Sequence record: MH791414.1 | DNA length: 64,000 bases | Direction: 5' to 3' (one strand) | In this document: in pieces, positions 1 through 64,000 of the stretch | Layout: every line of letters begins with the position of its first letter | Numbering within the stretch: position 1 is the first letter of the stretch | The notes under the pieces: generated by a model | The model's database searches: none | What the model saw: the letters and a program-made list of their open reading frames with translations, nothing else | What the model was told of the DNA's origin: nothing | Position numbers and translations under genes: made by a program

Positions 1-1846
1 ATTTGATAGAATCCAGATAGGCATTAACTTCACTGCGGAAAGACGAACGAGTAAACGCATCGTTATTCTCAAACAGTTTGTATTTTGCACTTTCTGTGAT
101 AGACTTCTTCAGAAGGTTAAACAACCGACGAACGTTAATACGGTCGAATGGTGTTGGGGCAAGACTCATGGTCTTATCACCATAAAGGATAAATCCTTGA
201 CCGGGGAAACCTACAATCGGGTTAATACTGTTCTGGTACAGCTCATCACGGTGTGATTGGCGAGTTTCAATAGCTAGTTTGCGAACGTCGAGGATCTGAC
301 CACGGTTGAATCCAGCCGGGGACATCCAAGGTTGCGAAACTGTGTCAGTACGTGCGCACAGACCAGCCAAATCAGCACTGAGCGGAATCCAGCGGTTTGT
401 ATCGTTGTATTTATCATACTGAAGCTTATAGTTACCACCACATGAACTATAGGTAGTACCCACGTTCATATTGTCATCGACAACAGCACCAGATGAAGTT
501 ACACCACGACGCCATTCAACAATCTTACTGACTGCGGTTGCAACCGGGAGATTGATCATATATTCGCGTGGTGGGCTGATCCAACCTAAACAATCTTGAC
601 GCTCATCACAAATTGCAGCTACGGATTTTTGTACAGTAGAGGCAATAGCTACACCCTCACCCGCACATGTACCGGCGATAAACAGGTTTACGTCTACGTG
701 TTCACGGTCTGCAAATAAATCCCATCCAGTAATCCAATCACCAGCAGATGCAGCTTCGTTACCACTTGCACCACCACCGAATGTTAGGATCCCTGAGTAT
801 TCTGCGGGCCAGCTTTCAGCAACACCTTGAATAAAGGTAGAGTACCCATTGATGAAGAATTCATCAACATAGATACTAGAACCGTAAATGTCTCTATCCC
901 CTTCCTTAGTAGAAAGTACACGAGATTCAACAGCAGAACCACCCAAGAAAACAATCATTGCGAACTGGTCTTTGGTTTGTGGTCCATACTCCAAATATGA
1001 ACTTGGGGTAATATTACCAAAACTCGAACCACTCGGGAAAGTTTTAAGGTTTACTGTTTTTACAGTTGTCGGTTTTCCATCAGTTCCGAAATTATAATAA
1101 TCTTTATATGCGATAAAAGCAACTTGTAGATTATCACCTTTCTGACCAGCATAACGAGAAGCGACTACCGGGATACCATAACTTTCACACATATCAATAT
1201 ATGTGTCCGAGTTTTCATCCCTACGTAACAGGGCTTCCCGCGCATATTCATCATTACGGATGTAAATTTCACTATCTTGACGAATACCATTCAGCACTGC
1301 GGTTGCAGATTGTCCGCTACCCGGACCGCCAGATGAAAATTGGATCTGCCAACCATTCTGAAGTGCAGGATAATCGTTTAATTCTTTTGCTTTAGCCACA
1401 ACTTCGGCAGTAGAGAATTTAACAAAAGTAACACCACCAACAGAGTTAAGAGCGGAAACTTTACCAGTTGTAATAGTAGTCCCGTTTTGAAGGATCTTAA
1501 CATCATCACCGATACGATAATCAACACCCGGAGATGTAATTGTATAATCGATTGTTTGGAAGAATGGACTTGAATTTCGGGCAGTATCTTCATCCAGAAT
1601 ACGCACTGTACGGAGATCGTTACCGTATTTTAAAAAGTTGATAGCACTCAACACGCTATCAGCGGTTTGATTATCTGGGCGACCAAATCGATCTATAAGA
1701 TCGGTCTCAGAAACAATCTGAGCGATTTGATATGCAGGCCCCCACTGGAATTTACCAGCTAGGGCAGCCCGACCAGTGCTAGATCGGGCAATAGTTGTCT
1801 GCATATTAATCTCTTTGGCTTCTACACCCGGAGAGAGTAATGTCAT
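1..1846 (-). CDS. 18: Tail sheath protein gp18 (3' end runs off the window)
   Basis: Manual translation from ATG 1846: MTLLSPGVEAKEINMQTTIARSSTGRAALAGKFQWGPAYQ, matching the T4 gp18 N-terminus. Absent from the ORF track, presumably because no stop falls in the window. Confidence 0.95.
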   Translation of the reverse strand, partial: MTLLSPGVEAKEINMQTTIARSSTGRAALAGKFQWGPAYQIAQIVSETDLIDRFGRPDNQTADSVLSAINFLKYGNDLRTVRILDEDTARNSSPFFQTIDYTITSPGVDYRIGDDVKILQNGTTITTGKVSALNSVGGVTFVKFSTAEVVAKAKELNDYPALQNGWQIQFSSGGPGSGQSATAVLNGIRQDSEIYIRNDEYAREALLRRDENSDTYIDMCESYGIPVVASRYAGQKGDNLQVAFIAYKDYYNFGTDGKPTTVKTVNLKTFPSGSSFGNITPSSYLEYGPQTKDQFAMIVFLGGSAVESRVLSTKEGDRDIYGSSIYVDEFFINGYSTFIQGVAESWPAEYSGILTFGGGASGNEAASAGDWITGWDLFADREHVDVNLFIAGTCAGEGVAIASTVQKSVAAICDERQDCLGWISPPREYMINLPVATAVSKIVEWRRGVTSSGAVVDDNMNVGTTYSSCGGNYKLQYDKYNDTNRWIPLSADLAGLCARTDTVSQPWMSPAGFNRGQILDVRKLAIETRQSHRDELYQNSINPIVGFPGQGFILYGDKTMSLAPTPFDRINVRRLFNLLKKSITESAKYKLFENNDAFTRSSFRSEVNAYLDSIK

Positions 1847-1858
1847 TTTATTTTCCTT

Positions 1859-4103
<2,245 letters not shown>

Positions 4104-4104
<1 letters not shown>

Positions 4105-4610
4105 TAAGAAACCTCTTCACTTTCACCATCAATAATTAATGATTTTGCCTGTGTCTGGGTTCCTTCCTTCATCATTAATTCAGAAGGGGTCCCAACGAAT
4201 ACCGTGGCGTTTTCAATATTCATGGATGGTTGTTCTTTAGGTGTTTCTGTATTAGCTTTTGTTTTTTCAGATGTGATAGCATCCATTTCTTTATGGATTT
4301 TCAAAATCTCTTTTGTATTTGATGTCATTGCTGCCATCAGCTGAACAAATGAATTTAATTGATTTGGACTTTCTGAGTTTTTTGCATTTTCTAATGCAAT
4401 AGCTGCCATTGCCATCATCATTTGTTGTTGCTGATTAATAGATTGCCTAGCGAAACTATAATCATCTTGTAAGTCTTGCGCTCGGTTAGCCGGGTTAGAA
4501 ACAACCTCTTTTAATACAGTTGGTTCATATACGACTGGCATAGAATTTTCGTCAAATACTGGCAATCCAGAAACATCTAAGAGATTTTTCATGTTTAGTT
4601 CATCACTCAT
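4104..4610 (-). CDS. 16: Terminase small subunit gp16
   Basis: LLDVSGLP, VSNPANRAQDLQDDY and NIENATVFVGTPSELM match T4 gp16. Confidence 0.95.
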
Positions 4611-5425
4611 GTTAAATTCTCTCTTGGTTTTGGTGGATTCGGATCTACCGGAATTGGAATACCTTCTGACCGGGTTTCAATATAAGTCCCATCCCATGTA
4701 TTTGGTGTACTATCCAAAGGAACAACTTGGAGGTCGTCTGATTCATATAGGTCTTTTGGTAGTTGTTTTGTATTACCCCAAAAATCTATATATGAAGTTT
4801 TAATCTCGCCCTTCAGATCGGAGAAATTTGCATACATCCATCCATCAACTTCAAAAACTAAAGTCCATTCCAATCTACGTCTTTCTCCTTTATCACCTTC
4901 TAGGTCTTCTGCCATAATCACAGACTGTAGAGTTATTTGAATATCTCTATCAATCGGTGTCAATTTATCGTGAAGTTCGGTAATTCGACATACAAAATTG
5001 GGTTGAAAATATGGAAGGATCTGTTCTATAATTGTGTGCATATCGGTCTCGAATCGAGTGAATATGCTAACCTCAAACATCATTTTCCATGGTACTGGGT
5101 TATAGATAAGATACGTTTTATTGTTTTTATCTGAAGCCTGCCTAACTGTCATACCGGTTTTCATCTGTTCGTTATAGATCATATCAACCATCTGAACACC
5201 GATACGGGGTAGAATAGTCTCCGCTCTTGCAACGTCACCATCTGACATGTTACTAAATGCGTTATTTATTTTAGCGATAAATCTTTCTTTAGATGCATAG
5301 GTGATAGGGACCTTATTATAGTATTTTTTACCATCACGTTCTCTTTCTACCTGAACACCGCTCAATAGGTCCATTAGTAGAATAATATATCTACGGATAG
5401 AGCTATTATAGTAATAACCAAACAT
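4607..5425 (-). CDS. 15: Tail sheath stabilizer/completion protein gp15
   Basis: MFGYYYNSSIRRY, VPITYASKE and ETILPRI match T4 gp15. Confidence 0.95.
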   Translation of the reverse strand: MFGYYYNSSIRRYIILLMDLLSGVQVERERDGKKYYNKVPITYASKERFIAKINNAFSNMSDGDVARAETILPRIGVQMVDMIYNEQMKTGMTVRQASDKNNKTYLIYNPVPWKMMFEVSIFTRFETDMHTIIEQILPYFQPNFVCRITELHDKLTPIDRDIQITLQSVIMAEDLEGDKGERRRLEWTLVFEVDGWMYANFSDLKGEIKTSYIDFWGNTKQLPKDLYESDDLQVVPLDSTPNTWDGTYIETRSEGIPIPVDPNPPKPRENLT

Positions 5426-5443
5426 TTCAATCTCCTTTTATTA

Positions 5444-5466
5444 TATTTAGGGGGGTATTACCCCCC
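5444..5466 (-). promoter_or_regulatory. Late promoter CTAAATA overlapping a G6-TATTA-C6 hairpin upstream of gp15
   Basis: TATTTAG at 5444-5450; GGGGGG 5450-5455 and CCCCCC 5461-5466. Confidence 0.6.
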
Positions 5467-5470
5467 ATAA

Positions 5471-6277
5471 TCAATCTATTCCACCAAAATCTTTAAACGG
5501 GTCTTCTTGGACGGTTGGGTCATTAAATGGATTAAACGGTGCAGTTGCTTTCGGTGTACCTGTTCCGATAATCACGTCAAATTCGTCTACGAAACTATCC
5601 GCTTCATTAGCAACGAAGTCATCCTCTTCATATTCGATGATAGAAGTATCAACCCGTTTATCTAAATTACGAACTTTATCAAGACCACTCTCGTTACCAA
5701 GAATAAAAGATGTTGGATCGAAATCTGGTTGGATTTCTTCTCCGGAATATATGAATTTTTGTGCAGTAATTTTATATTGGGTTTCTTGTCCATTTTGGTA
5801 AAACGGATTATTGGGCTCAACCCAAGTAATTTCAAATATTGCATTATTCATTGGGAAATATATCAAGTCACCTTCTCTAGCTTTTTCTCCATCCCCCTGA
5901 CGGTTAAACAACTCAGGAGAAATAGTAAATTCCGCCTCGTCGTTTACACTCATCCCGAATTTTGAGAAGAATTCTTGTCTTCCTTGATAATCCTCGAAAG
6001 TGTCCAAATACATTGCAACCTTGAAAGCATTATTGAACTTAGATTGCATATCTTCACCAAATAATAAGTCTAGTTTAACCAATTCTCGGCGAATATAAAA
6101 AACTTCAACCCCTTTCATTTGTACTGATTCAGATACCAAATGTCTAGCAAACGCTTGTGAATATCCATAGGCGTAATTATTGACATATGGATTCAAAACA
6201 TGCTTTTTATTTGTGTTGTCTTCGTATCCTGATCCATCTTCTAATCGAGCAAATAAATTTTCGTCAAACATTATCAT
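5471..6277 (-). CDS. 14: Neck protein gp14
   Basis: NLFARLE, LNPYVN, EGDLIYFPMNNAIFEITWVEP and KFIYSGEEI match T4 gp14. Confidence 0.95.
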   Translation of the reverse strand: MIMFDENLFARLEDGSGYEDNTNKKHVLNPYVNNYAYGYSQAFARHLVSESVQMKGVEVFYIRRELVKLDLLFGEDMQSKFNNAFKVAMYLDTFEDYQGRQEFFSKFGMSVNDEAEFTISPELFNRQGDGEKAREGDLIYFPMNNAIFEITWVEPNNPFYQNGQETQYKITAQKFIYSGEEIQPDFDPTSFILGNESGLDKVRNLDKRVDTSIIEYEEDDFVANEADSFVDEFDVIIGTGTPKATAPFNPFNDPTVQEDPFKDFGGID

Positions 6278-7194
6278 TACCCCATAATAATTGGATCTGG
6301 ACCAGACAGGGAAAGTAATTCCAATCTGAGTTTTTCAATTTCTTCTCTTGCTTCTTGGATTAGTCTAACCCCATCAACAGTAACACCCCCCGGAAGTTGC
6401 ATACCTTGATGTTTAGCCATGATATTTCCCCAAACTTCCTTGACTAGGGCGGTGGACATATCTTTAATCCAACGGTTGTTATACACCTTCTGGTCTGGGA
6501 ATTCGTGTCGAGCTTCACCAATCACCCACTGTGGGAGTTTCTTATACGGATTAGCCCATTCCTGTTCATTGGTACTAACAGCTGCACCAGAACCAATAGG
6601 GGTCATGCTACCAATGTTGTTATACCCAAATTCGTCTAGATCGACGAAGTTTTGAATGTAAACTTCGAGAATAAGAATATCCCCTTTTTTAAAGTTTTTC
6701 CCGGCAACCTGAAGCATTCCGGATTTTGTATCAAAATCATATTCTGGAAGTGGGTCTAGCTGGTCTTGAAGCATTTTTTGGTAAGAGCTAAATTGAGCAA
6801 AATAACCAACTGACCCAAAAGTACCAAATGGGCTAGGGCCATGGTAACAAGTACCACCACCAAGACTCATGATGAAGCTAGTAAACCAGTTCAGAGGAAC
6901 ACCACCACCAAGAAGAGTCATATTCCCAACCTGACTACGTAGAATTCTAGTAACCGCAAAAATTGGATATTCGCTTAGATCAATATACCCGGTATTTGCT
7001 TGGTCTTCTGTCATTACGCAAGTAATAAAAGCCCGATTCAATGCGTCATAGTGGTAATCTTTATAAAGCTCCAAAGCCCGACCAATGGAATCATATATCT
7101 GAGTTTCTGTTACTTCAATATTGATAATAGGCGCACCAAGACGACGTAAAATATTATCTTTTAATTCTTTGGGGTTATTACAAGTATTATACAT
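6277..7194 (-). CDS. 13: Neck protein gp13
   Basis: NPKELKDNILRRLGAPIINIE and GMQLPGGVTVDG match T4 gp13. Confidence 0.95.
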   Translation of the reverse strand: MYNTCNNPKELKDNILRRLGAPIINIEVTETQIYDSIGRALELYKDYHYDALNRAFITCVMTEDQANTGYIDLSEYPIFAVTRILRSQVGNMTLLGGGVPLNWFTSFIMSLGGGTCYHGPSPFGTFGSVGYFAQFSSYQKMLQDQLDPLPEYDFDTKSGMLQVAGKNFKKGDILILEVYIQNFVDLDEFGYNNIGSMTPIGSGAAVSTNEQEWANPYKKLPQWVIGEARHEFPDQKVYNNRWIKDMSTALVKEVWGNIMAKHQGMQLPGGVTVDGVRLIQEAREEIEKLRLELLSLSGPDPIIMG

Positions 7195-7218
7195 ATTCGT
7201 TTCCTTATCTTATAAACG

Positions 7219-7225
7219 TATTTAG
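7219..7225 (-). promoter_or_regulatory. Late promoter CTAAATA for gp13
   Basis: TATTTAG on the plus strand, immediately downstream (in minus orientation) of a terminator. Confidence 0.6.
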
Positions 7226-7227
7226 AG

Positions 7228-7263
7228 AAAAGCCCCAACACGAAAAACGAGTCGGGGCTTTTT
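7228..7263. terminator. Rho-independent terminator
   Basis: Stem AAGCCCC...GGGGCTT flanked by A and T runs. Confidence 0.75.
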
Positions 7264-7264
7264 A

Positions 7265-7408
7265 TTAAGTTTCCTTGTTCTTATTATTTTCAATGTCTTC
7301 CTTATTCTTTTCTTGTTTTTTGGTAATGGCTTCCGCCAGCGCCTTTAACAATTGAGACAGGATTTCAAGTCCGATAGTTCTAAAGAACAAGAGTACCGCA
7401 GTTTGCAT
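7265..7408 (-). CDS. Small hypothetical protein (47 aa)
   Basis: Manual translation MQTAVLLFFRTIGLEILSQLLKALAEAITKKQEKNKEDIENNKNKET; AGGGG SD; fills the gap before the terminator. Confidence 0.7.
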   Translation of the reverse strand: MQTAVLLFFRTIGLEILSQLLKALAEAITKKQEKNKEDIENNKNKET

Positions 7409-7422
7409 TATATAACCCCTTT

Positions 7423-8922
7423 CTATACTATTTGTATCCTTGTAGATCGGGTAACAACTTGACCATACGAGTTGCTATACGTTGCGAAATAGAAAATCGT
7501 TGTATCTAGTGTGCTTGTTACAGGTACAGAAAGATTCGGAGTTGACCCAAGGACTACGCCCCTAGAATTTTTCCAAACTACACTAGTGTATCTATCACAA
7601 TTTGTTTCAATTACAACTGTTGACCCTACCGATGCTTCGTATAAAACATTTGGCTGTAATGTTATTTTTGGTGCAACCGTACTCCACCAAGTTATAGAGC
7701 CAACTATATCAAGGGTTAAGAGTCCGTCAGATGACGTCAGTTTGTTGTTTCCATTATTTGAAATGTTAAACAGATAACTTTGGTCATCCATGAAAATTTC
7801 AAACTGTTCTACAGTAATACCGTTGTTATTTAGACCGAAAACGGTATCCACACCGTTACTAAGACTAAGATATGGTTCGTTTATCCGAGTGGATATTTCG
7901 CCGTTTATATATAGCCTTATATTTTGAGCAAATCCATTACTCACATCATACCAAACCGCAACCCCAATACTATTATTTCTTGGTAATGCAGCTTTTAATT
8001 TTTTCTTATGATATACACCATCTGGTGTTCTAACCCAAAAATCATTGTTTACGAGGTCGATACCAATACCAACATTGACCCCACCAACGTCCTTAGACGC
8101 GATTATAAGCTCGGTTGCGTTATTACCCAATACAAGGGCACCGGATATCTTGTGTGATTTGTTAGCGACCATTAGAGAGCCCGCAGAGCGAAACCCTGCA
8201 TTGGTGTTTAAGATCACCGCTTCATTGGTCAAAATTAATGGAGTTGGTTGATAATCTATCACCTTATTTGTTTGGGTTACTTGTGGTGAATCGAAAGAAA
8301 AATCCCCGTTTGTATTATATCTAACACCCACACCAAAGTTGAACTGTATTAAACAATCCACTTTAGCTACAAACGTAGAATATATTTGTGTTCTTGTATC
8401 CCCGATATTTGGGTTTGTTTCAAACGCTTTTGTTATAGTCAGATAATCAGCAACGTTTCCGCCGTTATCCATATAAATATCTGCCAATACTCCACTATGT
8501 ACGGTAGTTTGGTTATTATTTTTGACCATAACACTTGCAGTGTAGACTTTCCCAGCTTTTAGAGATATTCGTGTCTGAAAAAACATTCGACTATTGACAG
8601 TTCGGAATGTATATCCCTTAGTATTTTCACTATCTTGGTTGAAGCTTATTGCAAATGCGTTATTTCCTGTACTAGGAGAATTATTATAAACTGTATAGGT
8701 AGGAGGAACGTTACCAATCTTCGTACCATCAGAATAATAATAAAGGTCCGTTCCGTTCAGCATCCGACTATTCGCTAACAGGTTTTCATCACCAAGATCA
8801 TAGGCTCTATGCCAAGCACCATTAGAAAACACCCAAGGTACAGATTTATGCCAATTATTGTTGCTTTTAACGGATGGGATGGCGTTATGCGCCACCCCAT
8901 TTTTATACACTTTGTTAGACAT
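7423..8922 (-). CDS. Putative virion adhesin: carbohydrate-binding/lectin-like modules and C-terminal Ig-like domain
   Basis: Beta-rich, Asn/Thr-rich; C-terminal PKITLQP...VVW...Y...SNSYGQVVT Ig pattern; lies between wac and gp13. Confidence 0.6.
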   Translation of the reverse strand: MSNKVYKNGVAHNAIPSVKSNNNWHKSVPWVFSNGAWHRAYDLGDENLLANSRMLNGTDLYYYSDGTKIGNVPPTYTVYNNSPSTGNNAFAISFNQDSENTKGYTFRTVNSRMFFQTRISLKAGKVYTASVMVKNNNQTTVHSGVLADIYMDNGGNVADYLTITKAFETNPNIGDTRTQIYSTFVAKVDCLIQFNFGVGVRYNTNGDFSFDSPQVTQTNKVIDYQPTPLILTNEAVILNTNAGFRSAGSLMVANKSHKISGALVLGNNATELIIASKDVGGVNVGIGIDLVNNDFWVRTPDGVYHKKKLKAALPRNNSIGVAVWYDVSNGFAQNIRLYINGEISTRINEPYLSLSNGVDTVFGLNNNGITVEQFEIFMDDQSYLFNISNNGNNKLTSSDGLLTLDIVGSITWWSTVAPKITLQPNVLYEASVGSTVVIETNCDRYTSVVWKNSRGVVLGSTPNLSVPVTSTLDTTIFYFATYSNSYGQVVTRSTRIQIV

Positions 8923-8931
8923 TCGGTTACC

Positions 8932-11900
8932 TTAGTTGATGAACTCAAAGAACACATCACCCTCTTTAGGTGTGGCTGGCGCGTCAGTTGCAAAATCACC
9001 GTAGTAATATGCTCGGACCCACTGTCCACTTTGCCGCACATATTTGTTACCATCGTTAGGTGCTTCAAAACTTTGTGCAGTTAGCACTTTATCGTTATTG
9101 ATAGTCACTTCTGTGGCAGAAATACGAGTTGGTAAGGTAGAATCACCTAAAGCAATATGTTTTTCTGTGTCTGGTTGTTCAATGCTAATAATATTCTTAC
9201 TAACGTTATTTATAGTGGTTGATATACCAAAAGATCTATTAGCACCAACTTCCGCTAGTTTAATAGTCGTTACTTTACCAGCCAATTCAACAAACACTCT
9301 TGAATCACCAATGGTCATCAACTTATCAGCACCAACAGTATCTATTTTCGCAACGTTATATCCACCAATGATAAAATCACTATTCAGATTAACTGAAACG
9401 TCTTTATCCGGGTCGATACCGTCATGAATTAGAGTCCATTGTCCACCTTTACGTGCGTAGAAATTAGCGTCGTTCGGTGCGTCTATTGCATCAGTCCATA
9501 CTCTAGAAGAGTTGACAGTCAAACTACCATAAACGTTAACTGGTTTCGGAGATGTAGCATCACCAATATTGATCCCGGTAGGGGATTTATATTCGATAAG
9601 GACACCGTTTGCTGTCGATATTTTACTATCCAACAGGAAATTAGAAACCGTACCACGGAGAGACAGTTTACCAGTATTAGCACCAATCTTAGTTGTTACT
9701 GTGGCTGCATCAACAGTCATTGCAGTAACTACACCACCGTTTGTTCTAGCTAGAATGGATACGTTTTCTGCGAGTGTAAAATCTCTTTCACCAACTGCTT
9801 GCCAGAACCCAGTACCATCATCATTAACACGAACATAAGGAAGTCCAGATTGTGGGGCATCGTCAATTCCACCAGTCCCACCACCACCACCACCATCTGT
9901 TACAACCATCCATTGGTTATTTTTACGTGCGTAAAAACTACCATCTGCTGGTGCATCCATGCCTTGGTGCCAAACACGATATTTCTCAACACCGGGACCC
10001 TGTACATAGAAATCTTTCGCCAGAATGTTTGTGCAATTGGTATCACCAAATATCAATGAATCGCTGGTGTTTGAAACTACACTGTAGTTAACCCCCATAC
10101 CGACGTTCATCTTGATAGATGTACTCTGATCCATAATCAAGTTATCAATTTTACTAAGGAAAGAAATATTCGCATTAGACGAACCAAATTGAATTTTCCC
10201 ACTAGTCAATTTAATAACATCAGCGCCAGCATATCCAATTTTAGCATCTTGTTCTAAAGTAAAACCTTTTTCTGGGTTGATATCTGTAATATAAGATTTA
10301 TAGTTACCGATATGAAGAACATCATATTCATCAACACCGTTACCAAATTTAAGCGCGTTTACATCCTTACCAATCAGAACAGTGTTTTTATCATTCTGTC
10401 CTAGTTTTACAGTTTGGTCTGTTGCCCCTAATAGGATTTTTCCGTATTTTCTAAGATCGGAGGTTGTATCTAAAGACAAGTTACCGATGATATCACCAAC
10501 GATGCGAATTTTGGTAGCCCCAGTATGACCGAAGGTTGGGATATAATTACCATCAGAACCGGTTGAATACGAAACAAGAGCCGTACCATCGATTGCAGTT
10601 ATTTTTTTACTATCACCAACTACGAAGTTAGTTGTAAATAAATCCCGCCAGAACCAGTTTGTACCATCAAATTCTCTAGACCACACAGCGCCAAGTTGTT
10701 GGCTTGATGGGTTTGATACATAACCAACACCGTTTTTATATTCAGAATACATACCGTCGAACATTTCTTTCGCTGCACGATATACACCTTTTTTACGGAA
10801 CTCTTCATCTGCTGGACTATTAGTACCTTCAACCTTCACATAAAGACCGGTAGATGGGTTTCCTACGGTATTTTGAAGGTCTTCGATAGCAGTACGATAT
10901 TCCACGTTAACAGTATCGGAGATACCAGATACCCGCCCATCCAAATTAGAGAAATGTTCGGCTTCTCGTTGGTCTATTTCTTTGACCTTTCCTTGCAAAC
11001 CATCAAGTGGACTACCACCTAAAACTTGTTCGTTCTTAGAAACGCGAATTCGGAGATCGTTAATTCGTCCCCATGCGGTTGTATCTAAGTTCGAATCGCT
11101 CGCACTACCCAAAGAGCGGTGTAGGTCATCAGCCAAGTTTGAAGTCTGTTTAGACATGTTACCGATATAATCGATATCTTTTTTGGTATGGATTACATAT
11201 TCATAAAGATTGGGAACGGTTACATATGTATCAGTTTCAACGTCAATATATTGGAGAGGGAATTCACCATAACCGGTATGAATAGAAAGTTCCTCAACTA
11301 ACGGAGTATTTATTTCGTCAGCAAACTCCAACTTAGAAAGTCTACCATAAATTGTTCTTGTTGGATCGTAATCATCACCAAGTTCAATTCTAATTTGGTT
11401 TACTTCTTCTCTCAGGGATGCAGGAGTTGAGTCTTCCCACCATTTTTCTAGTGATGTTACTCGAACATCCAGATTAACCCCGGTATTATAGTTTCGTTCA
11501 ACCTGACCTTTAACACCAGAAGCCAAAGTACCGGGGGATGGCATACCATCAATATCAAATCCAGAGTAATTACCCAGCATTTGTTTGATGTGTAAGTCGT
11601 CCGCTCTTAGAGTTCTAAATCGCAATGAAGGATCACCAACACCGATATTATCGGAGATTGACCGGATCTGAGCATCAAGAAGAATATCGGTTTCTTTAAT
11701 GGTCGCAATTTCTTGGTCGTGGGATGTTGCTTTTCCTTCTAATACATCAACCCGCTCATATAGATCCATGCCGTCGCCAGCATTAATTATTTCATCGTGA
11801 ATATTAACCTTATCAATTATTTCATTGACTTTGGTTAACATCTTATCTTGGTTGAGATCAAGAATCTCAACGTTTTCCTCTATTTGAACGGAGGGGCGGT

Positions 11901-12054
11901 TTAAATTACCGCCCTTATCTCCTACAATTAGAGGGTTTGCACCTTCTGGATTCTCACCGTTCTTTATCCAGTCAACTTGTTGTTGACCAGAACCAGCTGG
12001 CGGAACATCCGATTTGAACTTCAGATCATCCAGTGACGGTTTTATAATTCCCAT
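8932..12054 (-). CDS. wac: Fibritin (whisker) Wac, extended, with multiple foldon-like motifs
   Basis: N-terminus LKFKSDVPP...VDWIKNGE...LNRPSVQI matches T4 Wac; coiled coil; foldon-like motifs such as EAPNDGNKYVRQSGQWV. Confidence 0.9.
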   Translation of the reverse strand: MGIIKPSLDDLKFKSDVPPAGSGQQQVDWIKNGENPEGANPLIVGDKGGNLNRPSVQIEENVEILDLNQDKMLTKVNEIIDKVNIHDEIINAGDGMDLYERVDVLEGKATSHDQEIATIKETDILLDAQIRSISDNIGVGDPSLRFRTLRADDLHIKQMLGNYSGFDIDGMPSPGTLASGVKGQVERNYNTGVNLDVRVTSLEKWWEDSTPASLREEVNQIRIELGDDYDPTRTIYGRLSKLEFADEINTPLVEELSIHTGYGEFPLQYIDVETDTYVTVPNLYEYVIHTKKDIDYIGNMSKQTSNLADDLHRSLGSASDSNLDTTAWGRINDLRIRVSKNEQVLGGSPLDGLQGKVKEIDQREAEHFSNLDGRVSGISDTVNVEYRTAIEDLQNTVGNPSTGLYVKVEGTNSPADEEFRKKGVYRAAKEMFDGMYSEYKNGVGYVSNPSSQQLGAVWSREFDGTNWFWRDLFTTNFVVGDSKKITAIDGTALVSYSTGSDGNYIPTFGHTGATKIRIVGDIIGNLSLDTTSDLRKYGKILLGATDQTVKLGQNDKNTVLIGKDVNALKFGNGVDEYDVLHIGNYKSYITDINPEKGFTLEQDAKIGYAGADVIKLTSGKIQFGSSNANISFLSKIDNLIMDQSTSIKMNVGMGVNYSVVSNTSDSLIFGDTNCTNILAKDFYVQGPGVEKYRVWHQGMDAPADGSFYARKNNQWMVVTDGGGGGGTGGIDDAPQSGLPYVRVNDDGTGFWQAVGERDFTLAENVSILARTNGGVVTAMTVDAATVTTKIGANTGKLSLRGTVSNFLLDSKISTANGVLIEYKSPTGINIGDATSPKPVNVYGSLTVNSSRVWTDAIDAPNDANFYARKGGQWTLIHDGIDPDKDVSVNLNSDFIIGGYNVAKIDTVGADKLMTIGDSRVFVELAGKVTTIKLAEVGANRSFGISTTINNVSKNIISIEQPDTEKHIALGDSTLPTRISATEVTINNDKVLTAQSFEAPNDGNKYVRQSGQWVRAYYYGDFATDAPATPKEGDVFFEFIN

Positions 12055-12089
12055 TACCTAGTACCCCAATTGTGAAAGTTATATATCTG

Positions 12090-12096
12090 TATTTAG
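12090..12096 (-). promoter_or_regulatory. Late promoter CTAAATA for wac (overlaps gp12 stop)
   Basis: TATTTAG at 12090-12096. Confidence 0.55.
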
Positions 12097-13451
12097 GTTG
12101 TTGTATATACGTCTTTGATCCCCCAGACTCTCCACATACGGCAGTTTTCACCGATAGTTTGGAAGAACCGACCGTTATTCGGGTCAAATCTACCCAACCA
12201 CCAAATAGAGTCAGCATGAACAACCCAATAACCATAGGTGTAATAGTAATCTTGAGCGTTTATGATTTGTTGTCTGGTCATTTGATAGGAAGTCATCTCT
12301 CTACCAGAATCCCCAGTCGCTTCAAATATCAAACTATCAAAGTCCCACCATGGTTGACTTAACCAGAAATTCCCGGTAGGCAAACCACCTTGACCACTTG
12401 CATCAAATAGAATGGTTCTTTCTGAAGAAGTGAAATTGACTCTAGACCCTTTACTTGTCTTGGTTGCAATTACGCTATTCAGACTATTGAAAAGACCCTC
12501 AACAAAATCTCTACGTGTAACAGCGTCTGGATTTGAAACCTGTGATGAAATATACATAGACGGAGCAGAGATCGGTCCAGTGAATGCACCACCAGTTTTA
12601 GGCATGAGTTGCGCGGCACCATGGGCAGTTAATGCATGTGAAAATAATCCATCAACTGGAACGTTTGACAATGCCACAATCCCGTATTGTTGGGTACTTC
12701 CGATAGGGAGGGTCGCCGGACTCAAAGCAACGTCAGATAACGCACGTGCGTTTGCTTCTGCTTGCGTAGCCATCCGGGTTGTACCAACTCTGGTGGTGGT
12801 TGCGCGAGTTTCTATAAAGCCTTTTGGGCTAACAGCAACCCCATTATGCAGACCAGCATTGACTACCGGACTCGGTGATATTTTAACTACCCCCGAAGTG
12901 GTTTCAGTCGCACCAGCTGGGTTAGTGGTAATTGCGAATGTATCAATCATCGCTTTAACTACTGCTGGGGTTGTTGCTGTGGTGCTATCTAAACCAAGAA
13001 CACCAACAGCAACAGTAGATAGTTTTAAAGTCCCCGATTTGGTTGTGGACCCCCCAGCTTTATTTCGGATAATATCCCAAATACCGCTAGTGTGAATCCC
13101 GATAGACGTACTTGCGTTAGCCTCATTACGTTCAGAACTATTAGCAAAACGAACAAGACCTTTAACTGTCTCTGACGCATCAGGACGAACCCATTTTGCT
13201 TGCAAAGTTTTAGGGGTAACAATAGCATCCGGAACAAGACCGTCTAAAACTTCTTGTTCAGTCGCAATCCGCAATATTCCCATTTTTGTTTCGGTGGCTT
13301 TCATATCCTCATAATTACCAATTGCATGAGGTTGAATTAAATTAGCCATTTTCTGGACATCAGTTGTATCAGGCGGGAAATTGGTGGTTGATGGGTCCAG
13401 CTCCACATCAACCGCTTTTGAACTGATATGTTGTTCGGTATTATTTATCAT
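12093..13451 (-). CDS. 12: Short tail fibre gp12
   Basis: NNTEQHISS...DPSTTNFPP...ATEQEVLDG...VTPKTL matches the T4 gp12 N-terminus; repeats follow; C-terminus divergent. Confidence 0.9.
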   Translation of the reverse strand: MINNTEQHISSKAVDVELDPSTTNFPPDTTDVQKMANLIQPHAIGNYEDMKATETKMGILRIATEQEVLDGLVPDAIVTPKTLQAKWVRPDASETVKGLVRFANSSERNEANASTSIGIHTSGIWDIIRNKAGGSTTKSGTLKLSTVAVGVLGLDSTTATTPAVVKAMIDTFAITTNPAGATETTSGVVKISPSPVVNAGLHNGVAVSPKGFIETRATTTRVGTTRMATQAEANARALSDVALSPATLPIGSTQQYGIVALSNVPVDGLFSHALTAHGAAQLMPKTGGAFTGPISAPSMYISSQVSNPDAVTRRDFVEGLFNSLNSVIATKTSKGSRVNFTSSERTILFDASGQGGLPTGNFWLSQPWWDFDSLIFEATGDSGREMTSYQMTRQQIINAQDYYYTYGYWVVHADSIWWLGRFDPNNGRFFQTIGENCRMWRVWGIKDVYTTT

Positions 13452-13455
13452 TTTT

Positions 13456-14427
13456 TTAACCTATCTTTTTCCAATAATAAAGAGTAACCATGCTACTATC
13501 AGCTAATACCTTATCCTCAGTAAGGAATCGTTCCCAATATCCATTACCATAGGAAGCAGGCGAACCAACAACCCAAGCCATATTAATTCCATTTTTAGCC
13601 CAAGGTTGGGGGGTGTGGTCTCTCATATCTTTATATGTAAAAGAAATGGAATCAACACCTACGGTAGACAGATCTTTTATATATAGACCTTGGTCTTTGA
13701 AGGATTGTAATACCGCATAAACTGCATCTCTAAAACTTGTCTCTGAAGTACCATCTGCAACTGTTAATCTCGTTCCAAATATATCAAAGGTTGTTGGAGA
13801 CCCAACCATATCAGAAGCAACCGCACCACTAAAAGTAAGCAAATCCGATTGAGGGACCCCGGAAGGGTCTCTATTATCTAAATTGATAATTACAGATTGA
13901 TTATTCATCCTACCGACGTTTGCAGCATCCATAATGGCATTCTGGATTGTCGGGAATGGTGTATGTCTAGATGCGTCCTGTAATGTGGCTGAACCGATAT
14001 TACCGGTCGTTGCAAGACCGTCCAAAGAAGTCTCTTGGATAAACTCAAGATCATTAGCTCGGCGAGATCGAATTTTAGAACCTTCTCTAGCTCTTGAAGG
14101 GTCAACGCTGGTACGTCCATCGAAAGGGGTTGCCATTGCAACCCCAGATGTCACATTAGATAATTCAGCAGAAGTATTTGAATCAACTTCTGTAATTTTA
14201 ACTCGAAAGTATTTATTAGAATACAACGGGTTAGTTGGTGGCATTTTCAATTTATCAGAAGCCGCTGACGGATCTATTACATCTGCCCAAGAAGTACCAT
14301 TAGAAGAAGAACTCCAAGAGTATTTTAATTCGGCATTTGGTAGTGAAGTCGTTGCAGCTATTGTAAATGTGTATGGGCTACCAGCATAATATGTTATATT
14401 CTGAGGTTGTTGAAAAATAGTAATCAT
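13456..14427 (-). CDS. 11: Baseplate wedge gp11 with N-terminal Ig-like extension
   Basis: C-terminal ~210 aa match T4 gp11 (PSGVPQSDLLTFSGAV, YGNGYW, LYYWKKIG); first ~100 aa Ig-like (QQPQN...YSW...YFRVKIT). Confidence 0.88.
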   Translation of the reverse strand: MITIFQQPQNITYYAGSPYTFTIAATTSLPNAELKYSWSSSSNGTSWADVIDPSAASDKLKMPPTNPLYSNKYFRVKITEVDSNTSAELSNVTSGVAMATPFDGRTSVDPSRAREGSKIRSRRANDLEFIQETSLDGLATTGNIGSATLQDASRHTPFPTIQNAIMDAANVGRMNNQSVIINLDNRDPSGVPQSDLLTFSGAVASDMVGSPTTFDIFGTRLTVADGTSETSFRDAVYAVLQSFKDQGLYIKDLSTVGVDSISFTYKDMRDHTPQPWAKNGINMAWVVGSPASYGNGYWERFLTEDKVLADSSMVTLYYWKKIG

Positions 14428-14428
14428 T

Positions 14429-16570
14429 TTATTCCACTCTTAGCCATCTATGGGCGGTTGCTGTCGGTTGAACAATCCCAATAGGGTTAACTGGGGCATT
14501 TGGTCTGGTATATACAAAATCTTCTTTGTATTTTTTGAAGCCCGGACCTTGTTCGTCAGGGTCATATTGACACCCACCAATTAGAACATCACCATTAGGA
14601 TCTGCAATAAGTGCCTTTTCGGTACTTGTTGTTCCCGGTGTGTTTTCTGGTAGGATCACAACCTCATTTTCACCAACAAATCCACCAGAGCTGTGTCTAG
14701 GTTGTCCGTTTACATCAAGATCTTGATGGTTCAAACCATATATTGGGTCATTTGGGTTTTCACTATTCCAACCAGCAATTGTCATCCCTTCTGCCCAACG
14801 AACCCAAGTACCCATTCCCATATAAGTCGCGGGGTTGTTGGGGTTGTGTGCGTTTTCATAAACAGTCCCAACCGGATGGAAAATATCAAACATCATTTGA
14901 ATGGTGTTTACGCTAACACCCATTTGATCATTCGGGTCTGCTTGTACTGTTTTTTGGCTTGGGTTATACGGGTCTGAATATTTGATCTTCCCGCTAATGT
15001 TTAGCTGATTGCTTGCGACATATTTACTATCCGTTTCTTGAATGATGTCTTCCAGATCCAAGAGTGAACCAATGTCATTGTTAAACCAACGAATTGTAAT
15101 AATGTCACCATGGTCCAACGGTTCGTTAATTACAAACTCTCTCATTCTTCCATTAGCATCTTCTACCGGTCCAAAGTCTGCACCAGAGGAAACCCAAACA
15201 CCACCCTGAACAATACAAGATTCCTCGGTGATCGCGTCTGCACCGTCACAAACAAAGAACGGAATATCAGCTGAACCAGCTTTCAAAAGCTGTCTACCGT
15301 TAATAAGGATCTCTAAAGTTTTTGGGTTGAACGATTCACTTTCTTGGAAACCAAACTCACTAATACTAAAGCGATATTTAGCGGCAAGGTCACCAACAAA
15401 TCTACGCCCTAACTCGGTTTCGTAATCCACCGGAGCTAATGAACTAGAATATACCCGTATTGAACCAGTTTCATAAGAGCTACGGAAGGTAGCAAACCCA
15501 TCCAAGAATGTTTCTACAACGATAACATCACCTAGTTCGCAAGGTTTGGTTAGTCTGATGGTATAACCATCTAGCGCAGCAATACTACTCATACCAACGT
15601 TTAAAGTAACTTGAGCAGTCCCTTTAAATGCAGCCAAAATATCAGGCGTTGCACTATTTGAAACATATTCCTTAGTTATATTATCCAGTTCAAATATATA
15701 AGAGCTTCCACCAAAAGCAACTGTCATATACTGAACATTCAATGGGACTTTATCCAAATCGAATTTAATATAGGACAATCCGGTACTTTCTCTCGAATAA
15801 AACCTGATAATATCGGTATTTTCCACTTTTCCAACGATGGAACCACCAGTGTTTTTAATGAATCCGTAAGACATACCACCCAAAGAAGCTGGGGTAACCT
15901 TAATTTGGACTGGAGGAGCAACACTAGCAGAAACAACAGAACCGTAATTCGATTCGGAACTTAATTTGCTACCATAATACAGAATGTTGCCGCGCTTATA
16001 TACGTTGATTGCTTGTGTGTTATAACCAGACGGGAAAATATCTACAAAATCGGTCTGACCTTCAGTTGCAATAAATTCCCTCTTAATAACACTAGACATA
16101 TCACCAGATTTGATTTCACCAACATACTTACTAGCAACATAATCCCAGTTCCCCGGAGAGCAATAAACTAATTCAACGTCCATATTGTTTCTGTCAAGAC
16201 GATGAACACCCGGAGACCCTTTTATTGTGTTGGTCCCGCTTGGGATCAAAGTAACTGGGTTAGCTCCCCAAGTTCCAATAACATCCCGAAGACGAATCAC
16301 CTTTCCATAATCCGATGGTGAACCAAGAGGGAGATTAACGGTTATTTTCCCGGTTGTGGTGTTAATGACCCACGCTTGACCCATAATACAAACTAAATTA
16401 TGTGTATGGTCAGAATAAGGTTTCCATGCACCGGCAGCATGGGGGATATTACCATCCCCAAGGTTGTAATAAAGTTCGTCAAAGTTGTCGTTTATCTTCG
16501 AACCACCTTTGCGAAGGTAATCACCGGTTCCGTCATCAACACGATTACCAATTATAATTTTCTGTTTCAT
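14429..16570 (-). CDS. 10: Baseplate wedge/tail pin gp10
   Basis: MKQKIIIGNRVDDGTGDYLRKGGSKINDNFDELY and C-terminal VQPTATAHRWLRVE match T4 gp10. Confidence 0.95.
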   Translation of the reverse strand: MKQKIIIGNRVDDGTGDYLRKGGSKINDNFDELYYNLGDGNIPHAAGAWKPYSDHTHNLVCIMGQAWVINTTTGKITVNLPLGSPSDYGKVIRLRDVIGTWGANPVTLIPSGTNTIKGSPGVHRLDRNNMDVELVYCSPGNWDYVASKYVGEIKSGDMSSVIKREFIATEGQTDFVDIFPSGYNTQAINVYKRGNILYYGSKLSSESNYGSVVSASVAPPVQIKVTPASLGGMSYGFIKNTGGSIVGKVENTDIIRFYSRESTGLSYIKFDLDKVPLNVQYMTVAFGGSSYIFELDNITKEYVSNSATPDILAAFKGTAQVTLNVGMSSIAALDGYTIRLTKPCELGDVIVVETFLDGFATFRSSYETGSIRVYSSSLAPVDYETELGRRFVGDLAAKYRFSISEFGFQESESFNPKTLEILINGRQLLKAGSADIPFFVCDGADAITEESCIVQGGVWVSSGADFGPVEDANGRMREFVINEPLDHGDIITIRWFNNDIGSLLDLEDIIQETDSKYVASNQLNISGKIKYSDPYNPSQKTVQADPNDQMGVSVNTIQMMFDIFHPVGTVYENAHNPNNPATYMGMGTWVRWAEGMTIAGWNSENPNDPIYGLNHQDLDVNGQPRHSSGGFVGENEVVILPENTPGTTSTEKALIADPNGDVLIGGCQYDPDEQGPGFKKYKEDFVYTRPNAPVNPIGIVQPTATAHRWLRVE

Positions 16571-16571
16571 T

Positions 16572-17498
16572 TTATGCCCCGATTGATTCGATAGACTTAA
16601 TAAATACGTCGATAATAGCCGTACTTATGTTTGTAATTGTAAGAACCACCGTACTACCAATTATCGAATATTTGGCATCAAATAAGAGGTTGTCTTCTGG
16701 TTGTAATGGTTCTTTCGTCCGGATCCTAGCGTATTCGGTAGAATAAACATTTAGGTCGGCAGTGCTACTATTATTTACCATCAGTAAAGTTTCGCAAGAT
16801 TCTTGCATAGCAGCTGCACCCCGTTGAGTGACAAACATCATATGTTTAACCGCGTTATATTGGGTTTTATTAAACAATACTAGGTTACGTTCTGCACCCG
16901 GAGCAATACCGGACATAGTTGCAGAATATGAAGTTGCGTTATCTCCATATAGGGATTCGATCCGATAATTCCATTTCGAGCCAGCTGAACTAGCCTCAGT
17001 AACCCAAAATGTTATTCTGAAATATGGCTTATTCAAAACGATGCGGTTTCCAAGGGTTCCGATACTATCACCACTACCACTGGTTCTGATGATCACTTCT
17101 TTACCTGTACCGTATCCAACCGACCCATCACTATTGATAAGTTCGATACATTCCCCGGCGTGATTACTACCAACTGGTAATGTAATCGTTAGGTCACCAG
17201 CACCGTCACGAAGAACAGATACATCATGCATAGAACCATATTCAACCGGGTTCCCCGATGGCTGTTCTGCACCAGCATAGTAAGCCCTTGTATGCTTTTG
17301 GTAGTACCCAGTTGCGTGAAGGGTTTGTACCCTATTACCAAGTCCGGAAGTTTTACCAATACGATAATCCCCGAATACGTTATAGATACTGTTAAGATCT
17401 TGGTTTATCTTAACGCCGCCATCGTGTAGAGTGTCCCCGGTCCCTTCTTGCCCGCGAACGCCTGTATCAATTAGCTCTTTTGGCTTTTGTACTGACAT
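16572..17498 (-). CDS. 9: Baseplate wedge long-tail-fibre connector gp9
   Basis: QKPKELIDTG...TGDTLHDGGVKIN and HATGYYQKH match T4 gp9. Confidence 0.95.
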   Translation of the reverse strand: MSVQKPKELIDTGVRGQEGTGDTLHDGGVKINQDLNSIYNVFGDYRIGKTSGLGNRVQTLHATGYYQKHTRAYYAGAEQPSGNPVEYGSMHDVSVLRDGAGDLTITLPVGSNHAGECIELINSDGSVGYGTGKEVIIRTSGSGDSIGTLGNRIVLNKPYFRITFWVTEASSAGSKWNYRIESLYGDNATSYSATMSGIAPGAERNLVLFNKTQYNAVKHMMFVTQRGAAAMQESCETLLMVNNSSTADLNVYSTEYARIRTKEPLQPEDNLLFDAKYSIIGSTVVLTITNISTAIIDVFIKSIESIGA

Positions 17499-17532
17499 TG
17501 TTATAGATCCTTTTGTTTATAGATTACTTCAG

Positions 17533-17539
17533 TATTTAG
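17533..17539 (-). promoter_or_regulatory. Late promoter CTAAATA for gp9
   Basis: TATTTAG about 35 nt upstream of the gp9 start. Confidence 0.65.
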
Positions 17540-17558
17540 GGATTTTTTTAAAAAGGTA

Positions 17559-17586
17559 TTGCATTGCGGATTCGTTGTGCTATGAT
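17559..17586 (+). promoter_or_regulatory. Sigma70-type early promoter
   Basis: TTGCAT-N16-TATGAT with TG extended -10; divergent from the gp9 late promoter. Confidence 0.65.
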
Positions 17587-17625
17587 GACCTTGTTGAAAC
17601 GAAACACCTCTTAACCAAAAAGGAA

Positions 17626-17847
17626 ATGACTATGACTAACGTACAAATGTTCTTCGGTTCCCGCGCTACTGCTCGTCAAGCTTCCTTCGGTAAAATGACC
17701 GACAACGGTCAAGGTTCCGAAAAACGCTGGGCTCGTACAGTTTCCGTAAATACTAAAGAGGCCACTCAAACCACAATGATCCGCAAAGGCCGTCGCGGTG
17801 AACAAGTCACCACCACTGTGGTAGTGAAAAAGGCAAAGAAATGGTAA
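17626..17847 (+). CDS. Small basic hypothetical protein (73 aa)
   Basis: AAGGA SD before ATG 17626; codon usage typical of highly expressed genes. The ORF track starts it further upstream at 17431, overlapping gp9. Confidence 0.75.
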   Translation: MTMTNVQMFFGSRATARQASFGKMTDNGQGSEKRWARTVSVNTKEATQTTMIRKGRRGEQVTTTVVVKKAKKW

Positions 17848-17851
17848 AACA

Positions 17852-18502
17852 ATGAAAAAGATAGTAAGTGTATGTCTTTTATCGCTATCATTGTTCACAA
17901 TGACCCCAGCCATCGGAGCATCTTTTGATTGTTCGTTGGCTGGTACAAAAATTGAGCATATGATTTGTGAAAACGACAATATCAATAAATTAGATGAAGA
18001 ATTAAACGTTCTTTATAAAAACGCGAGATCAAATCCATCGGTTGTTTTAGAACAAAAAGAATGGATTAAGATGAGAAATGGTGTCAGTACACCAAGAGAA
18101 TTGGAAAACATGTATTTGTCAAGAGTTCAAGAACTTAGTTCGAGGGCTGTGGGAAATACAAAATTCGAAATAGTAAAGCAAAATCGAATCGTTGAGAAAA
18201 AGAAGAAAACATTAGAAGAACTGATTGTGTTCATACTTAAAAACGATGTATACCCACTCGATGGGAAATATTACAGCGTGAAAGAAAGAGCCGATACGGG
18301 GGACGATTCTTTAAATGCTTGCTTACAGGATGGGACTTTAATGTCAATTACGTTAATTCGTGATAAAATGGTAGATCTTGGTATATATAACAAATACTGG
18401 GACCAAGTAAAAACAAAATTATACATCGGTATGTATAACTCATCTGTAGAAAGTATAAAAACAGACGAAAAACAAAGAACTCTTTGCAAATTGCAATATT
18501 AA
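17852..18502 (+). CDS. Secreted LprI/DUF1311-like (lysozyme inhibitor family) protein
   Basis: Signal peptide followed by ASFDC..A.T.IE.MIC....L..LDEEL..LY, the LprI-family signature. Confidence 0.75.
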   Translation: MKKIVSVCLLSLSLFTMTPAIGASFDCSLAGTKIEHMICENDNINKLDEELNVLYKNARSNPSVVLEQKEWIKMRNGVSTPRELENMYLSRVQELSSRAVGNTKFEIVKQNRIVEKKKKTLEELIVFILKNDVYPLDGKYYSVKERADTGDDSLNACLQDGTLMSITLIRDKMVDLGIYNKYWDQVKTKLYIGMYNSSVESIKTDEKQRTLCKLQY

Positions 18503-18533
18503 AAAAGCCCACTCTTCTACGAGTGGGCTTTTT
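18501..18533. terminator. Bidirectional intrinsic terminator
   Basis: AAAAAAGCCCACTC-ttctac-GAGTGGGCTTTTT between converging genes. Confidence 0.85.
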
Positions 18534-18534
18534 G

Positions 18535-19518
18535 TTAGAATTGAAAAACTACGTTGAATTCTTCAGTCTGATCCCTAGACCTAATAACGGGTTGGCGGTT
18601 ATCCATATAGATAATGTTCCCACTATGTCGTTCTAATTGGTCTGGTGTATAAGTTAACTCAGTCGCTTTGACATCCGGGTCACTAGGTTCTGCCTTCACC
18701 AACAGTGGGTTGCAAACTAGCCCCATTTGTCTAAACCCAGTATTACCAATTTTACTTGACGCTGGGAAACTGTAACTGTCAAAATAAGCACGAAACCTAA
18801 GAGTATCACACTTTATCCGGTTCAGCAAATTATAATCATTTGGATACCAAGACAACACGTTTTGATATCCCCAGACAGAAGGGTTATCTTTAAGATCGTC
18901 TGGTGTTGGAACTACAATATATTCGTTAGAACAATCGTTAATTGCAACGTCACTTGGGATAGTATACAGGTATTCCCAAATATAACCATCCTTCATATCA
19001 ACCCCGTCAGATTTACCAATCGGGAGGATACTTTTAATGGATGGGGTCCATTGTTCCCCAATTTTCAAACACTCTTCTTTGGTGATCACTGACTCAATAG
19101 AGCAGAGACCATCGCTTGGTACATCTACGCATCGATAAACGATCCACCCAGAGCCGATTTCACTCCGGTTATAAGGTGCGGTATTCGTGACAACAATATC
19201 CCCAACATGAAACGTCTGTGGATTTGTATATCTCTGATCACCCCAGTCCCTACGAGGAACAACCGGGCGGATCATCTCTTTCTGGATCTTCACTGCCCCC
19301 AACATTCTAGCCCACACATCAGAAAATCCCTCGGTGGTATCATCTGGATATGGCGGCGCAAATTTCGGGTCTGACTCGTTGTCTGCCCAAGCATCTTTTC
19401 TTCCAAAATAGGCATAAAGCGTATTTTTTGAAACATCATCACCAATTGCATTATAAAAGTTTAAAAGGTTAGCGACCCGAAAGTCGCTGGTAACCTTAGC
19501 TCTGTAAATTACTGACAT
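18535..19518 (-). CDS. 8: Baseplate wedge gp8
   Basis: SVIYRAKVTSDFR, FAPPYP, PRRDWGD and GYIWEYLY match T4 gp8. Confidence 0.95.
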   Translation of the reverse strand: MSVIYRAKVTSDFRVANLLNFYNAIGDDVSKNTLYAYFGRKDAWADNESDPKFAPPYPDDTTEGFSDVWARMLGAVKIQKEMIRPVVPRRDWGDQRYTNPQTFHVGDIVVTNTAPYNRSEIGSGWIVYRCVDVPSDGLCSIESVITKEECLKIGEQWTPSIKSILPIGKSDGVDMKDGYIWEYLYTIPSDVAINDCSNEYIVVPTPDDLKDNPSVWGYQNVLSWYPNDYNLLNRIKCDTLRFRAYFDSYSFPASSKIGNTGFRQMGLVCNPLLVKAEPSDPDVKATELTYTPDQLERHSGNIIYMDNRQPVIRSRDQTEEFNVVFQF

Positions 19519-22500
19519 TATTTATTCACCTTAACCTGTGATGGACTTACAGGGACAACCAAATTACTGACGTCTCTTGGTAATCCAATATCGTCCTTTA
19601 ATCTTCTTTCTGATAGTCTCTTGAGATCTGAGAATCTACTACTGAACGCACTAAACAATGGACTACCGTCTAATCGTCTCTCAGACGGTGTATAAACAAC
19701 TCCGTCTATCACCCAATCCGATTCATCGGTATCATAGTTTCTAGCCTCAAAAACGCTTCCAGTGGACTCGTTGATTGCATTATTCCATGCAGATACATCG
19801 AATGGTGTTTGTACCAATTCTTCTTCCATCAATTGACCGGTAACCGGGTCAAATAGTGGACTAGGATCTAAGAAAGAACCATTAGGATCCTGTATTGTTT
19901 TATATTTAGGTGTAAGACTTGGTAAACCAGAATCCCATCTAAACGATTTGTTAATATCTACCACGGTTTCATTATGAGCCATAGAGATACCACCATTCAC
20001 AAATACAGTAAGAAGAGTTATACCAATAAATCCAAAACCCACCGGGTGGACAAATCGGATCACATCCTCTTTATATCTAGCGGTGTTTAATTCCGACCGG
20101 ATCCGCATCATGTAATAAGAGCGGTTTCTATTGATATAATCGATATCCGAATAAGCAAGCTCTTTACCTCGAACACCACGAGTTATTTCACCAGTGAATG
20201 AACTAGACTCCGATTTTATTTCTTGTCCCGTTTCGAATTTACCAATTAGGTTGTGAATTGTTATTTTCCATCTTAATTGACCATCAACGAATTGACGTTC
20301 TATATAAGTAACATTTGCTCTACCAGTTTCGGTGAATATGGTTCTACCAACTAAGTCCGTACTTATATTTGAAGATTTTACCATAATGTCATAATCAATA
20401 CCAACTTGTGATTCGATTTCAACATCTACATCAGCGTTATAAAGCAATTTGAACAGGAATTTATAACTGTCTATTGTTCCTTTAGAACTATAAAAGTTGT
20501 TCGCATTGGCTTCAAAAAACTTAACCACCGCATCACGCTTGTCCTGATCAAGATATATATTTCTTCTTCTCATTTCAGACCAGAGATAAACGAAAGAATC
20601 TTTCTCTCTTGGGTATTTCAACTTAATGAAGTTGAGAAGTTTTCCATACATCGAATCTGTACCATCTGATAGGAACTGAAAATAATATTCAATGAATTTC
20701 GAAAAGTTCGAGTCGTTGAAGTAGTATTCCGGACCCATCACTTGCAACATTGGCGATATATCTGGGTCAACAAGTCCCTCGGTCTGTGTTGTGTCTACCA
20801 CTACGTCACGTTCCTGATTAACAAGTTGAGCTTGCATAGCAACGTGTTCTGGTCTCCAAATTATAGATGCCTCATCACGAACACGATATGGGAACTCATA
20901 ATATCCAAATATTTCTCCACCAAGACTATTTTCGCGGTTATATAGACTATGGATCAATATACCATTGCAATATTTGCTGAAGTTTTGGAAATTTATATTA
21001 TCCAGATAGAAAGTGACTGTACCTTTATCCCAAACTTCTTTGTTAATATTTCTTTCAGTATCGATTGTATACTGATATTTTGTGGATGGTGTAATAAGAA
21101 CTATCCGGTTTTCATGGTTTTTCCAAATCCTTTCACCAGTCATAGCCATGTAATCAAATCCAGCTTCATTATAATAATTGGCAGGTTTTAATTTAAATTC
21201 GCTACCATCTTCGGTTTCCCATTGATATAGGTAAACTTTCTTATCACTCAAATACCCGAATTCAGAACTATATTTAACAGCGGAATCAACTTCGTCCGGA
21301 TATTTCAATGGGAGGTCTGTATCAACAACAGTATCAGAATATCTATATGTCGCACCAGAAACAAACAGTTTAGTTCCATCTGTACTCATATCAGAATATA
21401 GGTGTTCGATGTTATACCTTTCTTCTTCTGTGTTCCCGAATACACGAACCCAAGAACCACCGTCAGGGACTGAAGGTTTCACTATTTGTCCGTTTTCTTC
21501 GTACAAGTCAAATACCGCAGGATAAGCGAAATCCGCAACAAACCGACCATATTTTACCGGATCGATCACTTTATTAGTGATGTCGGAATATATATCAGCA
21601 ATGAATTGGAACGAATCATGATTTTCAGGAGATACAAAATTAACTTCCATCAATACACCGTGGGTTCTACCACGAAATACCCTCGATTCCCATCTGGTGG
21701 ATACTTGACCAACATGAGACCCATTGGGAAGGAATGTGACCATTTCTCTTGAAACGTCGATACCATTAACGTAATTTGAACCATCCGGATCTGTATAATT
21801 CAGATCACCAAGAACAAAATCTTCCTTCTTATATATCTCGTCAAAACGATATACACCAGAATAGCTAGATTTTTTAACTTGATGTGGGTCCCGCTTATCA
21901 CCACCCGGTTCTATTTCACCACTAACCAAGGCATAGCATACGTCATTAAGGGAATCCAATTTTTTAACAACAACATTTGGGTTATCACATATTTGATATG
22001 AAACAGGATCCCAAATAATTTTTCCGTTGCTATCTACAGGACCACCACTAAGCATAATACGACGACAAACACCGTCAGCCGCAGCATACAACCAACGACT
22101 AGAAACGGTCTGAGCTTCAACCTTACGGCGAATGTCATCAGGATATAAAGCAAAAGTACCAAAGAACATTGTAGGGAATGGGATGGTCATATCAGTATCC
22201 ATCTTAACGAATGTTAATTGATCATCGGACCAATAATATTGGTCTGAACTAAATCTGACATCGTTAACATTACGACCATAAAAAGCATAGTCATAACCAA
22301 GAAGGAATGATGTATTACTGTTCTGGCTCATAACTGTATTACCAGCCGGATATCCAATCCGGTCAGTTACTGCTTGGTAATAATACCAGTTCTGACCACC
22401 ATCATTTGTAACTTTACAATAGTTCTGATATTTCTCGAAAGAGTAAACAATACGCTTGTTCACACCTAGATATATATTTTTCACATCCTTACAGATACGA

Positions 22501-23015
22501 GACACAGAACCAAGAATTTCGTGATATTCACTATCTTCCGCAATAAAATTCTCAACGTTTGTTACGTTAGCAATACCCGGATCATAGATAAAATATTCAT
22601 TCATCAAACTTGCTTGTAACCGACCATTATTAAAATCGATGTAATCCATTTTATTTTTATAGAGTTTTTTGTCTATAAATTCAAAAGACGGTATGAACTT
22701 CTCCATAGTTGTTATTTGATATGCGTTGGTTGAAAAGGTTTCTATTACATCACTAACAACCCAATCCCCACGTTCCATACCCGGATGTGTTACCAAAACT
22801 CTAAATTTATATTTCGTATCTGGAATTAAAGATGAACTAAAATATTCGGGGGTGTATTGCACCCCCAATTGTGTCCAACTTTCAACCCCACCCGAAACAA
22901 GTGTGTATTCTACAAGATAGAAAAAGTTAGATCCAACGTCATCCCATTTTAAATGAATGAAGTTAGCACCCAACATCGACACACGAAGACTTGTTATTGA
23001 AGGGGATTTAATCAT
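19518..23015 (-). CDS. 7: Baseplate wedge initiator gp7
   Basis: PSITSLRVSMLGANFIHLKWDDVGSNFFY and FVHPVGFGFIGIT match T4 gp7. Confidence 0.95.
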   Translation of the reverse strand: MIKSPSITSLRVSMLGANFIHLKWDDVGSNFFYLVEYTLVSGGVESWTQLGVQYTPEYFSSSLIPDTKYKFRVLVTHPGMERGDWVVSDVIETFSTNAYQITTMEKFIPSFEFIDKKLYKNKMDYIDFNNGRLQASLMNEYFIYDPGIANVTNVENFIAEDSEYHEILGSVSRICKDVKNIYLGVNKRIVYSFEKYQNYCKVTNDGGQNWYYYQAVTDRIGYPAGNTVMSQNSNTSFLLGYDYAFYGRNVNDVRFSSDQYYWSDDQLTFVKMDTDMTIPFPTMFFGTFALYPDDIRRKVEAQTVSSRWLYAAADGVCRRIMLSGGPVDSNGKIIWDPVSYQICDNPNVVVKKLDSLNDVCYALVSGEIEPGGDKRDPHQVKKSSYSGVYRFDEIYKKEDFVLGDLNYTDPDGSNYVNGIDVSREMVTFLPNGSHVGQVSTRWESRVFRGRTHGVLMEVNFVSPENHDSFQFIADIYSDITNKVIDPVKYGRFVADFAYPAVFDLYEENGQIVKPSVPDGGSWVRVFGNTEEERYNIEHLYSDMSTDGTKLFVSGATYRYSDTVVDTDLPLKYPDEVDSAVKYSSEFGYLSDKKVYLYQWETEDGSEFKLKPANYYNEAGFDYMAMTGERIWKNHENRIVLITPSTKYQYTIDTERNINKEVWDKGTVTFYLDNINFQNFSKYCNGILIHSLYNRENSLGGEIFGYYEFPYRVRDEASIIWRPEHVAMQAQLVNQERDVVVDTTQTEGLVDPDISPMLQVMGPEYYFNDSNFSKFIEYYFQFLSDGTDSMYGKLLNFIKLKYPREKDSFVYLWSEMRRRNIYLDQDKRDAVVKFFEANANNFYSSKGTIDSYKFLFKLLYNADVDVEIESQVGIDYDIMVKSSNISTDLVGRTIFTETGRANVTYIERQFVDGQLRWKITIHNLIGKFETGQEIKSESSSFTGEITRGVRGKELAYSDIDYINRNRSYYMMRIRSELNTARYKEDVIRFVHPVGFGFIGITLLTVFVNGGISMAHNETVVDINKSFRWDSGLPSLTPKYKTIQDPNGSFLDPSPLFDPVTGQLMEEELVQTPFDVSAWNNAINESTGSVFEARNYDTDESDWVIDGVVYTPSERRLDGSPLFSAFSSRFSDLKRLSERRLKDDIGLPRDVSNLVVPVSPSQVKVNK

Positions 23016-23016
23016 T

Positions 23017-24975
23017 TTATATTACCACCGGATTCATTTCAATAGTTGTATATTGTGGTCGCAGGTTGTTTTCGAAAACAATCAAAGTACCGTATGAAGG
23101 GAATATATTCAAAGAGGTCGGTACACTATGAAGCTCGATATAAGCTGCAACAAATTGGTCTGGATCTTTATTCAAAACACCAATATCAAAAGATATCTGG
23201 TCCATCTCATAGTTAATAGATCCCACTACATAGTATTTACTGCGATCATCAATCACCTTACGATCAAAATCAGTACCTGTATATTCAGGAACTGCTGTGA
23301 TGTGTCCCGCAGCAAATGGACCAATAAGCATGAGACCAGTGTTTGCAGAATGTATACCAGACGGGTCTGGGATGTCATTCTTTTTGGTCGCCACATAATG
23401 AACATCATAACTAGTTGTTGCATTATGGGTATATTTGATTTCCGAACTATATACAGAACCTTCAACAAGATCATTGTTATATTGGATACCGTTCATAGGA
23501 CTTACCAAATAATTATCAATTTCTCTAACTAGTCCGATTTCAGTTTCTGTACCCAGAATCGAAACGTCAGTTTTATCTATACGACCGTTCATTTTAGAGG
23601 TATAAAAACCAGCGTTGAAGATTTCAACTTCTTCGGTATAATACCGGTCGATAGAATTCAGGATCTGACCTTGTAGCCATTCCTCGGTCTGGGGAAGTTG
23701 GTTAAGCGCATAAGTCACCTTTGCATGTGTTTTAACATACATGTAATTTGGACTGTGGACAACCGGGGTAATTGTTGCAACGTTATAAGGTCTCAGATAG
23801 TTTTGAATATCTTCTTTTTGTACCGTAGTCAGATACAGACCATCTTTTGGCTTAATTGCAATAAAAGCATATCCCGGCTTTTCTGTATCAGTATAACACT
23901 GGATCGCTTGTACAATATTACCAAAGCGACTAGATACGAATGTTTCGTAATCTGAGGCAGTCACACAACGGCGCTGTGTTTCTCTCATAACCGGACCTAG
24001 GGCACGGATACGCTCGATATCTTCAACCTCACCACCACCGATAGAACCGACATAATTTACGTCGTTGATCCCATCCGGGCTTGTCGGGTTTTCTCCGATT
24101 GATTCCACAACCAGATTAGGAATAGTATCAACATAATCAAATCCACGTGTACCATTAGCAACAGAACCTTTTGTGCTAATATATTCAACCACAATAGTAT
24201 CACCAACGGCTGGTCGCATACCACCAACGTAATTACTACGCAACATCCCATTTGTATCAACCGTAGATTCCCCCTCACCGAAATAAATTTCTGTGAATGA
24301 ATCTATCGTTTCTCTTTGATAAAAAATGGTAGATGTTCCACCAACTCTAACTATAGGTTTGTTAGTCCAATCATCCCATTTTGCACCGTTCACATAAACA
24401 TTTACATATCTACGGTCAATATTAGGGTCTTGAATAATTATACTTCCATCTTTACCAAAAGTTATTTCATTTCTGATAATACGCCCCTGAACAAGATTTA
24501 AGTCGGTGATATATCTCTTGTTGATTCCACGAATAACCTCAACGTCTTCCCAAGTCACATAATCATAAAATTCAACTTCTTCAATGGATGCAGTAAACTT
24601 AGTGCCCTTCGGAATGGTAATAGAAATTGGGCTACTATCAATCGGACTATAATATGCCTGAAACCTGATGGTATTTGTTGATGCACTCATCCCAAAAGGC
24701 ATATATCCTTGATCCTGTGCATGTTGAACAACAGACGGTCTCAATCTGGCGGTTTGACTATATCCTTCAAACAAAGCACCATTAGCGAATTGTTGATGAT
24801 ACATAAGGGCATAAGACATCGCTTCTACGAGAGAAGTTAATCTAGAACCTTCAAAATCATAATCTTTAAATTCGTCTTGGTTTTTTAAAAAAGTTTTTAG
24901 TTTATCTTTAAATCCATCAAATGTACTTTCTTTAAATACACTAGGGATTTCAATTTGGTTAATTTTATTAGCCAT
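23017..24975 (-). CDS. 6: Baseplate wedge gp6
   Basis: DYDFEGSRL, SVVQHAQDQGY and RRCVTASDY match T4 gp6. Confidence 0.95.
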   Translation of the reverse strand: MANKINQIEIPSVFKESTFDGFKDKLKTFLKNQDEFKDYDFEGSRLTSLVEAMSYALMYHQQFANGALFEGYSQTARLRPSVVQHAQDQGYMPFGMSASTNTIRFQAYYSPIDSSPISITIPKGTKFTASIEEVEFYDYVTWEDVEVIRGINKRYITDLNLVQGRIIRNEITFGKDGSIIIQDPNIDRRYVNVYVNGAKWDDWTNKPIVRVGGTSTIFYQRETIDSFTEIYFGEGESTVDTNGMLRSNYVGGMRPAVGDTIVVEYISTKGSVANGTRGFDYVDTIPNLVVESIGENPTSPDGINDVNYVGSIGGGEVEDIERIRALGPVMRETQRRCVTASDYETFVSSRFGNIVQAIQCYTDTEKPGYAFIAIKPKDGLYLTTVQKEDIQNYLRPYNVATITPVVHSPNYMYVKTHAKVTYALNQLPQTEEWLQGQILNSIDRYYTEEVEIFNAGFYTSKMNGRIDKTDVSILGTETEIGLVREIDNYLVSPMNGIQYNNDLVEGSVYSSEIKYTHNATTSYDVHYVATKKNDIPDPSGIHSANTGLMLIGPFAAGHITAVPEYTGTDFDRKVIDDRSKYYVVGSINYEMDQISFDIGVLNKDPDQFVAAYIELHSVPTSLNIFPSYGTLIVFENNLRPQYTTIEMNPVVI

Positions 24976-25396
24976 CTGATAGTTCCATTTTTAACTGGAT
25001 CACAGAAGATATATCAGTGATCAGGGAATAATATATAGTGACAATATATTCGTTTCTGTCATACATTGGGATGACTTGAACCTGTCGTATTTTTACTCTT
25101 GGTTCATAATTTCTAATTGCGTCGAATATACTTCTCTCAACTGCACTAGTTGACGCATCGTTCATAAGTTCAAATAACTGAGCATTGATATCACAACCAA
25201 AATTAGGATCAAACGGTTTTTCTCCTTTTCTAGTCGCTATAATACCAGCCATTGATTGTTGTACTGCATTAACGTTTGTCGTCATCAAAACGTCATTTGT
25301 TTTTATATCCCGACGAAAAAAAGGATCTATATCCGAATAATATATATCCTTTTCATTGGTCAGAATTTTTAATCTATTTCCAAAAAAACCAGCCAT
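24968..25396 (-). CDS. 25: Baseplate wedge gp25
   Basis: YSDIDP, TRKGEKPFDPNFGCD and IRNYEPRV match T4 gp25. Confidence 0.93.
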   Translation of the reverse strand: MAGFFGNRLKILTNEKDIYYSDIDPFFRRDIKTNDVLMTTNVNAVQQSMAGIIATRKGEKPFDPNFGCDINAQLFELMNDASTSAVERSIFDAIRNYEPRVKIRQVQVIPMYDRNEYIVTIYYSLITDISSVIQLKMELSDG

Positions 25397-25404
25397 TAAT
25401 TACC

Positions 25405-25701
25405 TCACACGACAAAAATATTAGAGGAACATTCAACAATGACCTCGCCTTCTGTACAAATATCAGCCAATTGCGCAACACGTTTTCCTTCGATAAAAAC
25501 CTTCGCACTACTAGCAATAACGAGACCTGATTTAGGACTCGGATCATCACCGGGTTTTATATGTGTTATCACCCGGTCATCTTCCCTAACCAATATTTGT
25601 TTACCATTAGCAAAAACCGTTGTGGTAGTACCAACAACCCGACTTGGTAGCCAAGGTCCGGGTCCAATTGTTTTTGCATTATTTAATACTAATCCAGCCA
25701 T
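25405..25701 (-). CDS. 5.4: PAAR-like spike tip gp5.4
   Basis: MAGL...GPGPWLPSRV...VFANG...KVFIEGKRVAQLAD...SSNIFV colinear with T4 gp5.4; start reassigned to ATG 25701. Confidence 0.85.
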   Translation of the reverse strand: MAGLVLNNAKTIGPGPWLPSRVVGTTTTVFANGKQILVREDDRVITHIKPGDDPSPKSGLVIASSAKVFIEGKRVAQLADICTEGEVIVECSSNIFVV

Positions 25702-25702
25702 T

Positions 25703-26215
25703 TCATATCCCCAATTTAGGAAAAGGACCAGACGAATTAACGTAAGCCCTAAATTTTGCAACCCACCCATCGAAAGAACCAATTATCGTCATGGTTTCCA
25801 CTTTCTGAATTGTGTTTCTAACAGGTAGTGTCGGAACAGTGATATCGTCATAAACCAACGTCTGTGTGTATGTTACAACCCGTTTAAGCTCACTTGGTGG
25901 GTCGAACGCCACGAGGTCACAGGTAGACGGTTCAGGTAGGTTAGCAAATGCGTTTGTTTGGGTTATCTGTAGCGTTGTCCTATCTCGATAGCGCAAAACT
26001 AAGTCAACTTTTCCATCAAAATAGTCATTGACATGACCGTGTAATCTGTTACCATCTAACAAAATCCCATCGGGCGATAAATCCTCCGATGGAGTTACAA
26101 CGAAGCTAACAAACTGTTCAGACGGGGTTAGTGTATAGCTAAATGTGCTATCAACCTGAGTCTCCCCATCAAATATAGTGGGTTTCCAGTTTGTTGGTAT
26201 GTTTATTTGTGCCAT
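25703..26215 (-). CDS. 5.1: gp5.1-like protein
   Basis: LRYR, PSELKRVVTY and IIGSFDGWVAKFRAYV resemble T4 gp5.1; GGAGG SD before ATG 26215. Confidence 0.75.
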   Translation of the reverse strand: MAQINIPTNWKPTIFDGETQVDSTFSYTLTPSEQFVSFVVTPSEDLSPDGILLDGNRLHGHVNDYFDGKVDLVLRYRDRTTLQITQTNAFANLPEPSTCDLVAFDPPSELKRVVTYTQTLVYDDITVPTLPVRNTIQKVETMTIIGSFDGWVAKFRAYVNSSGPFPKLGI

Positions 26216-26236
26216 ATAAAAATCCTCCATATGGAG

Positions 26237-26243
26237 TATTTAG
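26237..26243 (-). promoter_or_regulatory. Late promoter CTAAATA for gp5.1-5.4-25-6
   Basis: TATTTAG on the plus strand. Confidence 0.6.
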
Positions 26244-26271
26244 GGCGCGTCATATAAAAAGAGGTTATAAA

Positions 26272-26616
26272 ATGGAATCTTTTCAATTTAAAAGTGTAGA
26301 ATCGTTTATTGCTTTTAAGCATAAGAGCGTGGACAATAACAAGATCGGAGAAAAAATTGGGCTTGGTCCATTTGTTGTTACAAATTTCTTACATGGTAGA
26401 ATTTTGGGTATTCGAGATCAAGAAGAACTCGAAGAAGAATTTTTCCCTATCTTTGATGAGGATGAGGTTAGAATGTACCTCACTAAATTATCAGAAAACA
26501 AGCAGTCCAACTTAGAAGATTATAAAGTTAACGCACTTAAAAACGAATTACTGGTTATAAAAGCAAACTTAACCAAAGAGATTCACAGAATCGACACTCT
26601 ATTGGATAATATGTAA
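26272..26616 (+). CDS. Hypothetical protein (FQFKSVE motif family)
   Basis: GAGGT SD before ATG 26272; N-terminus resembles the ORFs at 55037 and 55551. Confidence 0.75.
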   Translation: MESFQFKSVESFIAFKHKSVDNNKIGEKIGLGPFVVTNFLHGRILGIRDQEELEEEFFPIFDEDEVRMYLTKLSENKQSNLEDYKVNALKNELLVIKANLTKEIHRIDTLLDNM

Positions 26617-26891
26617 TGAAACTAATTTATATTGGAAGTAATTATGGTGGTTTCAAACAAAACCAAATTCACAATTTTCGTGTTAGACGAGAACTAACTA
26701 ATTTCCTAGAAAAGAATTTCGATAAAATAGAAAATGAAGATGTTTTGATGAAAGTCGAAATGAAAGAAACTATTTATTGGGATTTCTGCCCATACGATAT
26801 GGATGTTGGAAATGGAAAAATGACTTTCGTTTGGGACCTAGACAAAGAAATCCTATCAGATTTTATACATCATCGCGCACAAGAAATTTAA
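26616..26891 (+). CDS. Hypothetical protein (91 aa)
   Basis: TAATG coupling with the upstream ORF; ends at a terminator. Confidence 0.7.
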   Translation: MKLIYIGSNYGGFKQNQIHNFRVRRELTNFLEKNFDKIENEDVLMKVEMKETIYWDFCPYDMDVGNGKMTFVWDLDKEILSDFIHHRAQEI

Positions 26892-26897
26892 AAAAAC

Positions 26898-26924
26898 AAA
26901 AGGGAACCCGAAGGTTCCCTTTTT
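26898..26924. terminator. Bidirectional intrinsic terminator
   Basis: AAAAGGGAACC-cgaa-GGTTCCCTTTTT. Confidence 0.85.
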
Positions 26925-28743
26925 AGTTAATATTCACAGTAGAACCACTAATCTCAGTTGTACCAGCAGAAGTGATAAGACTTTGTGCAGCTTGAGATTT
27001 ATAATTTCCCCCAACTGTCGATGTAAAATTCCCACCGACATTTAGATTATAATCCCCATCCACCGAATTATCACAGTTACCAGCCACTTGAGCAGTTAGG
27101 TTTCCTTCTATATTGCTATCTACGTTCCCGTTTACAGTTTGAGTAACGTTACCTTTAACTATTTGGTCCATATTTCCATGTATAGTTTCAGTAACATTTC
27201 CTTTCACAACTTGGGATAAGTTCCCGTCAACTTGTTGAGTGCAGTTACCCATAACATAAACAGTTGCATTACCTTCCACAACCGCTTGATAATCACCTTT
27301 CACGTTCAAATATTTATTGGCTAAATCTATTTCGAAATTCTCACCATATATCTTAGTTACTTGACGACCGTCACCAGACCACTCTATAAACGTCCCAGAG
27401 GGGTGTTTTCTATGGTATCTCTCAGCACCCGGAGTATCGTCGAACTCTTGAACATGCCCAGATTCAGACTCGTATACGTGGTTGTATGGGTATTGAGCCC
27501 GATACGCACTCTTTGGTTCTTCAAAAAGCAAACCATCATCGCGGGGAACTGGGGGAACTGACGGATCTTCTTCATCGTCCAAAGGAACTGGATCGGAAGT
27601 GACAGCAACCATCCTCATAAACGACGCAGTTGGAATATTAATACTGTCAGTATCCAAAGACATGGTTCTTAAAGATATGGGGGGTGTCGGTTCTTGTGGG
27701 ACCATCACACCATAAGATTCTAGGTTTCCGGTTAACACGATCCTAGAAACTCGATTTGCCCGTCCGGGGGTTTGTTTAGCCCAGAGTGAATCTAACATCC
27801 CCTGTTGGGCTTCCTTCCATCGTTCGTTGTACATATGATCAAGCGTAGTTCTAAACTTAGCTAGACCACCGGCACCCATCTGAAAGGCCATGTTCTCTAA
27901 AGCCATCTGTCTAGACCGGTTAACTTTGACATAAACCTTTCTGATGTTTTCAAATCTCATCATATCAGATCTGGTTTTTTGGATATCCTCACTAAACAGC
28001 TTTGAAACGTCCTCTGGCGATATCGTTCCACCTTTGACAGGATGACCTAGCTGTTGGGTTAGAATCGCGTCTATACGCGCTACGTCTCTTGTTTTCTCAT
28101 GAATAATCAAGTGACCAATCCCGATGGTAGGATATCCCAAAGAATCCAAATACCATACGTTTCTAACGCCTTCATCACCCTTCAGCATTTTTTCTATGGT
28201 GAAATTCGGGTCATCGTCTTCTGGGATCTCATCTAGGGGTCTGTCATCTGGTGCAACTGCAATAGAAGAGTTTTCATCTTGAGTATATACACCAAGAGGC
28301 ATACCGTCAATTGATGGGGGGGCACTCCCGTTTATACTATCACCCTTCTGACCACCACCCGCTAATATATTCACGTCATTTCCGATATATCTCGGAAATT
28401 GACCGAATGGGTCACAAAAACCTTTCAAAGTATTTGGTTGTTGAACATAGGATCCGGGGATTGTAAAAAGGATAAGACCATCTTGTTTAAATGCGTCCCT
28501 GAATATCCCACCAACCCAACTACCTTCAACTAAACCAGTCGGACTATCACCAACCCCAGATATAGATGCTGATGTAGTTGGTAGAGCCGAGTGAAACCAA
28601 AGTAATTCATCTGTTGGGATACCTAGCAAATCATTTTTTGATTTTTGGTCCGTGTGTATCCCCATTACACGGACCCTATATCTACCTTGTTTTAGAGGGT
28701 CGAATCTATCCTCAACCACCCCAAAAAACCATTCTAAATTCAT
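26923..28743 (-). CDS. 5: Baseplate hub subunit / tail lysozyme gp5
   Basis: OB-fold (GVVEDRFDPLKQGRYRVRV), lysozyme (DEG...YLDSLGYPTIGIGHL with E/D/T triad), YPYNHVYESESGH and 8-residue beta-helix repeats. Confidence 0.97.
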   Translation of the reverse strand: MNLEWFFGVVEDRFDPLKQGRYRVRVMGIHTDQKSKNDLLGIPTDELLWFHSALPTTSASISGVGDSPTGLVEGSWVGGIFRDAFKQDGLILFTIPGSYVQQPNTLKGFCDPFGQFPRYIGNDVNILAGGGQKGDSINGSAPPSIDGMPLGVYTQDENSSIAVAPDDRPLDEIPEDDDPNFTIEKMLKGDEGVRNVWYLDSLGYPTIGIGHLIIHEKTRDVARIDAILTQQLGHPVKGGTISPEDVSKLFSEDIQKTRSDMMRFENIRKVYVKVNRSRQMALENMAFQMGAGGLAKFRTTLDHMYNERWKEAQQGMLDSLWAKQTPGRANRVSRIVLTGNLESYGVMVPQEPTPPISLRTMSLDTDSINIPTASFMRMVAVTSDPVPLDDEEDPSVPPVPRDDGLLFEEPKSAYRAQYPYNHVYESESGHVQEFDDTPGAERYHRKHPSGTFIEWSGDGRQVTKIYGENFEIDLANKYLNVKGDYQAVVEGNATVYVMGNCTQQVDGNLSQVVKGNVTETIHGNMDQIVKGNVTQTVNGNVDSNIEGNLTAQVAGNCDNSVDGDYNLNVGGNFTSTVGGNYKSQAAQSLITSAGTTEISGSTVNIN

Positions 28744-29978
28744 GATACCACCTTACCCCGAATATCAGAATCAGAAATCAATTCTATATTCATAAAATAT
28801 GTTTCTCTTGTTAATACATGGTTTATGGAATTAACCAACCAATGACCAGCATCCTTAGATGTCATATCACCGTTCATATCACCAGCTATAATATTTACCA
28901 CACTACCGCTTTTAATATCGGAGTTTCCCGCGATTTGAATAAGCATACGCTTTGCATTAAGAGACACACGATTCGTTGCTCTAATACCTAATGAGTTTCC
29001 ATTAGACCCCATATTGATATACTTATACATCTGGTCTTCAGTTGTAAAAAGAACACAGGTATTTCTTTCCGGCTTAATATCCCCACCATACCAACTTTCT
29101 GGATTTAGCGTTGGATATATTTCTTTGACGGTCTGATAATCCTGATATTTATTTGTGTATAACTTTTTATCGATACTCATAGAGTGAACATCGACACCGA
29201 GACCACCTAATCTATATTGTTCTGGGATATTATATCCCTTCACACGTTGCATTTTTATAATTTTGTTATACATCGTGGTATCGTGAGTTGCTTCAAATAT
29301 TAAATCAACTACCGGGTCTTCAATAAGAAGGGAAGTCCCAGATTTAAAATTTATACCATCGATATTTTCAAATAAATAAAAGTTGCTATCGCCTTTCGCA
29401 TTAGGCTCTGACGATTGAGAAGATTGTGCCAAGTGATTTATAACAGCCAATGGTGTCATATTTGGAATAACAATATCCCGATTGTATAAAGTAGGTTCAA
29501 TTTTCATCAATTCATCTGTATAACCAATAAGCTTAAGCATATCTGAAATAATAGAATGAATAGATGTATTAGAATAACTCTTACTTACTTTCCTATACTC
29601 GTTATTATGTTCTTCCTCAGAAACAAAATGTATTCTAATATACTTTTTTGTTTGTGTCTCAGGTGAAGTTATATCTTCGTATCGTACTACTTTAAAATTT
29701 TTAGAAAACGTTGTTGCGTCTTCACCATTCAAATGAACGGACCTAAAGCTTATTTGTATCTTTTCATCACCACGAGGGTTTATCGAGTTTATGAAGTTCA
29801 TAAAATCAACAAAATCTAAAGTACCTTTGAAGAGACCTTGTGAGATCCCTTCAGTGATGCTTACAGATTTAAAAATCTCGGATAAATCAAACGCAGTTGG
29901 TTCAGAACCTTGATAAAAAGCAATACGATCAATCGTAAAGTTTTCATAAGCCGCCGTACTTCGTCTACTTATTCCCAC
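28740..29978 (-). CDS. 27: Baseplate hub gp27-like protein
   Basis: Size and pattern (GTLDF.D...GDEKIQISF; FYLFENIDGINF; GNSDIKSG) fit a gp27-type hub; lies between gp53 and gp5. Confidence 0.7.
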   Translation of the reverse strand: MGISRRSTAAYENFTIDRIAFYQGSEPTAFDLSEIFKSVSITEGISQGLFKGTLDFVDFMNFINSINPRGDEKIQISFRSVHLNGEDATTFSKNFKVVRYEDITSPETQTKKYIRIHFVSEEEHNNEYRKVSKSYSNTSIHSIISDMLKLIGYTDELMKIEPTLYNRDIVIPNMTPLAVINHLAQSSQSSEPNAKGDSNFYLFENIDGINFKSGTSLLIEDPVVDLIFEATHDTTMYNKIIKMQRVKGYNIPEQYRLGGLGVDVHSMSIDKKLYTNKYQDYQTVKEIYPTLNPESWYGGDIKPERNTCVLFTTEDQMYKYINMGSNGNSLGIRATNRVSLNAKRMLIQIAGNSDIKSGSVVNIIAGDMNGDMTSKDAGHWLVNSINHVLTRETYFMNIELISDSDIRGKVVS

Positions 29979-30531
29979 GGATTTTCTCCATCATTCTGGT
30001 ATATTCATCCATAAATCGACCTAAGTCGGTTGGATTTAATACATTTATTGTACGTTTTGATTCATTTATACTCAATTCATGTTCTATAGCAGTCACCGGA
30101 ACAAGAACACCAGTATGTTGAATGAATCTATGCAACTTATCGCCTTCGTCATACCAAACACCAGAACCAATAGGATATTCCACAACCCTAAAATACATCT
30201 CACCATTTGGGTCTAGATGATACAAAACTGTACCCTCTTTTTGTGGCAAGTTTTGATATTTTTTAGCGGTATACTTGTGTACTATTTCTTCTGGACATAT
30301 CCAATCATAAAATGGGTCGTAGATATCGTTTAAATATAAAAGAATCCAATAATATTTTGTATCTCCATATAGTTCATAAGATACATTTTCCGGTCTAGGT
30401 GATCCGGAAAGAATATATTTCCGGATCACGAATTTTTTGATTATTTCGTCAAAATAGCTACCATGCGGTTTAAATATATTCGCAGTAGGTGAACCATTAT
30501 AACTTATTGGGGGGAAATAATTAAATAGCAT
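29965..30531 (-). CDS. 53: Baseplate wedge gp53
   Basis: MLFNYFPPI, GSPRPE, YWILL.LND.YDPFYDW and WYDEGDK match T4 gp53. Confidence 0.93.
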   Translation of the reverse strand: MLFNYFPPISYNGSPTANIFKPHGSYFDEIIKKFVIRKYILSGSPRPENVSYELYGDTKYYWILLYLNDIYDPFYDWICPEEIVHKYTAKKYQNLPQKEGTVLYHLDPNGEMYFRVVEYPIGSGVWYDEGDKLHRFIQHTGVLVPVTAIEHELSINESKRTINVLNPTDLGRFMDEYTRMMEKIRGNK

Positions 30532-31598
30532 TATTTTTTACCTCCATTACCAGAACCATAAGAACCAAAGAAAAATTCCCCAGTATCTGGTGTTCCAAGA
30601 CCTTTAGTAAGTTCTTCCCAATAATCCCTATAAACTGGACGAAGTTCTGTTACAGTCAATTCAAAATCGATTGCAATAGAATCCGCAGCACTAGCGGAGA
30701 AGGTATCATACAATTGGTCTGGGGTTTTGTTTATTCGAATATTAGATATACCAGCAGGCCCCATCGCAAATTTCGGGGTATATCTAATTTTTTGGGTTTG
30801 GTCTTGACTGACACGTTCCTCTATAAACCAAAGAGGCGGAACTTCCAAAGACGTATAACCTTCACCAGAGGCAATTTGAGATTGAGTATCCAATCCAAGA
30901 TCCGCAAGCGATACAGCCCCACGGTTTTCAGCCGAGCTAAGAACCATAAATGTTTTTATGATCTGACCGACTTCCTTCAATTCAGCAAGAGACCTTGGTC
31001 TGAATTGGAAAAGAAAGTTTTGTTGACGCACAGATGTACCCTTATACATCTGTGCACTACGGTCCCCTAGAACGTTACCAGTGACCTGTGAGTTGAATCT
31101 TTGGGTCAATCCACCCACTTCTACGGCAAGCTTCTGTAAAGCCGCTTTACCAGTCGCAGAAGCGGCATTACCAGCCTTATCCATCATACCATCTTGGTCT
31201 GATGCGTTAGCACGGTAATTCATCAAAACGTCTTGGATGAAACCACCATCATTCGAATCATAGTTATGACTTATATTTTCGTTCATGTTGGGCATATATA
31301 GTTGAATTACAGCTAATGTTTCTTCATTGAAACTACCCTTAACCGACCTCATTGACCTTTCTGTGATGTCGTTGTTACTCAAACCCCCAGTTGTTGGTTT
31401 TACCGCATAAAACACTAAATAGGACGAATGTCTATTATCGCTTCCCTTCAATGTCAATGGATATTGTAACGCACTAATTCCTTTTTGTTTGGTGTTTTTA
31501 TTTTCGAGGATCAGAGTACCACCCTCAGTTTTTACCCCACCAGTACCAGCTAGAACACCATCAGCGGCTCTTGAGGCATCTACAATACTAACCTTCAT
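30531..31598 (-). CDS. 48: Baseplate tail tube cap gp48
   Basis: LQYP, AVIQLYMP and MYKGTSVRQQNFLFQFRPRS..E fit T4 gp48. Confidence 0.8.
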   Translation of the reverse strand: MKVSIVDASRAADGVLAGTGGVKTEGGTLILENKNTKQKGISALQYPLTLKGSDNRHSSYLVFYAVKPTTGGLSNNDITERSMRSVKGSFNEETLAVIQLYMPNMNENISHNYDSNDGGFIQDVLMNYRANASDQDGMMDKAGNAASATGKAALQKLAVEVGGLTQRFNSQVTGNVLGDRSAQMYKGTSVRQQNFLFQFRPRSLAELKEVGQIIKTFMVLSSAENRGAVSLADLGLDTQSQIASGEGYTSLEVPPLWFIEERVSQDQTQKIRYTPKFAMGPAGISNIRINKTPDQLYDTFSASAADSIAIDFELTVTELRPVYRDYWEELTKGLGTPDTGEFFFGSYGSGNGGKK

Positions 31599-31624
31599 TA
31601 AAAACCCTCTTGGTTGTTTATCTT

Positions 31625-31640
31625 TATTTAGGGCTAAATA
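31625..31640. promoter_or_regulatory. Back-to-back late promoters (TATTTAG-gg-CTAAATA)
   Basis: Palindromic pair between the divergent gp48 and gp4 genes. Confidence 0.75.
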
Positions 31641-31664
31641 CTAATATATATGGGGGATAAAATT

Positions 31665-32135
31665 ATGGCTGGAAGAAGTACATACAAAGGTCAATATTTC
31701 GTTAAGAATAGAGAAAAGTATAAAGGGGACCCAAAAAAGGTCACATATCGAAGTTCTTGGGAAAAATATATAATGGAAATGCTTGATAATAGTCCAGATG
31801 TTCGATATTGGAATAGTGAAGAGATGGTTATCCCATATTTTTCAAATGCGGACGGAAAGAAAAGGCGTTATTTCATGGATTTCTATATACAATGGGTGGA
31901 TGGTAGTATTTCCCTATGGGAAGTAAAGCCACAGAAAGAAACAATTCCGCCGGTTGCACCTAAAAGAAACACACTCAAGTCAAAACAGACTTTTATGGAA
32001 CAAGTATATACATGGAACGTAAATACAGACAAATGGAAAACCACCGCAGAAATCTGTAAGAAAAAAGGGTGGCGATTTAATATAATTACCGAATCCGCAT
32101 TAAAAATGATGGGATTTAAAGGACTGAACAAATGA
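31665..32135 (+). CDS. 4: Head completion protein gp4
   Basis: KYKGDPKKVTYRSSWE and IPYFSNADGKKRRYFMDF match T4 gp4. Confidence 0.93.
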   Translation: MAGRSTYKGQYFVKNREKYKGDPKKVTYRSSWEKYIMEMLDNSPDVRYWNSEEMVIPYFSNADGKKRRYFMDFYIQWVDGSISLWEVKPQKETIPPVAPKRNTLKSKQTFMEQVYTWNVNTDKWKTTAEICKKKGWRFNIITESALKMMGFKGLNK

Positions 32136-33130
32136 TATTTGAAATCAATGAACGTGCTGAAACTACGGCAGAAAAAAGACAAAGGCGAGATTGGATAGAG
32201 ATCGGCGCAAAGTTCATGGATGCTAGAAAAAAAGCACCTACCATGACAGCAAAAAAATTTGCAGAAGAAAATGGACTTAATTATGAAACGTTCAGTCGGG
32301 CAATGCGTCGTTTTAGAGATGATATTAAAAAATATTATTCTCTTACGAACCCGAACAAGAACAAACAGCAATGGATTGAGCTTGGTGTAGACTATTTAAC
32401 AAAAAAAGAAAAAACTAATATATCCCAAGCTGAATATATAAAAGCAACTGGCTTGAACCAAGAAACTGCTTCTAGAGCTTTCCGAAGATTCAAGAGTGAT
32501 ATCATTCTCGCAAAAAAATTAAAAGATGCGAAAGAAACCGGAAGACGACTAACAAACAACGAGAAATACCAGTTGATGTTACAGGATTTCCGAACTAAAG
32601 TTCGTCAATATGAGAAAGAACCACAAAAATCAGAGAGAAAGTCTATTGACTGGTTCAACACTTTTATTAAAAAGAACGTGAGAGGACATAGGGTTTCAAA
32701 ACCACAGCCGGGAAGGTTGTATACTTTTGCGTATGACGCAAAACATAAAGCAACTCTACCATATTGGGATAAATTCCCACTTATTGTATATCTCGGGTTG
32801 AGTACAAAACACAGAGGTTTGATGTTGGGCTTAAACCTTCATTATATTCCAGTGAAAGCCCGCAAAGAATTTATGGAAGAACTTTTAAAACACGCAACTA
32901 CAGAACGTATAACCAATAGAACAACCCTAAATATAAATTGGGAGAAGGTCAAAGGTATGAGAGGGGCAGATCACATGATCAAAGCGTATTTGCCTAATCA
33001 TGTTAAAGGTCCATTTATGGAAATAAAACCGCAAGATTGGAGTTCTGTTATCAATCTTCCGACTCAGCGTTTTGTTTCTGGTATGCCTCCTAAGACCTAC
33101 AATACTAACAAGGTTTGGAGTTCATATTAA
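32132..33130 (+). CDS. 2: DNA end protector gp2
   Basis: KPQPGRLYTFAYDAKHKATLPYWDKFPLI and LGLNLHYIP match T4 gp2. Confidence 0.95.
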   Translation: MIFEINERAETTAEKRQRRDWIEIGAKFMDARKKAPTMTAKKFAEENGLNYETFSRAMRRFRDDIKKYYSLTNPNKNKQQWIELGVDYLTKKEKTNISQAEYIKATGLNQETASRAFRRFKSDIILAKKLKDAKETGRRLTNNEKYQLMLQDFRTKVRQYEKEPQKSERKSIDWFNTFIKKNVRGHRVSKPQPGRLYTFAYDAKHKATLPYWDKFPLIVYLGLSTKHRGLMLGLNLHYIPVKARKEFMEELLKHATTERITNRTTLNINWEKVKGMRGADHMIKAYLPNHVKGPFMEIKPQDWSSVINLPTQRFVSGMPPKTYNTNKVWSSY

Positions 33131-34068
33131 TGTCACTAATACCACCAATTCCAAGTATAGATTCCCTAGTGGATGGGGCTCTTACTTTCGGAGAAGGAAT
33201 CTTAAACGAAGGGGATGCAAGTGAGATCCCCGATTTAACCAGATTTATGCGGAAAGTAGAAAACACCGATTTGGCAAGACCTAATATGTTCATTGTCCGA
33301 TTTGGTGATTTCCGAACCACAATTTTTAGTGATGGTGTTTTCGATAGCGACTTGCCTATTTTCCCGGATGGATCGGGTGTCAGTACAAGCGATGATCTAT
33401 TTTCTGGATCTAGCTATACTTGGCATAGGATACAAGATGTTGCTTTGGGGCAAGCTCATAAAATACTCACACCAAGTATGAAAAGAATATTTGGTGCTTG
33501 GGACCCATCTTTAATACGAATTATACCGGGTGCTGGTGAAATTCTAGACGGTTTCTTAGGTTTAGATTATGATGTCAATAAAGACTTAGCTTTAATGGTT
33601 AAATCAGTTTCATTGCCATCATCAACTTTAGAAACCCAGATCAATAGAATTGATAAATTACCCAGACATGAGGTAAAAGGTAGAAACTATGGGACAATGA
33701 CCATGACGTTTTATTGCTCTCCTTCATATGAAGAACGGGCATTAATGCTAACATGGCAAAACACCATTGTAGACCCGAAAAATGGTAGGTTTGGTTTCTA
33801 CAATACTTACGCAAAAGATATAGACGTTATCACGCTTGATAGACACGGTGTAAAACAATCGACTGTACACAACGTAGGTTGTTTCCCTATTGAAGTTGGT
33901 GAAGTTCAACTTGACTTTGAGAATAATTCTCAAGTGTCTACGTTCACAGTAACCTTTGCTGTTTCTACTACTACCCATGTACCAACTAAGGGTACAGAAA
34001 CCGGTATAGATTCAATAGAGAGTATCATCAGACGTACTACAGGTGTTCTAAACGCTATTAAGAACTAA
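33130..34068 (+). CDS. 54: Baseplate tail tube initiator gp54
   Basis: DLARPNMF, LMVKSVSLP, WQNTIVDPKNG and GCFPIEVGEVQLDFENNSQVSTFTVTFA; tube-like fold; TAATG coupling to gp2. Confidence 0.8.
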   Translation: MSLIPPIPSIDSLVDGALTFGEGILNEGDASEIPDLTRFMRKVENTDLARPNMFIVRFGDFRTTIFSDGVFDSDLPIFPDGSGVSTSDDLFSGSSYTWHRIQDVALGQAHKILTPSMKRIFGAWDPSLIRIIPGAGEILDGFLGLDYDVNKDLALMVKSVSLPSSTLETQINRIDKLPRHEVKGRNYGTMTMTFYCSPSYEERALMLTWQNTIVDPKNGRFGFYNTYAKDIDVITLDRHGVKQSTVHNVGCFPIEVGEVQLDFENNSQVSTFTVTFAVSTTTHVPTKGTETGIDSIESIIRRTTGVLNAIKN

Positions 34069-34071
34069 GAT

Positions 34072-34100
34072 AAACCCGGATCTAACGATCTGGGTTTTTT
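34072..34100 (+). terminator. Intrinsic terminator
   Basis: AAACCCGGATC-taac-GATCTGGGTTTTTT. Confidence 0.8.
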
Positions 34101-34181
34101 GTTATCTAAAACACGAACGAAGTGAGTCGCCGGAGGCGGTTCGCTACGCTCACAGATTACTTTCTAATTATAGATCTTCTA

Positions 34182-34189
34182 TATAAATA
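34182..34189 (+). promoter_or_regulatory. Late promoter TATAAATA upstream of gp26
   Basis: Exact T4 late consensus; a GGTAAATA variant lies at 34299-34306. Confidence 0.6.
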
Positions 34190-34337
34190 CTTATAGAAAC
34201 TTTATAGTTTGATTGCAAGTGAAACTAATATTTTTGATTAAATTTTAACCGTATAATAGATCAATTAAGTCTCGTAGCTGGATCTGTTATACTAGGTAGG
34301 TAAATACTCTTATAATGAGATAATAAGGATTCTATAA

Positions 34338-35114
34338 ATGTCTACGATAGATAAAAATGTTCTTCTAACTGCTATGAAGAAGAATGTTCAAGAAACTAAG
34401 GTGAAGCTCTCTAATGGTAAAGAGATCCGGATCCGTGCTTTTGTAATGAAAGAAATGAAACTCCTTATGATGGCAAATGAAGCCGGTAAAGGAATTGAAG
34501 ACGCAATCATCCAGATTGTTAAAAACTGTATTCTTACAAAGGGTGTAGTTGTAGAACAACTTCCTATCTTTGATCTGGAATCGATTTATATTGCTTTGTA
34601 TCAGCTTTCTAAGGCATCTCCATACATTCCAGTTACTTTTACTTGTGCTAATGAAATTCTTGATGAGAATGGAGAAATTCAATATGACAAATACGGTAAC
34701 GTGGTTCTATGTGAGAATGAAATTAAAGTAAATTTGAATCTTAAAACCGCTAAACTCTCGGAAGCACCATCAAACGAAATCGTTTTGAACGAGAATATGA
34801 AGATTATCATGCGATATCCGAATATTAGTGAGGTTGAATATTTCAATATCGATAAAGAATCGGAACTTTTTAATCTTATAGTTCGTTGTATCGACGAGGT
34901 TCATATGGGTTCTGACATTGTTAAAGTTGGGGTTGATATACCTTATGAGGATATCGGGGAAGTAATGGAATATGCAGATGACAGCGCCATTATAAAAATG
35001 AGTAAGTTTGTTACTGGAATTCCTCAACATACCCTAAATATACCAGTAAAGTGTAAAAAATGTGGTCATGAAGAAATAGTAACGCTAACGGGAGTTGAAA
35101 GTTTTTTCGTATAA
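34338..35114 (+). CDS. 26: Baseplate hub assembly protein gp26
   Basis: IRAFVMKE.K.L, FTC...C, MRYPNI and VKCKKCGH..VTLTGVESFF match T4 gp26. Confidence 0.9.
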   Translation: MSTIDKNVLLTAMKKNVQETKVKLSNGKEIRIRAFVMKEMKLLMMANEAGKGIEDAIIQIVKNCILTKGVVVEQLPIFDLESIYIALYQLSKASPYIPVTFTCANEILDENGEIQYDKYGNVVLCENEIKVNLNLKTAKLSEAPSNEIVLNENMKIIMRYPNISEVEYFNIDKESELFNLIVRCIDEVHMGSDIVKVGVDIPYEDIGEVMEYADDSAIIKMSKFVTGIPQHTLNIPVKCKKCGHEEIVTLTGVESFFV

Positions 35115-35278
35115 CCCTCGTTAACCATACAATATTTGACCATTTCAATACAGTTTATAAATTAAGAAAAGATGGATGGTTACATTCAGATTTAGAAGAG
35201 ATGACACCTTTTGAATTTGGGGTATACGTCCAGCTTTATCTTCATGAACTTAGAGAAAAGGCAAAAGAGGGTGAATAA
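35108..35278 (+). CDS. 51: gp51-like C-terminal segment, no upstream start codon; probable -1 frameshift extension of gp26
   Basis: RITLVNHTIFDHFNTVYKLRKDGWLHSDLEEMTPFEFGVYVQLYLHELREKAKEGE resembles the T4 gp51 C-terminus; in-frame TGA at 35096; stop overlaps the gp29 ATG. Confidence 0.75.
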   Translation, partial: RITLVNHTIFDHFNTVYKLRKDGWLHSDLEEMTPFEFGVYVQLYLHELREKAKEGE

Positions 35279-37170
35279 TGATTGGCGAGGGAAAAAACAA
35301 GGTCTTAGATCCATCGATAAAAGACCTTAAAGAGTCTCTTGATATAGTCACGGATTCTATGCTTACGCTCGATGACAAAACGGAAAAGTTGACAAAATCA
35401 ACCACCGATTTGACTGCTGCTTATGATATTAATTCTGATGCTAGTGTTTCTTTATCTCAGGAACAAGAAAAACTAACTAACCAGATTAAAAGGCAGCGTA
35501 AGACAAATATCAATAGAGATAAGGTAAACTCCGATCTCGAAAAAGAGCGCATTAAAGAATTACAGACGATTCAGGATTCCAACGAAAGACGGAAGAAGCT
35601 TGAAACTATTCTTAATGATCAACAACCTTTGGTTGATTACTCTAATAATATTCCTGTTGAGGATGATTCCGGAAATAAAAAGAAGAAACCTATTCCGGAA
35701 GAAACAAGAGAGACCTTAGAAGAATTTATTAAGAGAGAAGTTGGAGATAGAGACGAATTTATCGAAAACTTTAAAAAGGAAAACCAGAAGACTGGTAAAT
35801 TTATTCGAGAAGTTGCGGCAAAAGCTAACATAATTAATCGAATGAAAAACTCCGAGACGTCAGCAACTGCCAAAATATTGGGTCATACCATGAGTGCTGG
35901 TATGGGTATGATAACTGGAACAATTGATAATTTATTATCGTCAATCCCCGGTTATCGTGAAACTGCCAATGCTACAAAATTTGTTGCCGGGTCTATCTAT
36001 GATGCACATAAAGCCAGAAAGGAAAAGAACCTTGACCGGAAAGCAGAAAAGACTTACGAAGCGAAGAAATCTGATGCAGTTTCTAAATTTCAACAAATCC
36101 CAACCCCCGGAAAATCTCCAACCGAAGAAAAAATAAAACAAGAGAGAGATTCGAGGGATAAGAAAAAGGAATCTGATGCAAATTCAAGAGAACGAGACGC
36201 AAACGATAAACGTCATAAAGGATTAATGTCTGTTCTTAAAGGACTTCAAATGTCCATGATCCTTGGTAAGCTAATGTCGTTTATAGGGCCTATAATGGCT
36301 ATTGGTGGTGGGTTGATGGCTGCTGTTACTGGTCTAAGTGGTTCAGTTGCTGGTATTGGTGCGGCGGTTGCGGCGGCTCTTGGTGCTGTAGTTGGAAAGA
36401 TGATCGGAAGTATGACCGACCTATTTAAAAAATTGCCGGGTTTTAGTGGACCTAAAACAACTCCGACAAAACCGACTATAGATCCAAAAACAAATAAACC
36501 AACCACAGAACCACCGAAGAATGGAAAACCAAATACTCCGAAACCTAGCGGTGGTCCCACTATAGAAACAAAGCCAACCAGTACCCCGAAACCGGGTGTT
36601 CCTGATGCGGCTGGTAAGGCGGGGAAAACCGCAGGTAAAGCTGGTGCAGGGAAAGTTGCCGCAGAAGCTGCATCTAAATTCCTTCGGTCAGGTGGTGCTC
36701 GTAAATTGGCTGGCTTTGCTTTAAAACTTGGCCTTAGAGCTATCCCATTCGCTGGTGCTGCGCTTTTAGCTTACGACATATACTCAGCCATTAAGGATAA
36801 CCCCGAAATGGTAGAGAAGGGTATGGAAGCCGCCAAAGGGGCTTTTGGTAATGTTGGTGAAGTATTAGGTATTTCTTCTGCTAATGCGTCGGATGAACCT
36901 GTTGATGGTAGTAAATTGAAACCTGTTATTAAGTCTGGTGAGGACCAAGCCACATCGGCTAGGATCGAGGAAGGTAATAGGAAGGTTGAACAATTTAGAG
37001 CCAAACAGGCAGAAGAAGAGAGGAAACGGGAAGAAAGAAGGACAGAAGCTATGTACGCATCATATAACACACAAACATATAACAGTATGACGTCTGTGTT
37101 GCCGTCTGGTTTTGGTCCATATCATCCAGAAACCCCTGTAGGATCCTATGGAGTTCAACCGATATCATGA
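35278..37170 (+). CDS. 29: Baseplate hub / tape measure gp29
   Basis: Long charged helical N-terminus, Gly/Ala hydrophobic segments and RAIPFAGAALLAYDIY motif; follows gp26/51. Called mostly on composition and context. Confidence 0.7.
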   Translation: MIGEGKNKVLDPSIKDLKESLDIVTDSMLTLDDKTEKLTKSTTDLTAAYDINSDASVSLSQEQEKLTNQIKRQRKTNINRDKVNSDLEKERIKELQTIQDSNERRKKLETILNDQQPLVDYSNNIPVEDDSGNKKKKPIPEETRETLEEFIKREVGDRDEFIENFKKENQKTGKFIREVAAKANIINRMKNSETSATAKILGHTMSAGMGMITGTIDNLLSSIPGYRETANATKFVAGSIYDAHKARKEKNLDRKAEKTYEAKKSDAVSKFQQIPTPGKSPTEEKIKQERDSRDKKKESDANSRERDANDKRHKGLMSVLKGLQMSMILGKLMSFIGPIMAIGGGLMAAVTGLSGSVAGIGAAVAAALGAVVGKMIGSMTDLFKKLPGFSGPKTTPTKPTIDPKTNKPTTEPPKNGKPNTPKPSGGPTIETKPTSTPKPGVPDAAGKAGKTAGKAGAGKVAAEAASKFLRSGGARKLAGFALKLGLRAIPFAGAALLAYDIYSAIKDNPEMVEKGMEAAKGAFGNVGEVLGISSANASDEPVDGSKLKPVIKSGEDQATSARIEEGNRKVEQFRAKQAEEERKREERRTEAMYASYNTQTYNSMTSVLPSGFGPYHPETPVGSYGVQPIS

Positions 37171-37745
37171 TAAGAAATCAAACGCACATCACCAATATGC
37201 GTCTGGAAATTCCAGACGCTAATACAACAATGAATTTTGTTAACGCCGCGCAATCGGTAAATATACCATCACTAGAGATGGAAATTTCTAGAGTTTCTAT
37301 AAATCAAATGGCGTCTGGTAATTTACCGGGGTCTAAGATTAACTATGAACCATTGAGAGTGAGATTTCTAATCGATGAAGATTTTAAATCGTATCAAGAG
37401 ATCTACCAGTGGATGATTTCAGTCACTGATAGCAGGACTTTTGATTCTACTGCTCATTTACCGGGTGCTAGACCTAGAACCATGTTAGTTCATATACTAG
37501 ATAACTCTAAAAGAAACATCTTGATGACCTTCAAATTTAATGACCCATTCCCCAGCACAATTGACGAAATAGAGATGAGCTATGTGGATTCTGGAAACCC
37601 AGCCATAACTGGTATGGTTTCTTTTCATTATGCTACTATGAGTCTTTTGGATAAGAATGGTAATGAAATTTTACCGCTCAAAACTAAGGTCGGTACTGGT
37701 ACAGGTTCAAACGGTGGGCTCGCTTTGCACCCATCACTAAGATAA
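37167..37745 (+). CDS. 3: Tail tube terminator gp3
   Basis: AQSVNIP, YEPLRVRFLIDEDFKSY.EIYQWM and ILDNSK match T4 gp3. Confidence 0.9.
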   Translation: MIRNQTHITNMRLEIPDANTTMNFVNAAQSVNIPSLEMEISRVSINQMASGNLPGSKINYEPLRVRFLIDEDFKSYQEIYQWMISVTDSRTFDSTAHLPGARPRTMLVHILDNSKRNILMTFKFNDPFPSTIDEIEMSYVDSGNPAITGMVSFHYATMSLLDKNGNEILPLKTKVGTGTGSNGGLALHPSLR

Positions 37746-37751
37746 AATTAA

Positions 37752-37793
37752 GTGCCTCTTTTTGTTGTGTTATAATCAAACCAAAAGAGGTAC
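37752..37793 (+). promoter_or_regulatory. Hairpin covering the gp1 RBS with a -10 box (TATAAT) in its loop
   Basis: GTGCCTCTTTT (37752-62) pairs with AAAAGAGGTAC (37783-93); TATAAT at 37771-76. Confidence 0.6.
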
Positions 37794-37799
37794 AAATTT

Positions 37800-38537
37800 A
37801 TGATCTATGCTATATCTGGTTTGAAAAGAACTGGAAAGGATACGGTATCTAAATTCATCCAAGAAATGACTGGGGCTACTCCGTATGCACTGGCATATCC
37901 AATAAAAAAGGCTTTGCATTATGCTATGTGCGAACGTAGTGACGCAAGATTATCCTTATCTTGGAAGGATATCAACGGTGAAACTTCGTTTGACCGGGAA
38001 AAGGATCTCGAACTTTCTACATTAGAATTAAAATCTATCCTAAATAATGCTATACTGTATTGTAATCGAGAGTTCAATAAGTTCGAATTCACCGAGTTGG
38101 CTAAACTCATGCGTGATGTTTCTGAATTGAAATCCTCTGATAGTATGTCATTTTGGGATATCTTTTGTTTAAGCTTTGCTAAATTTTTCGGAAACACCGA
38201 AAGAGTTGTAGAGATTGAGAACAAATATAAATGGTCGGTTCGTCGTCTGATGCAGACCCTAGGAACCGATTTAATTGTCAATGTTCGTCGTGATTATTGG
38301 TTGCAGTGTATTCCAACTTATGGATCTGACATTATTATCACAGACATAAGACAAACCCACGAAATGCAATATTGTAGAGATAACAATGCAAAAGTTATCT
38401 TTGTTGTTAAATCTGGTATCGTATCTAAAGACTCTCATATTACAGAACGAGGTTTAGAGCCAAAAGCCAGTGATATCATCGTATACAACGATGGTACGTT
38501 AGAATCTTTAAAATCAAAAATTCAATCTTTAATTTAA
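37800..38537 (+). CDS. 1: Deoxynucleoside monophosphate kinase gp1
   Basis: SGLKRTGKDT, WSVRRLMQTLGTDLIV and DSHITERGL match T4 gp1. Confidence 0.95.
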   Translation: MIYAISGLKRTGKDTVSKFIQEMTGATPYALAYPIKKALHYAMCERSDARLSLSWKDINGETSFDREKDLELSTLELKSILNNAILYCNREFNKFEFTELAKLMRDVSELKSSDSMSFWDIFCLSFAKFFGNTERVVEIENKYKWSVRRLMQTLGTDLIVNVRRDYWLQCIPTYGSDIIITDIRQTHEMQYCRDNNAKVIFVVKSGIVSKDSHITERGLEPKASDIIVYNDGTLESLKSKIQSLI

Positions 38538-38549
38538 GGTAAAATAAAA

Positions 38550-38780
38550 ATGCAAGAACAAGTACAACAACTTCAACAAGTAATTCTGGAACTGAAAGCT
38601 CGTATCTTTGATATCAGTGAAGCCCAATCCCGTAAAGAGCAAGAACAGGCTCAGATCTATCAGCATTTTGCAGACGCACTTGGTCTAGACAAAGAAGAAG
38701 CAACCCGACTGGATGCTTATCTAGCTAAGATCGAAAGTCTGAAGGCTGGTCAAAAACCGGTTGTTGACAGCGGCGAATAA
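38550..38780 (+). CDS. 57A: Tail fibre chaperone gp57A
   Basis: ILELKARIFD coiled coil; size and position after gp1 as in T4. Confidence 0.8.
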   Translation: MQEQVQQLQQVILELKARIFDISEAQSRKEQEQAQIYQHFADALGLDKEEATRLDAYLAKIESLKAGQKPVVDSGE

Positions 38781-38789
38781 TGATGTAAG

Positions 38790-38824
38790 ATAAGGGGGTG
38801 ACGTAGGTCGTCCCCTTATTTTTT
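38790..38824 (+). terminator. Intrinsic terminator
   Basis: ATAAGGGG...CCCCTTAT followed by a T run. Confidence 0.7.
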
Positions 38825-38833
38825 GGAGTCTTT

Positions 38834-39133
38834 ATGAAAAAGAGATACAAACTTGTTGACAAGGCTGGTTTTGTTATGGCATCGTATGAACCAGAAATCG
38901 TATCAAATGAGCCGGTCATCGAGCCAGTATTTATTGAAGAAAGGAAACTTTTGGCTGACCTATTGACTGATGTTTCGTTTACGGTTACTATTGCAAAACG
39001 ATATAAACAAGTCGGTATTACTTCTAAACAGATTAGTAAGATCCCGGTTGCAGAGTTTCACGAAAAAACAAAAGATTTTCAGTTTTACTTGATTATGATG
39101 GAAGAGTTTGATAAATTCTTTATCGAAGCCTAA
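38834..39133 (+). CDS. Hypothetical protein (99 aa)
   Basis: GGAG SD; sits in the operon. Confidence 0.7.
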   Translation: MKKRYKLVDKAGFVMASYEPEIVSNEPVIEPVFIEERKLLADLLTDVSFTVTIAKRYKQVGITSKQISKIPVAEFHEKTKDFQFYLIMMEEFDKFFIEA

Positions 39134-39156
39134 ATACAGTTTTGAGAGGATATGTA

Positions 39157-40170
39157 ATGTCTAAAATGTTCGACCAGTTGCTTGAGTCTATGAACCAAGC
39201 AATTGCCCTTAAAACTCTTGGGTTGTCTTCCAATTTTACTGAAGAAGAACTCAAAGCCGCTTATCGAAAAGCAGCAAAAGACAATCACCCAGATCGCGGT
39301 GGTAGTACAGAAAAAATGCAGTCTGTTAACTCTGCATACGAAGAACTTAAAAATTCCGGTTCTTCTGCGACTCGTGAAGCCTCTTGGGCTCAACGAAAGC
39401 AGAAACAAGAAGACGAAAAACGTGTTGTGACTAATTTTGTTACCCACATGTTTGATAAGTTTTTTGATATCAATGCTTATCTTGATTACTTCCAAAAAAT
39501 GAGTGGTAAAAAATTCACTTTTGAAAGGAAAATCAATGTTGGGACTTGGGGAACTGCGTCTGTAGATTATAAGTTTTCATCAGAAGACCGTTCTGTTTTC
39601 TTTGATCTTAATGCTATGGCTCATGTGTTTATCACAAAAGCTCTTGGTGCTGGTATTGATAAACCGGAATTGGATAAAATGGGTGTCTTTACTGAGGTCT
39701 TGATCGACCGTAAGAAAGTAAAAATGTCTCAAAGTAATTACAATCAATCAGAAACAGAAAAGTTCATGAAGGATCCGAAAATCCTTTTCCCAGAAACAAA
39801 ACTGAAAAAAGCTTTTTCGGCTGACAAGAAAGTAAAACCGCTTAAAAAAGCTGATTATGTTCTTTTTGTTAAGAAAGAACTTGAAGGCAAACACCTTGGT
39901 GGTGATGATTTTGCTGTTGACATCGGTAACGGTTCTGTGATTTACTTCTCTCGTATGACATGGATGAGAAAAGGTGTATGGAATATCAGTGGTCGAACTG
40001 GGACTAAGGAACGTTGGTCTGTCACTACTCCTTTCTACGAGACAGAAACTCCAGAAAATATGGACGTAATGAAAGAACTTGTTCAAACAATGAAATCTCA
40101 TAATTCTTCAAATGGTCAGCAGATGGAGTCTCTTGTGAAAAAAATTATGTTGAAAGCAAACAAGACTTAA
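39157..40170 (+). CDS. J-domain (DnaJ-like) protein
   Basis: ELKAAYRKAAKDNHPDRGGSTEKMQSVNSAYEEL with intact HPD; GAGGA SD before ATG 39157. Confidence 0.9.
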   Translation: MSKMFDQLLESMNQAIALKTLGLSSNFTEEELKAAYRKAAKDNHPDRGGSTEKMQSVNSAYEELKNSGSSATREASWAQRKQKQEDEKRVVTNFVTHMFDKFFDINAYLDYFQKMSGKKFTFERKINVGTWGTASVDYKFSSEDRSVFFDLNAMAHVFITKALGAGIDKPELDKMGVFTEVLIDRKKVKMSQSNYNQSETEKFMKDPKILFPETKLKKAFSADKKVKPLKKADYVLFVKKELEGKHLGGDDFAVDIGNGSVIYFSRMTWMRKGVWNISGRTGTKERWSVTTPFYETETPENMDVMKELVQTMKSHNSSNGQQMESLVKKIMLKANKT

Positions 40171-40177
40171 AATAAAA

Positions 40178-40206
40178 TTCACTGGGGGTAATTTGTGTGT
40201 TATAAT
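40178..40206 (+). promoter_or_regulatory. Promoter TTCACT-N17-TATAAT
   Basis: Same architecture recurs at 40418 and 43385. Confidence 0.6.
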
Positions 40207-40236
40207 TACCCCATAAATAACTAGAGAGAAAATAAT

Positions 40237-40428
40237 ATGTCTAAATTTGTAATTCATCCCATTGATCATACTGCAACCAAAATTTTGGTTGACTCCAAGC
40301 GTGTGGTTGGTTTGATTGAAAAATCCGGTATCACGGTAATTACCGTAGAGGATAAATGGGGTAATGATTTTATTTTCAATATCAGCGATAATTTTGATTA
40401 TATTGCGGGTAAAATTATTCACGATTGA
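40237..40428 (+). CDS. Hypothetical protein (63 aa)
   Basis: GAGAG SD; downstream of a promoter. Confidence 0.65.
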   Translation: MSKFVIHPIDHTATKILVDSKRVVGLIEKSGITVITVEDKWGNDFIFNISDNFDYIAGKIIHD

Positions 40429-40446
40429 AAGATATCGTGTTAATAT
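40418..40446 (+). promoter_or_regulatory. Promoter TTCACG-N17-TAATAT upstream of the first tRNAs
   Basis: Followed by hairpin GTTTGTCGGG...CCCGACAAAC and tRNA-Arg. Confidence 0.55.
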
Positions 40447-40490
40447 AGGTTTGTCGGGTGAGATTCCCGACAAACAAAAGGTATTTTAGT

Positions 40491-40564
<74 letters not shown>

Positions 40565-40578
40565 CTAAAATACTTTCT

Positions 40579-40662
40579 GGGGATGTGGTGAAATTGGCAG
40601 ACACACCAGATTTAGGTTCTGGCGCTTAATGTGTGTGGGTTCGAGTCCCACCATCCCCACCA
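40579..40662 (+). tRNA. tRNA-Leu(TAG)
   Basis: CCAGA-TTTAGGT-TCTGG; long variable arm; ACCA end. Confidence 0.92.
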
Positions 40663-40685
40663 AATTATAAAAATGAGAAACATAA

Positions 40686-41333
40686 ATGAAAATAATTGTA
40701 TTGAATGGGAAAGAGTATTCTATCCCAGTTTGTTGTAAATATTTGGGTGTTGACCCGGATGGTGAAATTTTTTGTTATGTAGAAAAGCCGATTCGATATT
40801 ATTCTAATAACGATTGGATTTTTGTTCCACCGAAAGAAAACGAGGATGATGCGTTTTATATTGGAAAAGTAGAAAATAAAAATCTTCTTGGTTTGTGTAT
40901 TTCTCTTGATGAAAATACTGAATATAACGAAACTTCTTGTTGGGTAAGGCTTGGTTCTTATAATATCCCAAACCGAAACGGACGAGTTATCCATATAACA
41001 GAACCTCTTTTACAACAGTTTAAAGATAAACTACCAAAAAAGATCAACCACGGACAAAATACACTTAAAAACAATAATTTTTATGATGCACCGAATCCAG
41101 TTGGTACTATTAACGATATCTCTTGGGAACTTCGTGATAACGGTATAATGCATGTTTATGGTAATATATCAAAATACGATAACCCGGTTTGGGATAAGTT
41201 TTGTGGCGATCATGACTTCTCATTAAGAGCGGTTGGAACGATTCGAAAAACCGACAGTCTTATTCACGAGGATGTTTCTAATATCATTTCTTGGGATCTA
41301 GAAGATTTTGATCTGATTGAAAAAAGATTTTAA
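40686..41333 (+). CDS. Hypothetical protein with prohead-protease-like C-terminal motifs
   Basis: NRNGRVI, NH and PVG.I...FSLRAVG resemble T4 gp21-type protease motifs. Confidence 0.55.
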   Translation: MKIIVLNGKEYSIPVCCKYLGVDPDGEIFCYVEKPIRYYSNNDWIFVPPKENEDDAFYIGKVENKNLLGLCISLDENTEYNETSCWVRLGSYNIPNRNGRVIHITEPLLQQFKDKLPKKINHGQNTLKNNNFYDAPNPVGTINDISWELRDNGIMHVYGNISKYDNPVWDKFCGDHDFSLRAVGTIRKTDSLIHEDVSNIISWDLEDFDLIEKRF

Positions 41334-41365
41334 TTTTTTTATTAAAAATATGAGAGTATAATATT

Positions 41366-42493
41366 ATGGGTTCTTTTAATACAGTTTGTGGTGTAACAAA
41401 GCATATTGTTTCTTGTGGTGAACCGGTGGTTTTGCTACCGGTGGTTTCGAGGCATGGTGACATGATCCCCGCTTCTGCTGGTGTGTCTATCTCAGATCGA
41501 TATTGTCTTGCTTTTCATCTACCTCTATTCGCTGTATATGACGATTATGGGTGTTTTGATATTGAACCGGGGGAGATTTATGACTCGTTTGTTGATGTAG
41601 TTAAAACTAATTACGTAAAGAATGAGCTTGATCCTAATGTAGATAGTCAATATCAAGATTATGTAAATGTTGATGTGGAAGACCTTTTTTCCAATAAGAT
41701 GCGTTTTCAAGATTTGATGCATGACGAAAAACTGTTTGTCAAATCGCCGAAATATAACAAATCTAAAAAGTCTAGACTAATGTTCATGGTCATCAAACGT
41801 TCTGTTTGGGATGAGATGGTCTTTGCTGGGTACGAATATCAGGCTAAAGCGTGGAATAGCGATTATTACACTAAGAGTATCAAACTAATCAATAAAGCTT
41901 TTGATAAAATATCAGATATGGAAGTCCTATCAAAAGAAGAATTGGAATCAAAAGCGAATACTAAGTTTGAGAAGATGAAAAACCTACTTGAAGAAGATTT
42001 TTCGGATCTTGGTGTTGGATTGGAATATTTTATTGGTAGAACTGGTTGTTTGGGTGTATACTCTGATGTTGTTAATACGTCGTATGATTGTCCATTTGAT
42101 ACATCAAATCAAACCGAAAATTCTGTTCGGGTTGTTGCAAAAAACAGAGATTTGTTTTATGATCTAAAAGCTGTAATTTCAACAATGCAAATGTTGAACA
42201 TCGAATTTTACCCACAAATGTACGGTCGTCAAAGTTACAACCATGCAGATCATGCAAAGCTTATGTGTAAATTGCAGCTTGCGGGTCATAATAATGACCT
42301 TAATACTATTGGCTATATGGATTGTAATTTCCGTGTTCGTGTGAAGAAAGATAAACTAGATCAGTTTTGTTCTGACAAAAATTGGAATTCAAAAGAACCG
42401 GATTTAAAGCTTGACAATGGAAAGTACGTTGTGATAGAATCTAAGTACGGTGAATTGAATGATTACCGAGATGTAGAAATCGTAAGTATTTGA
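41366..42493 (+). CDS. Hypothetical protein (375 aa)
   Basis: Long ORF with SD; MGSFNTVCGVT N-terminus; function unknown. Confidence 0.8.
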   Translation: MGSFNTVCGVTKHIVSCGEPVVLLPVVSRHGDMIPASAGVSISDRYCLAFHLPLFAVYDDYGCFDIEPGEIYDSFVDVVKTNYVKNELDPNVDSQYQDYVNVDVEDLFSNKMRFQDLMHDEKLFVKSPKYNKSKKSRLMFMVIKRSVWDEMVFAGYEYQAKAWNSDYYTKSIKLINKAFDKISDMEVLSKEELESKANTKFEKMKNLLEEDFSDLGVGLEYFIGRTGCLGVYSDVVNTSYDCPFDTSNQTENSVRVVAKNRDLFYDLKAVISTMQMLNIEFYPQMYGRQSYNHADHAKLMCKLQLAGHNNDLNTIGYMDCNFRVRVKKDKLDQFCSDKNWNSKEPDLKLDNGKYVVIESKYGELNDYRDVEIVSI

Positions 42494-42541
42494 GTTAAAT
42501 CATGCATTTGGGGTGAAAATAGTAGCCCTAAATAATATTAT

Positions 42542-42634
42542 GGTAGGTTGGCAGAGGTGGATTATTGCAACGGTCTTGAAAACCGTCGGCGGGAGAAATC
42601 TCGTCCGTGGGTTCGAATCCCACACCTACCTCCA
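42542..42634 (+). tRNA. tRNA-Ser(TGA)
   Basis: ACGGT-CTTGAAA-ACCGT; long variable arm; TCCA end; CTAAATA at 42528 upstream. Confidence 0.92.
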
Positions 42635-42638
42635 AAAT

Positions 42639-42731
42639 GCGCGAGTGGCGAAGTTGGTTGAAACGCATCGGACTTAAAATCCGATACTGCATAATGGCAC
42701 ACCGTGGGTTCGATTCCCACCTCGCGTACCA
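42639..42731 (+). tRNA. tRNA-Leu(TAA)
   Basis: TCGGA-CTTAAAA-TCCGA; ACCA end. Confidence 0.92.
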
Positions 42732-42740
42732 TAATTAAAT

Positions 42741-42840
42741 GGTTCTGCCCTTACTAATTTAGAGCGAGATAAGCCCTCGCAGATGGTGATGGTAATCCGC
42801 AAGAAGACCATAAACAAAGGCTAATTGGTGAGAACCACCA
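42741..42840 (+). ncRNA. Putative ~100-nt structured RNA ending in ACCA
   Basis: GGTTCT pairs with AGAACC followed by ACCA; extended closing stem and two internal hairpins; no TTCR T-loop. Confidence 0.55.
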
Positions 42841-42891
42841 ATGGGGATCGCGACAGAATCATTTAATTATGGATTATTTTGGAATTTTATT

Positions 42892-43233
42892 ATGAATAAA
42901 TTACAACGGGAAACTTATCAAAAAGACGTTTCTTTTCTTGTAAGGAAAGGTTTGACAATTCAACAAGCTTCTCTTGTTGTAAAACAAACAAAGCCTGAAT
43001 ATGATATGCAAGAAAATATCTATCGATATTTTAACAAAGACAACAAGGAAACTTATGTGATCCAACGTTTGGGTAAATGTTGTGGTCCATGGCTGAGTGT
43101 AAGTTGTCGAAAACTCAACAAAAAAGGTTTTATTAAGTTTGATTTTTCTGATATAATCTATGTTGAGTATATGGGTATGAAAGTCGAGGCTCATAGAGTC
43201 ATTTTTGGGAATGTACCAAATGTTATCGTTTAA
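42892..43233 (+). CDS. Hypothetical protein (113 aa)
   Basis: Start reassigned to ATG 42892 after a GGA SD. Confidence 0.65.
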   Translation: MNKLQRETYQKDVSFLVRKGLTIQQASLVVKQTKPEYDMQENIYRYFNKDNKETYVIQRLGKCCGPWLSVSCRKLNKKGFIKFDFSDIIYVEYMGMKVEAHRVIFGNVPNVIV

Positions 43234-43384
43234 AGAATATATTTCTTTGGAAGAAAAAATTGAACATAGAAATGGAAAATGGTATGTTATGGATTCTACT
43301 GGTTCTAAGGAATTGGGTGAACATGACTCCAAAGAAAAAGCCGTTGCTCAACTTCAAGCCATAGAAATAAACAAACATAAATAA
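43220..43384 (+). CDS. Small protein with capsid-targeting-like N-terminus (54 aa)
   Basis: Manual translation MLSFKEYISLEEKIEHRNGKWYVMDSTGSKELGEHDSKEKAVAQLQAIEINKHK. Confidence 0.7.
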   Translation: MLSFKEYISLEEKIEHRNGKWYVMDSTGSKELGEHDSKEKAVAQLQAIEINKHK

Positions 43385-43413
43385 TTCACTCCCCTAAATA
43401 TTTGTGTTACAAT
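43385..43413 (+). promoter_or_regulatory. Nested promoters: TTCACT-N17-TACAAT with CTAAATA (43394-43400) in the spacer
   Basis: Directly upstream of the main tRNA array. Confidence 0.65.
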
Positions 43414-43437
43414 AGAAAATATAAAATCTTCTTTGGC

Positions 43438-43514
43438 GGTTCGTTAGCTCAGTTGGTTAGAGCGCCCGCCTGTTAAGTGGAAGGTCGTGGGTTCAAGTCC
43501 CACACGAACCGCCA
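43438..43514 (+). tRNA. tRNA-Asn(GTT)
   Basis: Anticodon loop CTGTTAA; GCCA end. Confidence 0.9.
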
Positions 43515-43528
43515 AAGAGGATTTTAAT

Positions 43529-43666
43529 CGCTTGTTGAACGTGGGAAAATAGCAAAATCAGGGAAAGTTGTGCACGACGGAACCTTAAAGTAGCTTTCTA
43601 AGTACCTGTTGTCTGGCAGTTCACACATACGTATATTTGTGATGGGTTCGAGACCCTAACAAGCGT
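43529..43666 (+). ncRNA. ~140-nt RNA with tRNA-like acceptor and T arm (T4 RNA C-like)
   Basis: CGCTTGTT pairs with AACAAGCG; GGG-TTCGAGA-CCC T arm; large non-tRNA body. Confidence 0.6.
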
Positions 43667-43675
43667 CCTAATTCT

Positions 43676-43753
43676 GGAGACTTTGGTGTATGGCGCACGG
43701 TACGTTATAAACCAGCGTACAAGAAACTCCCGTTCGAATCGGTAGGGTCTCCC
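43676..43753 (+). ncRNA. tRNA-like RNA with 11-nt anticodon loop
   Basis: Acceptor GGAGACT/GGTCTCC, D arm, stem GTACG/CGTAC around TTATAAACCAG, T loop TTCGAAT. Confidence 0.6.
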
Positions 43754-43784
43754 CTAAATTCTTATAATTTAAAAGAGGTTGTCT

Positions 43785-44104
43785 ATGTCGTCGCTAAACG
43801 CAAGCCGCTTGGGCGGAAAGGAAAAAATTCGGTTTATGTAAGTGGATACACCACTGATAATAAACCAGTAGTTTGTAACGTATTTTATCAATCCGAAACA
43901 AACGGAATACCGCTTGATATTCTCATCGAGACTCTGTATAATTCGGGATATGTCATTGATTGGATTACATTCATAAATGATGCTTTAAATGTTAAGTGGA
44001 AGAAAGAAACTATATTCAAGAAGATAAAATACGCTTTTGACGATATAGATATCGAAAACAAAGAAAATACTCTAGATAAAATATCTACCTATCTAGACCT
44101 ATGA
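43785..44104 (+). pseudogene. Frame-split hypothetical gene (SD+ATG in one frame, 100-codon body in the -1 frame)
   Basis: ATG 43785 gives 18 aa; the -1 frame is open from 43643 to TGA 44102-44104 with no ATG/GTG/TTG. Confidence 0.55.
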
Positions 44105-44116
44105 GTTGTCATAGGT

Positions 44117-44189
44117 GTGACCATAGTAGTAATCGATAGCTATCCGGATTGTGACTCCGGGGGTACGGGTTTGAGTCCCGTTGGTCACC
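44117..44189 (+). tRNA. tRNA-His(GTG), atypical
   Basis: CCGGA-TTGTGAC-TCCGG; C73; T loop TTTGAGT; no encoded G-1 or CCA. Confidence 0.75.
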
Positions 44190-44211
44190 CCTATGACAAT
44201 TTAAAACAATT

Positions 44212-44297
44212 GGGTGTGTAACCGGTAATTGGTAGCCGCACGGTCTGTAAAACCGTTCCCTCTGGGACTGATGGTTCGAGTCCATCCACACCCACCA
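44212..44297 (+). tRNA. tRNA-Tyr(GTA)
   Basis: ACGGT-CTGTAAA-ACCGT; long variable arm; ACCA end. Confidence 0.92.
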
Positions 44298-44298
44298 C

Positions 44299-44374
44299 GC
44301 TGAATTAGCTCATCTGGTAGAGCGACGGTCTTGTAATCCGTAGGTGGTCCGTTCGAGTCGGACATTCAGCACCA
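44299..44374 (+). tRNA. tRNA-Thr(TGT)
   Basis: Loop CTTGTAA; ACCA end. Confidence 0.9.
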
Positions 44375-44380
44375 ATTTCC

Positions 44381-44457
44381 GGTCCCTTAGCTCAGTTGGT
44401 TAGAGCAACCGACTCATAATCGGTGGGTCGCTGGTTCGAGTCCAGCAGGGATCACCA
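44381..44457 (+). tRNA. tRNA(CAT), Ile2-type
   Basis: ACCGA-CTCATAA-TCGGT; body closely resembles enterobacterial ileX. Confidence 0.8.
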
Positions 44458-44478
44458 GATTTAAAAGGAAAATAATTT

Positions 44479-44718
44479 GTGAAAATGGAATATGTCGGTG
44501 ATAATAGATTGAAATCGTTTCACGTAAATTCACCGGATGAATTATTCTCATATAAGCATATTGGATTTTCGAAATGGGATCTTGAAATATTATCATCTAA
44601 GATATCAAAAATAGATGTGGTTTATTGGTCTGATACCCCACCTTGGATAAAAGAAGATAAAATATCTTGGAGTATTGACAAAGATCGTCTGGTTGATTAC
44701 ATTAATAAGCTGTTATGA
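44479..44718 (+). CDS. Hypothetical protein (79 aa)
   Basis: AAGGA SD; lies between tRNAs. Confidence 0.6.
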   Translation: MKMEYVGDNRLKSFHVNSPDELFSYKHIGFSKWDLEILSSKISKIDVVYWSDTPPWIKEDKISWSIDKDRLVDYINKLL

Positions 44719-44822
44719 GTCCCACAGCTTTCAAAATTATCAAATGGGATGTTGATGCGCGTATGTAGCCGGGTTATAATGACCAAGATTCATGAAGGGT
44801 AAAAGACTACCCTAAATATCTG

Positions 44823-44896
44823 TGCGGGGTCGAGAAGTGGTGTCTCATGGGACTCATTATCCCACTACGCAGGTTCGAATCCTGCCTCCGCTTCCA
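44823..44896 (+). tRNA. tRNA-Met(CAT), initiator-like
   Basis: Unpaired 1:72, A11:U24, TGGGA-CTCATTA-TCCCA; CTAAATA at 44812. Confidence 0.8.
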
Positions 44897-44900
44897 AATT

Positions 44901-44973
44901 CGGTGTGTAACTCAGTCGGTTAGAGGACGGGCAACTTGCCCGTTGGTCGCGGGTTCGAGTCCCGTCACACCAA
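44901..44973 (+). ncRNA. tRNA-like RNA with self-paired anticodon loop
   Basis: Normal D and T arms; anticodon arm ACGGGCA-ACT-TGCCCGT lacks U33. Confidence 0.65.
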
Positions 44974-44998
44974 ATAGTTTTATTATGAGGTTTTTATT

Positions 44999-45193
44999 AT
45001 GTCTTCAATTAAAAATATAGTTGAAAACTGGACTGTTGGTGAAGGGATCATTCATTGGAAGAATAAAACTTCTAGTTTAGTGGTTTTTGGATTTGCTCCA
45101 AACGGAGAACCTGCCTTTAAGTTCAAAGGAAAAGAAAGATTGACATCAATACGTCAGGTAGAAAAATCTATTTTATCTGCAAAATTGATTTAA
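44999..45193 (+). CDS. Hypothetical protein (64 aa)
   Basis: GAGGT SD. Confidence 0.65.
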   Translation: MSSIKNIVENWTVGEGIIHWKNKTSSLVVFGFAPNGEPAFKFKGKERLTSIRQVEKSILSAKLI

Positions 45194-45199
45194 TAAAAT

Positions 45200-45275
45200 G
45201 CGTCGTTAGTTCAGTTGGTAGAACACCGGACTTTTAATCCGGGGGTCACTGGTTCGAGCCCAGTACGGCGTACCA
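45200..45275 (+). tRNA. tRNA-Lys(TTT)
   Basis: CCGGA-CTTTTAA-TCCGG; ACCA end. Confidence 0.92.
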
Positions 45276-45281
45276 AATTTC

Positions 45282-45358
45282 GGGGGATTAGCTCAGTTGG
45301 AATGAGCGACTGGTTTGCAACCAGTAGGTCATCGGTTCGAGCCCGATATCCTCCACCA
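45282..45358 (+). tRNA. tRNA-Ala(TGC)
   Basis: ACTGG-TTTGCAA-CCAGT; G3:U70 identity pair. Confidence 0.93.
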
Positions 45359-45369
45359 AATAATTTCAA

Positions 45370-45444
45370 GCCTGTATGGTGTTAATGGTAACATGTCGTC
45401 CTTCCAAGTCGAAGTTCCGGGTTCGAGTCCCGATTCAGGCTCCA
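45370..45444 (+). tRNA. tRNA-Gly(TCC)
   Basis: Loop CTTCCAA; TCCA end. Confidence 0.9.
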
Positions 45445-45558
45445 AAAGAAATAAGGCATAGGGCTCTAGATTCCTAGTCAGTTTCTCACCCCTAGTTGCT
45501 GCATATACCCCGACTTTTCCGTGACTGGTGTAAAAAGGTTTGGGTAAACGTATTAAAT

Positions 45559-45637
45559 CCGCGTGTAGGCTAGTCAGGTCGAGGTCGTCTGGTTTGGGAC
45601 CAGAAAGTCGGGTGTTCGAATCACCCCACGCGGACCA
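45559..45637 (+). tRNA. tRNA-Pro(TGG)
   Basis: TCTGG-TTTGGGA-CCAGA; ACCA end. Confidence 0.92.
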
Positions 45638-45639
45638 AA

Positions 45640-46285
45640 TTCTATAGAGTGAGTAACCGGTTGCAAACGGACTCATAAAGTCGTCAAACCTTAGTACCCT
45701 CTCCCGAAAATATCGGTGATGCGACTAAAATGAAGGCGCAAATTGAGAATTTATTTTCACAAAGCTATTGCTTCTGGATTTAAATTCTCAGATACTCTTA
45801 ATTTGAGCGGGTTACTGGTCATCCCCTCGTAAAACAATATCAAAATCTTAGTGGTTCGGTCGCGACATATGAACCAAGAGTATCTGAGAATTTAAGTTTA
45901 AAAGAACTTCCTTCGGGAATGGGGTACATAGACGGGGCGCACCCCATTGTACCGACGCTTTAAGTAGCCCGTGCGAGAGACTAAAAAGCTGACCCTACCC
46001 TCTCCCAGTAATGGTGATGGAGCTTCCTTTCCTGTAATAAGGTTCCAGTCCGTGACGGGTAAAAGGTTACATAAGGAGAATTGCTTGTGAATGACCACTG
46101 ATTCAAGCCAACACATAAGCGCGTCTATCATGACGATAAATAGGCTTAGATTCCCGTAAGGGCCTAAGCGTAAAAGTAACGAGCAAGACCGTCTTACAGG
46201 CGTAGCCCATTGGGGTGATGATGTTTGTATGTTTGGGCTCGGGTAGCCAATGCTATTAAGTCTGGTGATGGTGCGACCAGATCTT
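45640..46285 (+). ncRNA. Putative large structured ncRNA tract
   Basis: No credible ORF; many hairpins with UUCG and GNRA loops; perfect 20-bp inverted repeat. Confidence 0.55.
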
Positions 46286-46289
46286 TTCT

Positions 46290-46364
46290 AGGGTGTTAGT
46301 ATAGCGGTATTATGCCGGATTCCAAATCCGTGCGACTGGGGTTCGAATCCTCAACACCCTGCCA
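46290..46364 (+). tRNA. tRNA-Trp(CCA)
   Basis: Loop TTCCAAA; GCCA end. Confidence 0.9.
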
Positions 46365-46387
46365 AATTTTAATGAGATGATTATATT

Positions 46388-46606
46388 ATGAAAATTGTTC
46401 GTAAGAATGGTGATGAAATTATTTTTCATACACAGGTTAGTAAATTCTATGGCGTTATTAAAGAAGGTGTTCTTTATGTTGGTACATCTCCGACAACTAA
46501 ACCATCTGTAGAAAGTTCTGTGTTTATTATAAATATGGATGATGTAGCTTATTTCCATGAAAGAAATGAAAACCAATTTGATTACTATTTCGCCCCTAAT
46601 AAGTAA
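46388..46606 (+). CDS. Hypothetical protein (72 aa)
   Basis: GAG SD; lies between tRNAs. Confidence 0.65.
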   Translation: MKIVRKNGDEIIFHTQVSKFYGVIKEGVLYVGTSPTTKPSVESSVFIINMDDVAYFHERNENQFDYYFAPNK

Positions 46607-46664
46607 TTTTGGATGATCTTGTTACTTTGTACAAAGAAGCGTAAGTAACGGAAAAACCGTCTTA

Positions 46665-46740
46665 GGTGGATTAGCTCAGTAGGTAGAGCAAACGACCGAT
46701 AATCGTTTGGTCGCTGGTTCAAGTCCAGCATTCACCACCA
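46665..46740 (+). tRNA. tRNA-Ile(GAT)
   Basis: AACGA-CCGATAA-TCGTT; ACCA end. Confidence 0.92.
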
Positions 46741-46746
46741 AATTCA

Positions 46747-46834
46747 GGAGAAGTGGATGAGCGGTTTAAATCGCTCCCCTGCTAAGGGAGTAAACCGAAA
46801 GGTTTCGAGAGTTCGAATCTCTCTTTCTCCGCCA
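46747..46834 (+). tRNA. tRNA-Ser(GCT)
   Basis: CTCCC-CTGCTAA-GGGAG; long variable arm; GCCA end. Confidence 0.93.
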
Positions 46835-46840
46835 AATATA

Positions 46841-46917
46841 GAGGATGTAGTAGAGTTGGTTAATATTCCAGCCTGTCACGTTGGAGATCGCGGGTTCGAG
46901 CCCCGTCATCCTCGCCA
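46841..46917 (+). tRNA. tRNA-Asp(GTC)
   Basis: CCAGC-CTGTCAC-GTTGG; GCCA end. Confidence 0.92.
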
Positions 46918-46973
46918 AATTAGGCCCATCTCAGCCTTTAATGAGACGTAGAAACTAACCAAAAGGAAATGAT

Positions 46974-47225
46974 ATGAGTCGAACAATTCGCCGTCGTAGT
47001 TTTTCAAAGGCACTTGCGGAAATCTGGGATCATGTTGTAATTACAAGAGAACAGAAATTGAGAAAGACAAAAACATTGGATAGTGAAGCAAAGGACCGTC
47101 AAAATCAAATTCGTCGTTCAGAAACGGTTCGCCTGAAGAAAGATATCATGGAAGGAAAAGAAGTGTTTCCAGCCAATGATAAATATTCGAAGGTAAAGGT
47201 TAACTCTGGTTATCAATATTGTTGA
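46974..47225 (+). CDS. Small basic hypothetical protein (83 aa)
   Basis: AAGGA SD; MSRTIRRR N-terminus. Confidence 0.7.
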   Translation: MSRTIRRRSFSKALAEIWDHVVITREQKLRKTKTLDSEAKDRQNQIRRSETVRLKKDIMEGKEVFPANDKYSKVKVNSGYQYC

Positions 47226-47232
47226 GGTTTTT

Positions 47233-47450
47233 ATGTTCCGTGAGGAAGATTGGTTTTAAGTGTATAGTCCCGCATAAAACGGGACAACGGCGTCAAACTT
47301 TAACGAGCCGAGGGGAAAGGTGATCCCCTGTTAAAGTCACTAGACGAAAAGAATCCATATAGACCCCATCATATGGATCCGTTTATAGGGGATGGAATGA
47401 CCCACCATTTATATAAGGGTTGGCGTCCGACACCAAGGGCGTCTTTTTGG
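47233..47450 (+). ncRNA. Putative structured RNA preceded by an 8-codon micro-ORF
   Basis: Series of strong hairpins ending at a terminator; micro-ORF MFREEDWF with GAGGT SD. Confidence 0.5.
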
Positions 47451-47496
47451 AAAAAGGGCATACGTTACCATTTGGCTGTGGGCGTATGCCCTTTTT
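47451..47496 (+). terminator. Intrinsic terminator
   Basis: AAAAAGGGCATACG...CGTATGCCCTTTTT; followed by CTAAATA at 47503. Confidence 0.8.
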
Positions 47497-47645
47497 CTAT
47501 CCCTAAATATATTTGTAGAGATAATATCGAATAGACTCACCCCAAAATATGACAGTGAAGCATTCTTGATTATCTTTTTATAATAATAAAAACGTGTATA
47601 CCATTTGGGCTAGGGAACTAGCCCTTTATTGATTTGGAGATATTT

Positions 47646-47855
47646 ATGGCTAAAAGTATTCACGAAAAGTCTCATGCTAGAGAAGGTCGTGGTGGCGCTA
47701 ATACCGGTAATGAAAAATGGTATAAATCGCCGTTGTGGGATAAAGTTGAAGCAAAACAAATCCCTCTGGATGCAAAACCGGATGCTCTTTTTAAAGAGAA
47801 AGAAGGTGAAGATATTAAAGAAAAGCAAAAGCGGGCCTTTATGTTTGCTTATTAA
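47646..47855 (+). CDS. Hypothetical protein (69 aa)
   Basis: GGAGA SD before ATG 47646. Confidence 0.65.
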   Translation: MAKSIHEKSHAREGRGGANTGNEKWYKSPLWDKVEAKQIPLDAKPDALFKEKEGEDIKEKQKRAFMFAY

Positions 47856-47870
47856 AAAGGAAAATAAGAT

Positions 47871-48407
47871 ATGTTAGTATCGAAATTAGATCTTTGTAGA
47901 GATCTTTATGACCAAGTTTGTAAAATGGCATTGTGTATTCATTCTGATATAAAGGACGACCAAAATAGATTGGTCTTCCCCCCAGTTGAATATCAACAAG
48001 AATTTGCGTGTTTGTCTATTGATTTAGGACGACAGACTGGAAAAACAACTTTTATCGTTGAGTCACTTTTAAAAAATCCAAATTCCATTGCTATAGTAAA
48101 TAAAGAGATTTGGGTTAGAGAATATGAACATATAGAACCGAGTTTGAAGGGTCGTGTATTCAGTCCATCTGGATTTATTAATAAGTTTTATTCTCGCGGA
48201 TCTACTGAACATGTTGTTTTTGGTAGGAATATACCAAAACATGACATTGTGTTTTTAGATGAGCCATATTTCTTTTGTACACAAGGTCAAATGAATTACA
48301 CAAATCGGGAGCACTGTACGTATCCGTCCAAAATGTCCCTAAAATCTCTAATTTTATATGCATCATACCAGTTTGGTGCAGTTAACGTAATGGTTGGAAT
48401 GAAATGA
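47871..48407 (+). CDS. Small P-loop NTPase (LGRQTGKTT ... FLDEP)
   Basis: Walker A and B; resembles a small T4 accessory P-loop protein (MobD.1-like, from recall). Confidence 0.65.
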   Translation: MLVSKLDLCRDLYDQVCKMALCIHSDIKDDQNRLVFPPVEYQQEFACLSIDLGRQTGKTTFIVESLLKNPNSIAIVNKEIWVREYEHIEPSLKGRVFSPSGFINKFYSRGSTEHVVFGRNIPKHDIVFLDEPYFFCTQGQMNYTNREHCTYPSKMSLKSLILYASYQFGAVNVMVGMK

Positions 48408-48805
48408 AATTAATAATGAAGTATGATATGAAACGGATCTCGGATAAAGTATCGAAATTCGTTACATTGGGTTTGGTATCAGTTGCTCGAATCCATTATC
48501 TACATCTTACTACAAATAGTTACCCTAGACACATGGCTCTGGACGAGTTCTATAAAGAGTTCCCAGATGGTTACTTAGATAGGGTCGCAGAGAGTGCTTT
48601 AGCAAACACTCTAACCCTAACCTATACCGAACCTCAACTATCCAATATGGATGCGTTAGAAGTGCTTCAGGGGCTGTATAATGAAGGGGTTGAACTTCTG
48701 GAACTACTGGAAGGTAAGAGGGAATTCAAAGGTACGGTGAATTGTATTGAGGATTCTTTAGAATTCATTAAACTTGTGATATACAAAGTGAAAAGATTCA
48801 ACTAA
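48404..48805 (+). CDS. Ferritin/Dps-like four-helix protein
   Basis: IHYLHLTTNSYPRHMALDEFY...LDRVAE pattern seen in T4-like phage ferritin-like proteins. Confidence 0.6.
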   Translation: MKLIMKYDMKRISDKVSKFVTLGLVSVARIHYLHLTTNSYPRHMALDEFYKEFPDGYLDRVAESALANTLTLTYTEPQLSNMDALEVLQGLYNEGVELLELLEGKREFKGTVNCIEDSLEFIKLVIYKVKRFN

Positions 48806-48843
48806 AAAGGCTCCTTCGGGAGCCTTTTTGTTTTCCCTAAATA
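48804..48843 (+). terminator. Terminator followed by late promoter CTAAATA (48837-48843)
   Basis: AAAAAGGCTCC-TTCG-GGAGCCTTTTT. Confidence 0.85.
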
Positions 48844-48878
48844 CCAAGAGGTATAAATTTAATTTAAGGAAACTAAAA

Positions 48879-49730
48879 ATGAAACGATTTAAAGATTTCG
48901 TACTTGAAGAAAAGCTGATGGTCTTCGGTAAGAAAGCATACCCTCAATTTAATAACGTATTGATTCTAGCCGGTGGTGCTGCTTCTGGTAAAGGTTTTGT
49001 TACTCAAAAGCTTATTGGTATGGAAGGTATTACACTCGATGTGGATAGAGTAAAAGAGTTGGCAATGGCTTCAACTCGTCTTGCTGCACGTATTAAGAAA
49101 GAAACTGGTCATGATATTAAATCCATGAACCTGAAGAATCCTGAAGATGTTGCAACCTTACATAATCTGCTTGCCTCTGAATTCAAAGTAACAAAGAACA
49201 TGGATAAACGTGTATTTAATGGGGTTCTTGCTGCTCCATCAGATCGTAAACCGAATCTTATCTTTGATGTGACTTTAAAAGAAATGGGTAAGATGGCTCA
49301 AATTGCTAAACAAATCCAAGATCTTGGATATGATAAAAAGAATATTCATATTTGTTGGGTAATGAATGACGTTCATGTTGCTATCGAACAGAATAAAACA
49401 AGATCTAGAACGGTTCCTTTGGAGATCTTGATTGGTACACATGAAGGTGCGGCACTAACTTTCAAAACCTTAATGGCTATGGGTGAAGGCGCAAGGAATT
49501 ATGCAGATGGTGATTGGTATATATCTTTTAACAAAGCAGGTATTGATACCAATTGGAAAACCTCTGGTAAAGGTGGTGGATATATGATGGATGCGAATTA
49601 CATGAAGGTTAAATCTCAAGGTAAAGCCCCAATGAAAGCATCTGAACTCGATCAAGCGGTAATTAAAAAGATTACTGATTACACACCTAACCCTGAAACT
49701 TGGGGTATGTTGATGAAACCTAACAAGTAA
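48879..49730 (+). CDS. P-loop kinase-like protein with capsid-targeting-like N-terminus
   Basis: LILAGGAASGKG Walker A; NLIFDVT Walker B; MKRFKDFVLEE start; AAGGA SD. Confidence 0.7.
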   Translation: MKRFKDFVLEEKLMVFGKKAYPQFNNVLILAGGAASGKGFVTQKLIGMEGITLDVDRVKELAMASTRLAARIKKETGHDIKSMNLKNPEDVATLHNLLASEFKVTKNMDKRVFNGVLAAPSDRKPNLIFDVTLKEMGKMAQIAKQIQDLGYDKKNIHICWVMNDVHVAIEQNKTRSRTVPLEILIGTHEGAALTFKTLMAMGEGARNYADGDWYISFNKAGIDTNWKTSGKGGGYMMDANYMKVKSQGKAPMKASELDQAVIKKITDYTPNPETWGMLMKPNK

Positions 49731-49771
49731 ATAGTAATGGGGAATTCTCCCCATTTTTGGAGAAAAATAAA

Positions 49772-50548
49772 ATGGCTATTGTTTATTACAAAGCAGGTGA
49801 AGCGGTTGCGATGTCTTCAACCAATTCCGAAGTTGGAACCACATATGTGTGGAAAAAAGGCACTAGTGTCATTTCCGGTCAGACAGGGAAAGATTTTTCT
49901 ATTTCTGCGATGGCTGAAGGTGATATCGGCGTTTATACTGTTGAAGCAACCCCAACGGCTGGGGATCCGGTTACAGATACATTCTCGATTGGTTTGGTAT
50001 CCCTGAATGATGGTGGTTTGACCCCATCAACCGTACAAGTCACAGAAGGTCAGGCTATCAATTTGACCACTAATTTTTCTGTGTCTTTTAATCCTACCCC
50101 AGATTCTACACAGGCTAGTGATTATTCGCTTCAATACCAATGGAAAAAGCAAACTACCAACGTACCTAGCGCGACAAGTAAAGATTTGACTATTGCAACT
50201 TCTGTGGTTGCTGACTCGGGGACTTATAATATTCAAGTAAACTTGATGAAAAGTTCTTCTGTCTACGTTACATCAACTAGAAAGGTTGCTGACGTTACAG
50301 TTTCCGCAGTTGTTCCAGCTCCCTTATGGTACGTCATTCCACTTGAATATCGTAATACTAGCTTTACTTGGATTGGATATTGGGTACTTGATGAAATCAT
50401 GGCAACACCCGGTTGGTTTGCTGACCATAGCACAATGAAATATAAGGATGAAATTGCGCTTATCGTATCCGCATTCAACGAATACGGTGATTGTTTGCTT
50501 ATGGAATCTCGAAATGGACGGATCCTTAAAGTTAGTGATCTGAAATAA
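49772..50548 (+). CDS. hoc: Hoc-like head outer capsid protein (two Ig domains)
   Basis: Two Ig domains (YVWKK...GVYTV; YQWKK...DSGTYNI) and C-terminal WIGYWVLDEI...ESRNG as in T4 Hoc. Confidence 0.88.
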   Translation: MAIVYYKAGEAVAMSSTNSEVGTTYVWKKGTSVISGQTGKDFSISAMAEGDIGVYTVEATPTAGDPVTDTFSIGLVSLNDGGLTPSTVQVTEGQAINLTTNFSVSFNPTPDSTQASDYSLQYQWKKQTTNVPSATSKDLTIATSVVADSGTYNIQVNLMKSSSVYVTSTRKVADVTVSAVVPAPLWYVIPLEYRNTSFTWIGYWVLDEIMATPGWFADHSTMKYKDEIALIVSAFNEYGDCLLMESRNGRILKVSDLK

Positions 50549-50552
50549 TAAT

Positions 50553-50587
50553 AGGCTCCTTCGGGAGCCTTTTTCATTTCCTAAATA
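50553..50587 (+). terminator. Terminator followed by late promoter CTAAATA (50581-50587)
   Basis: AGGCTCC-TTCG-GGAGCCTTTTT. Confidence 0.85.
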
Positions 50588-50606
50588 AAAATAAAAGGAT
50601 TCACCA

Positions 50607-51035
50607 ATGTTGTATAAAAAAAGTTTAGGTATAGAACGGCATAACATGCCACAAATAGAAGCTAAAAACGTCCCAATTTTTCTAGAATGGTTGATGATAC
50701 AGACTAGTAAACCATGGAAAAAAGAGGCGGTTCGGGTAGGTTCTTTACTTCCTACTCAAAAAGAATATAATCCAGAAAAAGTAAAAAATATGATGAATGC
50801 ACCCGATGAAGTTTTGACAAAACCAATTATAGTTTCTTCTGATAACTATATTTTGGATGGACATCACAGATATAGTGCTATGCTAGAGAAAAACCCATTT
50901 ATGAATTTTGAGATCTTCCGGGTTGACTTGGATATCAAAGAACTGTTAGAATACGCCGACAGATTTCCTTTGACCTTCAAAAAAGGGTTAAATGAAAAAA
51001 TTAGTTTCTTACAGTTCCAAAAGAGGTTTATTTGA
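50607..51035 (+). CDS. ParB/Srx N-terminal-like domain protein
   Basis: LLPTQ...PIIVSSDNYILDGHHRY. Confidence 0.75.
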   Translation: MLYKKSLGIERHNMPQIEAKNVPIFLEWLMIQTSKPWKKEAVRVGSLLPTQKEYNPEKVKNMMNAPDEVLTKPIIVSSDNYILDGHHRYSAMLEKNPFMNFEIFRVDLDIKELLEYADRFPLTFKKGLNEKISFLQFQKRFI

Positions 51036-51604
51036 TGGCTAGTTTGCACTTTCATTATGCAGCGATGAATTCTGGTAAGTCTACTCACTTGCTACAAGTT
51101 GCACACAATTACGAAGAACGTAACATGAATGTTCTCGTTATAAAACCAATTATCGATACAAGGGATGGAGATACCGTATCAGCCCGGATTGGTATCTCAA
51201 GACCAGCAATTATGGTATCTGAGAAAGAAAATTTGACAGACCTTTATCTTAGCTATAGAATCGGGAAAAAAATTGATTGTATTTTGGTTGATGAAGCACA
51301 ATTCTTGACTAAAGCCCAAGTATATCAACTCGGAAATATAGTGGATTGGTATGGTGTACCTGTGATGTGCTATGGTCTTCTTTCCGATTCAAACGGTGAA
51401 CTTTTTCCCGGATCCGCAGCTTTGACCGTTTTAGCAGAAAAGAAGGTGGAACATAAGACCATCTGTTGGTGTGGGAAAAAAGCTACTATGAACATGCGTA
51501 TTGATGAAGCAGGAAACAAAGTGATTGGTGAACAGGTTTGTATTGGTGGTAACGACAGATATGTTTCTGTGTGTCGTGAACATTGGTCCTCTGGTAAGTC
51601 GTAA
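51035..51604 (+). CDS. tk: Thymidine kinase
   Basis: YAAMNSGKSTHLL, ILVDEAQFL, CWCGKKA and YVSVCREH. Confidence 0.96.
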   Translation: MASLHFHYAAMNSGKSTHLLQVAHNYEERNMNVLVIKPIIDTRDGDTVSARIGISRPAIMVSEKENLTDLYLSYRIGKKIDCILVDEAQFLTKAQVYQLGNIVDWYGVPVMCYGLLSDSNGELFPGSAALTVLAEKKVEHKTICWCGKKATMNMRIDEAGNKVIGEQVCIGGNDRYVSVCREHWSSGKS

Positions 51605-51633
51605 AAAGGATCCCCTTGTGGGGATCCTTTTTT
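51603..51633 (+). terminator. Intrinsic terminator
   Basis: AAAAAGGATCCCC-ttgt-GGGGATCCTTTTTT. Confidence 0.85.
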
Positions 51634-51634
51634 C

Positions 51635-51663
51635 TTGACAACTGTAAAAAATTAGTTTAATCT
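51635..51663 (+). promoter_or_regulatory. Sigma70-type early promoter TTGACA-N17-TAATCT
   Basis: Directly after the terminator, upstream of an operon of small ORFs. Confidence 0.7.
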
Positions 51664-51685
51664 ACCAAGACAAATGGAGGTATCT

Positions 51686-52174
51686 ATGAGTAATAAGAAA
51701 TATATTAAGTCGTTAGGTCACAACGAGGTTGTAAAATGTTTGGGGTTTCCTTTTGGTATTCTGGATCATTTTCCTGCTAGGTCATATTGGCATCCAGAAA
51801 CTAGAGGATATAAGACAAAAATTTTTCCACCAGTTGTTTGCTTTACAGATGCTCTTTGGGCAGTTAGGCTTTTTGAAAAACGACTTAGAAAAGTAGGATA
51901 TAAGCTTGATGGTTTCTATACCTTGGATTTTTCTGTTCTGTCTATGAATGACTGTGAATTTGATTATAAATATCATAACAGTATTGGATTCACATATAGA
52001 CATGATATAGATAAAATTCTCATTCGACTGATTGTTGACGGCGAACCTATCTGTGTGAGATACTTAGGCCAGAATCGAGAATTTCTAAATATTTTTCAGA
52101 ATTTTGGTGTGTTTAACCAACCACCAGACGAAATTATTAAATTTGTACAAGATTGTAGAGATAATGTTAAATGA
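51686..52174 (+). CDS. Hypothetical protein
   Basis: GGAGGT SD before ATG 51686. Confidence 0.7.
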   Translation: MSNKKYIKSLGHNEVVKCLGFPFGILDHFPARSYWHPETRGYKTKIFPPVVCFTDALWAVRLFEKRLRKVGYKLDGFYTLDFSVLSMNDCEFDYKYHNSIGFTYRHDIDKILIRLIVDGEPICVRYLGQNREFLNIFQNFGVFNQPPDEIIKFVQDCRDNVK

Positions 52175-52497
52175 GATACACAAGAGAAGTCACAGTAACA
52201 AAAACCTATGAAGTTAGCATCGAAGATTTTGTAAACTACCACCTTCGAGAGATCCGACCATACGAAGATGTATATGACTTTTATGTTTCTTCTAATAATG
52301 GGTTTATCAGTCGATGTTTTTCATTGAAAAAATCGTTGTTCTCCTCTTATGATTGTGATATATTGGATTTTGAACCTAGCTCTTGTACAGAAGGATATAA
52401 AACAAAATATCCTGAAAATTACGAGAAACACAAGAAAGTATGTCAAGTGTTGATTGAAGTGTTTAACAAAAACAAAAAACTAGTTGGAGAAGAATGA
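52171..52497 (+). CDS. Hypothetical protein (108 aa)
   Basis: ATGA overlap coupling. Confidence 0.7.
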   Translation: MRYTREVTVTKTYEVSIEDFVNYHLREIRPYEDVYDFYVSSNNGFISRCFSLKKSLFSSYDCDILDFEPSSCTEGYKTKYPENYEKHKKVCQVLIEVFNKNKKLVGEE

Positions 52498-53102
52498 TGT
52501 CAAGTGGAAAAGCAACTTTGCGGTCTACCGCAAAACATGCACGACGTCAAGCACAAAACCGTCGTTGTATTAAAAAGTTTTTGTTGGGGGTTGGCCTAAC
52601 TGGGAAATCCGAAGGCTTGAAGGATCTACATAGCTATTTTGATTCTGGTCATATTTCGTGGCGAATTCGACATATCAAGAAAAAACTAATAGAACATTTA
52701 AATTGTAACAATTTTGGTGCAAGTGAATTGCAGTTTAAATTTGTTAAGGCGAGTTATTCGGCGGAGGGTTCCGACACATGGCATTTTGTTGTATTGCCAG
52801 ATAACCACAAACGGTTTGGTAATTTTCTAAACTCCCTTAATATTCGGTGGTCTTTTAAAGGGTATGGGCAAGAGATAATTATCCCCATTATTCAGGAATT
52901 GGAAGATAAACCAGTAAAATACCGTCAACCAAAAATCGAAATCTCCGTAGGTGTTGTTGGGGATAGTGTGGTCTCTCTGATGAAACACATCGACGAACTA
53001 TCTATATTGAAAGTTGATCTTAGTCAAAAGATGGTGCGTGTTGATAACGACATTCGTATTGCAAAACAAAAATTGTCTAAAATTATGACGAAATATCTAT
53101 AA
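52494..53102 (+). CDS. Hypothetical protein (202 aa)
   Basis: ATGA coupling; C-terminal coiled coil. Confidence 0.7.
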   Translation: MMSSGKATLRSTAKHARRQAQNRRCIKKFLLGVGLTGKSEGLKDLHSYFDSGHISWRIRHIKKKLIEHLNCNNFGASELQFKFVKASYSAEGSDTWHFVVLPDNHKRFGNFLNSLNIRWSFKGYGQEIIIPIIQELEDKPVKYRQPKIEISVGVVGDSVVSLMKHIDELSILKVDLSQKMVRVDNDIRIAKQKLSKIMTKYL

Positions 53103-53107
53103 ATACT

Positions 53108-53137
53108 GTTTACATCGATACACCTTTGATGTAATAT
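53108..53137 (+). promoter_or_regulatory. T4-type early promoter GTTTACA-N17-TAATAT
   Basis: Matches the T4 early -35 GTTTAC; a TATAAATA also occurs at 53098-53105. Confidence 0.7.
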
Positions 53138-53165
53138 GGATTTGTTGATTAGGAACGGAGAAGAT

Positions 53166-53504
53166 ATGAAAACCATCGACTGTAAAGACCCATATGTTGA
53201 GTTTTACCATGGTTCTTGTACCAAGGCGTTGAAAGGAAACATGCTTCTCCCACCAGAAATGACCGAAACTATCTCTGAGAAGGGTAGAAAGAAAAACCTA
53301 GACCGGGTATTTTTTACCAAAGACCGTGGACTTGCAAAGGTTTATGCTCGTAGGGCGGCCCGCTCTATCGGTGGTGAACCTACATTGTTTCGTGTTGTTT
53401 GTCCTGTAGATACTGTTTTTATGTCTGAAACTCCGGGTGCAACTGTGTATCATGCAGCTTGGGCCTTTGTTGAACAAATCCCATTCGGAAAACTGAGCGA
53501 TTAA
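53166..53504 (+). CDS. Small ADP-ribosyltransferase-fold protein (Arr-like)
   Basis: FYHGS...L.P...RVFFT....A..YA......GEP.LFRV resembles Arr-type NAD-binding strands. Confidence 0.6.
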   Translation: MKTIDCKDPYVEFYHGSCTKALKGNMLLPPEMTETISEKGRKKNLDRVFFTKDRGLAKVYARRAARSIGGEPTLFRVVCPVDTVFMSETPGATVYHAAWAFVEQIPFGKLSD

Positions 53505-53514
53505 GGAAATTATT

Positions 53515-53889
53515 ATGGAATTCAAACTTGACGATTCGAATCTGGTTATTAACCATCTGTTTCTGGACCAGTCCGACGAAATTTTGGAAAAGATCCGAGA
53601 AACCCGAAATAAAGACATTAAAGATGAACCTTTCAAGCTTTCTATCCTGATCAATGGTGTTCAAATTGAGCACGTTCAATCATATGAAGACTTCATGAAG
53701 TATCAATACGAAGTGATGGAAAACCGCATCAAGAAAGATTATGGTGTTGAACACTTTGATCGCCGGGTGCGTGAAGCCGCCGAACAACTTATCAAGCAGA
53801 AGTTTGGTGATTTGATGAACAAAATGTACGATTTTGAAAATTCTGTTGATTTTTGCAACGATGTAATTCAAAAAGAGTGGGGGATGTGA
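53515..53889 (+). CDS. Hypothetical protein (124 aa)
   Basis: AAGGA SD; helical. Confidence 0.75.
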   Translation: MEFKLDDSNLVINHLFLDQSDEILEKIRETRNKDIKDEPFKLSILINGVQIEHVQSYEDFMKYQYEVMENRIKKDYGVEHFDRRVREAAEQLIKQKFGDLMNKMYDFENSVDFCNDVIQKEWGM

Positions 53890-54395
53890 TGAAAAAGCTT
53901 TATGTAGAAAAATCAGTAATGAAAGAAGTACAAGGGAGTATGGTTGAAGAGGGATGCGGATTTAACTATAAATCAACACGTCTAGTTGTGTCTGTTATTA
54001 AAAAAACTCAGGGTGTAGTATCGCAACTTATCGCATCTAATACAGGGATAACTATTATTCTAGATCAGATTAATTCAGCTGGAGGTGTTCGTGTTTCTGA
54101 ATATACTTCAAATGGGTCTGTTTCTGATGTAACTGATATATCTATGTTTGGGATGACCTTACTGAACGGAGATCTGTTTACAAAAAAACAAGAGAAAGTG
54201 ACTGAATTTAGGCAGCTTCAAATCGGCGACGTTCTCACTATTGGTGTCCGTAGAAACAAAAACCCAAAAGATATTTCCGTTTCCTTTATTGGTCAGGATG
54301 GTTCTGCTTTCGCGACGGATTGTAATGGTAAATCATACTTCATCAATAGAAACGACCGGGATCAACTAAAATCTCTGAAATTGAAATTGATGTAA
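53889..54395 (+). CDS. Hypothetical protein (168 aa)
   Basis: TGATG coupling at 53889. Confidence 0.7.
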   Translation: MKKLYVEKSVMKEVQGSMVEEGCGFNYKSTRLVVSVIKKTQGVVSQLIASNTGITIILDQINSAGGVRVSEYTSNGSVSDVTDISMFGMTLLNGDLFTKKQEKVTEFRQLQIGDVLTIGVRRNKNPKDISVSFIGQDGSAFATDCNGKSYFINRNDRDQLKSLKLKLM

Positions 54396-54403
54396 TAAAT
54401 TGT

Positions 54404-54433
54404 TTGACACGTCCAATCACTATCTGATATTCT
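54404..54433 (+). promoter_or_regulatory. Sigma70-type early promoter TTGACA-N18-TATTCT
   Basis: TG extended -10; upstream of 54464. Confidence 0.6.
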
Positions 54434-54463
54434 CTATCTCGTAAACAAACAAGAGGATTTATC

Positions 54464-55033
54464 ATGAAAAAAGATACTATTGTTAAACTGAACCCGAACT
54501 CGATGTGGGCTGACGGTACGGCTGAAAATCCGTTAGATACTACCGGTCGGGTCACTCAAAACTGTAGTAGTTGGGTCTATGTTCAGTGGGATAACGGTTG
54601 TGAAAACGTATATGATGATATCGATCTGATCGTTTTGTCTGAACCGGTCGAAACCGTGAACCTCCCGGTTGTCGAGCAGGATTACGGAAGCGGGAAATTT
54701 AACGACGATTTTGTCAAGTCTGTCATGAAAGAAATCGAAGAATATCACAAACAATATCTGGTAGATCATCCTCATGACTGGGATTGTGTTGGTTGGGCAA
54801 ATGTTTGTGTCGAGTTCGGTCGTAAACGCAAGCTTAAACAACAAATCCTCGATCTTGGTTTTGAAATTGCATTCAAAACCGGTACAGAAACTGTACTAAA
54901 TCCTAAATTCAAGGTCCCGAATTGTGGTCATCAATCAATGACTTATAACGAGGACCGATATCGGATCATCTGTAAAGAAATAAATAACATCGTCGGTGAA
55001 AAAGTCGCCTACATTAAATCTTATATGGACTAA
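54464..55033 (+). CDS. Hypothetical protein (189 aa)
   Basis: GAGGA SD. Confidence 0.75.
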   Translation: MKKDTIVKLNPNSMWADGTAENPLDTTGRVTQNCSSWVYVQWDNGCENVYDDIDLIVLSEPVETVNLPVVEQDYGSGKFNDDFVKSVMKEIEEYHKQYLVDHPHDWDCVGWANVCVEFGRKRKLKQQILDLGFEIAFKTGTETVLNPKFKVPNCGHQSMTYNEDRYRIICKEINNIVGEKVAYIKSYMD

Positions 55034-55036
55034 AAT

Positions 55037-55564
55037 ATGGAAACAAAACAATTTAAATTCAAAAGTTTAGAAGCCCGGAAAAAATTCAAGTCTGCGGGGA
55101 AAACCAACCAATTCATTCTGGATAATTATTTTAAAATCGGTATTCTGAACCTCAGTTTCACCGAGTTGCTTAACGCACCCCAACGTGGTTTTATCAATCA
55201 TTTTATTGACAAGGATGGTAATGAAGTGATTGACGATATTAATGTAATTGATATCGATGAATTTACAGAACTGTTTGAAGAAAAACCGGAATCCAAATCG
55301 AAAGTTGGGTCTCCTGAAAAAGGTGTTCTTGATGAGGATCTATTGTTTCAGCATATTTCACGAGAGCTAGGAACTGAACCTTTACAAAAATCTCAAGAAC
55401 CGTTTAAGAGTTCCGTTCTTATTGAAGCCCCATTGAAACCGATTAATTGGTCCCTAGAAAAGGCTATTATGGAGATGGTTCTTAGGGAATATAAAACAGC
55501 TGGTGATATGGATATCCGTATTACCATTAAAAATGGTAAGGTGGAATACAGTGTTAAACTCTAA
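55037..55564 (+). CDS. Hypothetical protein (FKFKSLE motif family)
   Basis: N-terminus resembles 26272 and 55551. Confidence 0.7.
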   Translation: METKQFKFKSLEARKKFKSAGKTNQFILDNYFKIGILNLSFTELLNAPQRGFINHFIDKDGNEVIDDINVIDIDEFTELFEEKPESKSKVGSPEKGVLDEDLLFQHISRELGTEPLQKSQEPFKSSVLIEAPLKPINWSLEKAIMEMVLREYKTAGDMDIRITIKNGKVEYSVKL

Positions 55565-55835
55565 CGATCTACCAGAAAGGATGTTAGTACGAGGTCGATA
55601 TGAATTTCGATCTCTTGAAGCTAGGTATGACTACCGGACTCGCACCATACAAAATCGTTTTAATTATGAATTGCTAAAAGATGGTTTCCGGATTTTTCAT
55701 ATCGACGAAGACGAAAATGTAATTGCGATTTGTAGTTTGGATGATGTTCATGGCGAGCGTCCTTTCTATTTGAACGATGGGACGGTTTTTATTAATCGTT
55801 CTGAGAGTGTGTTGTTTATTAGGAAAATTGAATGA
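55551..55835 (+). CDS. Hypothetical protein (YEFRSLE motif family)
   Basis: Probable GTG start at 55551 after AAGGTGG; start uncertain. Confidence 0.6.
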   Translation: MLNSNDLPERMLVRGRYEFRSLEARYDYRTRTIQNRFNYELLKDGFRIFHIDEDENVIAICSLDDVHGERPFYLNDGTVFINRSESVLFIRKIE

Positions 55836-56119
55836 ACCTAAAACATATCAAAATATTGTGTCGTAATTTCGGTAGAGACGCCGAAATTATTTTGAACAAC
55901 GAAAAACACATGGGATTTAAGGATTGGAGTTACGATTTCGTTACTCTTGACGAAAGTCGAGAGGAAGAATTCAATAACAATACGGTAAATTTTTATTTTA
56001 TCTCCGGTGGGAATACAATTTTCCATCCTGTCAACTTGGTCGTTTTGGATAGTTCACCAGACTGGGTTGTTGGTGAGTTTTATAAAGAGATCCACGAATA
56101 TAATAAAGGTATGAAATGA
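55832..56119 (+). CDS. Hypothetical protein (95 aa)
   Basis: ATGA coupling on both sides. Confidence 0.7.
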   Translation: MNLKHIKILCRNFGRDAEIILNNEKHMGFKDWSYDFVTLDESREEEFNNNTVNFYFISGGNTIFHPVNLVVLDSSPDWVVGEFYKEIHEYNKGMK

Positions 56120-56613
56120 AAATTAAATATATCTCCGGTGATATGATTGATATGATGAAAGATCCGGAATGGCTAAAAGTCCCGACAATTTTTGTTCATG
56201 GTTGTAATTGTCATACAGCAATGAATTCTGGTATTGCGGGTGGTATTTCGAAATTTTTCCCTGAAGCCCCAGAAGCAGACCGTCTTTATCAAAAGTTGTT
56301 CAAACAAAAAGATGGAACCGTTTCTATGGATATGCTTGGATTATATAGTTGGATTCCACTTGAATATGGTTCTAAACTTGTAAATCTATACACCCAATAT
56401 TTCCCCGGTCCAGATCTTCGTTTAGAAGCTTTAGAAGAAGGGTTTATTAATATTGCGTCAGATTATGGATATGATGGATATCGTTTAGTCTTTCCAAAAA
56501 TCGGTGCAGGTATTGCCGGTGGTGATTGGGAAGTAATTTCAAAGGTTATCGAGAATACATTGGACGATGACGATTTTGAAGAAGTCATTTGTGTTGAATG
56601 GGATAAACGATGA
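56116..56613 (+). CDS. tk.4: Macrodomain protein (T4 Tk.4-like)
   Basis: YISGD, HGCNC...M.SGIA, NLYTQ and FPKIGAGIAGGDW. Confidence 0.9.
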   Translation: MKIKYISGDMIDMMKDPEWLKVPTIFVHGCNCHTAMNSGIAGGISKFFPEAPEADRLYQKLFKQKDGTVSMDMLGLYSWIPLEYGSKLVNLYTQYFPGPDLRLEALEEGFINIASDYGYDGYRLVFPKIGAGIAGGDWEVISKVIENTLDDDDFEEVICVEWDKR

Positions 56614-56789
56614 CCCACAACCCAACAGAATTAGAGGTCATCTATGCGGAGATGTATGAAAGTTTGTTGTTGAGGCTAGGAAGACCATACGCCGATATAG
56701 AAATGATATTGATCCTTCAACACGAAGGCTTATCTTCAACCGAGTCAATTAAAGTAGTTGAGTACGTTAGGAAAGTGAACGGGATTTAA
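56610..56789 (+). CDS. Small hypothetical protein (59 aa)
   Basis: Manual translation MTHNPTELEVIYAEMYESLLLRLGRPYADIEMILILQHEGLSSTESIKVVEYVRKVNGI; ATGA coupling. Confidence 0.6.
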   Translation: MTHNPTELEVIYAEMYESLLLRLGRPYADIEMILILQHEGLSSTESIKVVEYVRKVNGI

Positions 56790-56800
56790 TATATCTCTCA

Positions 56801-56836
56801 AAGGCTCCAACCTAAATAAGGTTGGAGCCTTTTTGT
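56801..56836 (+). terminator. Terminator hairpin with late promoter CTAAATA in its loop
   Basis: AAGGCTCCAACC-TAAATAA-GGTTGGAGCCTT-TTTT. Confidence 0.8.
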
Positions 56837-56854
56837 TTTTGGAGATTAAATTAA

Positions 56855-57235
56855 ATGACAGCTGGATATAAAGTGGTTGCTTTTCTTTTCCTATTGTCAA
56901 TTGTCGGTGGTGGTGGATACTACATGTTCCATAGAATAGAGCAACAGGCTATTACCATCGGAGAGATGACACAACAGATTGAAAACTATACAACACGAAT
57001 AACCGCCCTAGAAACGTCTATAAGCGATTTTAAAACCAAGTCGTCCGAGTATAACAAGGAGACGGAGAAATCGAATAGGGAGCTTTCTGTGAGGCTTGAT
57101 AAGCTAGATAAAAATGTACAACGAGGTAAAGACGCGATCAAGGCAAAACCAAAACTGGTTGAGAAACTGATCCAGAAAGATTACATGGACTTTAGCCAGC
57201 GTATGGATTGTTTAACGTTGGAGAAATGTAAATGA
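56855..57235 (+). CDS. pseT.3: Inner-membrane spanin (Rz / PseT.3-like)
   Basis: N-terminal TM helix, coiled coil and AKPKLVEKLI; overlaps the lipoprotein gene. Confidence 0.85.
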   Translation: MTAGYKVVAFLFLLSIVGGGGYYMFHRIEQQAITIGEMTQQIENYTTRITALETSISDFKTKSSEYNKETEKSNRELSVRLDKLDKNVQRGKDAIKAKPKLVEKLIQKDYMDFSQRMDCLTLEKCK

Positions 57236-57534
57236 AAAAAATTATAATAGCACTTTCTATACTGGTTTTATCTGCATGTTCTTCTACGCCAGTGGAACCC
57301 GCAAAAGATTTAGTCTATCACCCAACAAGACCGGTCCCGGTTAAAACTTATGTTCCTAATTGGGTGGTGGTTGCTGATGGGGATAAAACAGTTGTGGGTA
57401 TGACCTATGAAGAGAGTTTAAAATATAGAGCTTGGTTGGAGAAATTGGGAAATTATATAGATTCACAAAATAAAATGTTGTGCGTTTATAGAGAGGAATT
57501 AAAAGAAGACCAATGTAAAAAGGCTCCAAAATAG
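57232..57534 (+). CDS. pseT.2: Outer-membrane spanin lipoprotein (Rz1 / PseT.2-like)
   Basis: Lipobox LSAC; VGMTYEES..YRAWL and MLCVYREELKEDQCK match T4 PseT.2. Confidence 0.9.
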   Translation: MKKIIIALSILVLSACSSTPVEPAKDLVYHPTRPVPVKTYVPNWVVVADGDKTVVGMTYEESLKYRAWLEKLGNYIDSQNKMLCVYREELKEDQCKKAPK

Positions 57535-57557
57535 GAGCCTTTTTAATTACCTAAATA
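57517..57557 (+). terminator. Terminator followed by late promoter CTAAATA (57551-57557)
   Basis: AAAAAGGCTCC-aaaata-GGAGCCTTTTT. Confidence 0.8.
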
Positions 57558-57592
57558 ATAAGGTAAAATGATTTCAATTAGAGGATTTAGAG

Positions 57593-60500
57593 ATGGCAGA
57601 TCTTAAGAGTTCATCCACGGCTGGGGGTGGGTTAGTCTGGACACAGACCAATTTACCATTTTCCCCACAGGATATTAAGCTGTTTTATGATGGTAAAGAA
57701 ATTATAGATAATACAAACAACCAAACAATTGGTGGTAATAAAAACTTCACTGGTACTTTGACTTATAAAACACCGTCTTCGTCTAATGAAGTTGCAATAA
57801 AAAGTTATGTGGACGGCTTGAATAGTACATCTGTTAAATCCGTCAATGGTACTCTACCAATAGTTGTTACTACTGGGGTTAACCCGACTGTATCTATTAA
57901 TAACGCGACTCAAAGCGCCCATGGTGCTATGAGCAAAGAAGACAAGGTTAAACTAGACGGTCTTCCTGTACGTGCGGTAAACCGCGACGGCGATACAATG
58001 ACTGGTAACCTAGGGTTGGTAAATTTAACTGCTACTGGGATGGTTACTGCTACCACTGGGTTAATTAATGCTGACGCAGATTATGGTCAAAGAATGGTCC
58101 TTTCTGGTTCGACTGGCTATTTCCAATCTGGTAAAAAAGACCGTAATCTTGATGACCAAAGAATGATGTTTTCTGGATATCTTGGGGTTCCTCTGAGTTA
58201 TTCCGCAACAATGATGAAGGATGGCGTTAACCCTATCGTTCGTTGGGGGTCTGCGAGTTATGATATTCTTCACCGTGGTAACCTACCTTCGGCAGAAGAT
58301 ATCAAAGCAATGGCAGTATATGACCGTCCAACCGGTGATGATTGTAACAACGCAACGATGCCGGGTAACTATGGTATCTTTGCGAACACAGCAAATACAC
58401 CTTTTGGAAGTGGTCCTAGTGGTTCTACCCTTCTTGTAACTAAATGGGGTAATGGCGCTAACGCACAAATTTTCTTCTCGTATACATCCGACCGGGTTTT
58501 CATTCGTCGTCAATATATCGGTGTTTGGCAGGCATGGACAGAAGTTTATACCTCTGCAAACAAACAACCTGTTGGTGGTATGGGTCTTGGTGTTGGTGAC
58601 AGTCCAAACGCAATTACTGTAACCGGTGGGGTCCGAGACTTCAACCTAGTTAAGACAACTGGTGTGTTTACCGTAGATGGTAACTGGTCAAACGGTGTTG
58701 ATAATTCACCTACTGCATCTTCACATACTGGTATGGTTGAAGTAAAACAACGTGCATTTGATAATATGACTATTCAGACATTCTATTATCACATCAATGT
58801 TGCAGATACAACAACTCAACGTGCATATACTCGGATTTGGCAGAATGCATCTACCGGTTGGAGTGCGTGGATTCCTACTGGTGTTTGGGAACAAGTAAAC
58901 ACCTATAGAACTGGTATTCTGAGACACAACAACGCGACTAACGACGATTCAGTTTATCCTTATGTATCTTATACTAAGGAAAAGTATCGTGATGGTGTTG
59001 CTGCTGGTATTGGATATGTTATTGGAGAAATAGGTTTTCGGGCTGGTTCAGCTAATAGATACGACCCACACTCTGGGGATCAATTGGCTAGAATCTTAGG
59101 TCAAGCGTATAACACAACAACAACCGGTCAATATGAAGGTGGACTATTCCTCGCATCCAGATATAGAAACACAGATGGGACAGTTGGTGACACTAGTACA
59201 TTCTTATTAAGTCGTTCTGTTGGTGCGGAACTGACTCATGCAGGAAAGAAAGTTCAAATTAATACTGGGGTTGTTAGTGCAGAGAAATATATCTCAAATT
59301 CTTCTGGGTATGCTTTGCAATATGCAAACAACTCACAACAAGGGATCTATTTCGATAACAGAACTATTATTGGTGGTTCGTCGGTTGGGACTGACGGTGT
59401 TATTATTCGTCCAAATGGTTCGGGAACAATTACCGGGGAAACCGTATTTAATGCGAACGGTACTATTTCCAATAACCAAGCTCCGACTTTAGCAATGCAC
59501 TTAACCAATAAGGCATATGTTGATAGCGTTGCTCTTGGTGGATTTAGTTCTATTATCGGATTGAAAGATGCAGATAACCTAAATGATATAAAGACTGCTG
59601 GGATTTATAGCCAAACCGCAAACGTAAAAGCGTTAACTAGCTTGAACTATCCAGTACAAAAAGCTGGTAACTTAATCGTTACTACTTCCGCTGGGGTAAT
59701 TCAAAAATATTGGGTATATAACTCGTCTGAGGTTTGGTCTCGCGCTCAATATTCGACCGGTGATTGGAAACCGTGGTATAGGGATTATAACGAAGAGTTT
59801 AAACCTACTTCTGCTGATGTTGGGGCTTTGTCTTTAACTGGTGGAACTGTTACCGGTGATGTTAGATTTAATTCTGGTAACACAACTAGACTATCTCTTG
59901 GTGGTGGATCTGATTATTACGTAGAACGTTCGCCATCTGGTTTAACATTAGCTTCTGGTACTATTAATCCGAAGGTTAGAGTTGATAACACTGATTATGA
60001 TATCTATCATGTTGGGAATAAACCATCACTAACTGAATTGGGTTTGCAATATACCATACCTAGTGCGGGTGGTACTCCAATTTATGTTAGATTGGCTACT
60101 GTCGGTAGCACTGATTCAAGTATATCATTCTCGATTTACGGATTGGGTGACTTTGGTCAGGCGAAACGCGCAACTTATGATGTTAACGTTTCAACCAGAT
60201 CCGACGGTATAATAGTTGCGGTGAACTCTCTTGATGTCGATGCACTTTATAACCAAAAACCGAAATTCTATTACAGGAAAGTAGGATCCCTGTTTGAAGT
60301 GTGGCTTAAAACACCTAACTATAACGCCACATCTACATTAACTAGATTAGATGGAAGTAGTAATAATATCAAGGTTGACTCGGTTACACAAACAGAACCG
60401 ACTGGTCTTACAGAAGTAACTATAAACCAGATATACACCACTCGGTTTGCTCCAACTGCGAATGCTGTAGGTGCTCTACCGATTACAGGTGGTACTGTTA

Positions 60501-62194
60501 CTGGTCAACTGGGATTAAGTGCAACTTATAACGGATCAAGTGTAAATGCGCAAATCGCTCATATAGGTTCTGATGCAAGTCAATCCCTGTTTATTCGAAA
60601 CATGCGTGAACACAATACAGCTACATGGATTTGGGAAAAAGTATATAGCGGTAGCTTATACTACTCAACCGGGATCAACGGTGGTGGTCAAGCCAAAATA
60701 AGAATGAACGTGACTGGATCTGGTGATATTTATCTAGGAAATGCAGATAAACGTGTCTACCACGAAGGTTATGAGACTACTCCCGCAAAAATTGGTGCTT
60801 ACACCAAAGCCGAAACCGATAGTCTTCTGGGTTCCGCAGGTAGAAAAACGGTAGAAGTTAGTAAACCTTCTGGAATCACAGCGAACCATTATGTTCCAGT
60901 AGTCTTGACTAGCTTGAAAAACCGTGAACATGTTTATATCAATACTCGTTCCTCGGGTGGAACTGACCCAATGAACAACTGTTCATTTAATGGTATAGTT
61001 CGTTCTGGGGGGTGGGGTGATGGTGGTAGTTATGTAACCGGTCAATTCACCATTTTTCATACTAGTGAACGGGCTCTACACTCAGTGTATGGCGGTACAG
61101 AAGGTGATGGATTTGTTGCGTTCTATGTACACGAAAAAGCATTCCCAATAACAGTTATTGTTGATGGTGATGTCGGCGTGGCAACTGCTGCATCTGTGTC
61201 GGCGGGGACTTCAATTTTCACAGCATCTGCCGACCCAGCAACTGGTAATACTAAAGCCACAATGCTTGCACAATGGGCGGACGGTGGTGGATTCTACCAA
61301 GGTTCTTCACGAACCCCATCATTTCAAACTATGAACACCGAATTGGACAAGAAATTGGACAAGACTGGTGGAACCGTAACTGGAAATCTTTCTGTTAATA
61401 CACAATTGACAGTAGGTAATAGCGTTATTTGTGGTGGTGTGACATCTGATAGTTGGTTGCGAACAAATGGCGACAATGGTTGGTACAGTGAAAAATGGGG
61501 TGGTGGAATTCATATGTCGGATGCTCAATGGATCCGGACATATGGAGGCAAGAAACTTCACGTTGCTAACCCAGATGGAAACGCAATCAATACAGATGGT
61601 GGCATTAACGCTGCTAAGGGTTTGACTCTTGGTGGTGGTGCTGTAGTTGGTGGCAGTATAAACGTCACAGGGGGTTATATGTCACTGACAAGCTCCAATA
61701 ACACCCTATTGGAATTCCATACACCGGGTGTATCCGCAGCGATGATTTATAAAGGACCAGAGGGTAACCTTCGGTTTGTCACGTCAAACGGTTCTGGTGG
61801 TGAAACCTTATTGCGAATGCAAATTGACACAGGCGGAAACGTCGTTACTTCCGGTTCTATAAATAGTAGTGGTTACTTGCTCGAAGCCGGTCAACGTGTT
61901 TACTCTCCAAATAACCAAGTCCCAGACGGCGTTATTATGCGAGCAGTTACAAACGCTGGCGGAAATATGGCAGTCGGGTCATATGCCATGATCACGGTTA
62001 AAGCCAACCTTGGTCCACTGGGTCCGGGTACTGTCTTACAAGGGACACAGATCCAATTTTCTAACGCAGAAGGTACTAACTTTGTTGCTTGTAACTATGG
62101 ACAGTGGAGATTGATGGGGGTGTCAAGAGCACAATCACAAAACTCTGATGGTTGGGGTTCTTGGAACGTCACACTTGCACAACGCATTACTTAA
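57593..62194 (+). CDS. 36: Long distal tail fibre (gp36-like N-terminus fused to a gp37-like shaft and tip)
   Basis: MADLKSSSTAGGGLVWTQTNLP matches the T4 gp36 start; pyocin-knob-like repeats; LSLTGGTVTG spacers; C-terminal GQWRLMG tip. Confidence 0.8.
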   Translation: MADLKSSSTAGGGLVWTQTNLPFSPQDIKLFYDGKEIIDNTNNQTIGGNKNFTGTLTYKTPSSSNEVAIKSYVDGLNSTSVKSVNGTLPIVVTTGVNPTVSINNATQSAHGAMSKEDKVKLDGLPVRAVNRDGDTMTGNLGLVNLTATGMVTATTGLINADADYGQRMVLSGSTGYFQSGKKDRNLDDQRMMFSGYLGVPLSYSATMMKDGVNPIVRWGSASYDILHRGNLPSAEDIKAMAVYDRPTGDDCNNATMPGNYGIFANTANTPFGSGPSGSTLLVTKWGNGANAQIFFSYTSDRVFIRRQYIGVWQAWTEVYTSANKQPVGGMGLGVGDSPNAITVTGGVRDFNLVKTTGVFTVDGNWSNGVDNSPTASSHTGMVEVKQRAFDNMTIQTFYYHINVADTTTQRAYTRIWQNASTGWSAWIPTGVWEQVNTYRTGILRHNNATNDDSVYPYVSYTKEKYRDGVAAGIGYVIGEIGFRAGSANRYDPHSGDQLARILGQAYNTTTTGQYEGGLFLASRYRNTDGTVGDTSTFLLSRSVGAELTHAGKKVQINTGVVSAEKYISNSSGYALQYANNSQQGIYFDNRTIIGGSSVGTDGVIIRPNGSGTITGETVFNANGTISNNQAPTLAMHLTNKAYVDSVALGGFSSIIGLKDADNLNDIKTAGIYSQTANVKALTSLNYPVQKAGNLIVTTSAGVIQKYWVYNSSEVWSRAQYSTGDWKPWYRDYNEEFKPTSADVGALSLTGGTVTGDVRFNSGNTTRLSLGGGSDYYVERSPSGLTLASGTINPKVRVDNTDYDIYHVGNKPSLTELGLQYTIPSAGGTPIYVRLATVGSTDSSISFSIYGLGDFGQAKRATYDVNVSTRSDGIIVAVNSLDVDALYNQKPKFYYRKVGSLFEVWLKTPNYNATSTLTRLDGSSNNIKVDSVTQTEPTGLTEVTINQIYTTRFAPTANAVGALPITGGTVTGQLGLSATYNGSSVNAQIAHIGSDASQSLFIRNMREHNTATWIWEKVYSGSLYYSTGINGGGQAKIRMNVTGSGDIYLGNADKRVYHEGYETTPAKIGAYTKAETDSLLGSAGRKTVEVSKPSGITANHYVPVVLTSLKNREHVYINTRSSGGTDPMNNCSFNGIVRSGGWGDGGSYVTGQFTIFHTSERALHSVYGGTEGDGFVAFYVHEKAFPITVIVDGDVGVATAASVSAGTSIFTASADPATGNTKATMLAQWADGGGFYQGSSRTPSFQTMNTELDKKLDKTGGTVTGNLSVNTQLTVGNSVICGGVTSDSWLRTNGDNGWYSEKWGGGIHMSDAQWIRTYGGKKLHVANPDGNAINTDGGINAAKGLTLGGGAVVGGSINVTGGYMSLTSSNNTLLEFHTPGVSAAMIYKGPEGNLRFVTSNGSGGETLLRMQIDTGGNVVTSGSINSSGYLLEAGQRVYSPNNQVPDGVIMRAVTNAGGNMAVGSYAMITVKANLGPLGPGTVLQGTQIQFSNAEGTNFVACNYGQWRLMGVSRAQSQNSDGWGSWNVTLAQRIT

Positions 62195-62198
62195 TTAA

Positions 62199-62223
62199 TT
62201 AGGCTCCTTCGGGAGCCTTATTT
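62199..62223 (+). terminator. Terminator-like hairpin
   Basis: AGGCTCC-TTCG-GGAGCCT with a short T tail. Confidence 0.6.
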
Positions 62224-62236
62224 CAAGGGGTTTTAT

Positions 62237-62737
62237 ATGTTAGAGAAAATGCTTAAATTTGATGAGGGTAGTAAGCTAGTAGTTTATTGGGACACCGAAG
62301 GATATCCCACTATTGGTATTGGACATCTCATTTTGAAATTAAAAACCAAGGATATGGGGTTGATCAACAAAGAACTAAGTTCCCATGTTGGTAGACCTAT
62401 ATCAAATGGAAAAATAACTGAAGAAGAACAAAGTATGTTGTTCTCAAAAGACCTAGAAGTTGTTAGGTCTTCAATGAAGAAATACGACAATCTCTGGTCT
62501 ACCTATGTCGGATTGGATGACGTAAGAAAAACCGCACTCGAAAATATGGTTTTCCAAATGGGAGCCAAGGGTGTTAACGGGTTTCCTTCCATGCTTCGTG
62601 CTATGAGGTCCAAAAGCTGGTCTGAGGCAAAGAAACATGCTCTTGATAGTGCATGGTCTAGACAAACACCAAATCGGGCTAAGAGAGTTACAGACGTTAT
62701 TGAGACGGGAACATACAAAGGTTATCCGTTCGTATAA
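62237..62737 (+). CDS. e: Endolysin, T4-type lysozyme (GH24)
   Basis: DEG...YWDTEGYPTIGIGHL, ALENMVFQMG and WSRQTPNRAKRV. Confidence 0.93.
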   Translation: MLEKMLKFDEGSKLVVYWDTEGYPTIGIGHLILKLKTKDMGLINKELSSHVGRPISNGKITEEEQSMLFSKDLEVVRSSMKKYDNLWSTYVGLDDVRKTALENMVFQMGAKGVNGFPSMLRAMRSKSWSEAKKHALDSAWSRQTPNRAKRVTDVIETGTYKGYPFV

Positions 62738-62739
62738 AC

Positions 62740-62770
62740 AAAAAGGGATCCCAATATGGGATCCCTTTTT
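62740..62770. terminator. Bidirectional intrinsic terminator
   Basis: AAAAAGGGATCCCA-at-ATGGGATCCCTTTTT region between the converging e and asiA genes. Confidence 0.85.
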
Positions 62771-63041
62771 ATTCTGCAACCATACAATCGATCATATCGC
62801 TGATCTTGCCTGCATCAAATTCTTTTAGAGCTTCTTTTATTTGGTAATCTGTCATGCTCTTTAGCATGATTTTAAAATTGTGTTGTGTTAGTGGTTTCCC
62901 CCGGATAGTGGTGAAACCAAGTTCGTTTAGAAAATCAATAAATCCGGTTTGTGTATCTAAAATGTCTTCACAGTCGTACTTTACGAGAATGGATGCAGTT
63001 GCAACAATATCTTTTAGAATTTCTACTTTTGTATTACTCAT
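62769..63041 (-). CDS. asiA: Anti-sigma70 factor AsiA
   Basis: 90 aa; DIVATASILVKY..EDI.....FIDFLNELG aligns with T4 AsiA. Confidence 0.9.
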   Translation of the reverse strand: MSNTKVEILKDIVATASILVKYDCEDILDTQTGFIDFLNELGFTTIRGKPLTQHNFKIMLKSMTDYQIKEALKEFDAGKISDMIDCMVAE

Positions 63042-63280
63042 ATTTTATACATCTTATCTCTTAGGATCACATCTGTTCGTTCTCGAACATCACCCATAAA
63101 TCTTGCGGTTTTACCATCTTCAAATAAGATAACACTTACTTGGGAATCTGATATTTTATTTTTTTGTATCGACACCTTGACAGATTTCATAACATAATCT
63201 TTCAAGTTTATGTGTATTGGTTTCATCTCGGGGGAAAGTCCAGATACAATACCACCCCCGAATATAATATATTCTTCCAT
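63038..63280 (-). CDS. Hypothetical protein (80 aa)
   Basis: Coupled to both neighbours; start reassigned to 63280. Confidence 0.65.
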   Translation of the reverse strand: MEEYIIFGGGIVSGLSPEMKPIHINLKDYVMKSVKVSIQKNKISDSQVSVILFEDGKTARFMGDVRERTDVILRDKMYKI

Positions 63281-63402
63281 TACCAATCCCTTTCGTTTTT
63301 ATTTTTGTGTTTTTTGCCCCGAACCCGATTGGTTTCTTTCTTTTTATCACTCATAACAGAAGGGCGATTGAAATTATGTTTAGCTACTGGGTTTATATTC
63401 AT
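63280..63402 (-). CDS. Small basic protein (40 aa)
   Basis: Manual translation MNINPVAKHNFNRPSVMSDKKKETNRVRGKKHKNKNERDW; AAGGA SD; resembles a small T4 protein of the asiA-arn region (from recall). Confidence 0.75.
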   Translation of the reverse strand: MNINPVAKHNFNRPSVMSDKKKETNRVRGKKHKNKNERDW

Positions 63403-63502
63403 AACCAATATTCCTTTTTGTTAGTTTATATAGTTAGTTGGGTGAGGTCTCCCCCACCCGATATGAATATAGTCTCATATATTCAGATTTTATGCAAGTG
63501 GT

Positions 63503-63952
63503 TTATACCGGAAGAATCCAATATACACCACAAAACAAAAGAGATACCAACACAATAACAGTCACCAACGCAGCAACGAACAGAAAATTCAAAACTTTGT
63601 TCTTGACTTTTCGGTCATCTTCGGTTAGGTCTTCCCATTTAGTAATAGACCCTTCAATGTCTTTTTCTCCGTCCATTGCACTTTCAATAAACAGAAGGCA
63701 TATAGGATTCGAATACGCCTTACCAAGGATCCCTACGCGCTCTTTAGTGAGCTGTTCTAATTGAAACCATTGGAAAAGGGCTAGTGCAATCGAACCAAGA
63801 ACAATCGGAGGATACATTGTGGAAGCGAATACAGATGCAATTGCGGCCACAATGAAAAACAACCCCCACGAATGGAGAGCAGTCGAACCAATTTTATTTT
63901 TTTCTTCTTGGATCCGAAGTTTAACCTTCGTCAGTCGAGTAGTAGATACCAT
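63503..63952 (-). CDS. Membrane protein (three hydrophobic segments)
   Basis: Two N-proximal and one C-terminal TM-like stretches; GAGG SD; CTAAATA at 63980-63986. Confidence 0.7.
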   Translation of the reverse strand: MVSTTRLTKVKLRIQEEKNKIGSTALHSWGLFFIVAAIASVFASTMYPPIVLGSIALALFQWFQLEQLTKERVGILGKAYSNPICLLFIESAMDGEKDIEGSITKWEDLTEDDRKVKNKVLNFLFVAALVTVIVLVSLLFCGVYWILPV

Positions 63953-64000
63953 TTTATTTTTTCCTCAGTTGTAAAACCGTATTTAGGCTTTATCTTTCTT

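Follow-up and report, generated by a model that had tools for sequence, protein, structure and literature searches.

The wac gene of Aeromonas phage Aswh_1 encodes a neck whisker whose distal half is segmented: on sequence evidence, homologous beta-rich modules are punctuated by foldon homologues. The foldon is among the most widely used trimerization tags in vaccine and protein engineering, and is usually viewed as the lone cap at the C-terminus of T4 fibritin. Four divergent foldons interspersed with beta modules in a conserved natural protein would illustrate how phages hold long three-chain fibres in register and, if the copies trimerize, would provide a natural set of alternative, sequence-divergent tags. 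They also give a clearer view of the Aeh1-type whisker as an appendage that resembles a tail fibre and possibly senses the host. The segmentation had been anticipated from the DNA letters alone, together with the proposal that the motifs are repeated trimerization nodes. We infer from the sequence that they may indeed act as such nodes.

Identity and class of the long fibritin gene

We analyzed a 64-kb stretch of DNA (the window), which belongs to Aeromonas phage Aswh_1 and matches MH791414 at 100% identity; all features described below lie on its minus strand. The open reading frame at 8932..12054, correctly read by the original prediction as a 1040-residue Wac, is 100% identical to the wac gene of MH791414 and is labelled 'fibritin neck whiskers protein' in MH791414.1. 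When the protein was compared with PHROG profiles, phrog_9687 matched over the full length (positions 1-1059, E 0) and phrog_1056 matched aa 4-434 (E 1.5e-68). BLASTP aligned aa 8-429 with residues 6-424 of T4 Wac (E 1e-24). By homology, aa 1-434 (10753..12054) are the canonical fibritin part, composed of the collar-binding N-terminus and the segmented coiled-coil shaft, and the N-terminal 430 residues are homologous to T4 fibritin (PDB 1AA0, 1RFO; Pfam PF07921). The gene occupies the usual fibritin location between gp12 (short tail fibre) and gp13/gp14 (neck), in the order gp10-gp11-gp12-wac-ORF-gp13-gp14, with neighbours assigned by Pfam and PHROG and in agreement with the GenBank annotation. 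A Fibritin_C foldon is found near the C-terminus (aa 997-1012), where it is followed by a 28-residue tail. These data support the identification of Aswh_1 Wac as a whisker homologue of about twice the T4 length. T4 Wac measures 487 residues and has one terminal foldon capping its coiled coil, in line with the half-size, single-foldon protein that the prediction had described.

Judged from its sequence, Aswh_1 wac is a member of an already described and annotated class, the double-length Aeh1-type fibritins, which the original prediction had missed. Sources on this class are Letarov et al. (2005) and Letarov and Krisch (2013). According to the latter, an Aeh1-type fibritin has double the length of that of T4, resembles tail fibres and relies on a gene downstream (PMC3797505). 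The Wac proteins of Aswh_1 and Aeh1 (1040 and 1035 residues) are alignable over their full length (tblastn, coverage 100%, 31.5% identity, E 4e-136) and carry four foldon-like motifs at matching positions. In both phages wac lies between gp12 and gp13 and is directly followed by a gp218-type gene. The two are nevertheless only 31% identical, and Aswh_1 is an Ishigurovirus whereas Aeh1 is a Cinqassovirus. Overall, 36 phage records cover at least 80% of the Aswh_1 Wac query, and a metagenome scan returned three further Aeh1-like loci and no more. The protein class itself is known; the repeated-foldon layout of its extra half may be a new detail. Internal foldon repeats are unmentioned for Aeh1-type fibritin in PMC3797505, the paper covered by this check.

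Foldon homologues and beta-rich modules in the distal half

A six-frame regular-expression scan of the window returned exactly four foldon-like motifs, all inside the wac ORF, and the same expression had zero matches in 50 shuffles of the window. The motifs, all recovered also by hhalign, are F1 (DAPADGSFYARKNNQW, aa 700-715; 9910-9957), F2 (DAPQSGLPYVRVNDDGTGFW, aa 732-751; 9802..9861), F3 (DAPNDANFYARKGGQW, aa 858-873; 9436-9483) and F4 (EAPNDGNKYVRQSGQW, aa 997-1012; 9019-9066). F2 directly follows a glycine hinge and has a hairpin loop four residues longer. Local alignments with the T4 foldon gave z-scores against shuffles of 10.4 (F1), 3.5 (F2), 11.7 (F3) and 11.9 (F4). Using hhalign against foldons of T4 and of JS98 type, we obtained probabilities of 96.4% for F1 (E 1.3e-9), 95.7% for F3 (E 8.7e-9) and 96.3% for F4 (E 1.7e-9), and a weaker match of 92.9% for F2 (E 3.7e-7). 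F3 and F4 are also matched to the T4 foldon by BLASTP (E 6e-4 and 2e-4, respectively), and F4 falls on positions 72-92 of Pfam Fibritin_C. The C-terminal 567 residues alone scored 23.8 bits on this family (cut-off 21), with 10 out of 10 relatives matching; single motifs submitted to Pfam remained sub-threshold (E 0.0045-0.08). The four clear motifs of the original prediction were therefore all recovered by the scan, the z-scores and hhalign, with the Pfam scan passing for the C-terminal 567 residues.

The signature [DE]AP.DG..Y[AV]R..G.W is present in F1, F3 and F4, which retain the T4 foldon residues E5, A6, P7, D9, G10, Y13, R15 and W20. Eight or nine foldon positions, including the [DE]AP.DG lead-in before the hairpin, match in these three copies. 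Among the retained residues, the equivalents of E5, R15 and W20 are those that we take to be the foldon trimer contacts. The core residues D, P, D, Y, R and W are invariant among relatives sharing 27-34% identity, which include Citrobacter and Vibrio phages, and P734 and W751 of F2 are invariant among homologues. Together with the C-terminal tail, the motifs are the best-conserved parts of the distal extension. Sequence and profile searches of the PDB matched foldon chains only, and the stretch from F1 through the hinge to F2 aligned to chain 8wro (E 1.3e-5), an engineered tandem-foldon construct that this glycine-linked pair resembles. In a profile search of the Aswh_1 genome, wac was the sole match. 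These results support the four motifs as true foldon homologues at the level of sequence.

The copies differ from the T4 foldon in their setting, as they are internal or precede the 28-residue tail, cap beta modules and have no STFL 3-10 helix to close the chain at the C-terminal position. In F1, F2 and F3 the chain runs on, with MVVTDGGG, QAVGERDF and TLIHDGID, respectively, after the tryptophan. Since these three copies are internal and continue with other residues, they should be regarded as foldon-like modules rather than canonical terminal foldons. An AF2 monomer model of aa 474-1040 showed a beta-hairpin at all four motifs, with a local pLDDT of only 40-59. The model as a whole is of low confidence (mean pLDDT 37.9, pTM 0.15) and was too poor to be used for a fold search.

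Three of the motifs close a beta-rich module. Module 1 (aa 592-715; 9910..10281) ends with RVWH (aa 693-696) and F1, Module 2 (aa 752-873; 9436..9801) with RVWT (aa 851-854) and F3, and Module 3 (aa 874-1012; 9019..9435) with KVLT and F4. Comparison of whole units by hhalign returned 99.4% for the first and second and 98.6% for the first and third, and the bodies of the first and third reached 95% without their foldons. By these profile comparisons, the three modules are mutually homologous with and without the foldon. The preceding Module 0 (aa 474-591; 10282..10635), also beta-rich and ending with VLHIGNYKSYI, may be a degenerate fourth repeat, as it weakly matches the body of Module 3 (hhalign probability 31%, E 5e-4). 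The beta-rich modules with RVWH and RVWT ends were as predicted, but they measure about 120-140 rather than 130-150 residues and the last one ends with KVLT. Module units group by position and not by phage, and the triplication is older than the split of these phages. The module bodies had no relative, and in particular no solved fibre structure, in sequence and profile searches of the PDB, and the ESM Atlas returned only generic tail-fibre clusters, at scores of 0.87-0.88 that lie under the useful level. A word-based protein search with the C-terminal region retrieved close relatives and P0007, an unrelated metagenomic fibre protein, and nothing else. Nearly all occurrences of the module-plus-foldon unit in the phage collection are in wac genes (40 out of 41 records).

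At the predicted single glycine hinge, DGGGGGGTGG (aa 719-728; 9871..9900), all homologues are rich in Gly, and G726 and G728 never vary. Few stretches of the family are as conserved as the tail that closes the protein (VRAYYYGDFATDAPATPKEGDVFFEFIN, aa 1013-1040; 8935..9018): in a 10-sequence alignment 18 of its 28 positions are invariant, compared to 95 out of 567 overall. These include YYY, FAT, EGD, FFEF and the terminal N.

A weaker fifth motif had been proposed at 10645-10730 (about aa 442-470). The corresponding segment F0 (aa 444-473; 10636..10725) lacks the T4 foldon signature, and we rejected it as a significant foldon on its own (z = 0.2 against shuffles, hhalign probability 0.4%). 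The only Fibritin_C match of the whole protein (aa 389-473, covering positions 7-91 of the 93 in the profile, E 3.6e-11) does end there. Moreover, all family members share W469, and Aeh1 and Ci1 show the motif more clearly. F0, which occupies the place of the original foldon in Pfam, is thus probably its degenerate remnant, a reading that had been overlooked.

Downstream gene and transcription unit

Nine nucleotides past the wac stop starts a 499-residue ORF (ORF499; 7423..8922), which is a homologue of Aeh1 ORF207w/gp218 (36% identity, E 7e-100). A gene of this type follows every long wac examined. In a Foldseek comparison, its AF2 model resembled folds of the LamG/ConA-like lectin, CBM and Ig types, and the protein is predicted to carry lectin-like and Ig-like domains. 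In Aeh1, gp218 is reported to be a folding partner specific to fibritin, which is insoluble when produced on its own and becomes soluble and trimeric only with gp218 and at 25 C or lower (PMC3797505). This dependence on the downstream protein is reported for Aeh1 only (PMC3797505). Because Aeh1 fibritin is insoluble without the downstream product, the motifs are insufficient to fold the whole protein. We also considered whether the N-terminus of ORF499 (NGAWHRAYDLGD) is akin to F4 and the tail (SGQWVRAYYYGD), and rejected this resemblance as not significant (hhalign 14%).

A candidate T4-type late-promoter box (CTAAATAC, 12089..12096) precedes the wac start by 35 nt. Its sequence occurs nine times in the window compared to 2.7 expected, with copies also upstream of gp13 and of a gp9-like gene, and may act as a late promoter. 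The unit composed of wac, ORF499 and a small ORF is closed by an intrinsic terminator (7225..7262), whose hairpin (-21.6 kcal/mol, z = -7.1) is followed by a U-rich tract. A consensus terminator scan had missed it, and RNA folding confirmed it.

Proposed architecture and alternative explanations

We consider it fairly probable that Aswh_1 Wac is an Aeh1-type fibritin with a decayed foldon, triplicated beta modules and foldon copies that serve as trimer clamps. The first 440 residues or so are by homology a normal fibritin, with a collar-binding N-terminus and then a segmented alpha-helical coiled coil, after which the probable decayed remnant of the original foldon follows. The last 570 residues or so would form a beta-structured distal shaft derived from an ancient tandem triplication of a module of about 120-140 residues, to which a degenerate fourth repeat may be added. 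The three modules each end with (R/K)V(W/L)(H/T) followed by the foldon motif, and one extra foldon copy lies just past the conserved glycine hinge. Each copy may form a three-hairpin 'propeller' like that of the T4 foldon, clamping the chains in register at intervals along the shaft and seeding the folding of the beta module next to it. The hinge that joins F1 to F2 may be a flexible joint. The 28-residue tail and the co-transcribed lectin-like protein would complete the unit, the latter probably by aiding folding, docking at the tip, or both. Both the missing STFL helix of F1-F3 and the longer loop of F2 were counted against the node reading.

Known systems share parts of this layout. JS98-type fibritins, such as the 799-residue Wac of phage IME341, also are natural fibritins that carry multiple foldons, including an internal one (PMC3797505). 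However, they have two copies and an alpha-helical coiled-coil spacer, made of heptad-like repeats in IME341, instead of the four copies of Aswh_1 with their mutually homologous beta-rich spacers and Gly hinge, and they are reported to self-trimerize whereas the Aeh1 homologue needs a helper (PMC3797505). Phage tail fibres that have C-terminal or partner chaperones, such as T4 gp37 with gp57A/gp38, are likewise long trimeric beta fibres whose folding needs the protein of an adjacent gene, provided that Aswh_1 Wac is the trimer that we suppose. They differ in that the Aswh_1 module bodies have no detectable homology to solved fibre structures and in that the whisker is anchored by the fibritin N-terminus at the neck and not at the baseplate.

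An alternative on the origin of the distal half is capture from a gene of tail-fibre type in which foldon-like hairpins were already present, so that the motifs would not be duplicates of the fibritin foldon. This would be compatible with a function as nodes. The Aeh1 C-terminal domain was called alien and weakly homologous to tail fibres by Letarov and Krisch (PMC3797505). In addition, the foldon-like motif matches tail-fibre and tail families (phrog_25379, 14458, 15437 and 26654), and recurs in P0007, a weak match falls on an Erythrobacter phage tail fibre, and the decayed F0 still sits at the old C-terminus. Capture is quite possible, if short of probable, as the near confinement of the unit to wac in the phage collection argues against it, no donor fibre gene was found and, in the Aswh_1 genome, the profile matched wac only. 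That the likeness to the foldon is convergent, with a short Y.R...W beta-hairpin recurring by chance or structural constraint in trimeric beta fibres, we regard as very improbable. In its favour, the motif spans just 16-20 residues, single copies stay under the Pfam threshold and F0 illustrates how a weak likeness may carry no meaning. Against this stand the positions shared by three copies, lead-in included, the profile-profile E values of 1e-9 to 4e-7 and the lack of any match in the shuffles or elsewhere in the window.

The function could also differ from that of trimer nodes, with the foldon homologues acting mainly as repeated binding sites for long tail fibres or for the downstream lectin-like protein. 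The C-terminal part of T4 fibritin mediates the contact with long tail fibres (PMC3797505). The concentration of conservation in the motifs and tail and the dependence of Aeh1 fibritin on its downstream protein point in the same direction. Binding sites as the main role nevertheless seem improbable to us, since the conserved acidic, arginine and tryptophan residues are presumably the foldon trimer contacts and not a new surface, and since foldon-like motifs occur also in unrelated fibre proteins with different partners. More generally, the foldon might be, instead of a C-terminal cap specific to fibritin, a portable internal 'registration clamp', reused serially in beta-structured phage fibres with each copy self-trimerizing, and the long whisker with its lectin-like partner might be a second set of host-surface-binding fibres. 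We put this forward as a speculation that is rather unlikely to hold. At least five foldon-like copies, joined by Gly linkers, are found in P0007.

A long fibritin at the wac position

The DNA of the window is identical to that of Aeromonas phage Aswh_1 (MH791414.1; Ishigurovirus, Straboviridae) over the whole wac gene (100% identity). This ORF (8932-12054, minus strand) encodes 1040 aa and lies among gp10 (14429-16570), gp11 (13456-14427, minus strand), gp12 (12093-13451), gp13 (6277-7194) and gp14 (5471-6277), all assigned with Pfam and PHROG, and next to an unnamed 499-aa ORF (7423-8922, minus strand); the order of neighbours is that of the T4 wac position. When PHROG profiles were compared with the protein, phrog_9687 ('fibritin neck whisker') covered it end to end and phrog_1056 matched aa 4-434, while BLASTP aligned residues 6-424 of T4 Wac with aa 8-429 (E 1e-24). 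These matches and the gene position bear out the whisker identity originally predicted and, judged by sequence, the protein is a fibritin homologue. As originally stated as well, T4 fibritin is about half its size: Aswh_1 Wac is 2.1 times as long as the 487-aa T4 protein.

The gp11 homologue has an N-terminal extension of approximately 110 aa, with the gp11 domain proper starting from around aa 111. This extension matches a separate PHROG (phrog_25852, virion structural protein, E 9e-5).

Foldon-like motifs and repeated modules in the distal half

With a regular expression run over all six reading frames (64 kb), we detected four foldon-like motifs in the window, all inside the wac ORF, and 0 matches in 50 shuffles of the window. 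We compared each motif with the T4 foldon (z) and, by hhalign, with the T4 and JS98 foldons: F1 (aa 700-715, window 9910-9957; z 10.4; 96.4%, E 1.3e-9), F2 (aa 732-751, 9802-9861; z 3.5; 92.9%, E 3.7e-7), F3 (aa 858-873, 9436-9483; z 11.7; 95.7%, E 8.7e-9) and F4 (aa 997-1012, 9019-9066; z 11.9; 96.3%, E 1.7e-9). The four clear motifs of the original prediction are thus confirmed. In BLASTP with whole T4 Wac, the T4 foldon (residues 462-478) was matched separately by F4 (E 2e-4), F3 (6e-4) and F1 (2e-3). The proposed Pfam scan was positive for the C-terminal 567 aa alone (23.8 bits on Fibritin_C, cut-off 21) but not for the motifs scanned singly, which stayed below threshold (E 0.0045-0.08) and always fell on profile positions 72-92, corresponding to the foldon. 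The C-terminal halves of relatives matched Fibritin_C in 10 out of 10 cases. In PDB sequence and profile searches, foldon-bearing chains were the only matches. The best was 8wro (E 1.3e-5), a spike engineered with tandem foldons, whose alignment spans F1, the Gly hinge (aa 719-728) and F2. Altogether, these comparisons show homology to the foldon at the sequence level.

In the 8wro/8wtj construct, two T4 foldons are joined by a GGSGGS-type linker, and it is this engineered spike to which the natural F1-Gly hinge-F2 aligns best. The tandem foldon layout with a Gly linker has been reached by both nature and engineers.

The weaker fifth motif, F0 (aa 442-470), was upheld only in part. It is not significant alone (z = 0.2 versus the T4 foldon; hhalign 0.4%), but the whole-protein Fibritin_C match (aa 389-473, profile 7-91 of 93) ends exactly there, and F0 retains a Trp invariant across aligned relatives. 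The Aeh1 and Ci1 versions are more foldon-like. We read F0 as a putative decayed original foldon.

The distal half is also segmented into repeated modules, as had been proposed. In profile-profile comparisons of family slices, the three module-plus-foldon units (592-720, 745-878 and 879-1018) are mutually homologous (hhalign 98.3-99.4%), and homology remains between the module bodies when the foldon and the VW segment are removed (95% between first and third, 76% between second and third, 67% between first and second). A weak signal at aa 474-575 (hhalign 31%) suggests a fourth, degenerate copy. In a tree of 21 units, grouping follows position and not phage (third-unit support 98/97), with 3 label changes needed compared to 10.5 with labels shuffled. 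Since the units group by position, the triplication is older than the split between these lineages of Aeromonas, Citrobacter and Vibrio phages.

Conservation and proposed architecture

The Wac alignment covered relatives whose identity ranges from 72% to 27%: phage 65, Aeh1, Citrobacter phage Ci1, Vibrio phage vB_VmeM-32, and loci from IMG/VR and metagenomes. Within the distal half, invariant columns concentrate in the motifs (W695, D700, P702, D704, Y708, R710 and W715; P734, W751, W853, A859, P860 and W873; P999, D1001, Y1005, R1007, G1010 and W1012) and in the last 28 residues. We take the positions kept to include E5 and R15 of the T4 foldon, which form its inter-chain salt bridge (acid with Arg), and W20, its core Trp. 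The hinge at aa 719-728 is Gly-rich in every aligned member.

The wac of vB_VmeM-32 (L003:3956-7324; 1123 aa) has an insertion of approximately 70 aa directly after F1 and more insertions around F2, and the short Gly hinge is replaced. Because of these insertions, the F1-F2 joint appears to tolerate extra domains. In Aeromonas phage Ah1 (MG250483.1), the long wac is annotated as wac_1 and wac_2 and was matched in two pieces; the gene could be truly split or frameshifted, or the sequence could contain an error.

The AF2 monomer of aa 474-1040 is poor (overall pLDDT 37.9), as is usual for a single chain of a trimeric fibre. It is an all-beta chain with a hairpin at each of F1-F4, where confidence locally peaks; these hairpins lend weak support to the foldon reading. 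Most likely, the whisker has three parts. The proximal half would be a coiled coil of the usual kind, and the distal half a beta fibre with one flexible joint, kept in register by serial foldon-type clamps; the third part would be a helper or tip protein encoded by the adjoining gene. Of the segmented fibre with repeated nodes originally predicted, segmentation and foldon homology (hhalign) stand, whereas we infer trimerisation at the foldon motifs.

The probable downstream partner and related proteins

The 499-aa ORF starts 9 nt after wac and is followed by a 47-aa ORF (hypothetical ASwh1_232; 7265-7408, minus strand) and a strong intrinsic terminator (7225-7262, minus strand; hairpin -21.6 kcal/mol, z = -7.1), which a consensus terminator scan missed. 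The octamer CTAAATAC is enriched in the window (9 copies versus 2.7 expected; minus strand, 12089-12096, 7218-7225, 17532-17539, 26236-26243 and others). Several of them directly precede late structural genes, namely wac, gp13 and a gp9-like gene, and the octamer may be the Aswh_1 variant of the T4 late-promoter box.

The 499-aa protein shares 36% identity with Aeh1 ORF207w (E 7e-100), and the annotation of vB_VmeM-32 equates its gene of this type with Aeh1p218. By this homology, it is the counterpart of Aeh1 gp218, the fibritin 'chaperone'. Its AF2 model (pLDDT 59 overall, 70-93 in the C-terminal half) comprises three N-terminal beta-hairpins, jelly-roll/CBM-like and LamG/ConA-like lectin domains and one Ig-like domain at the C-terminus, and Foldseek matched laminin-G, neurexin LNS, pentraxin, galectin and CBM structures. 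The predicted fold looks more adhesin-like than a classical chaperone, which is consistent with a tip-bound adhesin but is not proof of it. The resemblance between its N-terminal NGAWHRAYDLGD and SGQWVRAYYYGD of Wac is not significant (hhalign 14%).

The Aeh1-type class is already known: Aeh1 fibritin is twice the T4 length with a tail-fibre-like 'alien' C-terminal domain, is insoluble when expressed alone, and requires co-expression with gp218 at 25 C or below to become a compact, SDS-resistant oligomer; it has been suggested to act in host recognition (Letarov and Krisch, PMC3797505). Fibritins with more than one foldon have likewise been described, in the JS98 type, whose own layout is instead two foldons and a coiled-coil spacer, as we confirmed for IME341 Wac. 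For Aeh1-type fibritin, the accessible literature makes no mention of homologous beta modules capped by four copies of the foldon, and this detail may be unreported.

The module-plus-foldon unit is nearly confined to wac genes: the 41 matching records in the phage collection come from Aeromonas (34), Cronobacter (4), Vibrio (1) and Citrobacter (1) phages, plus a weak tail-fibre match in an Erythrobacter phage (1). Its profile had no match besides wac in the Aswh_1 genome. Foldon-like motifs alone are more widespread, and several tail-fibre PHROGs carry them. An unrelated phage-like protein from an ENA metagenome (P0007, 1139 aa; Fibritin_C E 1.7e-12 over 3 stretches) has at least five, four of which lie near the N-terminus; Gly-rich linkers such as GGGGGGIEEAPEDGTLYARSDASW flank or join several of the motifs. 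Since this protein carries at least five motifs, serial foldon use is not restricted to fibritin.

Follow-up and report, generated by a model that had tools for sequence, protein, structure and literature searches.

An antisense early-type cassette between baseplate genes gp8 and gp9 of Aeromonas phage Aswh_1 carries a displaced gene for a predicted periplasmic DUF1311/LprI-type protein

How does a plus-strand unit with a promoter of early type come to lie inside a block of minus-strand baseplate genes, and what might its product do for a T4-like phage? The locus belongs to Aeromonas phage Aswh_1 (T4-like, Ishigurovirus), of which we analysed a 64-kb window, meaning the whole stretch of 64,000 nucleotides from record MH791414.1, and it occupies the space between gp9 and gp8, both identified by Pfam (Table 1). 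A sequence-only reading of this DNA had described a self-contained cassette with a sigma70-type promoter, a small basic ORF, a gene for a secreted LprI-like protein taken to be a lysozyme inhibitor and a bidirectional terminator, and had proposed that the product is a non-homologous analogue of T4 Spackle (gp61.3), the periplasmic inhibitor of the gp5 tail lysozyme. All of the cassette elements are present where that reading had placed them; its interpretation is partly supported, in that the cassette and the family resemblance stand, while the equation of the motif with lysozyme inhibition does not.

Table 1. Coordinates of the cassette, its parts and its neighbours in the window
Feature	Position	Strand	Basis
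gp9 baseplate wedge/tail-fibre connector (neighbour)	16572..17498	-	Pfam T4_gp9_10_N 1e-25; phrog_967; GenBank ASwh1_238
gp9 late-promoter motif CTAAATAC, kept beside the insertion	17532..17539	-	Invariant in 65, CC2, avDM6, Aeh1
Inserted cassette, ~946 bp	17555..18500	+	Junction alignments with 65, CC2, avDM6, Aeh1
Putative sigma70-like promoter: TTGCAT, 16-nt spacer, extended -10 TGcTATGAT	17559..17586	+	Sequence reading; paralogue alignment
126-nt tract identical to paralogue ASwh1_97 (5'UTR, SD, first half of small gene)	17613..17738	+	Pairwise alignment
Small basic protein gene, phrog_8445	17632..17847 (17626 alternative start)	+	PHROG 5e-26
Predicted secreted two-domain precursor, 216 aa, phrog_4675	17852..18502	+	ORF, PHROG, homologue alignments
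Predicted signal peptide, residues 1-23, cleavage AIGA/SF	17852..17920	+	Sequence features
N-domain, residues 24-105, helical, DUF1311/LprI-type, Cys27 and Cys39	17921..18166	+	Pfam, hhalign
C-domain, residues ~112-216	18185..18499	+	AF2 model, homologue alignment
Bidirectional intrinsic terminator common to cassette and gp8: 8-bp G+C stem, A5/T5 extension	18502..18533	both	Sequence features listed at left
gp8 baseplate wedge subunit (neighbour)	18535..19518	-	Pfam Phage-Gp8 6.5e-127

The case for an insertion rests on the relatives. The gp8-gp9 gap measures 1036 bp in Aswh_1 as against 73-83 bp in phages 65, avDM6, CC2 and Aeh1, where it consists of a hairpin and the gp9 late promoter alone, so that the Aswh_1 unit is a genuine insertion of some 946 bp rather than a chance ORF. 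Compared with these relatives, the insert is found only in Aswh_1 and in ZPAH1, whose copy is 98.4% identical, and the junction alignments, together with the alignments to paralogue promoters described below, bear out the earlier description: the cassette is a self-contained unit, antisense to its surroundings and headed by a promoter of early type. GC and AT skew change sign over 17800-18500, as expected of plus-strand coding within a minus-strand block. We found no convincing flanking direct repeats or target duplication around the insert, nor a second PeSL (promoter-early stem-loop) element flanking it, and the insertion mechanism has left no such mark. Composition was considered as a sign of foreign origin and rejected, because the 33% GC of the 216-aa gene falls within the range of the phage's small accessory genes.

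Both edges of the insert are occupied by elements that the relatives also possess. On the gp9 side stands the late-promoter motif CTAAATAC, derived from the junction alignments and from the window itself, which is invariant at the same place in all four relatives and occurs nine times in the window as against 2.7 expected, seven of the nine copies lying about 20-40 nt upstream of annotated starts. At the gp8 end, the claim of a bidirectional terminator holds up well: the 13-nt arms (18502-18514 and 18521-18533) are perfect, and the free energy of the hairpin is near -22 kcal/mol, its z-scores being -5.5 on one strand and -6.6 on the other. An equivalent symmetric hairpin already lies 3' of gp8 in the relatives, so its position is ancestral and was not brought by the cassette, and the sequence of the Aswh_1 hairpin is unique among the loci compared. 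Searches of NCBIfam, PADLOC and Rfam gave no meaningful matches for the cassette, those from Rfam being sub-threshold and all on this hairpin.

The putative promoter of the cassette, with its -35 element at 17559-17564 and its extended -10 at 17578-17586, is preceded immediately upstream by an A/T-rich tract. Its elements are present as described in the earlier reading, and they align in register with the promoters belonging to three paralogues, ASwh1_97, avDM6_00349 and CC2_gp069, but this single site matches the -35 consensus at three of six positions, which is why it is absent from the list of a consensus scan; the same scan does call the promoter of one paralogous small gene. A promoter here is thus plausible, and it would probably act early, the paralogues with homologous promoter and leader being located in early regions.

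Directly downstream lies the small basic gene, for which the likelier start, with AGGA 7 nt upstream, gives 71 aa in agreement with GenBank; the ORF proposed earlier is therefore present, but its quoted length of 73 aa requires the alternative start. It belongs to a multi-copy family of early genes, with three copies per genome in Aeromonas T4-likes, its protein is 76% identical to ASwh1_97 and without a match in Pfam, NCBIfam, PADLOC or the PDB, and its GC of 48% is among the highest values in the window. Judged by these alignments, promoter, leader and small gene together are a paralogue of the corresponding ASwh1_97 unit. The two copies share the 126-nt tract of Table 1 and a second identical run at 17782-17805, and the former is a footprint of gene conversion. 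Of 21 differences between Aswh_1 and ZPAH1, 13 fall in the small gene and one in the 216-aa gene.

The larger reading frame begins 4 nt after the small-gene stop. GenBank places its start at 17900, yielding 200 aa and thereby cutting off the signal peptide, while the homologues align from residue 1 of the long form. The predicted signal peptide has two N-terminal positive charges, a hydrophobic core (KD10 2.4) and an AxA-type end, an architecture that is the same throughout 13 homologues; in the 216-aa protein and 12 homologues, Sec-type features precede the FDC motif and no lipobox is seen. The description of a signal-peptide protein bearing the quoted motif is thereby upheld, and the product is predicted to be exported by Sec. 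Four cysteines are conserved in the mature part of all homologues examined, and the two-domain protein is probably disulfide-bonded. An AF2 model built with an alignment reached a mean pLDDT of 84.5, falling below 50 over residues 1-22, while the single-sequence model (pLDDT 49) was unusable and was discarded.

Membership of the N-domain in the DUF1311/LprI superfamily emerges from profiles rather than from the protein's own Pfam score. Against PF07007, residues 31-77 of the 216-aa protein align with profile positions 9-70 (out of 106) for a score of 20.5 bits (E 6.5e-4), below the gathering threshold of 22 bits, but nine of ten full-length homologues pass that cut-off with 22.4-37.2 bits, and hhalign of the phage N-domains with canonical single-domain four-cysteine DUF1311 proteins gives a probability of 99.9% (E 1.2e-33, 82 columns), so that the proposed match to LprI is confirmed for the family while its Aswh_1 member falls just short on its own. 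Twelve residues are invariant (D26, C27, A30, E35, I38, C39, D48, Y55, Q68, W71, R75 and L84), the model of this domain is helical with pLDDT above 90, and by profile homology the N-domain is a DUF1311/LprI-type domain. A weak Pfam match to Cap15_CD_rec (E 0.036) was put down to chance because the homologues do not have it in common.

The named members of the PF07007 family include the N-terminal domain of M. tuberculosis LprI, E. coli YecT, Salmonella ScwA, Etsi4 and Psi15. The phage protein resembles them in having a signal peptide directly before the (S/G)FDC...E..IC...LD...Y...Q..W signature, an all-helical domain homologous over its full length and a periplasmic setting, here predicted. 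It departs from canonical members in that, like every two-domain phage homologue, it has other residues in place of the C-x4-C pair (cysteines three and four), leaving Cys27 and Cys39 alone, in having no MliC domain and in the addition of a phage-type C-domain.

In the model of that C-domain, the last part of a long helix is followed by a beta-hairpin and three further helices; Cys157, Asn196 and Cys212 are conserved, and the domain has been met only in phages, in phage-plasmids and in a single bacterial genomic island. It has no Pfam match and no PDB match by sequence or fold, and a second copy of DUF1311 was ruled out (hhalign probability 0.1%). Sequence searches of the PDB with phmmer and profiles returned nothing or one chance ribosomal-protein match; Foldseek found nothing in the PDB at E <1, a search whose sensitivity the full-length two-domain query may lower, and among viral models only the protein's own family. 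With the C-domain alone, tblastn recovered just itself and ZPAH1, the domain being too divergent. Half of the 216-aa protein is thus without a known relative in Pfam, the PDB or viral fold searches beyond its own family.

The origin of the 216-aa gene becomes apparent at another locus. In the other Emmerichvirinae examined, a gene whose product is 23-30% identical to it is kept between rnlB and inh; this site is occupied by a family member in avDM6, CC2, 65 (where the homologue is annotated as two ORFs) and one metagenomic relative, and it has none in Aswh_1 and ZPAH1. Each subfamily genome examined has one detectable copy, and loss at the rnlB-inh site coincides with gain at the gp8-gp9 site. 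On the evidence of these loci, the 216-aa gene is a xenologue of the rnlB-inh gene that has been displaced to a new site, and the cassette is a chimera of an ASwh1_97-type promoter, leader and small gene with this xenologous gene. A search for a closer donor of the 216-aa gene found none above about 30% full-length identity.

In all, the LprI-like family occurs in about 125 records. Three T4-like phages beyond the subfamily, RB49 and Marfa among them, have a member on the strand of their early genes; others are situated near int/xis in lambdoid prophages (of complete E. coli genomes, about 2% have a prophage with the two-domain DUF1311 family), in SSU5-like phage-plasmids and, in one case, beside a restriction-modification (R-M) system in a comM island. 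The int/xis-side, phage-plasmid and R-M/comM-island settings are typical places for protective accessory genes.

We tentatively favour, at somewhat less than even confidence, the explanation that this is a mobile PeSL-type early cassette whose periplasmic product protects the envelope or confers immunity. The cassette sits between the gp8 terminator hairpin and the gp9 late promoter, a position that would leave late baseplate expression intact. It was assembled from two sources, namely the ASwh1_97-paralogous promoter/leader/small-gene module, which continues to recombine with ASwh1_97, and the gene for the predicted Sec-exported protein, in which a DUF1311/LprI-type N-domain is joined to a C-domain peculiar to phages; at its new site this gene stands in for the distant rnlB-inh family member. 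Host sigma70 RNA polymerase would transcribe the unit early, translation of the 216-aa frame would be coupled to that of the small gene, and the product, exported and cleaved after Ala23, would bind and neutralise a peptidoglycan-cleaving enzyme or otherwise shield the envelope of the infected cell, resulting in an immunity or superinfection-exclusion type of function.

The PeSL cassettes of T4-type phages (Arbiol et al. 2010; Comeau et al. 2014; PMC2839356, PMC4122927) are a close precedent, in that here too an accessory gene with its own early-type promoter, bounded by a stem-loop terminator, sits in an intergenic space and leaves its neighbours undisturbed, and the paralogue ASwh1_97 is itself preceded by a stem-loop and promoter. 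Unlike them, the Aswh_1 cassette lies within, and antisense to, a conserved late virion module, its recombining homology does not stop at the leader but includes the 5' half of the conserved small gene, and it has a promoter at one end only, its other end reusing the position of the resident gp8 terminator. As a promoter-gene-terminator unit added between resident genes it also recalls the morons of lambdoid prophages, among which those of the ev099 type have a family member near xis/int with a strong terminator, but its host is a strictly lytic T4-like phage in which expression would likely come early in infection and not from a prophage.

What the DUF1311/LprI-type domain says about function is less direct than the sequence-only reading supposed. 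According to PMC7933661, M. tuberculosis LprI owes its inhibition of lysozyme to the MliC domain (PF09864), for which neither the 216-aa protein nor ten homologues gave a Pfam match, and a mutant of ScwA, the one PF07007-only protein examined in this way, showed no change in lysozyme sensitivity (PMC7933661); to say that the motif typifies lysozyme inhibitors is therefore an overstatement. The Foldseek search of the PDB (E <1) likewise recovered no fold match to a named lysozyme inhibitor, nor to an immunity protein of known function, and the 216-aa protein is at best a candidate lysozyme inhibitor. A role against peptidoglycan hydrolases is nonetheless plausible by analogy, as DUF1311 proteins are actual or predicted periplasmic immunity proteins against cell-wall-targeting T6SS effectors (PMC9796082, PMC8867033), with Etsi4 rescuing Etse4 toxicity (PMC12981562) and Pse15 (pesticin domain) paired with Psi15 (LprI domain) in Pantoea (bioRxiv 10.64898/2026.08.01.741415). 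Unlike T6SS immunity genes, the 216-aa gene has no adjoining effector gene.

The Spackle analogue of the sequence-only reading would bind the gp5 lysozyme domain of like phages attempting superinfection and so keep them from penetrating the wall. Such a domain is present in gp5 of Aswh_1, at 26923..28743 in the window, the phage protein is helical and predicted early and Sec-exported, much as Spackle is early and periplasmic (PMC7677548), and the Pantoea pair sets an LprI domain against a pesticin-domain effector; moreover, a search for Spackle homologues came up empty in all Aeromonas phages, so that an analogue would have a vacant role to fill. Yet the gp5 lysozyme domains of Aswh_1, avDM6 and CC2 are 80-85% identical, as against 23-30% for the LprI-like proteins of the same phages, so that the two do not co-vary and a xenologue took the place of the gene without a matching change in gp5. 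Klebsiella phage Marfa has both Spackle and an LprI-like gene, the family members in lambdoid prophages and phage-plasmids lack a gp5 of T4 type, and the PDB fold search recovered nothing significant and nothing Spackle-like. The 216-aa protein is also twice the size of Spackle, with two domains, and BLASTP against Marfa Spackle (E 0.31) aligned the signal peptide only, in keeping with the earlier statement that the two are not homologous; we consider this model improbable. A small chance also attaches to a regulator that modulates a lytic transglycosylase, either the host's or the phage SLT protein ASwh1_119 (a homologue of T4 vs.1), and so remodels the wall. Its precedent is ScwA, a periplasmic PF07007 protein whose overproduction raises the level of MltD and causes lysis (PMC7933661), and an early region of Aswh_1 does encode that signal-peptide SLT protein, but ScwA has a different architecture (275 aa, LprI domain C-terminal; PMC7933661) and the vs.1 family, found in about 2080 phage records including T4, itself without an LprI-like gene, shows no specific co-occurrence with the roughly 125 records of the LprI-like family.

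Peptidoglycan hydrolases might not be involved at all, the DUF1311 domain serving as a scaffold for receptor masking, a block to DNA entry at the inner membrane or antiholin-like timing of lysis, which we regard as a minority possibility of some substance. A similarity search gave 2309 matches, almost all restricted to residues 1-100, and elsewhere the N-domain is fused to ankyrin repeats or SH3_3 or is repeated in tandem; joined as it is to many unrelated C-terminal regions, it may serve for binding in a generic way, with the phage-specific C-domain perhaps holding the specificity; fast divergence and xenologous replacement would suit any arms-race function. Set against this, the protein has neither the transmembrane anchor nor the lipobox of many receptor-masking and injection-blocking proteins, and the one hint of a link to lysis, an RB49 homologue about 2.3 kb from holin t, lies on the opposite strand with eight genes between, no such link being seen at the other loci examined. 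That the gene is a mere passenger, with little or no current function, hitch-hiking with a recombinogenic promoter/small-gene module, seems very improbable: the module is recombinationally active and the phage 65 homologue is recorded as two ORFs, but the ORF is intact, the protein is identical in Aswh_1 and ZPAH1 with one synonymous difference in the gene, all signature residues and the four cysteines are conserved, and every subfamily genome examined has its one family member, with loss at the old site matched by gain at the new one.

Envelope protection by a mobile early cassette, the reading that we favour, may be extended to the whole of phrog_4675, which would then be a widespread and unrecognised class of phage periplasmic immunity or superinfection-exclusion proteins that neutralise incoming muramidases and are needed in Spackle-less Aeromonas T4-likes; this wider claim we hold to be rather unlikely. 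Its hosts would comprise Aeromonas, Klebsiella and other T4-likes, lambdoid prophages and SSU5-like phage-plasmids, its targets would be muramidases such as those on the tails of other phages or the cell-wall effectors of a T6SS, and where the family is lost from one locus, a xenologue captured elsewhere would make up for it.

If the 216-aa protein does protect the wall of the infected cell, it would represent a second, non-homologous solution beside Spackle, and would link superinfection exclusion in phages to the immunity proteins of DUF1311 type that counter the muramidases of T6SSs. The start-codon annotation that hid the signal peptide can be corrected in both GenBank records, those of Aswh_1 and ZPAH1. 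Whatever the function, two processes are cleanly exemplified here in nature: a gene of a T4-like genome has been displaced, as a xenologue, to a different locus, and a module made up of promoter and leader gene has served as a handle for recombination within a conserved block of virion genes.

The cassette is real, and so are its insertion and the LprI-type N-domain of its larger product. As the sequence-only reading had it, an antisense plus-strand unit of two genes, complete with both ORFs, a plausible promoter and a hairpin terminator, sits between gp8 and gp9, where the sign of both GC and AT skew flips across the two ORFs; gp8 is followed on the minus strand by gp7, gp6 and gp5, recognized by Pfam and PHROG matches. 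Window positions 17400-18700 match Aeromonas phage Aswh_1 (MH791414.1; record coordinate = window coordinate + 124000) at 100% and ZPAH1 at 98.4% identity, both phages being members of the Straboviridae, Emmerichvirinae, Ishigurovirus.

Features of the cassette and of related loci (window coordinates unless stated; L020 is a stretch of the Aswh_1 record)
Feature	Coordinates	Strand	Remarks
gp9	16572..17498	-	Pfam and PHROG matches
Promoter	TTGCAT 17559-17564, 16-nt spacer, extended -10 TGcTATGAT 17578-17586	+	A/T-rich tract upstream
Small gene	17626/17632..17847	+	ORF between gp9 and gp8
216-aa gene	17852..18502	+	ORF between gp9 and gp8
Terminator	18502-18514 + 18521-18533	both	perfect 13-nt arms
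gp8	18535..19518	-	Pfam and PHROG matches
CTAAATAC copies	2450, 7218, 12089, 17532, 26236, 63979	-	window motif search
CTAAATAC copies	31634, 39130, 48837	+	window motif search
ASwh1_97, small-gene paralogue	record 39954-40175 (L020 1955..2176)	-	early region alongside gp31, cd, pseT
ASwh1_119, SLT protein, T4 vs.1 homologue (phrog_600)	record 47630-48139 (L020 9631..10140)	-	clear signal peptide, early region

In phages 65, CC2, avDM6 and Aeh1, gp8 and gp9 are separated by a spacer of just 73-83 bp, which contains a symmetric terminator hairpin and the motif CTAAATAC. In Aswh_1 a hairpin still occupies that position and the late promoter is retained, with ~946 bp (17555-18500) in between; the cassette is an insertion into this precise slot. 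The window contains nine copies of the motif where 2.7 would be expected, seven of them ~20-40 nt upstream of annotated starts, mostly of virion or other late-type genes, and the motif is apparently a late-promoter element of Aswh_1 and its phage group. The terminator folds with ~-22 kcal/mol on either strand (z-scores -5.5 and -6.6), and the 216-aa gene ends in a stop codon that merges into the hairpin A-tract, so that the terminator position is ancestral, with the cassette using it in the opposite direction. Elsewhere in the baseplate module, a second antisense pair (26272..26616 and 26616..26891, both plus) lies between gp5 and a gp5.1-like gene and is conserved in CC2 (336/337) and avDM6 (205/206), with neither a signal peptide nor a Pfam match in its products. 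A 98-aa PAAR-motif protein, a gp5.4-type spike tip, is encoded at 25405..25701 (-). The features at 28740-29975 (-) and 44482-44718 (+) are entered as misc_feature 'similar to hypothetical protein' instead of CDS in the UNVERIFIED GenBank record, so the depositors called no intact genes there.

The promoter had been called sigma70-type; it aligns position for position with those of the paralogous small genes, but is missing from the consensus-scan list because its -35 hexamer matches at only three of six positions. One paralogue promoter, preceded by a stem-loop, is called by that scan (TTGACG, 17 nt, GATACT, with TG). The small ORF is present, though most likely shorter than the 73 aa first given to it: the probable start is 17632, as in GenBank, which lies 7 nt behind an AGGA and gives a product of 71 aa. 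For the larger gene, both records (ASwh1_240, ZPAH1_orf00288) place the start at 17900 (200 aa), leaving out 16 codons and so concealing the signal peptide; 17852 is to be preferred because the homologues align from residue 1, all with a signal peptide.

The two genes are of separate origin, making the cassette a chimera of a small-gene module and the 216-aa gene. Aeromonas T4-like phages each carry three members of the small-gene family (phrog_8445), which also has relatives in phages of Erwinia and Salmonella; nearest to the small gene of the cassette is ASwh1_97 of the same genome (76% protein identity). These two genes share an exact run of 126 nt (17613-17738) and another of 24 nt (17782-17805), both flanked by diverged sequence, and 13 of the 21 differences between Aswh_1 and ZPAH1 (1301 nt compared) fall within the small gene, while the 216-aa gene has one, synonymous. 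We read these identical runs and the clustering of differences as ongoing gene conversion among the three paralogues, by which the promoter-leader-gene module would serve as a handle for recombination, as has been proposed for PeSL elements (PMC2839356, PMC4122927). The genes 3' of the paralogues are mutually unrelated, so conservation does not mark the cassette's two genes as a functional pair. The small gene has a GC content of 48%, among the top three in the window, and the 216-aa gene 33%, a value ordinary for small accessory genes of Aswh_1; two other small genes (45329..45676, minus; 46757..46951, plus) also reach ~48% against a regional average of 38% and are not homologous to that of the cassette.

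The larger gene has a different history. In avDM6, CC2, the 65 lineage and a metagenomic relative, a homologue of 212-239 aa occupies the order rnlB, hypothetical, homologue, hypothetical, inh; it is annotated in phage 65 as two ORFs with one break (65p072 + 65p073) and is intact in phage 65.2 and avDM6 as a single 220-aa ORF. At the rnlB-inh site of Aswh_1 and ZPAH1 the homologue is absent, the two hypothetical genes abutting with a 4-nt overlap, and tblastn finds one Aswh_1 copy, between gp8 and gp9. Its product is only 23-30% identical to the ancestral-locus proteins, and no relative closer than ZPAH1 was found among 1.84 billion representative proteins or in IMG/VR. The gene is a xenologue at a new site and displaces the family member of the ancestral locus; loss at one site with xenologous gain at another suggests a function that is kept while its sequence is free to change.

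Both the predicted signal peptide and the LprI-type N-domain were borne out. Residues 1-23 have a hydrophobic core, two positive charges and, directly before SFDC, an end of AxA type. All 13 homologues show these features, and their mature parts all contain four cysteines and no others, in conserved places. While the protein scores 20.5 bits against Pfam LprI (PF07007; cut-off 22), nine of ten full-length homologues pass (22.4-37.2 bits), and an 82-column profile comparison with canonical single-domain DUF1311 reaches a probability of 99.9%; the phage proteins have no counterpart, however, of the canonical third and fourth cysteines. An AlphaFold2 model from a 39-sequence alignment (mean pLDDT 84.5) predicts helices 33-58, 62-75 and 81-131, a hairpin at 133-142 and helices 152-176, 179-204 and 206-215. 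The C-domain (conserved Cys157, Asn196 and Cys212) showed no relation to the N-domain on comparison. It is limited to ~10 protein clusters, carried by T4-like phages and another Aeromonas phage, by lambdoid prophages of the ev099 type, by SSU5-like phage-plasmids and by a single comM-inserted island; ev099-type copies are present in 124 of 5426 complete E. coli genomes. That bacterial island (L023 4575..5258, and L024) splits a comM-like (Mg-chelatase/ChlI) gene, and its two-domain family member adjoins an EcoRV-type restriction-modification pair and two serine recombinases. Foldseek gave no PDB match with E < 1 and, among viral models, family members only.

The papers examined that mention both DUF1311 and phage describe no function for a phage-encoded member. 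We tentatively infer that the 216-aa protein may act in the periplasm against an enzyme that cleaves peptidoglycan, or have a similar envelope-protection role. DUF1311/LprI-domain proteins provide cognate or predicted periplasmic immunity against cell-wall-targeting T6SS effectors (PMC12981562, PMC9796082, PMC8867033), one of them of pesticin-domain type (bioRxiv 10.64898/2026.08.01.741415), an analogy that favours such a role, as do the sites at which the family occurs, which are those usual for early or protective accessory genes. Spackle is undetectable in Aeromonas phages, yet gp5 of Aswh_1 carries a lysozyme domain, which also counts in favour.

The narrower proposal within this reading, a lysozyme inhibitor acting on gp5 as a Spackle analogue, is unlikely. 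Inhibition by M. tuberculosis LprI has been attributed to its MliC domain (PMC7933661), which Pfam searches did not find in the 216-aa protein or in ten homologues, and deletion of scwA, encoding a PF07007-only protein, left lysozyme sensitivity unchanged, while overproduced ScwA led to higher MltD levels (PMC7933661). The N-domain is, moreover, a promiscuous module, elsewhere fused to ankyrin repeats, SH3_3 or copies of itself; phages whose LprI-like proteins are ~25% identical have gp5 lysozyme domains with 80-85% identity, and phage Marfa encodes Spackle and a family member together. Another partner of the 216-aa protein could conceivably be the secreted SLT-domain protein ASwh1_119, against which stands the spread of its family (~2080 phage records), far wider than that of the LprI-like family.

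The strongest new facts are evolutionary, namely the precise slot, the chimeric origin, the gene conversion and the displacement by a xenologue. Since relatives already carry automatically assigned LprI-like labels (UniProt, PGAP), what is new is the two-domain form specific to phages and the way it behaves in genomes, rather than the kind of system.

What the first reader, a model, noticed from the sequence alone, without database searches (positions are those of the whole stretch)
35090..35280. Putative programmed -1 frameshift fusing gp26 to a gp51-like tail: a lambda gpG/gpGT-type chaperone switch in a T4-like phage
Seen: gp26 ends GAA AGT TTT TTC GTA TAA, giving a perfect X XXY YYZ heptamer T TTT TTC (35102-35108). 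The -1 frame is closed by TGA at 35096, then stays open for 56 codons to a TAA (35276-78) that overlaps the gp29 ATG. It has no ATG/GTG/TTG until codon 32. An SD-like GGGAG ends 7 nt upstream of the heptamer. Established: long-tailed phages make gpG and gpGT tail chaperones by -1 frameshift just upstream of the tape-measure gene, and upstream internal SDs stimulate bacterial -1 shifts (dnaX). From recall, T4 gp51 is a gp26-like protein whose C-terminus ([32 protein letters not shown]) aligns with this extension (IFDHFNTVYKLRKDGWLHSDLEEMTPFEFGVY). Inference: this phage makes gp26 (258 aa) and gp26-51 (~313 aa) from one locus, T4 fixed the two products as separate genes, and gp26/gp51 are G/GT-equivalent chaperones for gp29.
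Basis: partly seen in the sequence, partly recalled or inferred. Interest (0 to 1): 0.9.

Follow-up and report, generated by a model that had tools for sequence, protein, structure and literature searches.

The report
Frameshift-made tail chaperone pair, already described
This T4-like Aeromonas phage almost certainly makes a short and a long tail-assembly chaperone from one gene by slipping back one base on a run of six T's, a real and very conserved feature, but one whose kind was published for T4-like phages in 2022.

Summary
The window is Aeromonas phage Aswh_1 (MH791414.1). Its gp26 gene (34338-35114) ends with T TTT TTC (35102-35108). The -1 frame is open from there to TAA 35276-78, which overlaps the ATG of the next gene, and it has no ATG/GTG/TTG for its first 31 codons.

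The heptamer alone is not unusual (35 copies in the window, 36.5 expected). Comparison makes the case. All 97 distinct gp26 3' ends surveyed, from Aeromonas, Vibrio and Cronobacter phages to about 80 cyanophage-type contigs, carry T TTT TT(C/T) in the same phase, kept at synonymous sites. Nearly all have a stop one codon later, and the -1 peptide is conserved from the slip site on (FFR...). An SD-like element lies 6-9 nt upstream.

The extension matches the C-terminal tail of T4 gp51 (residues 200-245). Five T4-type phages with a separate full-length gp51 all lack the T run.

Best reading: -1 ribosomal frameshift giving gp26 (258 aa) and a 313-aa product colinear with gp51, a G/GT-type chaperone pair.

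Prior art exists: Vladimirov, Gautam and Davidson, Virology 2022, which I could not read and know only through papers citing it. This is a new, unannotated member of a known kind.

The parts
34338..35114 (+). gp26 gene, the short chaperone form (TAC-N): 258 aa, zero frame, stop TAA 35112-35114
   Evidence: ORF list and translation. PF12322 T4_baseplate E 8e-52 over residues 20-257. phrog_150 baseplate hub E 2e-55. Annotated 'baseplate hub subunit' ASwh1_256 in MH791414.1.
35090..35094 (+). Shine-Dalgarno-like GGGAG inside gp26, 7 nt upstream of the slip site; candidate stimulator
   Evidence: Sequence. Predicted duplex with the anti-SD is -6.2 to -6.9 kcal/mol at offsets 4-7. An equivalent element sits 6-9 nt upstream in 63-77% of 97 loci against 1.8% in the gene bodies. 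Synonymous bias: GAG 61 to GAA 11 at that codon against 31% GAG elsewhere, and GGG 28% against 6.5%.
35096..35098 (+). TGA that closes the -1 frame just upstream of the slip site
   Evidence: In 10 of 97 relatives the -1 stop lies directly against the heptamer, and in 48 of 97 within 4 codons.
35102..35108 (+). Slippery heptamer T TTT TTC in X XXY YYZ phase
   Evidence: Conserved as T TTT TT(C/T) in 97 of 97 distinct loci. The third base of the preceding codon is T in 97 of 97 across five codon types (66% elsewhere). The first Phe codon is TTT in 97 of 97 (73% elsewhere). The second is TTC in 93 of 97 (27% elsewhere).
35108..35278 (+). -1 frame extension, Gp51_C-like: 56 codons plus TAA, with no own start for 31 codons; unannotated in GenBank
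   Evidence: Translation. phrog_634 'baseplate hub assembly catalyst' E 1.2e-9, profile positions 58-111. Profile of 42 extensions against T4 gp51 residues 200-245, E 5.5e-6. Differences from CC2 by codon position are 6/5/31, and 3/2/16 in the start-less 31 codons with 28 of 31 residues identical. Relatives carry Pfam PF28602 Gp51_C.
35278..37170 (+). 630-aa gene whose ATG overlaps the stop of the extension; putative tape measure protein (inferred)
   Evidence: Position between gp26/extension and the gp3-like gene. Best PDB sequence hit is 'Tape measure' 8vjh_Q at E 0.0015. The positional equivalents in K566 and Syn1 hit tape-measure PHROGs weakly. No homology to T4 gp29 by hhalign.
33115..34068 (+). 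gp54-like tube initiator gene upstream (context)
   Evidence: phrog_45 tail tube E 1.7e-45. Annotated gp54.
37167..37745 (+). gp3-like tail completion gene downstream (context)
   Evidence: phrog_45 E 1.7e-36. Annotated 'tail completion and sheath stabilizer'.

Best explanation
A small share of ribosomes translating gp26 slip back one base on U UUU UUC (35102-35108), with both Phe-tRNAs re-pairing. They are probably helped by the SD-like GGGAG 7 nt upstream and by the zero-frame stop one codon ahead. Ribosomes that do not slip terminate at 35112-35114 and make gp26 (258 aa). Ribosomes that slip read 56 more codons in the -1 frame to TAA 35276-78 and make a 313-aa protein colinear with T4 gp51: the gp26-type domain followed by the Gp51_C tail. 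The two products are the short and long forms of a tail assembly chaperone, equivalent to lambda gpG and gpGT, and they act on the product of the next gene, the putative tape measure, during hub and tube assembly. Shown: the sequence features, their conservation, and the homology of the extension to the gp51 tail. Inferred: that slippage happens, that it is ribosomal, its efficiency, and the chaperone role.
For: Conservation of the slip site: the heptamer is present in phase in 97 of 97 distinct loci spanning Straboviridae and Kyanoviridae-type phages, held at synonymous sites against codon usage. The zero-frame stop lies exactly one codon later in 94 of 97.

Coding signal in the -1 frame: it reads F, F, then R in 92 of 97 directly at the slip site. 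A -1 stop abuts the heptamer in 10 loci. In Emmerichvirinae the first start is at codon 33 of 58, yet the start-less part shows 3/2/16 differences by codon position.

Stimulator: an SD-like element is enriched 6-9 nt upstream with synonymous bias.

Homology of the extension: phrog_634 and T4 gp51 residues 200-245 by hhalign, E 5.5e-6, with no match to T4 gp26. In T4 gp51 the PF12322 domain ends at residue 201.

C-terminus position: the 150 best of 1851 representative gp26 homologues all end within 8 residues of the same point.

Natural control: 5 of 5 two-gene phages encode the same FF with TTC first and no T run longer than 3.

Literature: gp26 and gp51 are listed as hub assembly chaperones absent from virions (PMC3004832). 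Poly-T slip signals in TAC-N genes of T4-like phages are cited to Vladimirov et al. 2022 (PMC12846349).
Against: There is no protein, ribosome-profiling or RNA evidence. No conserved downstream RNA structure was found, so the stimulators are inferred from an SD-like motif that also encodes conserved Glu-Gly. 59 of 97 loci, mostly cyanophage-type, have an ATG at -1 codons 4-8, so independent initiation is possible there. [quoted passage not shown] The tape-measure identity of the next gene is weak. Fold similarity to a solved tail assembly chaperone is not significant (E 0.2, TM 0.4).
Confidence: 0.72

Rival explanations
1. Transcriptional slippage: RNA polymerase adds one U while copying the T run, so a minority of mRNAs carry gp26 and the extension in one frame. 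The protein products would be the same.
For: The conserved element is a homopolymer run of 6 T in 93 loci and 7-8 T in 4. No downstream RNA structure was found. [quoted passage not shown]
Against: By established knowledge, bacterial RNA polymerase slips appreciably only on runs of about 8-9 or more, and here 93 of 97 have six. Selection has not lengthened the run. The run is held in strict X XXY YYZ phase, followed by a stop one codon later. An SD-like element at the spacing that stimulates ribosomal -1 shifts is enriched with synonymous bias, and polymerase slippage has no use for that.
Confidence: 0.12
2. The extension is a separate small gene (a short 'gp51') translated on its own, by an unconventional start or by re-initiation after the gp26 stop, and it works without being joined to gp26.
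For: GenBank and RefSeq annotate short 'gp51 / baseplate hub assembly catalyst' ORFs in phiAS5, PX29, K566, Syn1 and Melnitz. 59 of 97 loci have an ATG at -1 codons 4-8, and K566 has ATG overlapping the stop. At least 8000 such short proteins are called in public data.
Against: In this phage and its subfamily there is no ATG/GTG/TTG for 31 codons, although those codons are as constrained as gp26 itself. Conservation starts at the slip site (FFR), upstream of every candidate start. The annotated starts differ from phage to phage. The synonymous-site conservation of the T run, and its loss in two-gene phages, would be unexplained. In T4 the same tail is covalently attached to a gp26-type domain.
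Confidence: 0.08
3. Artefact: a single-base error in the T run of the assembly splits what is really one in-frame gene, or the -1 ORF is a chance open frame.
For: Homopolymer runs are error-prone. Two long-read, Pilon-polished contigs do show spurious in-frame joins and a gp26 called in several pieces.
Against: The same six-T run, the same frame relation and the same stop one codon later recur in 97 independent distinct sequences, including 21 Aeromonas phage isolates. The 150 best representative gp26 proteins all end at the same point. Substitutions by codon position (6/5/31) show real coding in the -1 frame.
Confidence: 0.02

Closest known systems
T4 gp26 and gp51, the tail assembly chaperones of T4-like phages (Vladimirov, Gautam and Davidson, Virology 2022;566:9-15; known to me only through citing papers)
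   Same: Same protein families. The window's gp26 and both T4 proteins match PF12322. The extension matches the gp51 tail, residues 200-245. The roles are the same short and long forms.
   Different: T4 and four other Tevenvirinae-type phages encode the long form as a separate, divergently placed full-length gene. Their gp26 has no T run and is followed by gene 25. Here there is one locus with a slip site directly upstream of the putative tape measure gene.
Lambda gpG / gpGT and the conserved tail-gene frameshift of long-tailed phages (Levin 1993; Xu, Hendrix and Duda 2004; summarised in PMC5009743)
   Same: Two overlapping ORFs just upstream of the tape measure gene, a -1 shift on a heptamer near the end of the first, and a short -1 extension without its own start. 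In lambda and T4 the products are absent from virions.
   Different: No detectable sequence homology. gp26 is about twice the size of gpG and has a C-terminal zinc-ribbon-like CxxC region. Fold similarity to a solved chaperone (HK97, 2ob9) is only the top-ranked hit and not significant. The product ratio is unknown here.
TAC-N / TAC-NC frameshift of Vandenendeviridae and Andersonviridae myoviruses (PMC12846349)
   Same: The downstream piece is routinely mis-annotated as a hypothetical gene. There is a T-rich slip motif at the 3' end of the short form and an uninterrupted -1 frame in all relatives. That paper uses the same comparative argument.
   Different: Different phage families and a different motif (an invariant GTTTTT there, against T TTT TTC in canonical phase here). 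Ackermannviridae Vibrio phage SD25 (L114) has the GTTTTT type in a gp26-family gene.
E. coli dnaX -1 frameshift (established knowledge)
   Same: A heptamer with an internal SD-like stimulator a few nucleotides upstream.
   Different: dnaX also relies on a downstream hairpin, and none is conserved here. In dnaX the shifted frame ends almost at once, whereas here it adds a 56-residue domain.

Membership tests
gp26/gp51 family (Pfam PF12322 T4_baseplate; phrog_150) | Significant match of the zero-frame protein to the family profile over its full length | tested here: met
   PF12322 E 8.2e-52, residues 20-257 against profile 4-218 of 219. phrog_150 E 2e-55.
Gp51_C (Pfam PF28602; phrog_634 'baseplate hub assembly catalyst') | The -1 frame peptide is homologous to the C-terminal tail of T4 gp51 | tested here: met
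   phrog_634 E 1.2e-9 at profile positions 58-111. T4 gp51 matches the same profile at positions 2-103 with residues 147-246. hhalign of 42 extensions against T4 gp51 200-245 gives E 5.5e-6. PF28602 itself could not be scanned: the local Pfam copy gave no such hit even for T4 gp51. It is recorded for at least 8000 relatives of the extension.
Frameshift-made tail assembly chaperone pair (lambda G/GT type) | [quoted passage not shown] | tested here: met
   T TTT TTC at 35102-35108. Present in 97 of 97 distinct loci, in phase, held at synonymous sites.
Frameshift-made tail assembly chaperone pair (lambda G/GT type) | Second ORF in the -1 frame, without its own start, conserved as coding | tested here: met
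   No ATG/GTG/TTG for 31 codons. Differences by codon position are 3/2/16 in that part. Many cyanophage-type relatives do have an ATG at codons 4-8.
Frameshift-made tail assembly chaperone pair (lambda G/GT type) | Located directly upstream of the tape measure gene | tested here: inconclusive
   The extension's stop overlaps the ATG of a 630-aa gene. That gene is a tape-measure candidate by position, by size and by a weak PDB hit (8vjh_Q, E 0.0015), but it shows no homology to T4 gp29.
Frameshift-made tail assembly chaperone pair (lambda G/GT type) | Tail assembly chaperone fold of the short form | tested here: inconclusive
   AlphaFold models have pLDDT 84.9 (full length) and 76.3 (residues 1-112). 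HK97 tail assembly chaperone 2ob9 is the top PDB hit for the N-terminal domain, but at E 0.2, probability 0.66 and TM 0.39-0.41.
Frameshift-made tail assembly chaperone pair (lambda G/GT type) | Both a short and a long protein are made, the long one in a small fixed share; both are needed for tail assembly and absent from virions | not testable with these tools
   No expression or proteome data are at hand. For T4, gp51 is reported as required but absent from the particle (PMC3004832).
dnaX-type stimulated -1 frameshift | Upstream SD-like stimulator | tested here: met
   GGGAG lies 7 nt upstream. Enriched 6-9 nt upstream in 63-77% of loci against 1.8% background, with synonymous bias.
dnaX-type stimulated -1 frameshift | Conserved downstream stem-loop or pseudoknot | tested here: not met
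   Window fold z-scores are 0.35 and -0.21. Anchored RNAalifold on 95 sequences predicts no consensus structure.
Programmed transcriptional slippage site | Homopolymer run long enough for polymerase slippage (about 8-9 or more in bacteria, by established knowledge) | tested here: not met
   Run length is 6 in 93 loci, 7 in 3 and 8 in 1.

The most novel reading that the evidence does not exclude
The recoding is not ribosomal. The phage-modified host RNA polymerase would slip on a run of only six T's, conserved from cyanophages to Aeromonas phages. That would be an unusually short programmed transcriptional slippage site and a mechanism distinct from the classical tail-chaperone frameshift. The title of the 2022 paper leaves room for such a reading, and my data disfavour it but cannot exclude it.
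Probability: 0.1. Interest if true: 0.6.

Novelty: new member of a known kind. Interest (0 to 1): 0.3.

Why it matters
It closes an annotation gap. In this phage and its relatives the 165 bases between gp26 and the next gene are left empty or given arbitrary short ORFs. At least 8000 short 'proteins' in public databases are fragments of the long chaperone form.

It also shows how deep the arrangement goes. One locus with a T-run slip site is found from Aeromonas, Vibrio and Cronobacter phages to marine cyanophage-type myoviruses. T4 and its close relatives are the exception, with two genes.

The synonymous-site statistics, the SD-like stimulator and the five-genus natural control give a clean comparative case that the long form is made by recoding. 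They also fit the old description of T4 gp51 as a protein needed only in 'catalytic' amounts. None of this overturns current understanding.

Tried and rejected
1. Pairwise BLASTP of T4 gp51 against the window's gp26 and against the extension showed nothing. Profiles were needed.
2. A search for a conserved RNA structure around or after the slip site found none.
3. The 630-aa protein against T4 gp29 gave no homology by BLASTP or hhalign. NCBIfam had nothing useful.
4. The gp26 family profile has no relative among solved structures by sequence.
5. The word-indexed protein search with the extension alone found no candidate.
6. A family-wide alignment was too diverse to seed a locus search. The Aeromonas-type alignment added only 9 loci.
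7. Looking for natural in-frame fusions: there are none among the 26 close homologues or the 150 best representatives. Apparent fusions among short database proteins traced to error-prone long-read contigs.
8. No second gp26/gp51 paralogue was found in the window or in the phage record with its own gp26 as query.
Early ones found no report, and the 2022 paper surfaced only through a reference list.

In my reasoning I also recalled from memory a few 7-nt slip motifs of known frameshift sites, one of them from a human virus.
Full report
IDENTITY OF THE WINDOW. The region is 100% identical to Aeromonas phage Aswh_1, MH791414.1 (Straboviridae, Emmerichvirinae, Ishigurovirus). Window position equals record position minus 124000. 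The gene order around the finding is gp4, gp2, gp54-like, gp26, an unannotated gap, a 630-aa hypothetical protein, gp3-like, then dNMP kinase.

THE OBSERVATION.
- gp26 is 34338-35114 (258 aa).
- T TTT TTC lies at 35102-35108 in X XXY YYZ phase.
- The -1 frame is closed by TGA at 35096-98 and then open to TAA 35276-78, which overlaps the ATG at 35278.
- The first ATG/GTG/TTG in that frame is at 35201.
- GGGAG at 35090-94 ends 7 nt before the heptamer.

The heptamer itself is not rare: 35 copies in the window against 36.5 expected. A single sequence therefore proves nothing.

CLOSE RELATIVES. In seven further Emmerichvirinae phages the DNA is about 71% identical (65, avDM6, CC2, AP1, AS-zj, P19, Asswx_1). 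The heptamer is unchanged in all of them. The -1 frame is open and encodes an 80-84% identical peptide, while the other two frames are full of stops. The first start codon is again at -1 codon 33 of 58.

Differences between Aswh_1 and CC2 in the extension fall 6/5/31 on codon positions 1/2/3 of the -1 frame. In the 31 start-less codons they fall 3/2/16, with 28 of 31 residues identical. This is the same pattern as in gp26 itself. In 65 and avDM6 a -1 frame stop lies directly against the heptamer, so that frame can only be entered at the slip site. GenBank leaves this stretch unannotated, or in phage 65 calls a 26-aa fragment.

DISTANT RELATIVES. tblastn with the extension reaches phiAS5, Ahp1, Aeh1, PX29, Vibrio phage VmeM-32, Cronobacter S13 and Citrobacter Ci1. 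gp26-based searches add the KVP40-like Vibrio phage K566, cyanophage Syn1, Methylophilales phage Melnitz and 80 cyanophage-type IMG/VR contigs. Over 97 distinct 3' ends:
- All have T TTT TT(C/T) in phase.
- The codon before is AGT, TCT, AAT, GAT or GCT, so it always ends in T. The same amino acids use T-ending codons 66% of the time elsewhere in these genes.
- The first Phe codon is always TTT (73% elsewhere).
- The second Phe codon is TTC in 93 of 97, although TTC is the minority codon elsewhere (27%).
- The next codon starts with G in 92 of 97, so the -1 frame reads F, F, R.
- The zero-frame stop follows exactly one codon later in 94 of 97.
- Neighbouring synonymous sites (the Gly and Leu codons) are fully scrambled.
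- The 150 best of 1851 representative gp26 homologues all end at the same point, within 8 residues.

STIMULATORS. An SD-like element lies 6-9 nt upstream of the heptamer in 63-77% of loci, against 1.8% in the gene bodies. It overlaps conserved Glu-Gly codons but shows synonymous bias: GAG 61 to GAA 11 against 31% GAG elsewhere, and GGG 28% against 6.5%. No downstream structure is conserved. The window's fold z-scores are 0.35 and -0.21, and RNAalifold on 95 anchored sequences predicts nothing.

WHAT THE EXTENSION IS. It matches phrog_634, 'baseplate hub assembly catalyst' (that is, gp51), at E 1.2e-9 on profile positions 58-111. T4 was fetched by the accession that a search returned (OL964745.1). 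In T4, gp51 (249 aa) consists of the PF12322 domain shared with gp26 (residues 1-201) followed by a tail that matches phrog_634. A profile of 42 extensions aligns with T4 gp51 residues 200-245 at E 5.5e-6, and with nothing in T4 gp26. In a family alignment the Phe-Phe at the end of gp26 lines up with Val-Phe 199-200 of gp51. The predicted long product (257 + 56 = 313 aa) is therefore colinear with T4 gp51. I built no joined sequence; each frame was read and searched on its own. Public gene calls hold at least 8000 short proteins with the recent Pfam family PF28602, Gp51_C.

NATURAL CONTROL. T4, Klebsiella phages HMGUkp2 and Roth51, Enterobacter phage KMB20 (Karamvirus) and Escherichia phage AV110 (Mosigvirus) have a full-length gp51-type gene placed divergently next to gp26. 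Their gp26 keeps the residues G-L-K-E-F-F but spells them GAR TTC TTY, with no T run longer than 3. It continues for 3-4 residues and is followed by gene 25. The slip site is thus present in 97 of 97 one-locus phages and absent in 5 of 5 two-gene phages.

MECHANISM. The best-supported mechanism is -1 ribosomal frameshifting (see Best explanation). Transcriptional slippage would give the same proteins. It is disfavoured by three things:
- the short run (six T's in 93 of 97);
- the strict codon phase;
- the SD-like element.

Independent initiation is possible in the 59 loci with an ATG at -1 codons 4-8. It cannot explain this phage, nor the conservation upstream of those ATGs, nor the behaviour of the T run. 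Assembly error is excluded by the number of independent sequences. The only 'in-frame' versions found come from Pilon-polished long-read contigs in which gp26 is called in several pieces.

FUNCTION. Leiman et al. list gp26 and gp51 as hub assembly chaperones and state that gp51 is required but absent from the particle (PMC3004832). One GenBank record already names a gp51 homologue 'tape measure protein assembly chaperone' (Abraxas).

My structural test is only suggestive. The AlphaFold model of gp26 is confident (pLDDT 84.9). HK97 tail assembly chaperone 2ob9 is the hit with the highest probability for the full model and the top hit for the N-terminal 112 residues, but at E 0.2-0.8 and TM about 0.4.

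The next gene is a tape-measure candidate by position, by size and by weak hits. It shows no homology to T4 gp29.

PRIOR ART. A reference list (PRFect preprint, PMC10274946) led to Vladimirov, Gautam and Davidson, Virology 2022;566:9-15. The library does not hold it. Two citing papers describe it. PRFect says that some T4-like phages carry one short and one longer fused chaperone gene instead of frameshifting. [quoted passage not shown] The idea as a whole is therefore published. What remains new is this unannotated instance and, possibly, the quantitative comparative detail.

VERDICT. A real, deeply conserved recoding site and an ordinary member of a known kind. Interest 0.3.

Noticed in passing
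window 35115-35277; L003 2360-2440; L009 1555-1677; L012 1504-1677: Annotation of the extension is inconsistent. It is empty in Aswh_1, CC2, AP1, AS-zj, P19, Aeh1, S13 and VmeM-32. Phage 65 has a 26-aa fragment. RefSeq gives phiAS5 and PX29 'baseplate hub assembly catalyst' ORFs of 40 and 57 aa with different starts. At least 8000 short Gp51_C proteins in public gene calls look like the same kind of fragment.
   Followed up: partly
L015 3095-3130, L111, L112, L115, L116 (gp26 3' ends of two-gene phages): In T4-type phages the 3-4 residues after Phe-Phe in gp26 (types E-L-L, K-V-I-Q, R-Y-L, K-I-M-S) resemble the first residues of the -1 extension and of the gp51 tail (K-L-L-V). T4-type gp26 might therefore descend from a fused copy that was later truncated. 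This is speculation.
   Followed up: no
L113 (Xanthomonas phage X1) 832-1781; L114 (Vibrio phage SD25, Ackermannviridae) 1171-2099: The same layout occurs outside the T4-like families. X1 has T TTT TTC and a Gp51_C-like -1 ORF. SD25 has GTTTTTC out of the canonical phase, with an ATG overlapping the gp26 stop. This resembles the GTTTTT motif reported for Vandenendeviridae and Andersonviridae.
   Followed up: partly
L109 1399-2300; L110 2001-2282: In one Pilon-polished long-read metagenome contig (L109) gp26 is called in four pieces. Both L109 and L110 yield database 'proteins' that join the gp26 end and the extension in one frame. These are assembly errors in or near the T run, not natural fusions.
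   Followed up: yes
window 32132-33130: The gp2 (DNA end protector) homologue is 332 aa. It carries an extra N-terminal helix-turn-helix part (phrog_32288 E 6e-23, residues 1-68) in front of the gp2 domain (residues 134-332). K566 gp2 is only about 198 aa.
   Followed up: no
L004 (Aeromonas phage AP1) 2640-4354: The gene after the extension is annotated as three consecutive CDS in AP1, whereas relatives have one long gene. Either the gene is broken twice or the sequence has errors.
   Followed up: no
window 34072-34337: A terminator-like hairpin (11 pairs plus a T tail) sits right after gp54, followed by about 240 nt of non-coding sequence before gp26. gp26 may therefore start its own transcription unit.
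   Followed up: no
L003 1587-2273 versus L005 1489-2268: gp26 of phage 65 is annotated as 228 aa, while the nearly identical avDM6 gene is 259 aa. The start in the phage 65 record is probably called too far downstream.
   Followed up: no
(BFVD matches to the gp26 model): gp26-fold proteins turn up in many non-T4 myoviruses (Bacillus SP-15, Pseudomonas PaBG, Ralstonia RP12, Achromobacter Motura, Campylobacter CP220). Some sit inside proteins of 430-550 aa.
   Followed up: no
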